IMG/VR virus record: IMGVR_UViG_3300042892_004166
Coordinates: 79,097-117,442 of that record
Length of the DNA: 38,346 bases
Strand: one strand, 5' to 3'
Source: a virus
Taxonomy: Duplodnaviria; Heunggongvirae; Uroviricota; Caudoviricetes
Position 1 is the first letter of the stretch. Each line of letters begins with the position of its first letter. The notes beneath the pieces were generated by a model. That model searched no databases. It was not told the DNA's origin and was given only the letters and a program-made list of their open reading frames with translations. The position numbers and the translations under genes were made by a program. Of the stretch, positions 1 to 38,346 are shown piece after piece.

Positions 1-282
1 GAATTCTTAAGTTGCTTCAAACAATTTTCATTTAATGTAATTAATAAAGAAAAGACTCCTGAAATTATTAAAGTTAATAAGGACACTGAATCTTACAAGC
101 AATCAGATTCTCATCTATATAAAATGCTACAATCTGCAAAAAAGGAACTTGCTGCTGCAAGAAAATTATGCAAACATGGCAAGATTACTACAGATGAACT
201 TTTTGATTATGAATGGAGAGTAACTGAATTGCAACAAGAAATCAAAGACCTAAAAGATTTTACCGATAACGAGAGTGTTTAA
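1..282 (+). CDS. 5'-truncated hypothetical protein (helical C-terminus ...EWRVTELQQEIKDLKDFTDNESV)
   Basis: Frame 1 is open from base 1 to TAA 280-282. Not in the supplied track; translated by hand. Confidence 0.7.
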   Translation, partial: EFLSCFKQFSFNVINKEKTPEIIKVNKDTESYKQSDSHLYKMLQSAKKELAAARKLCKHGKITTDELFDYEWRVTELQQEIKDLKDFTDNESV

Positions 283-299
283 TTTTAAAACTTTATATA

Positions 300-515
300 A
301 TGATTAACAAAATCAAGGCAATCTTTGCCGCAATTGGCTCTATTGGAGTCTTAATGTTCATAGTTAGTGCCTTTCTATGGGTATTTACAAATTACCCAGG
401 TCCTGCAATAGAATTCTTTATTGTTTCATGGTTTGCGTATTGCGGGTACAAAGCATATAAGTACTTCTTAGGAAGATTTGACAAAGGGACTGACAACGAG
501 CAAATCAATAGCTAG
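300..515 (+). CDS. small membrane protein (2 predicted TM helices)
   Basis: Two hydrophobic segments (IFAAIGSIGVLMFIVSAFLWVF; AIEFFIVSWFAYCGY); abuts the next ORF. Confidence 0.7.
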   Translation: MINKIKAIFAAIGSIGVLMFIVSAFLWVFTNYPGPAIEFFIVSWFAYCGYKAYKYFLGRFDKGTDNEQINS

Positions 516-1226
516 ATGGAACTAAATAAGAAATATATTGAATTTATGCTAGACAATGTTATTGGTTCTAGTGTAAAGGTTCAATTGCCAAAACCCCAAG
601 AAGGTGGAAGGGTGTTGTGGGTTAAACTTGGCCCTGTAGTTTATATGAACGTTGATTTAGAAGTTATTGAAAAATACTCACGTTCGGTTAAATTCAAACT
701 TAAATTTGACAAATACGAAATTGAGGAATTGATATTCCTTCCAGTAGAATCGGCTCCAATGAGCATCAAATCAAAGTTAATTAGCAAGATTGAAAAATTA
801 GTTTTTAAAACCCTTCTTGATGATGGAAGACGTGAAGATATTGTAAAAATGTATGAAGAAAAGCAAAAGCATATCAATTCAGCAATATTAAAAGTTGCAA
901 CTAAAATCAAAGAACTTGATAAATCAAAGGCCAATTATGTGCATACGACGCACTGTCCTCGTTTAAGTCTCTTAAACTTTGAAGGTGACCTTTTCAGAGT
1001 GTATGATTTACTGGATGGTAGATTTACAATTGTTAATGAAAAGCATCAAGACGTAGTTACTACAAATGCTGTTGGAATTTTAGAGTATATGATTACGCCA
1101 AAGCCTATTGTTAATTATGACGGAAAGGCTTGGATTATACCACACCAACATGAGAATGCCAGACCATCTCAAGAGGCACTTTACAAATTTCTTAAATTAG
1201 AACTTCCAACTCAAATAGTTAAATGA
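516..1226 (+). CDS. hypothetical protein, 236 aa
   Basis: Long ORF tightly packed between neighbours; no motif recognised. Confidence 0.75.
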   Translation: MELNKKYIEFMLDNVIGSSVKVQLPKPQEGGRVLWVKLGPVVYMNVDLEVIEKYSRSVKFKLKFDKYEIEELIFLPVESAPMSIKSKLISKIEKLVFKTLLDDGRREDIVKMYEEKQKHINSAILKVATKIKELDKSKANYVHTTHCPRLSLLNFEGDLFRVYDLLDGRFTIVNEKHQDVVTTNAVGILEYMITPKPIVNYDGKAWIIPHQHENARPSQEALYKFLKLELPTQIVK

Positions 1227-1625
1227 ATGAAAACATCAGTATTAAAATCCAACACGGTTAATCTTAATGGTAGAATGTACACTGATGAATGTTTAGAACA
1301 AATGGTTGCTCAATTTAAACAGAAAGTTTCGAATGGAGTTCAAATGTTTGGAGAACTTGGTTATCCTGAAAGTACTTCTTTTACCTCTTTAGAAAGAGTT
1401 TCGCATCAAGTCGAAAACCTTCAAGTGGAAGGAGATACTCTTTTTGCAGAAATCAAAGTCCTCGATACGCCCAGGGGAAAGGAGTTAAAAACTCTATTAG
1501 ATGATATTGTATTTAGACCTAGGATGATAGGACATGTCCTTGAAGATAATACAGTTAGGGTTGATAATTTAATCTCATTTGACGCAATATTAAAAGAAAC
1601 AGATTCATATAAAGACATATTGTAA
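1227..1625 (+). CDS. T4 gp21-like prohead core protease homolog, apparently catalytically degenerate
   Basis: NLNGRMY, MFGELGYP, RVSHQVENL, EIKVLDTPRGK, RPRMIG and FDA align in order with gp21-family NxNxRxY, GELxHP, SHxI, xxTPxG, SSRGxG and D motifs. The catalytic His and Ser positions read Y and P. Confidence 0.75.
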   Translation: MKTSVLKSNTVNLNGRMYTDECLEQMVAQFKQKVSNGVQMFGELGYPESTSFTSLERVSHQVENLQVEGDTLFAEIKVLDTPRGKELKTLLDDIVFRPRMIGHVLEDNTVRVDNLISFDAILKETDSYKDIL

Positions 1626-1663
1626 TGAACAATTTAGATAATATTATCGTGATATATAAATAA
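1625..1663 (+). pseudogene. 12-codon mini-ORF MNNLDNIIVIYK, probable stranded 5' end of the thymidylate synthase gene
   Basis: Its ATG overlaps the upstream stop (TAATG). ATGAACAATTTAGATAA resembles AATAATACTTTAGACAA (NNTLDK) at the start of the TS body at 2231-2247. Confidence 0.5.
1651..1662 (+). promoter_or_regulatory. putative late promoter GATATATAAATA (contains T4 late consensus TATAAATA)
   Basis: Exact TATAAATA at 1655-1662, 12 nt upstream of the endonuclease ATG. GATATATA recurs before many genes in the window. Confidence 0.6.
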
Positions 1664-1674
1664 AACAATTTATC

Positions 1675-2235
1675 ATGATAATATTATATTTAAAAGAATC
1701 ACCATTAGGTTTAAAATATCTAGGAAAATGTGTAAATACCGATCCTTATAAATATAAGGGAAGTGGCACCGTATGGAAAAGACATTTAAAAACACATAAC
1801 ATATCATCTAATGATATAAAAACAACAATTTTATTTGAAACTGAAGATAAAGAAAAATTAATACAAATGGGTTTGTATTATTCAAAATTATGGGATGTTG
1901 TTAATAGTAAAGAATTTGCAAATTTAATACCTGAGCAAGGAGATGGAGGTAATACTGGAGGTTTTAAAAAAGGTGTTATATTTACAGACGAGCACAGAAA
2001 AAAATTAAGTATTGCTAGAAGTAAACAAAAAGATTCACCTGAAAGAATTAAAAAAAGAAGTGAATCAACTTCAAAAACTAAAAAAGGAAAACCTTTAAGT
2101 AATACACATATAGAGTCACTAAAAAAACCAAAAAATAAAGAAAAAAACTGTGCTACATGTAGTATATGTGGAAAATTTACAACAAAAACCGTTATTAGTA
2201 GAGACCATGGAAAAAATAAATGCGATAAAAAATAA
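1675..2235 (+). CDS. free-standing GIY-YIG (Seg-like) homing endonuclease with NUMOD3-like motifs and C-terminal Cys/His finger
   Basis: N-terminal IILYLK..GLKYLGK..DPYKYKGSG..WKRHL; conserved E/N region (FETED...ANLIPE); FTDEHRKKLS and PLSNTHIESL NUMOD3-like segments; CSICGK...HGKNKC tail. Confidence 0.8.
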   Translation: MIILYLKESPLGLKYLGKCVNTDPYKYKGSGTVWKRHLKTHNISSNDIKTTILFETEDKEKLIQMGLYYSKLWDVVNSKEFANLIPEQGDGGNTGGFKKGVIFTDEHRKKLSIARSKQKDSPERIKKRSESTSKTKKGKPLSNTHIESLKKPKNKEKNCATCSICGKFTTKTVISRDHGKNKCDKK

Positions 2236-3424
2236 TACTTTAGACAAGCAATACACCAACCTGCTCCAAGACATATTAGACAATGGAGTAGTTAAAGGTG
2301 ACAGGACAGGTACAGGAACGGTCTCAGTTTTTGGACGCCAAATAAGACACAAAATGTCCGAAGGGTTTCCACTACTTACAACTAAAAAGATGCCATTCAA
2401 AACAATCGTAACAGAACTTCTTTGGTTCTTACGAGGTGATACAAATATTAAGTATTTGGTTGATAATAATTGCCATATTTGGGATGGAGACTGTTATAAG
2501 AGATATTCAATTACAATGGGAATGACTGGTCAGGTAGAATCATTAACGCAAGAAGAGTTCATCAACAAAATTAAAACAGATAATGAGTTTGGAAAGATGT
2601 GGGGTGAGTTGGGGCCTATTTATGGTAAGCAATGGAGAAAATGGGATGTAAAACCTACCATGAACTCAGAAACAGGTGAAATCTTTATTGGGAACGTATG
2701 GGTAGACCAAATCCAAAATCTAATCAACGATCTTAAAACAAATCCAGACTCAAGACGATTAATGGTCAATGCTTGGAATGTTGGAGAATTAGACCAAATG
2801 GTTCTTCCACCTTGTCATTATGGAATTCAAGTTTATACAAGAGAGTTGAGTGAAGGTGAAAGAGAAGATTTATATTGGAAAAGATATGGTTATGATTCAG
2901 TAAATATGGAAGGTAATGATTTAACTGGAATCCCAACCAGAGCAATCTCCCTAATGTGGAATCAACGTTCAGTAGATACATTCTTAGGTTTACCATTCAA
3001 CATTACAAGTTATGGACTCCTATTAGAAATCTTGGCAAAAGAGGTCAATATGGTTCCTGATCAGTTAATTGGAAATCTTGGCGATGTTCACCTTTATTCA
3101 AATCATATTGAACAAGCAAAGAAACAAATAGGAAGAGAATTAAAATTCCCAGAAAGGGCAGAAATGCTAAAAGACAAAATGGGTGAGGAACAATACAATA
3201 AAGCAGTTGATGAATTAATGCCATTTGGTGGGGGTATGAGTGAGTATTTTGAAACTTATAACATTCCATACAGTACTAGTGAACCTTTTCCATTACCGAC
3301 GTTAAAAATAAACCCAAACAATAAAATGAGAATAGGTGGCGGAATATTCACATATGATAGAGGTGATTTTACTGTTGAGAACTATCAATCACACGCAGAA
3401 ATTAAAGCACCACTAAGTAACTAA
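2207..3424 (+). CDS. thyA: thymidylate synthase (ThyA/Td type)
   Basis: DRTGTGT, FPLLTTKK, ELLWFLRG, GPIYGKQWR, SRRLMVNAWN, LPPCH (catalytic Cys), QRSVDTFLGLPFNI (Asn, dUMP-specific), GDVHLYSNH. Start placed at ATG 2207 rather than the supplied 2150. Confidence 0.97.
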   Translation: MEKINAIKNNTLDKQYTNLLQDILDNGVVKGDRTGTGTVSVFGRQIRHKMSEGFPLLTTKKMPFKTIVTELLWFLRGDTNIKYLVDNNCHIWDGDCYKRYSITMGMTGQVESLTQEEFINKIKTDNEFGKMWGELGPIYGKQWRKWDVKPTMNSETGEIFIGNVWVDQIQNLINDLKTNPDSRRLMVNAWNVGELDQMVLPPCHYGIQVYTRELSEGEREDLYWKRYGYDSVNMEGNDLTGIPTRAISLMWNQRSVDTFLGLPFNITSYGLLLEILAKEVNMVPDQLIGNLGDVHLYSNHIEQAKKQIGRELKFPERAEMLKDKMGEEQYNKAVDELMPFGGGMSEYFETYNIPYSTSEPFPLPTLKINPNNKMRIGGGIFTYDRGDFTVENYQSHAEIKAPLSN

Positions 3425-3427
3425 TTT

Positions 3428-3628
3428 ATGGTAGTATATGAACTTAAGGCAAAATCTGACAATGGTGTTCAAATCTTTGAAAACATTACATCAAAAACTT
3501 TAATTAAACTAATCAAGGAACAACCTGAAACTTTAGTAGGTATGATATTAAAAATGGAAGAAAACATAAATTTAAGTTATCAAGCCACTACTACTACTGA
3601 TTATACTAACTACAATTATCATCCATAG
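3428..3628 (+). CDS. hypothetical protein, 66 aa
   Basis: Fills the gap between thyA and the next gene with 3-nt and 1-nt spacers. Confidence 0.6.
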   Translation: MVVYELKAKSDNGVQIFENITSKTLIKLIKEQPETLVGMILKMEENINLSYQATTTTDYTNYNYHP

Positions 3629-3629
3629 T

Positions 3630-3947
3630 ATGAAAGAACATAAAGCAAAAGTCCGTAAAATAGTTAAGGAGTGGAAAGAAGCCACCAATAAAGAAATTTG
3701 GGAAGGGGTCAGAGATAACTTTATATTTGCTTTTATTGGAGCCACCTTAGTAGTATTTATTGCAACCAAAACCGACATTGCAGTTATACTAGGTTATTTG
3801 ACATACTATTCTTTTATGGGTAAGATTTTAAATAGACCTAAATATGTTACAGATTTTGGAAAACTAATAGTGTTTCCAATACCATCAGCGATTGGAGCCT
3901 TTGTAGGATATAAATTAAGTTACATTTTATTAAATTACATATCGTGA
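3630..3947 (+). CDS. small membrane protein (2-3 TM helices)
   Basis: Basic N-terminus followed by hydrophobic segments FIFAFIGATLVVFI, IAVILGYLTYYSFM, LIVFPIPSAIGAFVGY. Confidence 0.75.
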   Translation: MKEHKAKVRKIVKEWKEATNKEIWEGVRDNFIFAFIGATLVVFIATKTDIAVILGYLTYYSFMGKILNRPKYVTDFGKLIVFPIPSAIGAFVGYKLSYILLNYIS

Positions 3948-3957
3948 TATATAATTA

Positions 3958-4152
3958 ATGAAAACATTTAAAGAATTTACAATTGACGAGGCCAAAACAA
4001 TCGGCTTAGAGGATATTCAACCTAATAATGAAATTAATCCAGTCGAACCAGGAGATGGCGAAGACCCAAGACTGGTAAAAATTCGACAATTCAAAGGAAC
4101 TGTTGCAGATTATGCATCTTACTGGGAAGACCGAATTAAAGGCGATATATAA
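3958..4152 (+). CDS. putative capsid internal protein with T4 IPI-like leader MKTFKEFTIDE|A
   Basis: The first 8 residues match the T4 IPI N-terminus as I recall it (MKTFKEFT), followed by I-D-E-A, a gp21-type cleavage site. Own GATATATA motif at 3946-3953. Confidence 0.65.
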   Translation: MKTFKEFTIDEAKTIGLEDIQPNNEINPVEPGDGEDPRLVKIRQFKGTVADYASYWEDRIKGDI

Positions 4153-4184
4153 ACTGGTACTAAAACCTAAAATATCTTAATACA

Positions 4185-4352
4185 ATGGAGTTTATCGAAG
4201 CAGAAGCCACTTTGATAGACATTCCAAGGGTTAAAGAAAAGATTAACGAGGATCAAATTAATGAAGTAGTCCGTTTTGACTGCGATTATTTTGATTTAGA
4301 TTACTATGAATCGGAAGACTTGGTAATGTTTGGAGTTGGCGGTCCGGGTTAA
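4185..4352 (+). CDS. small acidic protein, 55 aa (MEFIEAEATLIDIPRVKEKINEDQINEVVRFDCDYFDLDYYESEDLVMFGVGGPG)
   Basis: Translated by hand (below the track cutoff). Flanked by GATATATA at 4144-4151 and a terminator at 4361. Confidence 0.7.
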   Translation: MEFIEAEATLIDIPRVKEKINEDQINEVVRFDCDYFDLDYYESEDLVMFGVGGPG

Positions 4353-4360
4353 AAGAATTA

Positions 4361-4388
4361 AAGCGTATCTTATGGTACGCTTTTTTTA
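4361..4388 (+). terminator. intrinsic terminator
   Basis: AAGCGTATC-TTAT-GGTACGCTT stem (one G-U pair) running into a T tract. Confidence 0.8.
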
Positions 4389-4410
4389 TTGAAAATAATT
4401 CAATAAAAGT

Positions 4411-4444
4411 TTTACCGTGTCAGGTTTTTTGTTTATATTTACAT
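4411..4444 (+). promoter_or_regulatory. putative early (host-sigma) promoter, copy 1
   Basis: TTTACCGTGTCAGGTTTTTTGTTTATATTTACAT is identical to 5880-5913 and colinear with the - strand copies at 37582-37615 and 38142-38175. TATATTTA resembles the Bacteroidota -7 element TAnnTTTG. Confidence 0.7.
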
Positions 4445-4465
4445 ATTAATATTAAACACTAAATT

Positions 4466-5035
4466 ATGATTTACACTTATTGCAAAGATTCTTTAGCATT
4501 TAAAAGGATTAGAACATCTATTTATTTTAAGATTGGAACCATCTTTTTAATTATGTTTATTAGCGCGAGTTTTATCGCGTACCAGATTGGACTCAGTAAT
4601 TCTATTCAAAATTTAACATCAGAGGAGAGAATCACCCTCATTAATGAAAAGGATGCATTTAGTAAAGAGAAGATGGCTACTATGCTTGCTGACTTAAACG
4701 TAAGATATCCATGGATTCCTATGGCACAATCGATGATAGAAACTGGCCAATGGAAGAGCGAAGTTTTCCTTGAGAACAATAATCTCTTTGGTATGCGAGA
4801 GGCCAAATCCAGGATAACCACATCAATTGGGACCAATCTTAACCATGCTGAATATAATTCGTGGAGAGAAAGTGTCTATGATTATGCATTCTATCAGAGT
4901 AGGTACTTAGGAAATATTAAAAGTGAATCGGAGTACTATCAATATTTGGATGCAAGTTATGCAGAAGACCCTGGGTATGTTAATAAAGTTAAACAAATTG
5001 TAGAAAGTCGTAGCCTAAAGAAACTTTTTAATTAA
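4466..5035 (+). CDS. GH73 glucosaminidase-family peptidoglycan hydrolase with N-terminal membrane anchor
   Basis: AQSMIETG (catalytic Glu), NNNLFGM, YNSWRESVYDY, YAEDPGY (YATDPxY motif); TM segment IGTIFLIMFISASFIAY. Confidence 0.85.
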   Translation: MIYTYCKDSLAFKRIRTSIYFKIGTIFLIMFISASFIAYQIGLSNSIQNLTSEERITLINEKDAFSKEKMATMLADLNVRYPWIPMAQSMIETGQWKSEVFLENNNLFGMREAKSRITTSIGTNLNHAEYNSWRESVYDYAFYQSRYLGNIKSESEYYQYLDASYAEDPGYVNKVKQIVESRSLKKLFN

Positions 5036-5070
5036 TGGATATATAACCTATAAAAAATATAATAAATTTT

Positions 5071-5565
5071 ATGGTAAATCCAATGACTCTTAGTGACGTG
5101 GTAGTAAATACTCTTAATGCCCGAATTGGTGATGAGTACACTGCACATTATTTTTACAACGCTGCTCACAACTGGTGTGCTGATAAAAACTACAAAAATG
5201 CAACAGCTTTCTTTGCTGGTGAAACTGCATCAGAATTAGAACATGCTCAAAAATTACAAAAGTATTTAGTAGATTGGAATTGTGTTCCTGCCTTACCAAA
5301 GGTTGAACCTAATTTTAAATTTACAAGTCTAGTTGATATTGTTGAAAAAGCTTACCAATTAGAACTGGACCTTTTTAATAAATATATGAAAGATTCTCAA
5401 TCAATTTTTGCAATTGATTTGGCAACCTTTGATTTCTTACAAGGTTTTAGACAAATTCAAACAGATTCTGTTATTGAATATTCTGACTTAATTAATGCAT
5501 TAGAATTAATTAATGTTAATAATAAACTTGATGTTCTTCACTTCGAAGAAATATATTTCGTTTAA
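5071..5565 (+). CDS. ferritin-like protein (FtnA type)
   Basis: DEYTAHYFY..W, FF..E..SELEHAQKL..Y, AYQLE and FDFLQ.F.QIQ follow the non-haem ferritin four-helix pattern, with E17, Y24, E50, H53, E94 and Q127 equivalents. Confidence 0.85.
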   Translation: MVNPMTLSDVVVNTLNARIGDEYTAHYFYNAAHNWCADKNYKNATAFFAGETASELEHAQKLQKYLVDWNCVPALPKVEPNFKFTSLVDIVEKAYQLELDLFNKYMKDSQSIFAIDLATFDFLQGFRQIQTDSVIEYSDLINALELINVNNKLDVLHFEEIYFV

Positions 5566-5594
5566 TATTCAGTATTTTAACTAAATTAATAATT

Positions 5595-5816
5595 ATGGAC
5601 CCCGATAGTGAAACTTATACAAAAAATAAAAATAACCAAATCAAACCTGGCGACATGGTGCATGATGTTAGCCCTGTTTTTCAACCCTTTGGGGTTCGAC
5701 GCCGTCCAATATTGGCTGATAGGGATGACTGGAAGTTTGCTATGGGCGAATTTCGCTTTGTATTGTATTGCGGGATCATTCTTTGGGCTATCTATGGTTT
5801 TTCGAAGATTGTATAA
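5595..5816 (+). CDS. alternative overlapping ORF with a single C-terminal TM segment
   Basis: ATG in a good AT-rich context (AATAATTATG); overlaps 5608..5850 in another frame. Which frame is real is unresolved. Confidence 0.4.
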   Translation: MDPDSETYTKNKNNQIKPGDMVHDVSPVFQPFGVRRRPILADRDDWKFAMGEFRFVLYCGIILWAIYGFSKIV

Positions 5817-5850
5817 AAGAGACGAAAGAAGACGTAACGATAAATATTAA
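5608..5850 (+). CDS. small membrane protein (2 TM helices, basic C-tail), holin-like topology
   Basis: GTG start; LATWCMMLALFFNPLGFD and LLWANFALYCIAGSFFGLSMVF hydrophobic segments; RRLYKRDERRR tail. Confidence 0.6.
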   Translation: MKLIQKIKITKSNLATWCMMLALFFNPLGFDAVQYWLIGMTGSLLWANFALYCIAGSFFGLSMVFRRLYKRDERRRNDKY

Positions 5851-5869
5851 AACTTTAACAAAAATAATT

Positions 5870-5899
5870 AACCTGACATTTTACCGTGTCAGGTTTTTT
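5870..5899 (+). terminator. intrinsic terminator overlapping the downstream promoter
   Basis: AACCTGACA-TTTTACCG-TGTCAGGTT perfect 9-bp stem followed by TTTT. Confidence 0.65.
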
Positions 5900-5913
5900 G
5901 TTTATATTTACAT
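5880..5913 (+). promoter_or_regulatory. putative early promoter, copy 2
   Basis: 34-nt exact repeat of 4411-4444, 15 nt before the ATG at 5929. Confidence 0.7.
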
Positions 5914-5928
5914 TATAATTAAAACACT

Positions 5929-6384
5929 ATGAAAAAAATACTTTATATTGACCTTGATGGAGTAATGGTAGACTTAGAGAGTCATGCAATCAAGAGACAT
6001 GGACCCAATGCCGTTGAAAAACTTGGGAGGTTAACTTCAATTGACAAAGAACTTTTTGAAGAACCAGAACCTATTCCAGGTGCTATTGAAGCAGTCAAAT
6101 ACCTATGGGATAAATTTGACATCTATTTCCTAACAACTGCACCTTGGAGCAATCCAACAAGTTTCTCATCTAAAAGAAGATGGGTACAAAAGAATCTTGG
6201 TAAATATGCGCACAAGAGGTTAATTATCTCACATCGTAAAGACCTTTGTATTGGTGATTTCTTAATCGACGACCGTCCAAATAATGGCGCTGCCGAATTC
6301 CGTGGAGAATGGATTCAGTTTGGACAACCAGGATTTGAGGATTGGACCGAGATTATAAACTATCTTGAAAATCTTGATATATAA
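5929..6384 (+). CDS. 5'(3')-deoxyribonucleotidase (NT5C-type HAD phosphatase)
   Basis: YIDLDGVMVD (HAD motif I), PIPGAIEAV, LTTAPW, KRRWVQKNLG, KRLIISHRKDL, GDFLIDDRP (motif IV). Confidence 0.9.
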   Translation: MKKILYIDLDGVMVDLESHAIKRHGPNAVEKLGRLTSIDKELFEEPEPIPGAIEAVKYLWDKFDIYFLTTAPWSNPTSFSSKRRWVQKNLGKYAHKRLIISHRKDLCIGDFLIDDRPNNGAAEFRGEWIQFGQPGFEDWTEIINYLENLDI

Positions 6385-6407
6385 ACAAAATATAATATAT
6401 TAATAAT

Positions 6408-7094
6408 ATGAAATATACACAATTATTCGAAGAATTCTTAAATGAAGCTATGATATCAGTTTCTAATAAAAGTATTAATTCAAGGAAGTCTAAAATTGAT
6501 ACATCTTTAATAGATAAATTAGTTAAACAGATTGCACCTGTATTAAATACAGAACATAGCGAATCATTAACTAAAAAAAGATATGAAGATGTTATTATGG
6601 CTATTGCCAAAAATATTTCTGGTAGTAGTGCATTACAAGACCCGGGTTTAATCTTTGAAAGAAACTTAAATGAAGCTAAAGAATATTCATTCTCTTTTAA
6701 TTACAATACCGATGAGGATGACGTAGAATACGTTCAAAACATTTTACATGATGCTGGAGTTGATGCGATTGCAGAGCCTGGAATAGATTCTGAAGAGATG
6801 ATGGTTAAAGCCAAAAATGCAGTTGAATTGCGTAAGGCTAAGAAAGCAATCCAATCAGATGGATTTGAAGTTAATGAATCAGAAGTTAGCGAAGGAATCA
6901 ATGTTAAAGACATTAAAGTTGGTACTATTCTAAACTTTAAAGATGGTGAAACATGGAAAGTTACTAAAACTTCTGGAATCTCTTCCGGAAAGATTTTTGC
7001 AGCCCCTTATGGCGATACTAAAAAGAGTTACGTTTCATTACCTATCGAGTTTTCAACTGAAAACTTAGAAAAAGATGTAACATCAATAGAATAA
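6408..7094 (+). CDS. putative capsid-targeted multi-domain protein (leader MKYTQLFEEFLNE|A)
   Basis: Leader plus internal LNE|A and VNE|SEVSE|G linkers separating three unrelated segments. GATATATA upstream at 6376. Confidence 0.65.
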   Translation: MKYTQLFEEFLNEAMISVSNKSINSRKSKIDTSLIDKLVKQIAPVLNTEHSESLTKKRYEDVIMAIAKNISGSSALQDPGLIFERNLNEAKEYSFSFNYNTDEDDVEYVQNILHDAGVDAIAEPGIDSEEMMVKAKNAVELRKAKKAIQSDGFEVNESEVSEGINVKDIKVGTILNFKDGETWKVTKTSGISSGKIFAAPYGDTKKSYVSLPIEFSTENLEKDVTSIE

Positions 7095-7096
7095 TC

Positions 7097-7567
7097 ATGA
7101 AACATATGCAACTATTTAACGAGTTCTTAGGAGAGTCTCAATCCTTTATTTATGAATCCAGTATTGGAGATATTCATATCATGGCTCAAGAGGCAGATTC
7201 TTTCACGGGATTCAGAAAGGCTTTTATGGACGAATATGGCAAACCAAAGTCAGTTAAAGAACTCAAAAGTTTAGAGGCTTGGTTACAAACTATTTGGAAT
7301 GAAAATGAAAGTCTTACAAACGAGGCAAAGTCTGAAGTATATCCAGAAGAGGTTCAAAAGATAATTGATAGTCTTATTGGAATTGGTATGAAAAAATATC
7401 AATTAACTGCAACTACAAATTATGGAGTTTGGTTTATAGAATTACCAATGACCGCAATACATATTGGTAATTTAAAGAAAATTGAAAAAATTATACCAGA
7501 CTTTAACATTGGAATCTGGAATGGTTATTCAGGATTATCAATTAGAACAAATATACAAGTACAATAA
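7097..7567 (+). CDS. putative capsid-targeted protein (leader MKHMQLFNEFLGE|S)
   Basis: Leader; internal IYE|S and NENESLTNE|A linkers. Confidence 0.65.
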   Translation: MKHMQLFNEFLGESQSFIYESSIGDIHIMAQEADSFTGFRKAFMDEYGKPKSVKELKSLEAWLQTIWNENESLTNEAKSEVYPEEVQKIIDSLIGIGMKKYQLTATTNYGVWFIELPMTAIHIGNLKKIEKIIPDFNIGIWNGYSGLSIRTNIQVQ

Positions 7568-7568
7568 T

Positions 7569-7943
7569 ATGAAACACATATCTACATTCGAAGGATTTGT
7601 AAATGAATCAAAAAAAGAGAAAATGAGTGGTGCAACCTACTGGGAAGAAGTTACCATACCAAGTATTGGTTCAAACAATACTGTAAAAGCAAATAATGAT
7701 TCAACTAAAGCGGCACAGGCATTAGTTAGTTTCTGGGAGAAAGGTAAATCACCTGAATCAGCAGGATTCAGTGTTAGAGACATTGCATCTTTGGACCTAT
7801 CAAAAGCTAAAACCGGTGATGTAATCACTTGTAAGTTTATTGATGGTAAAACAGATAAAGATTATTTAATTAGAATGGAAGTTCGAGATACTCTATTAGG
7901 AGTTCCTAACAAAAACATATATACTTGGGTTTCTCGAGTATAA
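7569..7943 (+). CDS. putative capsid-targeted protein (leader MKHISTFEGFVNE|S)
   Basis: Start re-assigned to ATG 7569 (1 nt after the upstream stop), where the family leader begins; the supplied 7482 start overlaps the previous gene. Confidence 0.65.
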   Translation: MKHISTFEGFVNESKKEKMSGATYWEEVTIPSIGSNNTVKANNDSTKAAQALVSFWEKGKSPESAGFSVRDIASLDLSKAKTGDVITCKFIDGKTDKDYLIRMEVRDTLLGVPNKNIYTWVSRV

Positions 7944-7952
7944 TTCATTAGT

Positions 7953-8720
7953 ATGAAAAAAGTAAAATTATTCGAGCAGTACATTACTGAAGGTAAGGAT
8001 GTATTTCCAAATGAAATTGTTGGAAACGACCAAATTCTTTTTAAGAAAGAATGGGAGAAAATGAATGGTGGAAAACTTGCTGCCAAATATAACCAATACT
8101 ACAAAGGTTATGATATTGATGCAGGTGGACGTATATTTAATACAGTCGATCAGTTAGAAAAGTACATTAAGGCTACAGAGCTTTCAAACAATCAATACCA
8201 AAAATATAAATACATGCCGGAAATTCCAATTAAGGAATCTAATAATGGAATTGATAGCGATATTAAAAAACTGGAAACTTTAATCAGAAAACAATTCAAT
8301 GTTGTAGAGTTTAAGGCCCCATCAAAGAGACCCTCAAGTAATGAGGAATATTTAATGGTTAAAGTAAAAGACGATAAATACGGAGGACCTCAATCAGGTT
8401 TAGGTAAATTTATTAAAAGATGGACAGGCGTAGAATCCAGTTTTGTAGACAATTACGGAAATGATAAAGTATATTGGGTTTCATTAGAGAAAATAGAAAA
8501 TGGACCAGGTGTTCATGAATCTACAGTTAACGAATCTACCAATATAAAAGATTTCTTTAAAGACCCAATGAATCTAGCTGATGCTAAAGGTTGGGTAAGA
8601 AATTTGAAACTATCTGATGATGAGATAAAAACTAAGATAAAAGCAGTAATGAAAGATCCGTCTAAATTTAATGATTTAATGGATGCAATGACTGATGAAT
8701 TAAACTTAAAATGGAAATGA
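7953..8720 (+). CDS. putative capsid-targeted multi-domain protein (leader MKKVKLFEQYITE|G)
   Basis: Leader; internal IKE|S and VHESTVNE|S linkers delimit three segments. Confidence 0.65.
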   Translation: MKKVKLFEQYITEGKDVFPNEIVGNDQILFKKEWEKMNGGKLAAKYNQYYKGYDIDAGGRIFNTVDQLEKYIKATELSNNQYQKYKYMPEIPIKESNNGIDSDIKKLETLIRKQFNVVEFKAPSKRPSSNEEYLMVKVKDDKYGGPQSGLGKFIKRWTGVESSFVDNYGNDKVYWVSLEKIENGPGVHESTVNESTNIKDFFKDPMNLADAKGWVRNLKLSDDEIKTKIKAVMKDPSKFNDLMDAMTDELNLKWK

Positions 8721-9082
8721 AACATGTAAAACTATACGAAGAATTTGTTAACGAGGCTAATCTAATAGATACTCTTTTACCAGTTGCTTGGGGACTTACA
8801 TGGTTTTCTCCATGGATTTTTGCAATGTGGTTAGGAACTGACGCAGGACAAGACTTTCAAAACTCAACGTCTTGGAAAGACCAATATAAAAAATGGAAAT
8901 CGGATGCTGCCGTTACTAAAATTGTTTCACGTCTAGAAAGTGATGAGGACATTAAACAATTTTTATTACTACCTCGTACAAAACAAAGAGGACAATGGCA
9001 AAAGTTAATTGCATCTAAATTGACTGACTCTGAAATGACATATCTTAAAAAAATAAACAAAGGACCTTTTTATTCACTATGA
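8717..9082 (+). CDS. putative capsid-targeted protein with hydrophobic segment (leader MKHVKLYEEFVNE|A)
   Basis: ATGA overlap with the upstream stop; leader followed by LLPVAWGLTWFSPWIFAMWLG. Confidence 0.65.
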   Translation: MKHVKLYEEFVNEANLIDTLLPVAWGLTWFSPWIFAMWLGTDAGQDFQNSTSWKDQYKKWKSDAAVTKIVSRLESDEDIKQFLLLPRTKQRGQWQKLIASKLTDSEMTYLKKINKGPFYSL

Positions 9083-9885
9083 AAAAAGTAAAATTATTTG
9101 AACAATATATCGCAGAAGCCACAACTTCTTGGGGTAAAATGATGAAAGGCGTTAGAGCCGGAGATGGTGGACCATGGTCGATTGTAGCCATTGAGTATAA
9201 TAAAGTAGTTGGACAGTCGAACAATATTAAAATTCAAGACTTGATCCCTGCAAAATATGAAGCCCTTAAAAAAGAATTTCCAAGAGCCAAGTTTCATATT
9301 GAAGATGCTGGAGGACAGGTTGTTTGGAATGAATCAGTTACTAATGAAGCCTTAGCAGCAGCCTCCCAAGATAAATTAACAAATCACGACACCTTAACTG
9401 CAAAGGTTAATGCAACACTAATTAGTAATGCTAGAAATGGAGTCCTGAAAAAAATGACAGAACCTGGTGGTAAAACTCATTATTGGAATCCTGAGACAAA
9501 AGAATATGTAGCAAAAACAGTTACTTACAATGGCAAAGGAGAATATCTTTATTCAGATGCCATAGACAAGGATGGTAATCTTACAGAATCATTTATGAAT
9601 GAGGCAAAAGATTCTACTAGAGACGAATTGATGAACCTATTAGAAACTAAATACAAACTTAGAACTGTCCGAACTTCTGAAGAATTCAACGGACAAACTG
9701 AAGGAATTTGGATCGCAGGTGATAATGGAGAAGAACTTGGAGGTAATCCAATTTTTGATTACTATAGCAACTCATCAAAATATGCTAATGGAGTACTAAA
9801 ACAGTTTAGAACAACAGTTGAAAAAACAGGTTGGTGGTTAGAATGGAACGATCCAGGAACTCTAATGATCTGGCCAAAAAATTAA
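9079..9885 (+). CDS. putative capsid-targeted multi-domain protein (leader MKKVKLFEQYIAE|A)
   Basis: Leader ends in IAE|A exactly like T4 IPII/IPIII; internal WNESVTNE|A and LTESFMNE|A linkers. Confidence 0.7.
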   Translation: MKKVKLFEQYIAEATTSWGKMMKGVRAGDGGPWSIVAIEYNKVVGQSNNIKIQDLIPAKYEALKKEFPRAKFHIEDAGGQVVWNESVTNEALAAASQDKLTNHDTLTAKVNATLISNARNGVLKKMTEPGGKTHYWNPETKEYVAKTVTYNGKGEYLYSDAIDKDGNLTESFMNEAKDSTRDELMNLLETKYKLRTVRTSEEFNGQTEGIWIAGDNGEELGGNPIFDYYSNSSKYANGVLKQFRTTVEKTGWWLEWNDPGTLMIWPKN

Positions 9886-9892
9886 TAAAGAT

Positions 9893-10363
9893 ATGAAAAA
9901 AGTAAAATTATTCGAAGAGTTTATTGGCGAAGGTGCTATAAATCTTAATGCTGACCATTTATCGTCTTCAGAATATCAAAAAGCTAAGAAACTTAAAGAT
10001 TTTGATGCTGCTGATTGGAAATGGAATGGAGATACTGAACTTTATGATAAAGTTACAGAATCTGAAACAATTATGCATGAATATGATTTCTTAGGAATGC
10101 AGGCTCAAGCTGCTAACATGACTAGAGAAGAATGGATTGCACACTATGGAACTCCTGAAATTGGCTCTGGAATAGATGAAGCAAAGAAAAGTATTTACAC
10201 AGTATTTTTCGATGATACGAATGGAATGGAATGGGATTGGGAAGTTGAAGCAACATCACCTGAAGAGGCCATTAAATTACTACAAGATTATAAAGCAAAA
10301 GGACCTCACGGCGAGAATCTTCCAAGAGGAGCCCGTAACTTTACTGCAAAGTTATATAAATAA
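9893..10363 (+). CDS. putative capsid-targeted multi-domain protein (leader MKKVKLFEEFIGE|G)
   Basis: Leader; internal VTESETIMHE and IDE|A linkers. Confidence 0.65.
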   Translation: MKKVKLFEEFIGEGAINLNADHLSSSEYQKAKKLKDFDAADWKWNGDTELYDKVTESETIMHEYDFLGMQAQAANMTREEWIAHYGTPEIGSGIDEAKKSIYTVFFDDTNGMEWDWEVEATSPEEAIKLLQDYKAKGPHGENLPRGARNFTAKLYK

Positions 10364-10388
10364 TCCTATAAATACATAGTAAAACCCA

Positions 10389-10438
10389 CATTGGGTCTTT
10401 TTAGTTTGATATATATTATAGACTAAAAAGACCCAATG
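10389..10438 (+). promoter_or_regulatory. 17-bp hairpin sequestering the ATG of the next gene, with the GATATATA promoter motif in its loop
   Basis: CATTGGGTCTTTTTAGT (10389-10405) is the perfect reverse complement of ACTAAAAAGACCCAATG (10422-10438). GATATATA at 10408-10415; ATG at 10436-10438. Confidence 0.75.
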
Positions 10439-10828
10439 CTGTATATGAAGCAAGACCAAAGCCCACAAGAAATGATTCTTGAACTGTATGATTTATTTTC
10501 TTCATTCAAAAGACGAATTGAAGACCCTAATTATATTCAAATAGAGAACACATTAGAAAAATTGATGGAGAATCAAAATGAAATGAAAGAAGAGATTAGA
10601 GGATTGAAAAAACAACTCCTGAATCCCTTTGATGGTGTGATTGTAGAAAATAAAAAGAATTCAGAATTTAGACAAGAACAAGAGGAATGGAAGGTTGAGC
10701 GTGATAAATTAATTGAAGAACATAAATCTCTTGTCAGATGGAAAAATGGAGTTGTTAAAGTACTTATTGCCTTATTAACAGCAAGTGGAGCAATAGTTAC
10801 ATTTCTAATGAGAAAATATTTCGTATAA
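10436..10828 (+). CDS. coiled-coil protein with single C-terminal TM helix (holin/XhlA/BhlA-like topology)
   Basis: Heptad-rich EMKEEIRGLKKQL and ERDKLIEEHKSL; TM VVKVLIALLTASGAIVTFLM followed by RKYFV. Confidence 0.55.
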   Translation: MLYMKQDQSPQEMILELYDLFSSFKRRIEDPNYIQIENTLEKLMENQNEMKEEIRGLKKQLLNPFDGVIVENKKNSEFRQEQEEWKVERDKLIEEHKSLVRWKNGVVKVLIALLTASGAIVTFLMRKYFV

Positions 10829-11338
10829 ATGATACTTGACAGAATATCTCTCAATATTGCCCTAAAATACTTAGACCAAATTCAACAGAATGAAGGTCCA
10901 GTTTTTAACATGCTTTTTTCTATGAGGGAACATCATACCAACATTACTAAAACTGTTAAATTTGAGAACATTGATGTTCTAATAGCATTTATTGAGCGAT
11001 GGGCAAGTCCTTCAGGATTTGAAAATCTGGATTGTAAGTCACTTAATCTTTTTGAATTAAAATCATTTAGTTTTGATAAAAATGATACAGATAAAAATTT
11101 AGTCTATAATTCAGGAGAAGAATTTGTAACAAAAACTTCAAATGTTAATAAAATTTCAATTTTAAACCTAAATAAAGGATATTTAATTGACATGATAGAA
11201 GTTAAAGAACTTTTTGATAGTTTTAAACTTAATGAATATATTTTACTGCAATATAACTATATTGAATGCGGATATATTTCAATCTATTTTCAAGATTCTG
11301 TAGAAAAATTAAAGAAACTATACTATAAATATAAATAA
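10829..11338 (+). CDS. hypothetical protein, 169 aa
   Basis: ORF abutting the upstream stop; no motif recognised. Confidence 0.7.
   Translation: MILDRISLNIALKYLDQIQQNEGPVFNMLFSMREHHTNITKTVKFENIDVLIAFIERWASPSGFENLDCKSLNLFELKSFSFDKNDTDKNLVYNSGEEFVTKTSNVNKISILNLNKGYLIDMIEVKELFDSFKLNEYILLQYNYIECGYISIYFQDSVEKLKKLYYKYK
11324..11337 (+). promoter_or_regulatory. tandem T4-type late promoter motif TATAAATA
   Basis: Two overlapping copies (11324-11331, 11330-11337) just before the fibre gene block. Confidence 0.5.
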
Positions 11339-11343
11339 AACGT

Positions 11344-13980
11344 ATGCCACAAGATAATTTACAAAATTCTGAAGAACGAGGACCATTGGGTAAATATAAC
11401 CCTTTATATCCAGGAGAACTTGGAAGAGCCTTATTTCACCCAGAAATGGATTACAACTTGGACTTAATTGGACAAGTTATTCATGGATTCAGAGTAATGG
11501 GAACTAATAATGATGGAACTATCGATATTGATAATGATGTTGAAAAGGTACTTAAATTATATATTGTAACCTCGGGTGATACTGCTTTAATCCTAGCTGG
11601 AGCACTCGTTGGCGACAGGGTATGGGTACCTACTGCAGTTGCTACAACTACAGGAGACCAAGGATTTCAAGGTCGACAAGGAGCTCAAGGTAGACAAGGT
11701 TTCCAAGGTTTTCAAGGTGCTCAAGGTCGACAAGGAACGCAAGGTTTTCAAGGAACACAAGGAGCTTCAGCTGTAGGTACACCTGGAAGCCCTGGAACTC
11801 CTGGAGCCCAAGGTTATCAAGGTTATCAAGGTTTTCAAGGTAGACAAGGACATCAAGGATCTGTAGGATCAGTAGGAAATTATGGTGGAGATAGTTTAAG
11901 ATTTTTAGTAGGAAGTTATAATGGAGTTACTGCGGGATTTGGAGCAATTACATTTAGTAATACAACAACACTTCCTAGCCCAACTCTTACTATTATTGCA
12001 AGCAATACGGATGATGATAATGCAAATGCAACTGCATGGTTTACTTCAATGATTGCACTTGGAGGAAGTTTAAGAATTACCAAACCAGGCAGAACAACTG
12101 AATATTTAGACTATACAATAACTGGTGGAAGCACTGGAACTTATAGTACTATTGAATTATCATACGTTGGAGGAACTGTATCTGCTATTGGAACAACTTG
12201 GCCTGTAGGTACTGAACTTATAGTATCATATGCAAAAACAGGTCCTCGAGGATTTCAAGGATTTCAAGGTGCACAAGGTGTACAAGGATTTCAAGGAACA
12301 CAAGGAGACCAAGGTGAACCAGGATCTTTTGGTGGAGCAACGTTTGAGTTTTATTATGATGATATTACAACTGATCCTACAAATTTGACTGCAGGACATG
12401 TAAGAATCAATGAATTTGGTACAATGATGTATATTTCATATTTAGACTATAACTCAGTGGATATCCAATCATTCTTACAGACAATTGATGACTCATCTTC
12501 TCAAATTAAAGGTACGTTTAAAATAACCTCATATACTGACCCTCTACTTTATGCACTTTTTAATATAACAGGTAACCATACTGAACATAATGACCATTTC
12601 GACGTTCCAATTGCATTTATTTCTAGCCCTGTTGGTGGAACTGCACCTCCAGACCAACGTGCTTATATTACGTTCCAAAGAACAGGAGACATTGGAGATC
12701 GAGGATATCAAGGATATCAAGGTGCTCAAGGAATACAAGGAGCCCAAGGTTTCCAAGGTGATCAAGGATTCCAAGGAGCCCAAGGTTTTCAGGGAATACA
12801 AGGAAGTTTTGGAAATTATGGAGGAGATAGTTTAAGGTTTGTTGTTAATTTTTATGGTACTTTTCAATCTCCACCGCCCGGGGGTATTGGATTTAATGGC
12901 ACTACATTTGCAACTACAACAACTATCTTTACTAGTAATTTTGATGCTGATGGTGCAAGTTCCACTAGCTGGGTAACTGCATTGGGTACTAGTACGAACC
13001 CAATTAAAGGTAATTTACGAATTAGCCGTTTAGGAAGAACCTCCGATTACGCAGATTATCAAATACTTTCTACTAGCGTAAGTAATATGGGTTACATAAC
13101 TGTTAGTTATATAGGAGGTATTGGTACCATGGTACCAGGAACAGGAGCAATGGTTACATTTAGTAGAGCCGGTGATCGAGGTGATCGAGGTTTCCAAGGA
13201 TTCCAAGGTGCCCAAGGAACTGGTGCTCAAGGATTCCAAGGTGCTCAAGGAACTGGTGCTCAAGGATTCCAAGGTGCTCAAGGAACTGGTGCTCAAGGTT
13301 TCCAAGGTGCTCAAGGATTCCAAGGTGCTCAAGGCTTCCAAGGTGCTCAAGGAACTGGTGCTCAAGGTTTCCAAGGTGCTCAAGGAACTGGTGCTCAAGG
13401 ATTCCAAGGTGCTCAAGGTTTCCAAGGTGCTCAAGGCTTCCAAGGTGCTCAAGGCTTCCAAGGTGCCCAAGGAACTGGTGCTCAAGGTTTCCAAGGTGCT
13501 CAAGGATTCCAAGGTGCTCAAGGTTTTCAAGGATATCAAGGCTATCAAGGAACCGGAGGAAATTATGTACCTCCTGCTGCTGCTCCTGCATCATCTGGTG
13601 AAATTGCATATTTTGGAACTGGTGCTCAAGGATTTACGCCAGGATCATTATATTACCTAAATTCATCATTAACATGGACATTAACAAATTCAACATCAAC
13701 TACGCATTCGTTAGGAATGCTTGCTATAGCACTCGGAACAAATCCAGCAGCTGGTATGTTAATAAGAGGATATGCTAGATATAATGCAGCATCATACACT
13801 ACTTCAATATCAGGATCAACCCTATACATGTCTACCAGTGATGGATTATTTACAGCAACAGCCCCAACTGCTTCAGGTAATGTAGTTAGAATTATTGGAC
13901 ATAATATAGATAATACATCAACAATCTATTTTAATCCAGATCAAACTTGGGTTGAACTAATATCATCAATTTTAGAATAA
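11344..13980 (+). CDS. collagen-like virion fibre protein with three globular knobs
   Basis: Four Gly-X-Gln runs alternate with related modules starting GNYGGDSLRF, GSFGGATFEF and GNYGGDSLRF. C-terminal YYL..S.TWTL..LAIALG..MLIRGY..LYMST..G.FT...RIIGH..YFNP domain is typical of phage tail/decoration proteins. Confidence 0.8.
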   Translation: MPQDNLQNSEERGPLGKYNPLYPGELGRALFHPEMDYNLDLIGQVIHGFRVMGTNNDGTIDIDNDVEKVLKLYIVTSGDTALILAGALVGDRVWVPTAVATTTGDQGFQGRQGAQGRQGFQGFQGAQGRQGTQGFQGTQGASAVGTPGSPGTPGAQGYQGYQGFQGRQGHQGSVGSVGNYGGDSLRFLVGSYNGVTAGFGAITFSNTTTLPSPTLTIIASNTDDDNANATAWFTSMIALGGSLRITKPGRTTEYLDYTITGGSTGTYSTIELSYVGGTVSAIGTTWPVGTELIVSYAKTGPRGFQGFQGAQGVQGFQGTQGDQGEPGSFGGATFEFYYDDITTDPTNLTAGHVRINEFGTMMYISYLDYNSVDIQSFLQTIDDSSSQIKGTFKITSYTDPLLYALFNITGNHTEHNDHFDVPIAFISSPVGGTAPPDQRAYITFQRTGDIGDRGYQGYQGAQGIQGAQGFQGDQGFQGAQGFQGIQGSFGNYGGDSLRFVVNFYGTFQSPPPGGIGFNGTTFATTTTIFTSNFDADGASSTSWVTALGTSTNPIKGNLRISRLGRTSDYADYQILSTSVSNMGYITVSYIGGIGTMVPGTGAMVTFSRAGDRGDRGFQGFQGAQGTGAQGFQGAQGTGAQGFQGAQGTGAQGFQGAQGFQGAQGFQGAQGTGAQGFQGAQGTGAQGFQGAQGFQGAQGFQGAQGFQGAQGTGAQGFQGAQGFQGAQGFQGYQGYQGTGGNYVPPAAAPASSGEIAYFGTGAQGFTPGSLYYLNSSLTWTLTNSTSTTHSLGMLAIALGTNPAAGMLIRGYARYNAASYTTSISGSTLYMSTSDGLFTATAPTASGNVVRIIGHNIDNTSTIYFNPDQTWVELISSILE
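13171..13557 (+). repeat. collagen-coding repeat with periodic GTGAQ interruptions
   Basis: (GGA ACT GGT GCT CAA GGN TTC CAA GGT GCT CAA) units mixed with GFQGAQ units. Confidence 0.9.
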
Positions 13981-15038
13981 TGGAATATAATATAACATCA
14001 GCGACAACTAGAGGAAGCATTTTAGTTGAAGATTCAGATTCCTTTGGAGAACAATTTGACCAAAATCAATGGCTATCTAACCGTGATAATGGATATGGTA
14101 ACCTTCCTATTGCTAGAGTTAATCAAGATGTACAAGACTCCATTGGAGCTTCTTGGAACAATTTCACATTCGGCAATTGGCGAGCAGCAATTAGTAGATA
14201 CTTTATGGCATTTTCTACAATGGACAGTGGCTTTACAACTCAAATCACTTCTGCAACATTATGGGTACACTTTGGAGGAGATCTAGCTAATAATATTATG
14301 GTAGTGCAGGCAGATAAACCATCAACTACCACAAATATTTCAGCAGCTGATTTCTTCCAAATATCAGGATACAACACAGGTGGATCAATGAGCGGTAATA
14401 CTACCGATTATATTGCAACTCCAGTAGCTCCAACCGATGGATGGAATGCTATATCTTTAAATGCCAATGCTATTGATGCGTTTAACACACAACCGGATAT
14501 CCGACTTGCACTTGTAGATTATAATTATGATTATTTATATCTATCGCCACCTACTGATTCTATTCTTTACACTGCATTGAACATTTCCGGAACGGCACCA
14601 TACCTTGTAGTAGAAACTGGAACTCCTGGATTAGGACAATATGTATTAAGTATATCACCGGGTGCAACATTCAAGGTTAATTCAGTGCCTCAAGGTAACA
14701 TTAAATTAGTTAATCGACTGGAAGTTCCTGCATTTTATCAATTTTATAGGACTCCCATTGGCGGATCCGACAACGTTTTTGAAACTAACCCAGGCTGCGC
14801 TCCTCCGTATGAAGTCACTGAACCTCTTTTTGCTGCAAAAAGTCTAGCTGCACTTTCTACTGGAGATATCGTATATACTAATTCTCTTTTAACATTTCCT
14901 TATAATGGAGGTGGTCTTTATTTTGGATTAAATCAAACTCAAGCCTATCCTGCGTCTGGAACTTATTGGGACGGTGGCTTATACGAAATATCAACAGAAG
15001 GTGTTATTGGAGACACTAGTGCGAGCTGTGGTTTTTAA
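13980..15038 (+). CDS. putative virion structural protein, 352 aa
   Basis: Translationally coupled to the fibre gene (TAATG); T/S/G/N-rich beta-type composition. Confidence 0.55.
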   Translation: MEYNITSATTRGSILVEDSDSFGEQFDQNQWLSNRDNGYGNLPIARVNQDVQDSIGASWNNFTFGNWRAAISRYFMAFSTMDSGFTTQITSATLWVHFGGDLANNIMVVQADKPSTTTNISAADFFQISGYNTGGSMSGNTTDYIATPVAPTDGWNAISLNANAIDAFNTQPDIRLALVDYNYDYLYLSPPTDSILYTALNISGTAPYLVVETGTPGLGQYVLSISPGATFKVNSVPQGNIKLVNRLEVPAFYQFYRTPIGGSDNVFETNPGCAPPYEVTEPLFAAKSLAALSTGDIVYTNSLLTFPYNGGGLYFGLNQTQAYPASGTYWDGGLYEISTEGVIGDTSASCGF

Positions 15039-15113
15039 AAATATCTTCGTATATAATTTTATAAAATATAGATAAACTTTTTAGAATGGGTTCATATAAT
15101 ATTAAACAAGAAT

Positions 15114-15776
15114 ATGACTCAAAAAACACTTGACCGAATGTCTTTAAGGTTAGCAAATGATATTTTTGCTCAATGGAATTTGGACTATCATTTAGGCAAA
15201 ACCCATTCAACCTTATTTAAACAAGTAAAAGCGAATGGACCCGAATTCGACATTGATGCTACAATTTATTTTGGAAGTGTTAATGGACAACCAATCCTAG
15301 GATTCACATCATTTGATTCAACAGGAGCCGATAGTCGAGACTTTGACAATGATGACAACTCTCAAACGCCATTTATAATTATTGATTTTGGTATCGAAGC
15401 CGCTTGGCTTCCTGAATACTTTAGTGAACTATATTTCCATCTTATTGATGTTGTCCGACATGAAGTAGAACATATAACCCAAGGTGGTGAGAGCATTGGA
15501 AACTACATACCTGGCAAGCCATCTGGTGATGATTCTATGGAACGTGAATTGATACACCAAGGGCTCTTACCTCAATCAACCTACCTCATCCTACCCAAAG
15601 AAATTGATGCAAATCTAGAAGGACTCCGATTAGAATCTCAAGTTCGCGGAGAAATAATGATAAATACCCTAAATAGATACTTAGATACTCAAGGTTTAAG
15701 TCAACCGGAGAGAACACAAGTGGTCGATCTTTGGAGAAAACGTGCTAAAAAAATTGGAGCAATTCCACAATTCTAA
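15114..15776 (+). CDS. HExxH (zincin-like) putative metallopeptidase
   Basis: DVVRHEVEHITQ followed by a downstream EIDA acidic motif that could supply the third Zn ligand. Confidence 0.55.
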   Translation: MTQKTLDRMSLRLANDIFAQWNLDYHLGKTHSTLFKQVKANGPEFDIDATIYFGSVNGQPILGFTSFDSTGADSRDFDNDDNSQTPFIIIDFGIEAAWLPEYFSELYFHLIDVVRHEVEHITQGGESIGNYIPGKPSGDDSMERELIHQGLLPQSTYLILPKEIDANLEGLRLESQVRGEIMINTLNRYLDTQGLSQPERTQVVDLWRKRAKKIGAIPQF

Positions 15777-16388
15777 ATGAAAAAGGTTAAATTATTTGAA
15801 GAGTACCAAATGAGCGATATGGTTCAAGAAATCCATAGAATTCATGAAGGCGAACTGAATGAAGAACAAATCAATCAACTTATAAATGAGGGTTTCTTTG
15901 ATTGGATTAAGGGTATTTTTTTAAATCCAATGAAAAAGAGAAAACTTCGACAATTAGCAGATAAATTGGTTGACGTTAGAGTTGAACTTGGAAAGTTAAA
16001 AATTGAACAAGACCAAATTGAGGAACTTCAAGCTGAAGCTGAAGCTTCAGCAGAAGAGGACCCATATACATATTCTGAAACATCACGTCCAAGTTCTTAT
16101 AGTAGCAGTAGTACTAATAGCGGTAGTGCAGCATTTCAACTTAAAGAGGATTCATTAACCGAACTAGAAAATGCAATCATTGATAACATGGATGCTATTG
16201 GACAGGAAAATGAAACTCTTCAAAAATACGTAAGTACTGTTAAACTTGATGCCAGAATGAAGTCCACTGAAAAACTTATTAAAATGGCAGATTCTGATAT
16301 TAAAAGAATCCTTGTAAAATCCTTAAAAAAGGATAAAAGCACAGTAGATTCCCTACAAAAAGAAATTAAATCTTCAATAGACTCTTAA
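15777..16388 (+). CDS. putative capsid-targeted coiled-coil protein (leader MKKVKLFEEY)
   Basis: Family leader; IHE|G, LNE and INE|G sites in the first 40 aa; helical body with a Ser-rich linker. Confidence 0.6.
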   Translation: MKKVKLFEEYQMSDMVQEIHRIHEGELNEEQINQLINEGFFDWIKGIFLNPMKKRKLRQLADKLVDVRVELGKLKIEQDQIEELQAEAEASAEEDPYTYSETSRPSSYSSSSTNSGSAAFQLKEDSLTELENAIIDNMDAIGQENETLQKYVSTVKLDARMKSTEKLIKMADSDIKRILVKSLKKDKSTVDSLQKEIKSSIDS

Positions 16389-16442
16389 CCCTTATAAGGA
16401 GTCCCTCCTGATTTACGAATATATAATAAAAAAGAAAAAATT

Positions 16443-16742
16443 ATGAATTTAGTATTTCAAGGTACCATTGATATTCCAGGCGGAACTCAAATAAATTGCG
16501 CCTACGATAGCATGATAATTTCTCTTCTAGTTATCAATAATATAACCGCGAGTTACAATCTTACAGTTAGCCGACTTGATACTGCTGCAGGGGCTATTGA
16601 AACGCTTCTTTACAAGTTTATCTTAAATGATGGAGATTCAGTTAGAGATGTTACTCAATATAAATTTGCAAAAGGTGATTATATTCACCTAGAATCTACA
16701 CAACCCAATACCACATACTACATATCAGCCGAAGTTTCATGA
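16443..16742 (+). CDS. small beta-rich protein, probable virion/fibre-associated
   Basis: AATATATA motif upstream (16418-16425); ATGA coupling to the giant collagen gene. Confidence 0.6.
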   Translation: MNLVFQGTIDIPGGTQINCAYDSMIISLLVINNITASYNLTVSRLDTAAGAIETLLYKFILNDGDSVRDVTQYKFAKGDYIHLESTQPNTTYYISAEVS

Positions 16743-19700
16743 ACATACAAAGACTAGATAAATATGGAAATTCCAGCACAGACCTAGGTCCGGTATTCGT
16801 CCATGACAAATATGGTTCACTAAAAAATCTAGGTGGAACTGTTGACACAGGACCTCAAGGTCCTCAAGGGCCAGCTAATGGTCCTCAGGGTTTCCAAGGT
16901 GCTCAAGGCTTCCAAGGAACTGGTGCTCAAGGATTTCAAGGTGCTCAAGGAATACAAGGTGCCCAAGGTAGACAAGGTGCTCAAGGTTTCCAAGGCGCCC
17001 AAGGTTTTCAAGGTGCCCAAGGTTTTCAAGGTGCCCAAGGAATACAAGGAGCCCAAGGATTTCAAGGTGCTCAAGGTTTCCAAGGCGCCCAGGGAATACA
17101 AGGAGCCCAAGGTTTCCAAGGTGCCCAAGGTTTTCAAGGTGCTCAGGGAATACAAGGAGCCCAAGGAATACAAGGTGCCCAGGGAATACAAGGAGCCCAA
17201 GGTTTCCAAGGTGCCCAAGGTTTTCAAGGTGCTCAGGGAATACAAGGAGCCCAAGGATTTCAAGGTGCTCAAGGATTTCAAGGCGCCCAGGGAATACAAG
17301 GAGCCCAAGGATTTCAAGGTGCTCAGGGAATACAAGGAGCCCAAGGAATACAAGGTTTTCAAGGTGCTCAAGGTTTTCAAGGAGCCCAAGGTTTCCAAGG
17401 TGCCCAAGGTTTTCAAGGTGCTCAGGGAATACAAGGTGCTCAAGGAATACAAGGTGCTCAAGGATTTCAAGGCGCCCAGGGAATACAAGGTGCCCAAGGT
17501 TTTCAAGGTGCTCAGGGAATACAAGGTTTTCAAGGAGCCCAAGGTTTTCAAGGAGCCCAAGGATTACAAGGTGCTCAGGGAATACAAGGAGCTCAGGGAA
17601 TACAAGGAGCCCAAGGTTTCCAAGGTGCTCAGGGAATACAAGGAGCCCAAGGTTTTCAAGGTTTTCAAGGTGCCCAAGGTTTTCAAGGTTTTCAAGGTGC
17701 CCAAGGTTTTCAAGGTGCCCAAGGTTTTCAAGGTGCCCAAGGTTTCCAAGGTGCTCAGGGAATACAAGGAGCCCAAGGATTTCAAGGTTTTCAAGGTGCC
17801 CAAGGTTTTCAAGGTGCCCAAGGATTTCAAGGTTTTCAAGGTGCCCAAGGTTTTCAAGGTGCCCAAGGAATACAAGGAGCCCAAGGATTTCAAGGTTTTC
17901 AAGGTGCCCAAGGTTTTCAAGGTGCCCAAGGTTTCCAAGGTGCTCAGGGAATACAAGGAGCTCAAGGTTTTCAAGGTGACCAAGGTCCATTAGGCGTTTC
18001 ATCCGGACAGATATACTATTTTAATCAATCAGTAACACAGACACCTTTAGAATATAAACAAATAGGTACATTACCAACCACTGGATCGGTTCAAACTATT
18101 ACAGTAACAACTACTGGAACAACTCCAGTATTAGTTCAAACATATATTACTGATGCAAGTGGATTAGGAGTTAATGTTATTCCACCAGGACCTCAAAAAT
18201 TTCATTTACATTTCTTAAAAGGAGCAACTGGTTTTAATACAGATACATTCTGTACTATACAACTAGCAGATAGTACCGGTACACCATACGCAGCAGCGCC
18301 AATATCAACAAATCAAGTACTTATAGGTTGGATTGAATCCACTATACCAGTTGAAAATTACGTAGATTTAGTAATACCTGCATCATATCAAATTGATCCT
18401 ACGGATAGAATGATTGTTAATGTCTATGTAGTCGATCAATCTTCAGGTAATCATCCTGTTACTTTTTATACAGAAGGTAGTCAATACTATTCTTATGTTG
18501 TAACATCATTAGGTATTGAAGGAACTCAAGGAGTACAAGGTTTCCAAGGTGCTCAAGGAATACAAGGTGCTCAAGGAATACAAGGAGCCCAAGGTTTTCA
18601 AGGTGCTCAAGGAATACAAGGAGCCCAAGGTTTCCAAGGTGTTCAAGGTTTTCAAGGTGCACAAGGTTTTCAAGGTGCTCAAGGTTTTCAAGGTGCTCAA
18701 GGAATACAAGGAGCACAAGGTTTTCAAGGTGCTCAAGGAATACAAGGTGCCCAAGGAATACAAGGTGCTCAGGGAATCCAAGGTGCTCAAGGAATCCAAG
18801 GTGCTCAAGGAATCCAAGGTGCTCAAGGAATCCAAGGTGCTCAAGGAATCCAAGGAGCTCAAGGAATACAAGGTGCCCAGGGAATACAAGGTGCTCAAGG
18901 TTTCCAAGGTGCCCAAGGAATACAAGGTGCCCAGGGAATACAAGGTGCTCAAGGAATCCAAGGTGCTCAAGGAATACAAGGTGCTCAAGGAATACAAGGT
19001 GCTCAAGGTTTCCAAGGTGCCCAAGGAATCCAAGGTGCCCAAGGTTTCCAAGGTGCCCAGGGAATACAAGGTGCCCAGGGAATACAAGGTGCCCAAGGAA
19101 TCCAAGGTGCCCAAGGTTTCCAAGGTGCTCAAGGTTTCCAAGGTGCCCAAGGTTTCCAAGGTGCTCAAGGAATACAAGGTGCTCAAGGAATACAAGGTGC
19201 TCAAGGAATACAAGGTGCCCAAGGAATCCAAGGTGCCCAAGGAATCCAAGGTTTCCAAGGTGCCCAAGGTTTCCAAGGTGCTCAAGGAGTACAAGGTTTC
19301 CAAGGTGCTCAAGGTTTCCAAGGTGCTCAAGGTTTCCAAGGTGCTCAAGGTGCCCAAGGAATACAAGGTGCTCAAGGTTTCCAAGGTGCTCAAGGTGCTC
19401 AAGGAATACAAGGTGCTCAAGGAATACAAGGTGCCCAAGGAATCCAAGGTGCCCAAGGAATACAAGGAGCCCAAGGTTTTCAAGGTGCTCAGGGAATACA
19501 AGGAGCCCAAGGTTTCCAAGGAGCCCAAGGTAGACAAGGTGCCCAAGGTTTTCAAGGTTTTCAAGGTGCTCAAGGCTTCCAAGGTGCTCAAGGAATACAA
19601 GGAGCCCAAGGTTTTCAAGGTGCTCAAGGAATACAAGGAGCTCAAGGCTTCCAAGGTGCTCAAGGAATACAAGGAGCCCAAGGTTTTCAAGGTGCCCAGG

Positions 19701-22700
19701 GAATACAAGGAGCCCAAGGTTTTCAAGGTGCCCAAGGAATACAAGGTGCCCAAGGTTTTCAAGGTTTTCAAGGTGCTCAAGGCTTCCAAGGTGCTCAGGG
19801 AATACAAGGAGCCCAAGGTTTTCAAGGTGCTCAAGGAATACAAGGAGCACAAGGTTTTCAAGGTGCTCAAGGTTTTCAAGGTGCTCAAGGAATACAAGGA
19901 GCACAAGGTAGACAAGGAGCACAAGGTTTTCAAGGTGCTCAAGGAATACAAGGTGCTCAAGGTTTCCAAGGTGCCCAAGGTTTTCAAGGTGCTCAAGGTT
20001 TTCAAGGAGCTCAAGGAATACAAGGAGCCCAAGGTTTTCAAGGTGCTCAGGGAATACAAGGAGCCCAAGGTTTTCAAGGTGCTCAGGGAATACAAGGAGC
20101 CCAAGGTTTTCAAGGTGCTCAGGGAATACAAGGAGCCCAAGGTTTCCAAGGTGCTCAAGGCTTCCAAGGAATTAGAGGAGTAGCAAATTGGACACCTGTT
20201 TTTAATGGTGGCACAGTATATGGTGCAAATTCAAATATATTTCATAAAGCAATAGGTAACGATGATATTTTTGATGCTGAAGTATATTCATTAGAGGGTT
20301 ATACTAGAGGATGTTATGTATCGGCTCAACCACAATCAAATCTTAATTATATACTATTTGGTTTAAGTGATAATCCTTCTGCATCGCCTAGTTTTCCAGG
20401 TATTAATTATGCATGGTATGTCACTGAATACAATAGTGTAGAAATCTATGAAAGTGGAGGTGTAATAGTTGCTTTAGGTGCATATACATCAGATACTATT
20501 TTACAAATAACATATGATGGTTATAATGTAAGATATTGGAAAGATGGTATTCTACAACGAACTGTTGCAAGGGCAATAGGTAACGCTCTATATTTTGATT
20601 CTACTTTCTTCCGTACAATATCATATACTAATGGTACACCTAATGGTTTAAAGAATGTTGTTTTTGGACCAATGGGAGAACAAGGACCACAAGGAGCCCA
20701 AGGTTTCCAAGGTTTTCAAGGTGCTCAAGGAATACAAGGAGCCCAAGGTTTCCAAGGAGCCCAAGGAATACAAGGAGCCCAAGGTTTTCAAGGTGCCCAA
20801 GGTAGACAAGGAGCCCAAGGTTTCCAAGGTGCTCAGGGAATACAAGGTTTCCAAGGTGCCCAAGGAATACAAGGAGCCCAAGGAATACAAGGAGCCCAAG
20901 GTTTCCAAGGTGCTCAAGGTTTCCAAGGAGCTCAAGGTTTCCAAGGTGCTCAAGGAATACAAGGTGCCCAAGGTTTTCAAGGTGCTCAGGGAATACAAGG
21001 TGCTCAGGGAATACAAGGAGCCCAAGGTTTCCAAGGTTTTCAAGGTGCTCAAGGAATACAAGGAGCCCAAGGTTTCCAAGGTGTTCAAGGTTTTCAAGGT
21101 GCTCAGGGAATACAAGGAGCCCAAGGTTTTCAAGGTGCCCAAGGATTTCAAGGTGCTCAGGGAATACAAGGAGCCCAAGGAATACAAGGAGCCCAAGGTT
21201 TCCAAGGTGCCCAAGGAATACAAGGTGCTCAAGGTTTCCAAGGTGCCCAAGGTTTCCAAGGTGCCCAAGGAATACAAGGAGCCCAAGGTTTCCAAGGTGC
21301 CCAAGGTTTCCAAGGAGCTCAAGGTAGACAAGGAGCCCAAGGTTTCCAAGGAGCCCAAGGAATACAAGGAGCCCAGGGTTTTCAAGGTTTCCAAGGAGCC
21401 CAAGGAATACAAGGTGCTCAAGGTTTCCAAGGTGCCCAAGGTTTCCAAGGAGCTCAAGGTAGACAAGGAGCCCAAGGTTTCCAAGGTGCTCAAGGTTTCC
21501 AAGGAGCCCAAGGTTTCCAAGGCGCTCAAGGTTTCCAAGGACCTGGATTTACAACAATAACAAACCCATCAGATAATAGAGTTTTAACTTCAGATGGTGG
21601 TACAAATACTGCTAATGCTGAAGCTAATTTAACATTTAATGGAACTGACCTAGTTAATGGAGCTGGTTCTATTATAGCACTTGGAATTGATAATTTTAAA
21701 CAAAACGGAACATTAACAAATAAGGTAATAACAAGTGATACGACACAAGTAGCTCAAACACCAATATCACCTTATTTATGGCATGACTTATTTGCATTTT
21801 CTAGGTTTTCACCAACATTTTCAACTTCATCTAATAATGTAACATATAATGCAGCAACGCTTAATAAAGAAGTATTTGCGCAAAAAGAAAATCAAACAAT
21901 CGAAGTTGCTGATGGAGTTACAGTAACTTCTGTAAGATGGAATTGGACAGGAATGGAGTGGTCAATAGGAGAATGGTTAGTTATTGGTTCAACTTATACA
22001 GCTACAGCACCAATAAAAAATGTTGTATATGAAACTTCTGCAGATAATATAAATTGGATAGTAAGACATACTTCGACAAATAATCATAATGCAATCGCTG
22101 CGTGGTTTTATGTTAATTGGTATGGCGGAGATGCATATTCTCGTTTAACACTTACAGCTACAACTCCGGCTCCAATTCGGATTTCGTCAATTAAACTTTT
22201 AAGTGCAAGATGGGGTGATCAAGGACTAGGTAGCGAAATTGAAAAACCGTTTACTTGGGATGGTGACAAAAACATTACAACAGGAGCAAAACTTAAAATT
22301 ACAACTGTTCCAGCCGGAACAACAACCGATATTCTTGTAAAAGAAAGTGATGGGACTGTTGGTTTTAGGAGTAGTATTGCACTCGGAGGAGCCCAAGGTT
22401 TCCAAGGTGCTCAAGGTTTCCAAGGTGCTCAAGGAATACAAGGTGCTCAAGGTTTCCAAGGTGCTCAGGGAATACAAGGAGCCCAAGGTTTCCAAGGTTT
22501 TAGAGGTTCATCAAATTGGACACCATTATTCAATGGCGGAGTAACTTATGCAGAAAATTCAAATACTTTCTATAAAGCAACAGGTAATGATGCTCAATGG
22601 GATGGACAAGTATATTCTTTAGAAGGATATACTAGAGGAGCTTATGTATCAACTCAATTAAGTAATACTGGTGAACAACTTATGGTTGGATTAAATAGCG

Positions 22701-23830
22701 ATCCAACAGCCAATAGTAGTTATACTAGTATCGATTATTGTTGGTACTGCGCAGCAGGTGATCTTTATATAATTGAAAATGGAAGTGTCACTGTTGATAT
22801 TAATGGAGATGCAATAACTTATGGAGGAACTTTCGCAAATACCGTATTAAGTATAACATATGATGGTTATAATATAAGATATTGGAAAGATGGAGTAGTA
22901 CAAAGAACTGTATCAAGAGTAATTGGAGCTCCATTGTATCTTGATTCTAGTCTTTATTACGTATCATCAACCAAAAAGTTAATAAATTTGGTTTTTGGAC
23001 CGATGGGAGAAAAAGGGACAATTGGTAAAGGAAATTTGCCAGTGCCATCAATTAAGTTAGGTGATCCTATAGTAATTAATTCCATTAATATGGTAACTAA
23101 TTCCGCCGGAAGCGTATTAACATTAGATTCTGCACCATACGCAATTACACAAGATTTGTCATCGGAAGTATTTAATGTATATGATAATATATATATAGAA
23201 ATGGTTCTTTATAGAAAGAAAAATAAGAAACCAAATTATCGTCCAGGTGGAGGTTATATAGTACCGGCGCCATGGTACCCTAATGGAAGTTTTCCATATC
23301 CTGCATGGGGAAATAACTATTGGAACCGATCTGGAAATCATCAGAATAATATCACAACCGGGTTTATAGGAGTTGATAGACCTAATCATTTTGAAGTAAC
23401 AGGTCATAACCAATATATAAATTTAGCTCCGATGATTTCAGGAAGATGGCAAGAGTTTTTAGTAAAGTATCGTGATCAATCAGGACAGGACGCTGACTAT
23501 TATACTTATGTACCATCGGCAAATAAGCGTTCCCAGAAGAATCTGCCTACATCTAGATTTGCATATTCTCCAGTTTATATTCCTATGTATGTTGCATTTA
23601 GATATGTTGCTTGGGATGGAAATGCAGGTCCAATTAATCCTGTCACGGGTTTACATTATGGTGAAATTGTTTCCGGACCATTAAGTAGAGTTATTAAAAT
23701 TATACATCATAAAGCGCCTTTCATGTTAGATTATGCCGCAAGTGCATTATATGGTAATCCATGTGCATTTATTAATCCGCTACATGTGCCAACTGTATTA
23801 AAATGTATGTTTGAAACTCACTTACCATAA
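16739..23830 (+). CDS. giant collagen-like fibre protein (2363 aa) with four Gly-X-Gln runs and lectin-like knob domains
   Basis: About 1270 aa of (G-F/I-Q-G-A-Q)n; two copies of the NWTP.F.GG...TYDGYN.RYWKDG...VFGPMGE module; additional unique globular domains. Confidence 0.85.
16850..17995 (+). repeat. collagen-coding 9/18-nt tandem repeat, run 1 (~127 triplets)
   Basis: (GGN TTY/ATH CAA GGN GCN CAR)n. Confidence 0.95.
18512..20179 (+). repeat. collagen-coding tandem repeat, run 2 (~185 triplets)
   Basis: Same unit, apparently uninterrupted Gly periodicity. Confidence 0.95.
20666..21547 (+). repeat. collagen-coding tandem repeat, run 3 (~98 triplets)
   Basis: Same unit. Confidence 0.95.
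22388..22507 (+). repeat. collagen-coding tandem repeat, run 4 (~13 triplets)
   Basis: Same unit. Confidence 0.9.
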
Positions 23831-23837
23831 TATAAGT

Positions 23838-23941
23838 CGGAGGATAGGGAGGTAGAAGTCCGTTCTTGTTCCTTTGGGAACATAGTTGTTCGTAACTGTT
23901 CCTTCGGGAAAAATGATGTTCGTATCCCTCCCTATCCTCCG
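23838..23941 (+). ncRNA. multibranch structured RNA-like element (15-bp closing stem, 4-5 small hairpins, three UUCG loops)
   Basis: CGGAGGATAGGGAGG / CCTCCCTATCCTCCG perfect inverted repeat enclosing TGTTCC-TTTG-GGAACA, AGTTG-TTCG-TAACT, TTCC-TTCG-GGAA and GATG-TTCG-TATC, plus a weaker AGAA-GTCCG-TTCT. Followed by GTCTTTTT. Independent ncRNA versus cis element is unresolved. Confidence 0.65.
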
Positions 23942-23969
23942 GTCTTTTTAAAAATAATAAAAATAAACA

Positions 23970-26672
23970 ATGGCACATTACCCATACGTCGGATTAACAC
24001 AAGGTTTTCAAGGATATCAAGGATATCAAGGATATCAAGGATATCAAGGAGTACGAGGTTTCCAAGGTTTCCAAGGAGTACGAGGTTTCCAAGGTTTCCA
24101 AGGAGTACAAGGTTTCCAAGGGTTTAGAGGTACTTCAAATTGGACGCCATTATTTAGCGGTGGTGTTACTTACGGTGAAAATTCAAATGCTTTTTATAAA
24201 GCAGCAGGTAATGCCGGTCAATGGGATGGACAAGTATATTCTGCGGAAGGATATGCTAGAGGATGTTATATGTCAACTCAATTAACAACTACTATAGGAC
24301 TTGCTTTAATGGTTGGATTAAATAGTGATCCAACACTTAATTCTTCATACACATCTATTGATTATGCATGGTTTATAAATGAAAACATTTTGTATATCTA
24401 TGAAAGTAATGTATTCATTAATCCATCTTCTACATTTACAACAGATACTATAGTATCAATTACATACGATGGTTATAATATAAGATATTTGAAAGATGGT
24501 GTAACTATAAGAATTGTACCAAGAGCAATTGGAGCTCCATTGTATCTTGATTCTAGTTTTGCTAATGTATCATCGATAAATGGACTAAAGAATTGTGTTT
24601 TTGGACCTATGGGAGAACAAGGTGCGCCAAGTGTATCAACTCTAGCTCCTATTCCTTCGGTAGCAACGGCATCTAATGCAACTGGTGCTACATTAATAAG
24701 TGGTACTTTAACCTTGCAACCAGCTACAACCGCTTTTGGAGGAGTAATTACAATAAATAACCAACAATTTTCAGGACTAAAAAACTTTACGGATAATATT
24801 ATAGTAAATACAATTACTATATGGAGAGGTGGTAATAATGCCGCTACTAATATAGGAATTGGTTTAAATACATTACTCGATAACACGGGAAATCAAAATA
24901 CAGTACTCGGATATCAAGCAGTATCTCAAACACCAACTGGAAGTAGTTTCACTACAGCTATTGGGCATCAATCTTTAAAGATTGTTACAGGAAATAACAA
25001 TACTGCCATTGGAAATTTATCAGGCTCGCTTATTATAAGTGGGTCTCAAAACACTTTTATTGGTTCAGAGGCAGGAGGTATTGTTGGGCAGTTAGCTAAT
25101 GTTACTAATAGTGTAGCTATAGGATACCAGGCAATTACAACTAAAAATAATCAAATTGTTTTAGGTACTTCAAGTACCGTTGAAACTGTATTACATGGAA
25201 GTATTAAATTAGATACAGGCCATTATTTTAGAAGAATAGTACTTCCTTACCCTGGAATTGGAAACGATGCCGGAAGTGGTAGATGGTTTGTAAGATTATA
25301 CAATACTTCGGCTGGCGCCGCTTTTGCAGGAGGTAGAATCCGAGTAGGAGGTGATTGGAACTGGGCACCTATTATGGGAGTTCTTGAAATAGAATTCGGT
25401 ATTTATACATCACTCGGCGCAACTTCAATAAATTCAGGACAAACGCGACTATCCGCAGCAGTAGCGTCAGCTGCGGATTACTTAAGAATAGGTAATATAG
25501 AGGTAGTAGGAGGTTGGGTAGGAGTATATATATGGGCTTCAAATTCAAGTACTCCATATGTTTTATTTGATATGTATTCAACAGTTGTACCAAGTTTTAC
25601 ATCAATTGCATGGGCAGCAAATCCCTTACCTGCGAAGAGAAGTACAGAAATTATTGGAGATATTTCCGCAACAACCTTTATAGGAGCCTTAACAGGTACA
25701 GCAACTAATGCAACTAATGCAGATACTGTTGATAATTACCATGCATCTACATCAACATTAGGAAATTATATTGTTGTAAGAGATGGTAATGGATATATTA
25801 ATGGTAACTATATAAATATGTCTGATGATGGCAATCCAGGAAGTGGAACATCAATTAGTTCATTTATTACTAAACAAGGAGATAATTATTATCGTTCAGT
25901 ATCTCCTACAAATGCGATGATTTCTATAAAAAGCGTTGCATCAGGAGATTGGGGTATTAATATTACAGGAAACTCTGCTACGGCTACAACTTCGGGACTA
26001 CTAACTGGAGAGGATAATAGGACAATTTCACCAAGTGAATCAACAGCAAACAGACTTAAGTTTGGATTCACTTCTTGGGCAAACAATAATACTGGACCTT
26101 ATGCAGATTTCATACATCTGAGATCATATCAAGACTCTTCAGGAGGAAATGATAACCTAGTAATGTTCAGAAAAGATGCAATAGGAATGCGTATCTGGCA
26201 ACAGACATGGGGATCTGCAACAGCATATTCTTCATTTAAAGATGTAGCATTTACAGGAGTAGGAACAGCTAATTATTTATCAAAATACACAGATGGATAT
26301 AGTTTAGCAAATAGTCAAATTTACGATAATGGGACAGGTGTAGGTATAGGAAATACAAACCCAAATGGATACAAACTAAATGTAACTGGAGCAGGGTACT
26401 TTTCAACAAATGTTACATCTCCTGGATTCTTTAATACATCTGATGCTAGGTTAAAAGATATTATTGAAAGAGATGGAGATACTATTAAATTTACCTGGAA
26501 GGATGGACGAGATACTAAGATACATATAGGATATGTTGCACAAGAAGTTCAAGAAACATATCCTGACCAGGTTAATAAAGGTGATGATGGAATGCTTACA
26601 ATAAATTACATTGAAGTCCTGGTTGCAAAGATACAAGAATTGGAGAACAGAATAAAACAATTAGAGAAATAA
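23970..26672 (+). CDS. tail fibre/spike with short collagen run, lectin-like knob, beta-helix/adhesin repeats and C-terminal Peptidase_S74 intramolecular chaperone
   Basis: Third NWTP..VFGPMGE module; N.AIG..SL repeats (NTVLGYQA, TTAIGHQSL, NTAIGNLSG, NTFIGSEAG); C-terminus TSDARLKD...GYVAQEVQ..YPD.V...INYIE...IQELE. Confidence 0.85.
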   Translation: MAHYPYVGLTQGFQGYQGYQGYQGYQGVRGFQGFQGVRGFQGFQGVQGFQGFRGTSNWTPLFSGGVTYGENSNAFYKAAGNAGQWDGQVYSAEGYARGCYMSTQLTTTIGLALMVGLNSDPTLNSSYTSIDYAWFINENILYIYESNVFINPSSTFTTDTIVSITYDGYNIRYLKDGVTIRIVPRAIGAPLYLDSSFANVSSINGLKNCVFGPMGEQGAPSVSTLAPIPSVATASNATGATLISGTLTLQPATTAFGGVITINNQQFSGLKNFTDNIIVNTITIWRGGNNAATNIGIGLNTLLDNTGNQNTVLGYQAVSQTPTGSSFTTAIGHQSLKIVTGNNNTAIGNLSGSLIISGSQNTFIGSEAGGIVGQLANVTNSVAIGYQAITTKNNQIVLGTSSTVETVLHGSIKLDTGHYFRRIVLPYPGIGNDAGSGRWFVRLYNTSAGAAFAGGRIRVGGDWNWAPIMGVLEIEFGIYTSLGATSINSGQTRLSAAVASAADYLRIGNIEVVGGWVGVYIWASNSSTPYVLFDMYSTVVPSFTSIAWAANPLPAKRSTEIIGDISATTFIGALTGTATNATNADTVDNYHASTSTLGNYIVVRDGNGYINGNYINMSDDGNPGSGTSISSFITKQGDNYYRSVSPTNAMISIKSVASGDWGINITGNSATATTSGLLTGEDNRTISPSESTANRLKFGFTSWANNNTGPYADFIHLRSYQDSSGGNDNLVMFRKDAIGMRIWQQTWGSATAYSSFKDVAFTGVGTANYLSKYTDGYSLANSQIYDNGTGVGIGNTNPNGYKLNVTGAGYFSTNVTSPGFFNTSDARLKDIIERDGDTIKFTWKDGRDTKIHIGYVAQEVQETYPDQVNKGDDGMLTINYIEVLVAKIQELENRIKQLEK

Positions 26673-28432
26673 TGGCATGGAATGATGTTGCAAGTAATCA
26701 AATGGTTAGTTATCTAGATGCCTCGACGAGTGGAATTCCTCTGCTGTCGGGTCAGTCTCATTTTACAACACTTCCTGCGGCTAATCAATGTATGGATAAA
26801 ACTGCTATGCAGGCAAAATATAGCCTTAATGCAAGTAATTTAAGTACGTATGGGAGTTTACAATTAGTTCCTAAAAGTGCTTGGGCAAGTGGAGTTCCAT
26901 TGGTATATTACGGAATAAATATAGACCCAACAAATTCATGGATATATTCTACGGTTGCAGATACAATCGTGGCCAAATACGTTTCTTATAAACATACCGA
27001 TTACGGCGGTCCATTAGTTCAAAATGATTCGCTTTTTGTATCATTTTGGGTAACAGATAACCCACCGGTAGTAGGTTCAATAGTATATGGTAGTAATACT
27101 GGAGGTGCTTCTGGGTTTGGAGTAGAAGAAACATATTCTCAAGGATGGTATCAACGACAAGGAGGGACAAATCCCCTTATATATTATATAGACGAATCTA
27201 GCATAATTCAAGGAATTTATACTTCAGTTTATGAAAGTCCTAATGTGGCTCCATCAACACCTCCTAACTTTACGGGAGCAAAGTCTATAATTGGAGGTAC
27301 TACGAGGTATATTGATTTTACATGGGATCCTTCAACTGACAATGATATGTTGCATCACTATAACCTATATGTTAGGGAATCTGGAAGTTTTACAGTACAG
27401 ACAATTCATATTGTACCTAAAATATTCCCTATACTATTTTCTACTTTAGGAAAATATACTAGACCAAGAAATATTTCTCTTCCGACGCGTTATGATACCA
27501 TAGGATCTTATCTTGTTGGAAAAAGTGCAATGCGCATTAGCAATACATTCTTTGGAGGTTTTGGTGGTGGCGCCCCAATTACTTGGTGGGTTACTGCTGT
27601 TGATTTATCAGGTAACGAATCCGCAGCTTCGGCTACATTTTATATATCACAAGGAAATAGTTGGAGTACTCCAAGTCTTTCTCCGTTAGGTCAAACTTCT
27701 AGAACATGGACGTCTATTGGAGACGCGGCTAATGGAGATATATATGCTTCCATTAGTACTGGAGCTATCTATAAAAAATCCGCAGCTAGTGGCACATTTA
27801 TAGCAACAGGACAGACTATACCCGGAGCAGGTTGTTTCGCAGGTGCTCCCAATGGAGACATGTATTATGCACTATATACTGGAGATATACTTAAGCAAGC
27901 AAGTGGAGCAACAACATTTACTGCAACAGGACAGACTATTAGAAACTGGAATGGTATAACAGCAACACCAAATGGGGATATTTATGCTAGTGTATATGGT
28001 GGAGATATTTATAAACAACCATCTGGAGCAACAACATTTACAACAACAGGACAGACTATTAGAAACTGGGAAGGTATGGCCACTGCAGCTAATGGAGACA
28101 TATATGTTAGTGCAGGAAGTTCCGGAATGTACGTAAAACCAGCAGCTTCATCAACGTTTGAATATGCGAGCATATTTTCATATTCAAAAAGATTTAGTAT
28201 AGCACCAAATACCGACATGTGGACTGGAGAATCAAGTTCCACAACTACTGGAGACATTAGGCAATACCGACCTGGAGATTTTGGTAGTGGTGGTCAAGGC
28301 CCTCAATTTACTGCCCTAGGACTAACACCTAGAAATTGGACAGATACTTGTATTGTATCAACTGTAACCGGATACGACGTATACTTCTGCGTTTATAATG
28401 GAGACATTTACAAATATTCACACGTTAATTAA
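26672..28432 (+). CDS. virion protein with FN3-like domain and C-terminal beta-propeller repeats
   Basis: APSTP.NFT...FTWDPSTDN...YNLY...VTAVDLSGNES (FN3); ~40-aa repeats R.W.GI.A.PNGDIYASVYGGDIYK......F..TGQT, five to six copies. Confidence 0.75.
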   Translation: MAWNDVASNQMVSYLDASTSGIPLLSGQSHFTTLPAANQCMDKTAMQAKYSLNASNLSTYGSLQLVPKSAWASGVPLVYYGINIDPTNSWIYSTVADTIVAKYVSYKHTDYGGPLVQNDSLFVSFWVTDNPPVVGSIVYGSNTGGASGFGVEETYSQGWYQRQGGTNPLIYYIDESSIIQGIYTSVYESPNVAPSTPPNFTGAKSIIGGTTRYIDFTWDPSTDNDMLHHYNLYVRESGSFTVQTIHIVPKIFPILFSTLGKYTRPRNISLPTRYDTIGSYLVGKSAMRISNTFFGGFGGGAPITWWVTAVDLSGNESAASATFYISQGNSWSTPSLSPLGQTSRTWTSIGDAANGDIYASISTGAIYKKSAASGTFIATGQTIPGAGCFAGAPNGDMYYALYTGDILKQASGATTFTATGQTIRNWNGITATPNGDIYASVYGGDIYKQPSGATTFTTTGQTIRNWEGMATAANGDIYVSAGSSGMYVKPAASSTFEYASIFSYSKRFSIAPNTDMWTGESSSTTTGDIRQYRPGDFGSGGQGPQFTALGLTPRNWTDTCIVSTVTGYDVYFCVYNGDIYKYSHVN

Positions 28433-28450
28433 TAAAAATAAATAATAAAA

Positions 28451-28834
28451 ATGATAACATTTAATTGGACAATTCCAGCTGTAGAAAGAGCTGTAAGCCT
28501 AGACGGATTATCGGACGTAATCCAAAATATTCACTGGAGATACCGTGCTACAGATGAAAATGGAATAACATCTGAAATGTATGGAGTAACCACAATAGGA
28601 GAACCAAATCCTGAAGACTTTACTCCTTATAATGATGTAACAACATCAGATGTAGAAGGTTGGTTAGAATCAATCTTAGGAGCCATACCAGAAACTCTAC
28701 CAGGAGAAGAAACCCAAATATCTAAATTGGATTGGATGAAAACAAATCTAGAGGGGAAAATAGCTTTATTAATTAGTCCTACCACAATTATGGGACCACT
28801 TTTTAGTTCTCCAATAATAGAATCAAATATATAA
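28451..28834 (+). CDS. small phage tail-associated protein (DUF7936-like), paralog 1
   Basis: F.W.I......DVI..IHW...ATD......YG.......F.PY..VT...V..W pattern shared with the next gene. Confidence 0.65.
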   Translation: MITFNWTIPAVERAVSLDGLSDVIQNIHWRYRATDENGITSEMYGVTTIGEPNPEDFTPYNDVTTSDVEGWLESILGAIPETLPGEETQISKLDWMKTNLEGKIALLISPTTIMGPLFSSPIIESNI

Positions 28835-28844
28835 TTAAACAAAA

Positions 28845-29225
28845 ATGCCAGAACAAACCGAAATTTCAGAAATTATCTACAATTGGAATTGCAATAGGGT
28901 TGACATATATCCGACGCTAGGAGATTACACTAATGTAATACACAATGTACATTATAATGTAATAGGAGGAATAAATTACTCAACAACACCAATTACAGCA
29001 TCTAGTTTTGGAATGCAAATATTAAATACAGAAAACGTTGCAGATTTTATACCTTTTAATGAACTTACAAGTGAGCAAACAGTTGCTTGGACAAAAGCAG
29101 CAATGGGAGAAGAGAAGGTATTAGCAATAGAAACTAGTATTGCAAATCAAATAGAAGCACTAAAAAATCCAGTTTCTATTACAGTGACCGTGCCTGATCC
29201 TCCTCGCAATGCAATAATACTATAA
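28845..29225 (+). CDS. small phage tail-associated protein (DUF7936-like), paralog 2
   Basis: Y.W.C......NVI.NVHY.......FG.......FIPF..LT...V.W...IE..I..QI...K.P pattern. Confidence 0.65.
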   Translation: MPEQTEISEIIYNWNCNRVDIYPTLGDYTNVIHNVHYNVIGGINYSTTPITASSFGMQILNTENVADFIPFNELTSEQTVAWTKAAMGEEKVLAIETSIANQIEALKNPVSITVTVPDPPRNAIIL

Positions 29226-29292
29226 TCGTACATCGAATTAAACAGATATATAAGTTAATTAATACTTTATAAAAATACTTAAAACAATAAAG

Positions 29293-29541
29293 ATGGCAAC
29301 AAAAGTTTGGAAGGTTGATAATCAACTAAGAATAGAAACAGATGGAACAACTACATATGGAAATGCAGCGCTTTACTCAATTTTAGAGTTTACTGCAACA
29401 TCAGTTACATTAATTCACACAGGAGTTACTAATATCTCCACGCTGACTATAATAAATTTTACAGATTTTCAAGATGATGCTGCAGTACCATATGCAACAG
29501 AAGCGGCAATCGCAGACTATTTAGCACCATTACTTGGATGA
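29293..29541 (+). CDS. hypothetical protein, 82 aa
   Basis: GATATATA at 29245-29252 upstream; ATGA coupling to the next gene. Confidence 0.65.
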   Translation: MATKVWKVDNQLRIETDGTTTYGNAALYSILEFTATSVTLIHTGVTNISTLTIINFTDFQDDAAVPYATEAAIADYLAPLLG

Positions 29542-32333
29542 GACGTATAATATCATCTAGAAAAAAACAGGGACAATTTATTGCCGCTCCGGTAGTAAGT
29601 GGAAATACATCGATTGGTTCAGTGCTATCTGTAACTGATGGTGTATTTGACGGTCCAACATCAACATATACATACCAATGGTTTTTAGAGGGTAGCCCAA
29701 TATCAGGAGCTACTGCAAACACTTACACACTTCCGGACATTAGTAATGGAATATTAAGATGTGTAGTTAAAGCAACCAACTCCAAGGGTAGTGTTAAATC
29801 TACAAGTAACTTTTTTACTATTAGAAATTCTTTTAATTTCGTAATCAAAACTGATAACATATCGACTGGTAGTAGTACTGCAGCACAATTCAAATTACCA
29901 TTAGTTAGTACCGGTACTTACAATTGTACTGTTTATTGGGGCGATGGAACATCAGATACAATAACAACCTGGGACCAAGCACAAACAACGCATACTTACG
30001 CAACAACAGGAACATATAATGTTTATATAGCAGGAACTGTAACAGGATGGACATTTAATAATACTGGAGATAGACTTAAGATTTTATCAATTGGATGGTG
30101 GGGTCCTTTAAGACCAGGAGATAACACTGCCATATTTATGGGTTGTGGTAATTTAATGCTGGATAATGTAAGAGATGTTCTTGACACAACTGGAATGACG
30201 AGTTTTTTTCGACTGCTTCACTCTTGTACTCGTTTAGTACGAGTTAATCGGATTAATGAATGGAATACATCAAGTATTACAAACATGTTTTCAGTCTTTG
30301 ATGGCAATATTAATTTTGATGACAATATCAGTAATTGGAATACTTCCAATGTTACTACATTTGAATTAATGTTTGTACACGCTGCTAAGTTTAACAACGG
30401 AGGTAGTCCCGATATTAATAAATGGGACACGTCAAACGCAACTTCTATGAGGTTTATGTTTGGAGCAGATGGAACGGTGCCAGGTGGAACTTATACGTCA
30501 TTTAACCAGCCAATAAGTAACTGGAATACTTCTAAAGTTACAAATATGTCAGCAATGTTTGCAAGAAATACTGCGTTTAATCAAGATATCGGAACTAAAG
30601 TTGTAACCGTGAACGGCGTTACTTATACTGCCTGGGATACTTTAAATGTAACTGATATGAGTAGTATGTTCCAAAGTGCCGCTGCTACAGGGGTTGCTGT
30701 ACCTCCTAGCAAGTTTAATAATGGAGGTTCAGACAGTATTAAGAATTGGAATACGTCTAAGGTAACATTAATGAACTCTATGTTTTCGGGTAATCCAGTG
30801 TTTAATTATGATATTGGTACCAAAGTAGTAACCGTAAATGGTGTTACTTACACAGCATGGGACACGTTAAACGTAACTTCTATGTCATTTATGTTCAATT
30901 CTTTCTTAAATACCGCAGATTCTTTTGGGATATTTAATAATGGAGGCTCAAATAGTATTAAAAACTGGAATACGTCTAAAGTTACAACACTTGTTGCTTT
31001 TTGTCAAAGACAGGCATTTTTTAATCAAGATGTTGGAACCAAAGTAGTAACGGTTGGCGGTAATACATATACCGCATGGAATATTGAAAATGTTACGAGT
31101 TTATCTAATGCTTTCACCAGTAATAGCTCAGTACGGGCGGGATCATTTAATAATGGTGGAAGCGATTCAATTAAACACTGGAACACATCAAAGGTTACTA
31201 CAATGGCAAGTTTGTTTAATTGTCAACAATCATTTAATCAACCTATTGGAACAAGGGTATCTACTATTAATGGTGTTACGTATACTGCGTGGGACACATT
31301 AAATGTAACAAACATGTCTGGTATGCTTAATGCATATACTACAGCAAATACACTTAGCGGGGTATTTAATAGTGGAGGCAGTTCAGCTATTGGTAATTGG
31401 AATACATCAAAAGTAACAACATTTGCTGCAATGTTTCAAAATCAACCATTATTTAATCGCGATATAAACACAACAGTAACTACTATTAATGGCGTTACGT
31501 ATACTGCATGGGACACATTAAATGTAACGAATATGTCTAATGTCTTTGGTGTTTATCGTAATACCGGAATTTTTAATCAGAATATAGATAATTGGAACAC
31601 ATCAAAAGTTACTACAATGCAGAGCATGTTTAGAGGACAAATTCTTTATGATAAAAGCGTAGGAACAAAACAAGTAACAGTTGGAGCTTCTACATACACT
31701 GCGTGGGACACGCTAAACGTAACAGATATGTCGAGTATGTTTAATGCAAATTTATTAAATTCTGATGCACAAGGAGTATTTAATAATTCTTCATTTAATT
31801 CTATTAGAAATTTTAACACATCAAAAGTAAAAACGTTTTTAAATATGTTTAAAAATCAACCATTATTTAATCAAAATTTAAGAACATTTAGTGTTACTAT
31901 TGGAGCTTCTACATATAATGCATGGGACACTTTGGAGGCTACTAATATGTCATATATGTTTTTTAATAAGACAGGAAACGCTGTAAGCCAGTTTAACCAA
32001 AACATTGGAAATTGGAATACTGCTAAAGTTACAGATATGACTGCTATGTTTTATAACGCTGCTAGTTTTAATCAAAATCTTAATTCTTGGAATGTTTCAT
32101 TGGTAACCTCATTTAATTCTTCTACTATATTAAACGAAACCTTCGCAGATGGAATAGGATTATCAACTACAGACTACGATAATTTACTTGAAGGCTGGTC
32201 ATCTAGACCAGTTCTTGCAAATAAAGTAATTAGCTTTGGAACAACTAAATATAGTGCAGCTGCAGCTCCAGAAAGAGCAATATTAACATCAGCTCCAAAT
32301 AACTGGACAATAATAGATGGAGGACAAATATGA
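29538..32333 (+). CDS. BspA-like/DUF285 repeat surface protein with N-terminal Ig-like and PKD-like domains
   Basis: APVVSG...G..LSV.DG.F......YTYQW....ISGAT..TYTL; V.WGDG......THTY..TGTY; many W(N/D)TS(N/K)VT.M..MF...FNQ.I..W repeats. Confidence 0.85.
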   Translation: MRRIISSRKKQGQFIAAPVVSGNTSIGSVLSVTDGVFDGPTSTYTYQWFLEGSPISGATANTYTLPDISNGILRCVVKATNSKGSVKSTSNFFTIRNSFNFVIKTDNISTGSSTAAQFKLPLVSTGTYNCTVYWGDGTSDTITTWDQAQTTHTYATTGTYNVYIAGTVTGWTFNNTGDRLKILSIGWWGPLRPGDNTAIFMGCGNLMLDNVRDVLDTTGMTSFFRLLHSCTRLVRVNRINEWNTSSITNMFSVFDGNINFDDNISNWNTSNVTTFELMFVHAAKFNNGGSPDINKWDTSNATSMRFMFGADGTVPGGTYTSFNQPISNWNTSKVTNMSAMFARNTAFNQDIGTKVVTVNGVTYTAWDTLNVTDMSSMFQSAAATGVAVPPSKFNNGGSDSIKNWNTSKVTLMNSMFSGNPVFNYDIGTKVVTVNGVTYTAWDTLNVTSMSFMFNSFLNTADSFGIFNNGGSNSIKNWNTSKVTTLVAFCQRQAFFNQDVGTKVVTVGGNTYTAWNIENVTSLSNAFTSNSSVRAGSFNNGGSDSIKHWNTSKVTTMASLFNCQQSFNQPIGTRVSTINGVTYTAWDTLNVTNMSGMLNAYTTANTLSGVFNSGGSSAIGNWNTSKVTTFAAMFQNQPLFNRDINTTVTTINGVTYTAWDTLNVTNMSNVFGVYRNTGIFNQNIDNWNTSKVTTMQSMFRGQILYDKSVGTKQVTVGASTYTAWDTLNVTDMSSMFNANLLNSDAQGVFNNSSFNSIRNFNTSKVKTFLNMFKNQPLFNQNLRTFSVTIGASTYNAWDTLEATNMSYMFFNKTGNAVSQFNQNIGNWNTAKVTDMTAMFYNAASFNQNLNSWNVSLVTSFNSSTILNETFADGIGLSTTDYDNLLEGWSSRPVLANKVISFGTTKYSAAAAPERAILTSAPNNWTIIDGGQI

Positions 32334-32560
32334 GATATTTTTTAGCGCACAACGAAACCGATGTTTTTCATTATGGAGAACTTTTAGAAGGCCAGGTAGT
32401 AGAAACAGGTCAGCCGCATCTAGAGTATTTTAATTCACTAAATGAATTAAAACAAAGATTATCTTTTTTTAATATAGTATACATTGAAAATATCAATGAA
32501 TACGCTGAAAATATCAATGAAGACTTTTTAGAAGAGCCAAATATCGATTTGCAAGCTTAA
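32330..32560 (+). CDS. hypothetical protein, 76 aa
   Basis: ATGA coupling to the DUF285 gene; acidic C-terminus. Confidence 0.65.
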   Translation: MRYFLAHNETDVFHYGELLEGQVVETGQPHLEYFNSLNELKQRLSFFNIVYIENINEYAENINEDFLEEPNIDLQA

Positions 32561-32605
32561 ACATTACTAAAATTTGATATATAATACTAAATAATATCAA
32601 ATGTC

Positions 32606-33157
32606 ATGTTAAACGAAAAGTATACTACTGATAAAATCCTTATTTTTGATATTGATGATACAATAGCAATTACACCCGCTAAAATCGTAGTCACTGATAC
32701 CAAGACCGGAAAATCCTTTGAACTGACTCCAGAAGAGTTTAACTCTTACGAGAAGGGTCAAAACCACTTGGTTAACTTTGACCAATTCAGATCCTTAGAG
32801 ATTATGAAAGCTGGGCGATTAATCGATAAATACTTTAAGGTACTTACAACAAACTACAAGAATGGAGTTGCGATTGGAGTTATTACTGCTAGAGATAATC
32901 AATCGATGATATATGAATGGTTCCGCTTTCACTTAGGATTCCATATCGATAAAAAACTAATTTGGGCAGTTAATGACCCAGTTCACGGACTTACCGGAAA
33001 CATACAACAAAGAAAACAGGATGCAATGCGCTGGTTTATTGACCAGGGTTACACGGATATCACGTTCTTCGACGACGATAGAAACAATATAAAACTAATA
33101 AAACAACTAGAGAGTGAACTTGGTACAACGATCAAGACACATCTTGCTAAACACTAG
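32606..33157 (+). CDS. HAD-superfamily phosphatase
   Basis: LIFDIDDT (motif I), VITAR (motif II), RKQDA (Lys), FFDDD..NI (motif IV). GATATATA at 32576-32583. Confidence 0.8.
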   Translation: MLNEKYTTDKILIFDIDDTIAITPAKIVVTDTKTGKSFELTPEEFNSYEKGQNHLVNFDQFRSLEIMKAGRLIDKYFKVLTTNYKNGVAIGVITARDNQSMIYEWFRFHLGFHIDKKLIWAVNDPVHGLTGNIQQRKQDAMRWFIDQGYTDITFFDDDRNNIKLIKQLESELGTTIKTHLAKH

Positions 33158-33163
33158 AAAATT

Positions 33164-34339
33164 ATGAGTACAGTAGGAGATTTTAAAGCCCGTTTTGAAG
33201 CGGCATTAAACACATCAATAGATTCTGCAATAGTGAATTCTTTTGATTTAACATTAAATGAAAAGGTTAATGCAGATAGTATGCAAGGAGAGGTAGATAA
33301 TCCAGGTTCTCTTCATGGAAATATGGCTCTAATTAATGCAATTAACTCACAAGGAAAAATTGTAGATTATAAAGAGTTTGCAAAAAACTATCCAAATGGA
33401 ATTCCAACAACTTTCATTCTAAATTATTTTGCATCACTGAATCCAAAAGAGTCAGTAGAGCTAGCAAAATATTTATATTCAGCAATTGCACCAAAGGACT
33501 TAACCGTTTCGATGTATTCAAACAGAAATTCAGTACTTGGTAAATTATTCGACCAAAAGCCAACAGGACTTGGAAAAGGAGAAGCCCTTATTGCATGGTT
33601 AATTAAAGGTGCAGTAATTCAAGGTGGTGGAGAGAGCTATGATGTTATTATTAACAACAAAGATGCTTTTGAAGTTAAAGATTATAGTAATGGAAATTCA
33701 GCGATTAGAGCTGGTGTAAAATCAAAAGTTAGTAACTTTGAATTTTGGAGAGAGATTAGTGATACGCTATCAAGAATCGATAAACTAACAGGATATTCTG
33801 CTGGAAAACCTAAATTTGATATAAGCAAATACTTCTCTGCTGAAATGACGGCAGCAGCAAATTACCTAATGGGAAGAAAAGGAACCATTATGTCAGGTGA
33901 ATGTAATAAAACCGATTTCAAAAACATTAATGCATTCTACGAACAAGCCGCTAAAGTTGAAAATAGTCTACAAGGATATACTAATGTTATTCTAAGAGGA
34001 CCAAATTCAAAGCCAATCGAATTGAGTATCGACTTATTAGACCCTGCTCTAATAACAGGAGATACCATTACATTTCACGTAGCAAAAACTGACCAAACAG
34101 CAACCTACGTTTTATCAGAATTAAAGCGATTAAAATATGTCCGAAATCCAAAAGACTTAGAAGTAGACATGCAGAAGGCTGTAAACCAAATCCATGCTGG
34201 ACTAGTTTACATCGTCTTCCGTAAAAATACAATAAATATCACAACAGATTTTGTACCAGCACAGGTATCAACATCATCTCTATATTTTGTAGAGAGAACC
34301 ATCAAAGACCCTACAATAGACCATAATTTAGATGACTAA
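33164..34339 (+). CDS. putative PD-(D/E)xK restriction-endonuclease-fold protein
   Basis: GLGKGEALI (helix Glu)...SYDVII...FEVKDY matches the E...D...ExK catalytic spacing. Confidence 0.5.
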   Translation: MSTVGDFKARFEAALNTSIDSAIVNSFDLTLNEKVNADSMQGEVDNPGSLHGNMALINAINSQGKIVDYKEFAKNYPNGIPTTFILNYFASLNPKESVELAKYLYSAIAPKDLTVSMYSNRNSVLGKLFDQKPTGLGKGEALIAWLIKGAVIQGGGESYDVIINNKDAFEVKDYSNGNSAIRAGVKSKVSNFEFWREISDTLSRIDKLTGYSAGKPKFDISKYFSAEMTAAANYLMGRKGTIMSGECNKTDFKNINAFYEQAAKVENSLQGYTNVILRGPNSKPIELSIDLLDPALITGDTITFHVAKTDQTATYVLSELKRLKYVRNPKDLEVDMQKAVNQIHAGLVYIVFRKNTINITTDFVPAQVSTSSLYFVERTIKDPTIDHNLDD

Positions 34340-34499
34340 TAAGGAATGGAAAGCGTATGTTGACACTGGATATGTACCTCAAAGATACATAAAAGAAATA
34401 GTGACGAGAATCAAGCACAATATGACACTTGATTCTCGTCATTTGCAAATATACCTAACACACAGTTCAATCATAGAACTCTACCTAAAAATCAAATAA
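34332..34499 (+). CDS. small protein, 55 aa (MTNKEWKAYVDTGYVPQRYIKEIVTRIKHNMTLDSRHLQIYLTHSSIIELYLKIK)
   Basis: Translated by hand; its ATG overlaps the upstream stop (ATGACTAA) and it fills the gap. Confidence 0.55.
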   Translation: MTNKEWKAYVDTGYVPQRYIKEIVTRIKHNMTLDSRHLQIYLTHSSIIELYLKIK

Positions 34500-34522
34500 A
34501 TAAAAGAAAATAAAACCACATC

Positions 34523-35107
34523 ATGAAAAAAATAAAACTATTCGAACAATTCGTAAACGAGGCTAAAAGTTATAGTATCAAAGGAATGATTAAGAAGGCA
34601 ACCACTGATAAAACAGATAGATTGCCATACGTAACAATAAATCAAGATGTTGATAAATTCATCTCTAGATGGGCATGGAACCAAGACCTAGAGGTACTTG
34701 ATTTTACTCCAGAAATGAGAGCTGAATTTGAAGACGGAATCCGTGCTGCAGGATATGATGTAGTTGATATTAAAGACATTGAAAAACAAAAAGTATTCAG
34801 TGCCCTAATGAAGGACCTACAAAAATCATTTGATTGGGACGTTAAATTAACTCCAGAAAAGAGTAATACAACACCTAATAGACCCTTAATCCATATTCCA
34901 CTTAAAGGCGGAAAGGCAGGAAAACTAGAAGATGGAGAACCGATTATCGATCTTAAGATTGGGAATAGTTCAAAATCCTATTTTAACTCAACTGCCAATG
35001 AATTTAGAACTTGGTTACATGATAGAGGATATGCAATTATCACTAATGATGGTAAACCATACATCACCGCATTATTCGCAACAAGAGGAGAACCATCATA
35101 CTATTAA
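34523..35107 (+). CDS. putative capsid-targeted protein (leader MKKIKLFEQFVNE|A)
   Basis: Family leader. Confidence 0.65.
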   Translation: MKKIKLFEQFVNEAKSYSIKGMIKKATTDKTDRLPYVTINQDVDKFISRWAWNQDLEVLDFTPEMRAEFEDGIRAAGYDVVDIKDIEKQKVFSALMKDLQKSFDWDVKLTPEKSNTTPNRPLIHIPLKGGKAGKLEDGEPIIDLKIGNSSKSYFNSTANEFRTWLHDRGYAIITNDGKPYITALFATRGEPSYY

Positions 35108-35110
35108 TCT

Positions 35111-35518
35111 ATGAAACTTGTAAAACTATTCGAACAATTCCTAAATGAATCCAAAAAACAGGAAGCCGCTATCGAAAAGGTAGAAGGACTTCCAAAGGGT
35201 TCTATATTCGATGATGCAAAACGAATAGATGGTATCTTCCAAATCAGTAACCGTCCCTGGAGCGAAATAGTCCAAACATGGGAGGAGAACGAGGACAAGG
35301 CCAAACCTAAAACCATTAACCCAAAGGATATACATATCACTCAAAGGAATATACAATCTAGTAAGGTTACAGAGATGATACTTAGAGAGGGTAAAGTCAA
35401 AACAATAAATGTTATCGAATACCCAGAAGGACCTGTAATCTACGACGGCCACCACAGACTCACTAAGGCCTGGGCCCTAGGAGAAACCAAACTCAAAGTA
35501 AACTACTTAAAATTATGA
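35111..35518 (+). CDS. ParB/Sulfiredoxin-like N-terminal domain protein carrying the capsid-targeting-like leader (MKLVKLFEQFLNE|S)
   Basis: INPKDIHITQ...INVI.Y...VIYDGHHRLTKA matches the ParB/Srx DGHHR motif. Confidence 0.7.
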   Translation: MKLVKLFEQFLNESKKQEAAIEKVEGLPKGSIFDDAKRIDGIFQISNRPWSEIVQTWEENEDKAKPKTINPKDIHITQRNIQSSKVTEMILREGKVKTINVIEYPEGPVIYDGHHRLTKAWALGETKLKVNYLKL

Positions 35519-35760
35519 AACATATCAAACCCTTTGAAGCGTTCTTAAATGAATCCAGTAAATACCAAATTGAAATTATCTATGATAAACCATTTGACAC
35601 TACAACAATCCAAGGTGCATCGCCAGACGGATTTAAAGGAATTACAGTAAAAGGTAATTTTGAAACCCAGTGGAAAGGCAAGTATACTGATATCGATGCT
35701 GCCATCCGGAACATAGAAAAGGGTTTCCACAAATACGATATTATAGACATACAAAAATAA
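35515..35760 (+). CDS. putative capsid-targeted small protein (leader MKHIKPFEAFLNE|S)
   Basis: Family leader; ATGA coupling. Confidence 0.65.
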   Translation: MKHIKPFEAFLNESSKYQIEIIYDKPFDTTTIQGASPDGFKGITVKGNFETQWKGKYTDIDAAIRNIEKGFHKYDIIDIQK

Positions 35761-35766
35761 CCACAC

Positions 35767-35792
35767 AGAGGACCCTAAAGGTCCTCTTTTTT
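35767..35792 (+). terminator. intrinsic terminator closing the + strand block
   Basis: AGAGGACC-CTAAA-GGTCCTCT followed by TTTTT. Confidence 0.85.
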
Positions 35793-36450
35793 ATTTAGGT
35801 CCGGCACGTCCGGAATCCACCCCTCCCCCACAATAAAAAAGAAATAAATCTAATAAACCTAAAACAAAAACATCTAAGACATCTAAACCTCTATATAGAT
35901 ATACAGATATAAGAATAACAGTATAAGGATATAAACCCCCTATAAAGAACCCTTCTACCCCTCCTGACCCCCATACCTGTCCAGATTCTAAGCCCCTTAT
36001 GGTCCTACCAACCCTCCCTAACCCCTTTCAATCTCCAGCCAACCAGGTACCCCAGTTCTACCTTTTTTATTAAAATGATATATAGCAGGCACTCCAAGCT
36101 CGCAATGTCACCTCAATGTTCCTCTAAGGGCCCCTTCATGTTCCTCAATGTTCCTCATTGGGCCTTAAACCTCTCGTCGAGTTGGGTCACCCTCCGAGAC
36201 ACTCCGGACCCTCTCCACACTCCTGGGCACCACAAAAACCAACCGAAACCATGCCCAGCACCAGATTTCTACCAGTTCCTAGTGCCGCAGCGGGTGAAAC
36301 AATTCTGCCTTGCCCGGCCATTGGTAATCGTCCCTTGCCCCAGCGGGTATTTTGAAACTGCCAGCCTCGGAATACAAGAATTCCGGGAACACCACACTCC
36401 CGGAAATCTCTATCTAATTAAGGCAGTTTCGGCTGCCAGCCGTATATTTG
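35793..36450. other. long non-coding region at the convergence of the two transcription blocks
   Basis: No credible ORF; strong C-over-G skew in the first half; short repeats and hairpins in a more GC-rich second half. Confidence 0.6.
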
Positions 36451-37560
36451 TTATAGTTCTACCAGGGTTTTTAATTCCTCAGGTACGGCATCCTTGTCGA
36501 AACCGAATAGTTTGTCGAAGGCATTACTTTCTCCTGTTAGGGCTTTTCTTTCCTCAGCTAGGACCTCGTCGTTAAATAGGTCTCTTGTATATCGGCCTTC
36601 GTCGAAGGAAACACCATCTGATAATTCGAAATATAGTTTTTTACCGACTTGACCTGTTCTGTTTTTAGAGAACTCCATGAACCTTCTACCTGAGTTTTCG
36701 TTTCCGTCCCAGTCCAACATCATCATCGCAGTTGTCATGTGTTTCAGTTTATTAGAACCAACGAAATTACCACCTTTAGATAATTGCAGGATAGTTACGA
36801 AGGTTGTATATGTTTTCGTCTTGTTACCACCTTTATTATGCTGAGTCATTAGGTCTAGGAACCATTTTTCGGTTTTACCTCTGGTCATGTTACATTCCTC
36901 CTTGATGGTATCGTTAACTTCGGTATATGAATCGGTTAAGACAACGTCCCATCCTTGGTTAAGTACACCTTCAATTACTCCTTTTGGACAAGACTCAGTG
37001 TAGTCAGATAGGAAAAGGATAGGTAATTGTCCCCAGTGTGGGAATCTTTTAAGGTAACGTGCCATATCTATCTGGTTCATTTCGGCAGATATAAATAAGA
37101 CCCGTTTACCTTGAGCAGATAGCTTAGATAGAAGTTCTAATAGCACTGTTGTTTTACCGACACCAGGAGCTCCAGCAGCCATTATATTAGTTCCAGGTAA
37201 GAATCCACCTTCAGTTGAACAAAACTGGTCAAAGATAGTTCCAGTTGGAAGGCTGGTAAATAGGGAATCATCGATATTTAAGTCGTCTAATTTGGTAAGT
37301 GTAACCTCAACAGGGGCACAAGGGTTAACCGATTGAGGTTGTTTAGATGTTGAGGTTCCGTAATCGTTATTATAGTCCTTATTACTTGTCCATCTACCAG
37401 TTTCGGTGATGTTGATAATACGGTTAGCGTCTTGGTTTTGGACCCAAGTATATTTTGAATGACCAGGCTCGATTAAGAGGGTGTCAATTGGGTTTTTCGT
37501 GTTTACTAAAACGATGAATTCGTTAGGTTGTGTGCGGATTAAGTAAGATTGTCTGTTCAT
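36451..37560 (-). CDS. RecA-family ATPase, RadA/Sms-like core
   Basis: FDQF....GGFLPG...AGAPGVGKTT (Walker A), LFISAEM, VLTDS (Walker B), FSKNRTG (RadA KNRxG motif). No N-terminal C4 zinc finger or Lon-like C-terminal domain seen. Confidence 0.8.
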   Translation of the reverse strand: MNRQSYLIRTQPNEFIVLVNTKNPIDTLLIEPGHSKYTWVQNQDANRIINITETGRWTSNKDYNNDYGTSTSKQPQSVNPCAPVEVTLTKLDDLNIDDSLFTSLPTGTIFDQFCSTEGGFLPGTNIMAAGAPGVGKTTVLLELLSKLSAQGKRVLFISAEMNQIDMARYLKRFPHWGQLPILFLSDYTESCPKGVIEGVLNQGWDVVLTDSYTEVNDTIKEECNMTRGKTEKWFLDLMTQHNKGGNKTKTYTTFVTILQLSKGGNFVGSNKLKHMTTAMMMLDWDGNENSGRRFMEFSKNRTGQVGKKLYFELSDGVSFDEGRYTRDLFNDEVLAEERKALTGESNAFDKLFGFDKDAVPEELKTLVEL

Positions 37561-37581
37561 AATGTGGTGTTTTAATTAGAT

Positions 37582-37615
37582 ATGTAAATATAATCAATAT
37601 TGTGGAAACCGGAAA
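37582..37615 (-). promoter_or_regulatory. putative early promoter, copy 3
   Basis: - strand TTTCCGGTTTCCACAATATTGATTATATTTACAT, colinear with the other three copies. Confidence 0.7.
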
Positions 37616-37643
37616 CTTTTAAATGTTAAAAGTTTGTTAAAGT

Positions 37644-38117
37644 TTATGCAACTTTCTGGGTTTGAAGAGCTTTACCCCAGATAGGAGCAAATCTCTTAGC
37701 CAACTCCTTACCGTAGGCAGAGTATGCTATACCTTGGTTCCAAAGGAAATGCTCATAGTCATAACCATAATCTTCTACAGCACCTTCAGCGATCCAACGT
37801 AATGCAGTAACCTCATCGTTTGCACCTATAGCGATTGTATTAGTTATAAGGGCACGGAACGCGATATCAGCCTCCATTTCGGCCATTTCCTCTTCGTGTC
37901 TATTAATCTTACATGTCGCTTCGAAACGGTCAAAATCAGCCTCCAGTTCCTCAGTGGTTAAGGCATATACATTAATAGTACGAGGACGGAAACCGTAGGC
38001 ATCCTTATGAAAATCAGAATATAGTAAAATCATATTCTCTCTGTGAGTCAACTCGTAGTTATGAGCCAATTTAGATTCGATTTCGTTTTGTTCGGTGATT
38101 TGTGCTTGAGTCATCAT
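37644..38117 (-). CDS. conserved phage hypothetical protein (YSDxHKDAYGFRPR family)
   Basis: LYSDFHKDAYGFRPR...IGA.D..TALRWI motif that I recognise from T4-like phage hypotheticals; function unknown. Confidence 0.75.
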   Translation of the reverse strand: MMTQAQITEQNEIESKLAHNYELTHRENMILLYSDFHKDAYGFRPRTINVYALTTEELEADFDRFEATCKINRHEEEMAEMEADIAFRALITNTIAIGANDEVTALRWIAEGAVEDYGYDYEHFLWNQGIAYSAYGKELAKRFAPIWGKALQTQKVA

Positions 38118-38141
38118 GGTGTTTCTTTGTTAAAATTAGAT

Positions 38142-38175
38142 ATGTAAATATAATCAATATCCACGACACTGGAAA
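38142..38175 (-). promoter_or_regulatory. putative early promoter, copy 4
   Basis: - strand TTTCCAGTGTCGTGGATATTGATTATATTTACAT; 27 nt identical with copy 3 (38134-38160 vs 37574-37600). Confidence 0.7.
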
Positions 38176-38218
38176 CAGTTTTTCAAATTATTTTCAAAAA
38201 GTTATTAACAATTTCACA

Positions 38219-38251
38219 TAAAAAAGGGACCTATGTGAGAATGGTCCCTTT
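38219..38251 (-). terminator. intrinsic terminator for an upstream - strand gene outside the window
   Basis: - strand AAAGGGACC-(11 nt)-GGTCCCTTT followed by TT. Confidence 0.7.
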
Positions 38252-38346
38252 AATTCCGATATGCAGACTACCAAATATTAGTTTAATAATGAACCACTAC
38301 GTACTAAGTCTCTACCTCTAAAAAGGTCTGGCATAGTATTTTCGTG

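Follow-up and report, generated by a model that had tools for sequence, protein, structure and literature searches.

Leader-bearing genes of the window

The window, a stretch of 38,346 nt from the 234-kb genome of an uncultured T4-type phage (G+C content 34%), contains 12 ORFs (3958, 6408, 7097, 7569, 7953, 8717, 9079, 9893, 15777, 34523, 35111, and 35515; all on the + strand) with a related N-terminal leader, the consensus of which is MK(K/H)(V/I)KLFE(E/Q)(F/Y)xxE. All 12 begin as the sequence-only reading of this DNA had described, and in 11 of them, the leader has a terminal E with A, S, or G as the next residue. The claim that the bodies behind the leader are unrelated was likewise borne out, as each matched itself alone within the genome (BLAST, E<1e-4).

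The array proper (6408–10363) opens with the gene for polyprotein 1 (228 aa; 6408..7094, leader 6408–6446), in which the joints ERNLNE|A (6657–6674) and VNE|SEVSE|G (6870–6893) delimit three modules of 76, 73, and 66 aa (bars mark predicted sites). Polyprotein 2 (156 aa; 7097..7567, leader 7097–7135) consists of two modules connected by ESLTNE|A (7307–7324), and the following gene (7569..7943, leader 7569–7607) encodes a leader and one module of 111 aa. Polyprotein 3 (255 aa; 7953..8720, leader 7953–7991) comprises modules S1 (82 aa), S2 (99 aa), and S3 (61 aa), separated by EIPIKE|S (8220–8237) and ESTVNE|S (8517–8534). The next gene (8717..9082, leader 8717–8755), for which an alternative upstream ATG at 8711 would prepend ME, encodes a 108-aa module with a hydrophobic stretch. 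Polyprotein 4 (268 aa; 9079..9885, leader 9079–9117) contains modules A (77 aa), B (85 aa), and C (93 aa) with joints ESVTNE|A (9331–9348) and ESFMNE|A (9586–9603), and polyprotein 5 (156 aa; 9893..10363, leader 9893–9931) contains modules of 43, 40, and 60 aa delimited by VTE|S (10052–10060) and IDE|A (10172–10180).

The first array gene is preceded, at a distance of 32 nt, by a GATATATA motif (6376..6383, + strand); because the next copy of the motif is only found at 10408, the region 6408–10363 looks like one transcription unit. The motif is also present at 3946, upstream of ORF 3958, and 28–36 nt upstream of the genes for the protease-scaffold, sheath, tube, and tail fibre, as well as of two giant polyproteins encoded elsewhere in the genome. 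It is no proof of late timing, since some non-structural genes, for example, homing-endonuclease-like ORFs, also carry it upstream.

Outside the array, ORF 3958 (3958..4152, leader 3958–3990) combines a leader of T4 length, MKTFKEFTIDE|A, with a 53-aa module, which seems to be present again in a related contig (L007), where it extends a polyprotein at the C-terminus. Three further genes encode a leader and a single module of 181 aa (34523..35107, leader 34523–34561), 122 aa (35111..35518, leader 35111–35149), and 68 aa (35515..35760, leader 35515–35553), respectively. The 122-aa module contains a DGHHR motif and gave a weak ParB-like match (phrog_1033, E=2.8e-4); its orthologues in L006 and L009 are leader-tagged as well. 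The exception among the 12 is ORF 15777 (15777..16388), which starts with MKKVKLFEEY and loses its likeness to the leader past residue 10. It contains a longer propeptide, the first good site being LINE|G at residue 38 (15882–15890), and both this propeptide and the leader-like start are kept in its orthologue in L005 (17789–18406).

Across the 234-kb genome, an HMM of the leader retrieved ∼24–26 N-terminal copies, clustering at 23–24, 48–52, 106–108, 119, 159, 170, 172–181, and 233 kb. The family size of 12 that had been claimed is thus correct for the window and too small for the genome, which contains ∼26 such genes. The degenerate DNA pattern of the leader yielded 24 matches on the gene strand of the genome, none on the opposite strand, and none in the reversed control. 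Beyond the window, the residue next to the leader is in several cases K, I, or R, not A/S/G. Elsewhere in the genome, the leader is also found on enzymes, namely, an Acb1-family 2H phosphoesterase (PF23474, 31.3 bits; cut-off 27) and an ATP-grasp-like protein. The features of leader and joint are shared by seven related contigs and by hundreds of proteins in the databases. A tblastn search with ORF 7953 against 50,697 phage records returned no match and, thus, no cultured relative carrying its modules; the leader pattern was absent in Tenacibaculum phage PTm1 and at the control level in LR756500.1.

Joints and modules

The joints follow the consensus Φ-x-E-S-x-(V/L/I)-N-E|(A/S/G), that is, two tandem Φ-x-E sites five residues apart, and are a copy of the final six residues of the leader. 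The five doubled internal motifs that had been reported are all present in the ORFs named (NESVTNEA and TESFMNEA in ORF 9079, HESTVNES in 7953, NESEVSEG in 6408, and NESLTNEA in 7097). The pattern ES..NE[ASG] was observed 10 times, compared with 0.18 ± 0.42 times in shuffled sequences (shuffle maximum 2), and is confined to five proteins, three encoded in the window and the other two being the giants of 913 and 1029 aa. The larger of these contains about 10 ES(V/T)V(N/T/S)E joints and is divided into as many as about 12 modules. The more relaxed pattern [LIVMTF]NE[ASG] was observed 52 times (18.5 ± 3.9 in shuffles).

Conservation of the joint extends to homologues. Among 74 representatives (one per 50%-identity cluster), the junction preceding module C showed E at P6 in 38, S at P5 in 37, V/L/I at P3 in 64, N at P2 in 49, E at P1 in 61, and A at P1′ in 52. 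Module A was N-terminal in 41 cases and internal in 47; its start (ATTSW) directly abuts the Glu of the leader in most of the former and is preceded by ES(L/I)(D/N)E in most of the latter. Synonymous codons are free to vary in both elements (TTT/TTC at about 1:1, CTA/TTA, and CAT/CAC in the leader; TCA/TCT/AGT/AGC, GTA/GTT, and AAT/AAC in the joint). As the amino acids are kept while these sites vary, codon usage indicates that selection on leader and joint acts at the protein level.

It had been proposed to search related phages for segments occurring independently or in other combinations, and modules were indeed found alone behind their own leader, missing, or reordered, with breakpoints that coincide exactly with the predicted sites. 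Polyprotein 1 lacks module 1 in L004 and L003, its leader being joined straight to module 2. In L004 (8036–8680), module 1 of polyprotein 2 is fused to the end of module 2 of polyprotein 1, and in L007, it lies within an 831-aa chain. Of the 73 homologues of ORF 7953, 27 contain S1 alone, 18 S2 alone, 15 S3 alone, nine S1+S3, two S1+S2, and two all three, the matches covering entire modules; L003 (9335–9559) encodes S3 separately, as a leader-bearing protein of 74 aa. Part of the body of ORF 8717 (residues 44–118) is found (39% identity) inside a 457-aa polyprotein of L009. Module order in polyprotein 4 is A+C in L004, A+B+(S2-like)+C in L003, P+A+C in L006, and P+Q+R+C in L005; the 517 representative homologues of ORF 9079 range from 87 to 876 aa, and the starts and ends of their matches concentrate at residues 1–20, 81–95, 166–176, and 261–268, with match ends crowding at the joints. 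Polyprotein 5 lacks module 1 in L003 and L004 and has another module 1, without module 3, in L005 and L006. Modules C and S3 are nearly always the last module of their protein; thus, shuffling is not position-free.

Structure prediction, the other check proposed for the segments, bore out independent folding for modules A and C: when modeled alone with AlphaFold2, module C reached a pLDDT of 96 (pTM 0.86) and module A one of 89.7 (pTM 0.79), dropping to about 65 in its joint tail. Both are, with high confidence, predicted to fold as autonomous domains. The condition named as refuting the sequence-only reading, segments that never occur independently and fold as one domain, was thus not observed. 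No significant match of any window module to a functional family or fold was obtained (Pfam, PHROGs, and fold search), so that the label "effector", and with it the role in anti-defence or host takeover that had been suggested, finds no support for these modules. Hallmark conflict domains were not significantly matched in the array proteins either (Pfam and PHROGs), bearing in mind that HMM searches can miss diverged domains.

Head module, proposed processing, and alternatives

The head genes of the phage are arranged in T4 order (portal, small acidic protein, protease-scaffold, capsid protein). The prohead protease is a 640-aa fusion of an S77 (gp21-type) protease, taking up roughly the first 165 residues, and a scaffold (PF03420, 46 bits, above cut-off). 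Its alignment to T4 gp21 (PDB 5JBL) shows that GELDHP and SSRA, at the stretches with the catalytic His and Ser of gp21, are kept, and the enzyme looks active. The Pfam match agrees with the assumption of the sequence-only reading that the phage has a gp21 protease, which lies within a T4-type head module. The capsid protein is gp23-like (matching phrog_138 and T4 gp23 structures) and starts with MANLINE|AEIRATWAPIIE|S; Φ-N-E|small motifs also occur at the protease/scaffold border (RVNE|AYGFVNE|G) and close to the C-terminus of the fusion protein (MVNE|S). By analogy with T4, these motifs sit where cleavage would be expected.

In T4, IPII and IPIII begin with MKTYQEFIAE|A (T4 record), a capsid targeting sequence (CTS) in which residues 4 and 7 are needed for targeting and residues 8 and 10 for processing (PMC9026906). 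The leaders match the four key positions (two aromatics, hydrophobic P3, and Glu at P1), examples being ORF 9079 (...FEQYIAE|A) and ORF 3958 (MKTFKEFTIDE|A). The likeness to internal-protein leaders that had been noticed is therefore found at the functional positions.

The genes of this T4-type jumbo phage probably encode head-internal cargo of the T4-CTS type, made as polyproteins to be processed by the prohead protease. Cargo genes would be transcribed alongside structural genes, and the 13-residue leader (aromatic-x-x-F-Φ-x-E) would act as a T4-like CTS and dock to the scaffold core of the prohead. The S77 protease would then cleave after Glu at the end of the leader and at every internal joint, and the freed, autonomous modules of 40–110 aa would remain in the head with the DNA and probably enter the cell at infection. 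These steps, from docking and cleavage to persistence in the head and injection, are inferred, as is any role in anti-defence. Points against this explanation are the K, I, or R next to several leaders outside the window, the GATATATA copies upstream of non-structural genes, the nearly fixed last position of modules C and S3, the lack of functional matches, the negative search among cultured phages, and the spread of module pI values given below. With a common short joint at each border, a module could be gained, lost, merged with another, or placed separately behind its own leader with processing maintained, which would explain the mosaicism among relatives.

Alternatively, the proteins could remain uncleaved like beads on a string, the joints being flexible linkers or recombination joints that facilitate domain shuffling and the N-terminal peptide serving another purpose, for example, translation initiation in a host lacking Shine–Dalgarno sites, or solubility. 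That shuffling occurs at the joints, that none of the window starts has a Shine–Dalgarno sequence, and that leader codons are A/T-rich would all be consistent with this explanation, which we nevertheless consider improbable. Amino acid conservation with synonymous variation argues against a joint acting at the DNA level or a signal at the mRNA level, and the motif persists across representatives of clusters sharing <50% identity. Furthermore, a flexible linker would have no need of an invariant Glu with a small residue behind it. The joint repeats the last six residues of the leader as well as the motif of the protease/scaffold border, and the leader agrees with the experimentally defined CTS of T4 (PMC9026906). 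It is also unlikely that the modules are a disposable core or filler of the prohead, like T4 gp22, gp67, and gp68, loaded by means of the leader and cut at the joints into fragments that would exit before DNA packaging and not be delivered. They are well-folded domains of 60–100 aa and, thus, bigger than the short fragments into which T4 core proteins are diced (PMC5694885), and their extreme diversity and mosaicism between close relatives is more in keeping with accessory, arms-race genes than with components of assembly. The leader also tags the enzymes mentioned above. Three points speak for a core function: the small acidic protein at the gp67/68 position has a related start (MKIIKTFEEF), the small fragments of T4 core proteins leave the head (PMC5694885), and propeptides of SPN3US are known to be cut at more than one site (PMC10052503). 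Nothing but the low G+C content would favor an artefact of chance, composition, or ORF miscalling, which is extremely improbable and was ruled out by 24 versus 0 leader matches, 10 versus 0.18 joints, and conservation in seven contigs and hundreds of proteins.

Beyond this phage, we consider it nearly as likely as not that T4-type jumbo phages of Bacteroidota-like hosts share a grammar of leader and six-residue joint, readable from sequence, by which dozens of small proteins (about 21 modules in the window and about 60 in the genome) would be packed as polyproteins and diced by the prohead protease in the capsid; a joint-bounded module would be processed wherever it is placed, making the set of cargo combinatorially evolvable. 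Injected phage proteins act before phage gene expression and, as known from T4 Ip1-3, include specific inhibitors of restriction; outside T-even phages, they are hard to spot. If processing as cargo is true, leader and joint would flag such proteins directly in metagenomic phage genomes, rendering injected proteins of uncultured phages, including new anti-defence ones, predictable from sequence. Many more candidate small inhibitors would become available, and module exchange would explain their diversification. The packaging tool based on the T4 CTS, already loading foreign proteins, would be extended to multi-protein payloads freed by the capsid's own protease.

Relation to known systems

Polyproteins of eukaryotic RNA viruses and retroviruses are also cut from one product by a viral protease at short conserved junctions, but the proteases and replication strategies are unrelated; here, cutting would occur within the assembling capsid, and the products would be accessory cargo, not the set of replication or structural proteins.

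In phiKZ, the cleavage motif is S/A/G-x-E, whereas the motif here is (V/L/I)-(N/x)-E, behind leaders of 11–13 aa. As proposed here, many head-internal proteins of the phiKZ-like giant phages phiKZ and SPN3US, among them ejection and inner-body proteins, are cut after Glu by a gp21-related protease (gp175 and gp245, respectively), some of them at several sites (PMC5694885; PMC10052503). In SPN3US, the motif is A-x-E, and propeptides mostly comprise 111–254 aa, two of them 20–24 aa (PMC10052503). However, it is the propeptides that are fragmented in these phages, the mature protein being one piece, and neither a shared short leader nor module shuffling has been described.

Polyvalent proteins (Iyer, Burroughs, Anand, de Souza & Aravind, 2017; PMC5512222) resemble the present ones in being multi-module, highly mosaic, and encoded beside virion genes, a context in which mosaic multi-module architecture was also found here. 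For polyvalent proteins, packaging and co-delivery with the DNA in conflict with the host have been predicted and processing by a peptidase has been proposed (PMC5512222). Unlike the window proteins, which are much smaller and in which HMM searches retrieved no such domains except for the one weak ParB-like match, they are defined by recognisable enzymatic domains (zincin-like MPTase, ART, DdrB-like ParB, PBECR, and others) and often their own peptidase and MuF/portal fusions. The window proteins are apparently built for the prohead protease, with a dedicated grammar of leader and joint.

The T4 internal proteins, of which Ip1-3 are injected inhibitors of GmrSD nucleases, share much with the genes described here. 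In IPI, IPII, IPIII, and Alt, too, a short common tag ending in Φ-x-E|small precedes unrelated, non-conserved bodies, the tagged genes are clustered, and a gp21-family protease is encoded within the same type of head module. To regard arrays of CTS-tagged, unrelated proteins as unknown would be too strong, as the polymorphic ip loci of T-even phages are such arrays (Mullaney & Black, 1996 and Repoila et al, 1994, as cited in PMC9026906 and PMC12373910). For the polyprotein and joint architecture, no describing paper was found in the literature search. T4 internal proteins (IPII, IPIII, and Ip1-3) are described as a single leader with a single body only, whereas many tagged genes here encode chains of two to three modules, with as many as about 12 in the 1029-aa protein, connected by a conserved six-residue joint that repeats the end of the leader, and modules move between genes. 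The leader is three residues longer than that of T4, and about 26 genes are tagged, compared with three plus Alt. The modules also differ in charge, with pI values ranging from 4.3 to 9.4, unlike the T4 internal proteins, which are known as uniformly basic.

The leader peptide and its T4 counterpart

The 11–13-aa leader read from the sequence in twelve ORFs of the window (named by their start positions) opened all twelve of them, and in 11 it ended in Glu with A, S, or G as the next residue; ORF 15777 diverged from the leader past residue 10, and its first good site lies at residue 38. A family of twelve tagged (leader-carrying) genes held for the window but not as a total, as a leader HMM and a regular expression found ∼24–26 N-terminal copies genome-wide. 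A degenerate leader DNA pattern matched the genome 24 times on the gene strand, and neither on the opposite strand nor in the reversed control. The bodies of the tagged ORFs, described as unrelated, were indeed so at the level of BLAST within the genome.

In the T4 record, ipII and ipIII both start with MKTYQEFIAE|A (vertical bars mark predicted cut sites), to be compared with MKTFKEFTIDE|A at the start of ORF 3958 and ...LFEQYIAE|A in ORF 9079. When anchored at the Glu, Y-Q-E-F-I-A-E of T4 aligns with F-E-Q-(F/Y)-(I/V/L)-x-E in this phage. In the capsid targeting sequence (CTS) of T4, residues 4 and 7 (two aromatics) are involved in targeting and residues 8 and 10 in processing (PMC9026906); all four positions have counterparts in the phage leader. 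Its silent codon positions vary freely (TTT/TTC 12:9 and 11:10, CTA/TTA 9:12, CAT/CAC 6:7), which indicates that the peptide is conserved, rather than DNA or mRNA.

Among cultured or published relatives, the leader pattern was absent from PTm1 and at control level in LR756500.1, both of which may possess other leaders. In some homologues of ORFs 7953 and 9079 (P0035, P0038, P0043, P0069–P0071, and others), the modules are preceded by N-termini of another kind (MKASEFRSLIKEQVKK..., MAYKYKIKE..., MLLKQLLNE|LKVKDFF); it may be that other phage clades combine leader dialects of their own with the same modules.

Joints and the predicted prohead protease

The window represents the minus strand of positions 20506–58851 of a 234,467-bp IMG/VR virus contig with 34% G+C, nearly all genes on a single strand, and no Shine-Dalgarno sequences at gene starts. 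A T4-type head module follows the gene order of T4, from the portal through a 116-aa acidic protein and a protease-scaffold fusion to a gp23-like capsid protein. The nearest relative of the capsid protein belongs to the uncultured 462-kb phage LR756500.1 (52% identity); further relatives are found in Prevotella Lak megaphages (38%), other uncultured huge phages (630–735 kb), and Sphingomonas phage PAU and Tenacibaculum phage PTm1 (34%). The fusion protein (640 aa; genome 139642–141564), likewise annotated in PTm1, consists of a Peptidase_S77 (gp21-family) protease, spanning roughly residues 1–165, and a coiled-coil scaffold. Its protease domain could be aligned with T4 gp21 (PDB 5JBL) and has retained the GELDHP and SSRA stretches, which we take to be the location of the catalytic His and Ser of gp21. 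In a second Peptidase_S77-like protein (132 aa; window 1227–1625, plus strand; 36% identity to the main protease domain), preceded by a 236-aa ORF at 516–1226, GELGYP replaces GELDHP and FRPR replaces SSRA; it is probably a paralogue that has lost the catalytic His and Ser and is inactive. SPN3US-like phages are also reported to have a diverged paralogue of their protease (PMC5694885).

The joint, a short motif ending in Glu between the modules of one polyprotein, is clearly enriched: [LIVMTF]NE[ASG] occurred 52 times versus 18.5 ± 3.9 in shuffles, and ES..NE[ASG] 10 times versus 0.18 expected, the latter only in three ORFs of the window and, elsewhere in the genome, in two large proteins (913 and 1029 aa). 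The five doubled motifs quoted in the sequence-only reading were all present. Its sequence mirrors the final six residues of the leader (P6 Glu, P3 hydrophobic, P2 Asn, P1 Glu) and is followed by a small residue at P1′. If the hydrophobic residue often present at P8 is included, the joint amounts to a pair of Φ-x-E sites in tandem, five residues apart, the cleavage rule of T4 gp21 being Φ-x-E. The same motif appears in the protease-scaffold fusion, directly C-terminal to the protease domain (RVNE|AYGFVNE|G) and close to the C-terminus (MVNE|S), and again at the start of the capsid protein (MANLINE|AEIRATWAPIIE|S), that is, at places where a T4-type protease would be expected to cut its own partners. 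Silent positions of the joint codons vary as well. Since synonymous sites vary, a recombination signal in the DNA or a signal in the mRNA was rejected as the reason for the conservation of leader and joint in this genome.

Exchange, folding, and probable role of the modules

Seven related IMG/VR contigs (L003–L009) contain syntenic arrays, and comparing them revealed that modules are gained or lost exactly at joints. ORF 9079 (268 aa) consists of the leader and modules A, B, and C, its L004 orthologue of A and C. The predicted cuts in the ORF 9079 protein follow E13, E90 and/or E85, and E175 and/or E170. The counterparts in L003 (A, B, a copy of the middle module of ORF 7953, and C), L006 (P, A, and C), and L005 (P, Q, R, and C) include further modules, and that in L009 continues after A with a stretch 39% identical to part of the ORF 8717 body and then more modules. 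The last module of ORF 7953 (255 aa; modules S1, S2, and S3) is encoded in L003 (9335–9559) as a 74-aa protein with its own leader, reading FITE|STNIKDFF versus TVNE|STNIKDFF at the internal position. The sequence-only reading had proposed to look for the segments between sites on their own or in other combinations, and this is how they occur: in a collection of 5.8 billion proteins, the matches of the 73 homologues of ORF 7953 span whole modules, with S1 alone in 27, S2 alone in 18, S3 alone in 15, S1 and S3 in nine, S1 and S2 in two, and all three in two.

An exhaustive HMMER search with ORF 9079 yielded 517 representative homologues of 87–876 aa, and the starts and ends of the local matches cluster at residues 1–20, 81–95, 166–176, and 261–268. 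In 74 cluster representatives, the six residues preceding module C were E(38)-S(37)-x-V/L/I(64)-N(49)-E(61), then A(52), a junction motif that was the same regardless of upstream content. Module A begins with ATTSW directly after the leader Glu in most of the 41 cases where it is N-terminal, and after ES(L/I)(D/N)E in most of the 47 where it is internal. Neither a nucleotide search with the array (seven consecutive tagged genes, window 6408–10363) nor tblastn with ORF 7953 gave a match in 50,697 phage records.

Structure prediction, another check that had been proposed, was run on modules A and C, and each folded confidently alone (C: pLDDT 96, pTM 0.86; A: pLDDT 89.7, pTM 0.79, with a low-confidence joint tail). 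The models were built from alignments of ∼75–80 sequences of the isolated modules and thus do not show the joints in full-length context; A and C were folded separately because a single MAFFT alignment of fragments to the 268-aa protein misplaced B and C. Models and sequence comparison together mark the segments as autonomous, portable domains. Module exchange, folding in isolation, and the low-confidence joint tail indicate that the joint belongs to the junction and to neither neighboring module.

Pfam and PHROGs gave nothing above threshold for the tagged proteins of the window; weak profile matches were confined to a 3D-domain on module C and a ParB-like one on ORF 35111, which contains a DGHHR motif. 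Fold searches gave no clue to function. Module C had no match in the PDB at E ≤ 0.001, and those in the AlphaFold DB were only unnamed free-standing proteins of 82–105 aa (best TM 0.81, E 1.7e-5). For module A, there was no Foldseek match; its best VIA-align Z, 6.5, to RbcS-like α/β sandwiches, is under the level that signifies more than a common arrangement. Counted by comparison-supported sites, the seven-gene array encodes 16 modules and the twelve window genes together 21 (40–181 aa, pI 4.3–9.4). The earlier estimate of roughly 20 is correct for the window, with the genome as a whole closer to 60.

The tagged proteins are probably internal head proteins of the T4-CTS type, built as polyproteins for the prohead protease. 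If they were instead multi-domain proteins that stay uncleaved, the joints would be mere linkers; this is quite improbable, considering that the joint, with its invariant Glu and small residue, is conserved at the protein level and identical with the leader end and the protease/scaffold border. Disposable core or filler proteins, the fragments of which exit the head, would also be cut, but the size of the modules, their confident folds, their diversity, and the enzyme cargo make this explanation unlikely.

For such head proteins, precedents exist. T-even phages have well-established arrays of CTS-tagged internal proteins that are unrelated to one another, and Ip1–3 of T4 are injected and inhibit GmrSD (PMC12373910, PMC9026906, PMC3012670). 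Cleavage at several sites by gp21-related proteases has been established for SPN3US, where, however, it breaks up long propeptides (PMC5694885, PMC10052503). The mosaic polyvalent proteins of Iyer et al, predicted to be packaged and possibly processed, differ in that large enzymatic domains and peptidases of their own define them (PMC5512222). Full-text searches of the literature gave no description of polyproteins that combine a short leader, a joint dedicated to the prohead protease, and module exchange at exact boundaries.

Tagged genes elsewhere in the genome and their upstream motif

Two giant polyproteins, neither with family matches, are encoded on the minus strand within a cluster of leader-tagged genes at 172–185 kb: one of 1029 aa (genome 181563–184652; L011, another stretch of the same genome, 13564–16653) with ∼10 joints of the ES(V/T)VNE type, and one of 913 aa (genome 174251–176992; L011 6252–8993) with ∼6. 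ES(V/T)V(N/T/S)E joints divide the former into ∼12 segments of 27–132 aa. A 623-aa protein (genome 177017–178888, minus strand; L011 9018–10889) with a cytidylyltransferase-like domain (PF01467, E 2.8e-7) ends in ...GVVTE|SVTNEIMTFEQFINKDI, a joint followed by leader-like sequence and possibly a remnant of gene fusion or fission; its 258-aa neighbor (genome 171894–172670) contains a full internal leader copy, KKFKSFEQFINE|S.

Enzymes are tagged as well. A leader-tagged Acb1-family 2H phosphoesterase (genome 105915–106457, minus strand; L012, a further stretch, 1916–2458; PF23474, 31.3 bits versus a cut-off of 27), in which the leader is followed by K instead of A/S/G, is a candidate for a pre-packaged anti-CBASS enzyme, and an ATP-grasp-like protein elsewhere in the genome also carries the leader. 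Directly upstream of tagged ORF 15777, a 220-aa protein (window 15114–15776, plus strand) without a Pfam or PHROG family match contains RHEVEHITQGG (HExxH, zincin-like). It has no leader, whereas its orthologue in L005 (17086–17787, 60% identity) starts with MKYLNNFESFLNE|G; orthologues therefore gain or lose the tag.

The motif GATATATA has 37 copies in the genome, 29 of them located no more than 60 nt before a start, usually at a distance of 28–36 nt. It precedes the protease-scaffold, sheath, tube, and one tail-fibre gene, the first array gene (window 6376), ORF 3958 (window 3946), both giant polyproteins, and other tagged genes. As no copy lies between 6408 and 10363, the seven array genes probably form one unit. 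Some non-structural genes are also preceded by GATATATA, which leaves late timing of the genes behind it likely, short of proven.

The same 133-aa leader-tagged ORF, with the same 40 nt upstream, is present at both contig ends (genome 1–400 and 233190–233591), the uninterrupted exact match comprising only the first 127 nt, versus position 233192 onward. Terminal redundancy or an assembly wrap-around could account for this, and the genome may therefore be nearer completeness than the 77% given by CheckV. Within the window, an ORF resembling, by eye, a GIY-YIG homing endonuclease (1675–2235, plus strand) overlaps the start of a 424-aa thymidylate synthase ORF (2150–3424, plus strand), the Pfam match of which is divided into two stretches; the overlap could be an insertion or an intron-like interruption.

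Follow-up and report, generated by a model that had tools for sequence, protein, structure and literature searches.

Between two genes for collagen-like fibre proteins of an uncultured T4-type phage lies a short intergenic sequence that has the appearance of a branched RNA, raising the questions of whether the structure is real, at which level and on which strand it acts, and what it could do for the genes on either side. The element is 104 nt long, spans positions 23838–23941 of the 38,346-nt stretch of DNA analysed here (the window), and begins 7 nt past the stop codon of a 2363-aa collagen-like fibre ORF (16739–23830, on the + strand, as are all the features of the locus given below). The last ~250 residues of this ORF, ending in ...THLP*, form a conserved C-terminal domain (23075–23830 with the stop codon). 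The element is closed by a stem, P1, whose two arms show perfect complementarity over 15 bp with a GC content of 67%, the 5′ arm (CGGAGGATAGGGAGG) being located at 23838–23852 and the 3′ arm (CCTCCCTATCCTCCG) at 23927–23941. The 74-nt interior is made up of 2.5 tandem 30-nt units (23853–82, 23883–912 and 23913–26) and contains, in order, the motif copy M1 (GUCCGU, 23858–23863), the hairpin H1 with 6 bp and a C(UUUG)G loop (23867–23882), the motif copy M2 (GUUCGU, 23888–23893, 30 nt after M1), the hairpin H2 with 4 bp and a C(UUCG)G tetraloop (23899–23910), and the motif copy M3 (GUUCGU, 23918–23923, 30 nt after M2). C(UUCG)G is an extra-stable tetraloop. A run of five T residues (23945–23949) follows 3 nt past P1 in a terminator-like geometry, and the next ATG, 28 nt beyond P1, belongs to the downstream fibre gene (23970–26672), which encodes collagen repeats, a knob and a Peptidase_S74 chaperone, and has the conserved N-terminus MAHYP.

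A preliminary description, made from the letters of the window, had proposed a multibranch RNA more elaborate than a terminator needs to be. Read against the sequence, all of its coordinates hold, including the P1 arms, the 7-nt offset, the T tract and the distance to the ATG, and its five hairpins are present, one with a TTTG loop (23867–23882), three with TTCG loops (23884–23897, 23899–23910 and 23915–23926) and a weaker one at 23854–23866. The 30-nt tandem duplication that it placed at 23867–23896 and 23897–23926 matches at 24 of 30 positions, and requires amendment only in that the repeat comprises 2.5 units rather than two.

The phage record containing the window (G000) is 234,467 bp long, 77% complete and 34% GC, and is identified as a T4-type phage by a gp23 capsid match of 142 bits. 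The element is single-copy in this record, and P1 is its sole GC-rich perfect inverted repeat of at least 11 bp. A further long inverted repeat, with an 18-bp AT-rich stem and a spacer likewise of 74 nt, is found outside the window at G000:C1:189070–189179, and is not matched by the covariance model of the element.

Searches of known sequences and families gave no relatives of the element. The best match in Rfam release 15 was mir-483, with a score of 24.4 bits (E = 0.12) where the gathering threshold is 60, and the elements of five relatives gave no Rfam match; blastn of the region against GenBank phages found nothing, and ARAGORN detected no tRNA or tmRNA genes over the window. In IMG/VR, the exact 15-mer arm produced only single-arm chance matches, the pattern TCCCTANTTTTTTCTGA returned only two contigs that were already known, and the pattern AGGATAGGG..CCCTATCCT retrieved an unrelated high-GC family that scores ~22 bits with the covariance model. 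Some 27 high-GC (60–70%) viral contigs among L035–L065 (for example L036:2890–3050 and L044:6860–7020) have a 70–80-nt CG-alternating core between inverted arrays of the 9-mer GGGAGGATA. At the two of these loci that were examined, a D5_N/DUF5906 primase-helicase gene lies directly upstream of the array, which therefore looks like an iteron-type origin. The P1 arm of the window (GGAGGATAGGGAGG) amounts to 1.6 copies of the same 9-mer, a likeness that is treated as chance because the covariance model gives those loci only ~22 bits.

Since neither the GenBank phages nor Rfam held anything similar, homologous loci were sought through the upstream protein, using its last 250 residues (the conserved domain, alignment A1) as the query. 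This search recovered four proteins and then, through metagenome and IMG/VR scans, eight further loci; in a library of 1.84 billion proteins the domain is present in 204 clusters (50% identity) and is C-terminal in nearly all of them. Neither Pfam nor PHROGs provides a name for the domain, and an AlphaFold2 prediction of the domain from five sequences was unusable, with a mean pLDDT of 43.7. The DNA 3′ of the stop codon was read in 17 distinct contigs from independent assemblies (the window, L021–L031, L125, L126, L128, L130 and L132), a set that leaves aside the near-duplicates L122 and L123 (of L023) and L124 (of L027). All 17, with domain homologues down to ~29% identity, bear a closing stem and tandem hairpin units after the stop codon. 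The stem is 9–20 bp long, starts 3–40 nt past the stop codon, and in every case encloses a structured, tandemly repeated interior of 60–110 nt. This recurrence in independent assemblies excludes an assembly artefact. Three further contigs, known from gene calls only, have a gap of 150–160 nt at the same place, and a fourth has a gap of ~410 nt.

The order P1, M1, H1, M2, H2, M3, P1′ is retained in 13 of the 17 elements (the 11 that were aligned, L125 and L130), whilst the four distant members keep only the closing stem and the tandem hairpin units. Among these, L031 carries three hairpins and repeats a word other than the family motif; the motif copies of L126 are degenerate; in L128 they are spaced 29 and 59 nt apart, one unit having apparently become a long hairpin; and L132 comprises 2.7 units of 38 nt each. 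In L132 (4471–4601) the closing stem reaches 20 bp and the repeated word, GAACGAAC, is the family motif reverse-complemented, as would follow from an inversion of the interior between the arms.

The element is strictly linked to the C-terminal domain of the upstream gene, the downstream fibre gene being a usual but not obligatory neighbour. The closest relative, L024 (63% identity), keeps an intact element in front of unrelated genes, namely a 96-aa ORF behind a TATAAATA box followed by a lysozyme-like gene, and loci that have only the domain of the downstream protein in common with the window lack the element.

Conservation of the structure was assessed in a structure-blind MAFFT alignment of 11 sequences (A2) over three helices, P1 and the two capped hairpins. 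Standard pairs make up 83.9% of the helix positions, compared to 65.1 ± 1.9% in shuffles, and 21 of the 25 pairs change on both sides. None of 500 shuffles attains any of five covariation measures, and all six slid registers score below the true one. P1 is 93% paired, with 10 of its 13 pairs varying on both sides and the remaining three, a GGG/CCC core, invariant (the 5′ arm retains AGGG throughout; on the 3′ arm the T and the A flanking the CCC are nearly invariant); five of six pairs vary on both sides in H1 and all six do so in H2. The homologous regions thus retain the structure with covariation, so that the preliminary description withstands the refuting condition it had set, and the element is very probably a real, conserved RNA structure. 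The preliminary description had drawn its own evidence of selected pairing from a compensatory T-A to A-T change between two hairpins (GTTG-TTCG-TAAC and GATG-TTCG-TATC). This swap is present, but the hairpins concerned, which surround the motifs, average 2.85 bp across the family against 2.96 bp in shuffled flanks and so show no excess pairing; the covariation that holds up resides in P1 and the capped hairpins.

Several properties of the helices distinguish the two strands. There are 15 G.U pairs against 6 A.C; the + strand is the more stable in 10 of 12 elements, by a mean of 5.9 kcal/mol (Wilcoxon p = 0.009); and the covariance model R1 scores the window element at 102 bits on the + strand against 55 on the − strand, and that of G001, the other genome record searched, at 99 against 31. 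C(UNCG)G loops occur 11 times on the + strand and four times on the − strand of the 17 elements, where shuffles give 1.4 expected and a maximum of 6 in 1000, and the hairpin caps read as UNCG on the + strand only. Taken together, the G.U excess, the stability of the + strand, the strand preference of the covariance model and the bias in C(UNCG)G point to an element that acts as an RNA of the coding strand, although this evidence concerns the helices and says nothing on the motifs themselves.

The window sequence is predicted to fold very stably, with a minimum free energy of −48.5 kcal/mol compared to −26.2 ± 3.2 for dinucleotide shuffles (z = −7.1), and none of 200 shuffles is as good. Because its tandem units can pair with each other, the thermodynamic optimum at −48.5 is a rod in which unit 1 is paired with unit 2, and the five-hairpin multibranch form originally proposed lies 4.3 kcal/mol above it, at −44.2. 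In members whose two hairpins are unlike, the rod is impossible and the minimum free energy structure includes the local hairpins. As these relatives can form only the branched fold, it is the branched fold that is conserved in the family, even though it is not the optimum for the window.

The capped hairpins are separated and flanked by a single-stranded motif with the family consensus (G/A)A(A/C)GUUC(A/G)U. In the 33 copies found in 11 elements, the core positions are G in 97%, U in 88%, C in 94% and U in 85%, and the 17 elements together contain GTTC 34 times, where 7.8 are expected and the shuffle maximum is 21. At the motif sites the sequence is conserved and the pairing is not, and pairing between the motif and the start region of the upstream gene shows no conservation. 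The G-to-G spacing of the motifs is 30–32 nt in all 11 aligned elements and 31/31 in the distant L130, and is held while the intervening hairpin stems vary from 4 to 9 bp. The apices of H1 and H2 follow CC-U(A/U)(C/U)G-GG at a fixed offset, their caps being mostly of the UNCG type (UUCG, UACG). Units resemble each other more within an element (100% identity in L024, 91% in L030, 87% in L022 and 80% in L026) than between elements, where the maximum is 70%. Since the units are homogenised yet the layout stays at about 2.5 units, with L128 and L132 as the exceptions, slippage or conversion must have occurred repeatedly while selection maintained their number. The identity of the three motifs, their constant spacing and the repeated re-homogenisation of units whose number does not change all point to specific recognition rather than mere stability.

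What function this architecture serves can be approached from its position and composition. The reading preferred here, to which an even chance is given, is that of a cis-acting 3′-end element, which would terminate transcription in most members and in all of them cap the mRNA against nucleases. It would act on the late fibre transcript, where P1 and the U run would bring most transcripts of most members to an end and the compact, very stable fold would halt 3′ exonucleases. The long upstream mRNA would thereby be stabilised and read-through to the next fibre gene restricted, which would fix the proportions of the fibre subunits. In this scheme, the three evenly spaced motifs would be sites for an oligomeric RNA-binding factor that tunes the mRNA end, which is the simplest inference because a plain terminator or stabiliser leaves three motif copies at 30–32-nt spacing unexplained. 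Two further observations sit uneasily with a 3′-end role: the same spacing corresponds to three turns of B-DNA and would also fit a DNA-binding protein, and L132 has the reverse complement of the motif.

The element resembles an intrinsic terminator in having a GC-rich stem followed by a U run at a gene end, and 10 of the 17 elements have a run of at least four T residues no more than 8 nt from P1. In a six-member sub-clade this run belongs to an A-tract/T-tract extension of the stem, the A tract pairing with the U tract as in bidirectional terminators. The element differs in that intrinsic terminators have loops of 3–8 nt, in place of a structured and conserved interior of 60–90 nt (74 nt in the window) that carries a repeated motif, and in that a convincing U run is absent from 7 of the 17 distinct elements; termination can therefore not be its universal role. 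After P1, L027 and its near-duplicate L124, as well as L125, have A runs, L024, L021, L028 and L130 have mixed sequence, and L132 has nothing resembling a U run past its closing stem. A consensus terminator scan did not call P1 a terminator.

Stable intercistronic stem-loops have long been assigned the role of blocking 3′ exonucleases. REP/BIME elements and the 3′ stem-loops of T7 RNase III sites are such intercistronic stable structures, which protect the upstream message and set the relative expression of neighbouring genes, and by analogy the element most likely works in the same way; REP elements, in contrast, are multi-copy, and there is no sequence likeness. A second parallel is found in T4 itself, whose mRNA is where the CUUCGG hairpin was first discovered (Tuerk et al. 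1988, via PMC4371310). There, too, C-G-closed UNCG loops occur in non-coding mRNA stretches of a T4-type phage; the T4 hairpins are small and single, whereas the element has two within a larger junction, along with a long closing helix, three motifs and attachment to one gene family. In its working it would most resemble an intrinsic terminator or a 3′ stabiliser, built up into a conserved junction that is absent from Rfam, and there is a modest chance of its being a new sort of protein-binding RNA. Of the functions first suggested (small RNA, protein-binding scaffold, attenuator or stabiliser), the stabiliser/terminator and the scaffold remain the best candidates, and the structure is, as was claimed, more elaborate than a terminator needs to be.

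In the sub-clade and in L027, the stretch from the stop codon to P1 contains AT-rich promoter-like boxes, so the element could instead lie at the start of a transcript. In this alternative, which is possible but unlikely, a discrete trans-acting small RNA of ~105–125 nt, made from its own promoter-like box or cut from the late mRNA, would use its three GUUCRU sites to bind or titrate an oligomeric protein; it might, for instance, be a decoy for a host endoribonuclease, as are the tandem-repeat mimics of type III antitoxins. The layout of 2.5 tandem units of 30–32 nt followed by a terminator-like stem is consistent with such an RNA, which P1 and the U run would close. ATATATA or TATAAATA boxes immediately 5′ of P1 are seen in 8 members, and GATATATA/ATATATAA is the enriched promoter-like motif of the genome; across the whole of G000 its two forms are present upstream of 24 and 33 ORFs, where 1.0 and 1.8 would be expected, and in most cases they begin 23–35 nt ahead of the ATG. 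The window itself, however, has only a weakly matching box ahead of P1 (TAATATAA), and transcription starting ~6 nt past this box would truncate P1.

The closest models for an RNA of this kind are the type III antitoxins ToxI and antiQ and the phage pseudo-ToxI, which are non-coding, slippage-prone tandem repeats of 1.5–5.5 units that end in a terminator and are bound by an oligomeric protein, ToxIN being a 3:3 assembly (PMC3475682). These repeats slip and expand, and the homogenisation of units within the elements is what slippage would be expected to produce. The element has 2.5 units of 30–32 nt (38 nt in L132), where ToxI-like RNAs have direct repeats of ~34–45 nt. The units of the element differ in being plain hairpins, with ~9 nt per unit conserved, as opposed to the whole conserved pseudoknot of the antitoxins and their mimics (PMC3475682), and in being enclosed in a long stem and deeply conserved beside a structural gene. 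No ToxN/AbiQ-type endoribonuclease gene lies beside the element, whose neighbours are fibre genes, and a type III antitoxin locus as such is therefore rejected. An arms-race decoy should moreover be patchy, which is not what is seen in the strict and deep tie to one fibre domain in 17 divergent phages.

Rather unlikely, too, is that the element serves as the 5′ leader of the downstream M-A-H-Y-P fibre gene, an attenuator in which P1 and the U run would terminate conditionally, with read-through decided by a motif-bound factor or by an alternative pairing. Precedents for such a mechanism are HutP and TRAP, each an oligomeric protein that controls a terminator by recognising short repeats in triplicate or in larger number. 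A gene with the N-terminus M(A/G/S)HYP is located downstream in 10 of 17 elements, with variant N-termini in L021 (MGHQY), L128 (MGSYP) and L130 (MGNHP), and in the sub-clade a GAUGAA 5′ of P1 can pair with UUCAUC of the motif whilst overlapping the A-tract half of the terminator stem. This pairing would be just 5–6 bp long, GAUGAA is absent from the window and its closest relatives, and L024 has the element without the downstream gene; the lack of a U run in seven distinct elements weighs against a conditional terminator as it does against a universal one.

A doubtful proposal that goes beyond termination is that of a factor-binding RNA, with three equivalent GUUCRU sites between stable hairpins, in which the message for a trimeric fibre would end and which would have persisted for long because it is bound by an oligomeric, possibly trimeric, protein; the partner could be the fibre's own co-inherited C-terminal domain, or the RNA could be released as a stable small RNA with the same role. 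If the C-terminal domain were the partner, the registration or the dosage of fibre chains would be coupled to their own message.

Because the motif spacing of 30–32 nt equals three turns of DNA, a DNA-level function is kept as a minor rival. It would consist of three direct repeats on one face of the helix, surrounded by an inverted repeat and bound by a protein of the phage, for instance at a site of replication or recombination. In its favour are the linear spacing, held while hairpin stems range from 4 to 9 bp, the reverse-complemented motif of L132, as though the interior had flipped between the arms, and the occurrence in other phages of iteron-like inverted arrays that share the 9-mer of the P1 arm and adjoin primase-helicase genes. 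Such a role is improbable, since the G.U excess, the UNCG caps and the stability bias of the + strand are RNA features for which double-stranded DNA cannot select, the covariance model strongly favours the + strand, the hairpin apex keeps a fixed offset, which suggests that a single RNA unit evolved by substitution alone, and no replication gene is nearby. The last and least probable explanation, already disfavoured, is that of a slippage-prone tandem repeat trapped in a terminator loop and carried passively with no function beyond that of a simple hairpin, as the recent duplication of units in several members and the ease with which loop arrays arise by slippage might suggest, but the count is constant (three motifs and two hairpins) in 13 of 17 elements with only the four distant ones departing from it, the motif and the hairpin apex are conserved where proteins are only 35–63% identical, and hairpin stems covary where neutral sequence would have decayed.

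Some known classes of element were considered and discarded. The promoter-terminator cassettes termed PeSLs (PMC2839356, PMC4122927) are likewise small composite intergenic stem-loop sequences of T4-type phages located at points of module exchange, but they are multi-copy, occupy hyperplastic early regions and combine an early promoter with a simple stem-loop, whereas the present element is branched, belongs to a late fibre cluster and has one copy each in G000 and G001. A MITE or BOX-like repeat is rejected on the same single-copy ground, the arm pattern matching only unrelated high-GC loci elsewhere, and the target-site hairpin of a diversity-generating retroelement (DGR) on the lack of any RVT_1 match in G000 (a 77% complete record; controls were positive). 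Translational bypass in the style of gene 60 is incompatible with L024, which lacks the downstream gene, and with L021, which lacks a landing codon; the gap would also be 125–170 nt, and P1 begins well past the take-off codon.

The junction between the two fibre genes has its own regularity. Upstream proteins end in CCA-TAA (...(L)P*; 23822–23830 in the window), the next gene begins M-(A/G/S)-H-Y-P (23970–23984), and an in-frame CCA is codon 5 of that gene in the window and in several relatives (L022, L026, L028 and L029). From the sequences, this conservation is probably at the protein level, reflecting two fibre ends that join, and not recoding.

To our knowledge, structured RNAs of phages are poorly catalogued, and elaborate RNA control is not usually expected in the late structural operons of T4-type phages. 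The element is a covariation-supported motif outside Rfam that is strictly tied to a fibre domain of 204 protein clusters from environmental phages. If it has a partner, it would offer a new handle on how a phage balances or assembles multi-subunit fibres, and the RNA would in itself be a compact and very stable natural scaffold. A model of the element would also improve annotation, because gene callers place spurious ORFs over it. In public gene calls, a start codon (L021:1826–2890) or a 38-aa ORF (L122:3344–3460) falls inside the RNA element; the true downstream start in L021 is the ATG at 1901 (MGHQY...).

Other features of these genomes were noted alongside the element. The gene starts of the window (for example 1675, 11344, 23970 and 28451) have A-rich leaders and lack Shine-Dalgarno sequences. 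Translation in the host therefore probably starts without Shine-Dalgarno pairing, and the host may be one of the Bacteroidota. The word (G)ATATATAA is ~20-fold enriched upstream of ORFs across G000, and in the window occurs for example upstream of 10436 and 32606; the phage probably uses it as its late promoter. Also enriched in G000 is ATATTTACATATC, which may mark a further class of promoter. A gene matching PARG_cat_microb, a microbial poly(ADP-ribose) glycohydrolase-like family, is located a few genes upstream of the fibre gene in L122 (228–971) and in the contig of P0004.
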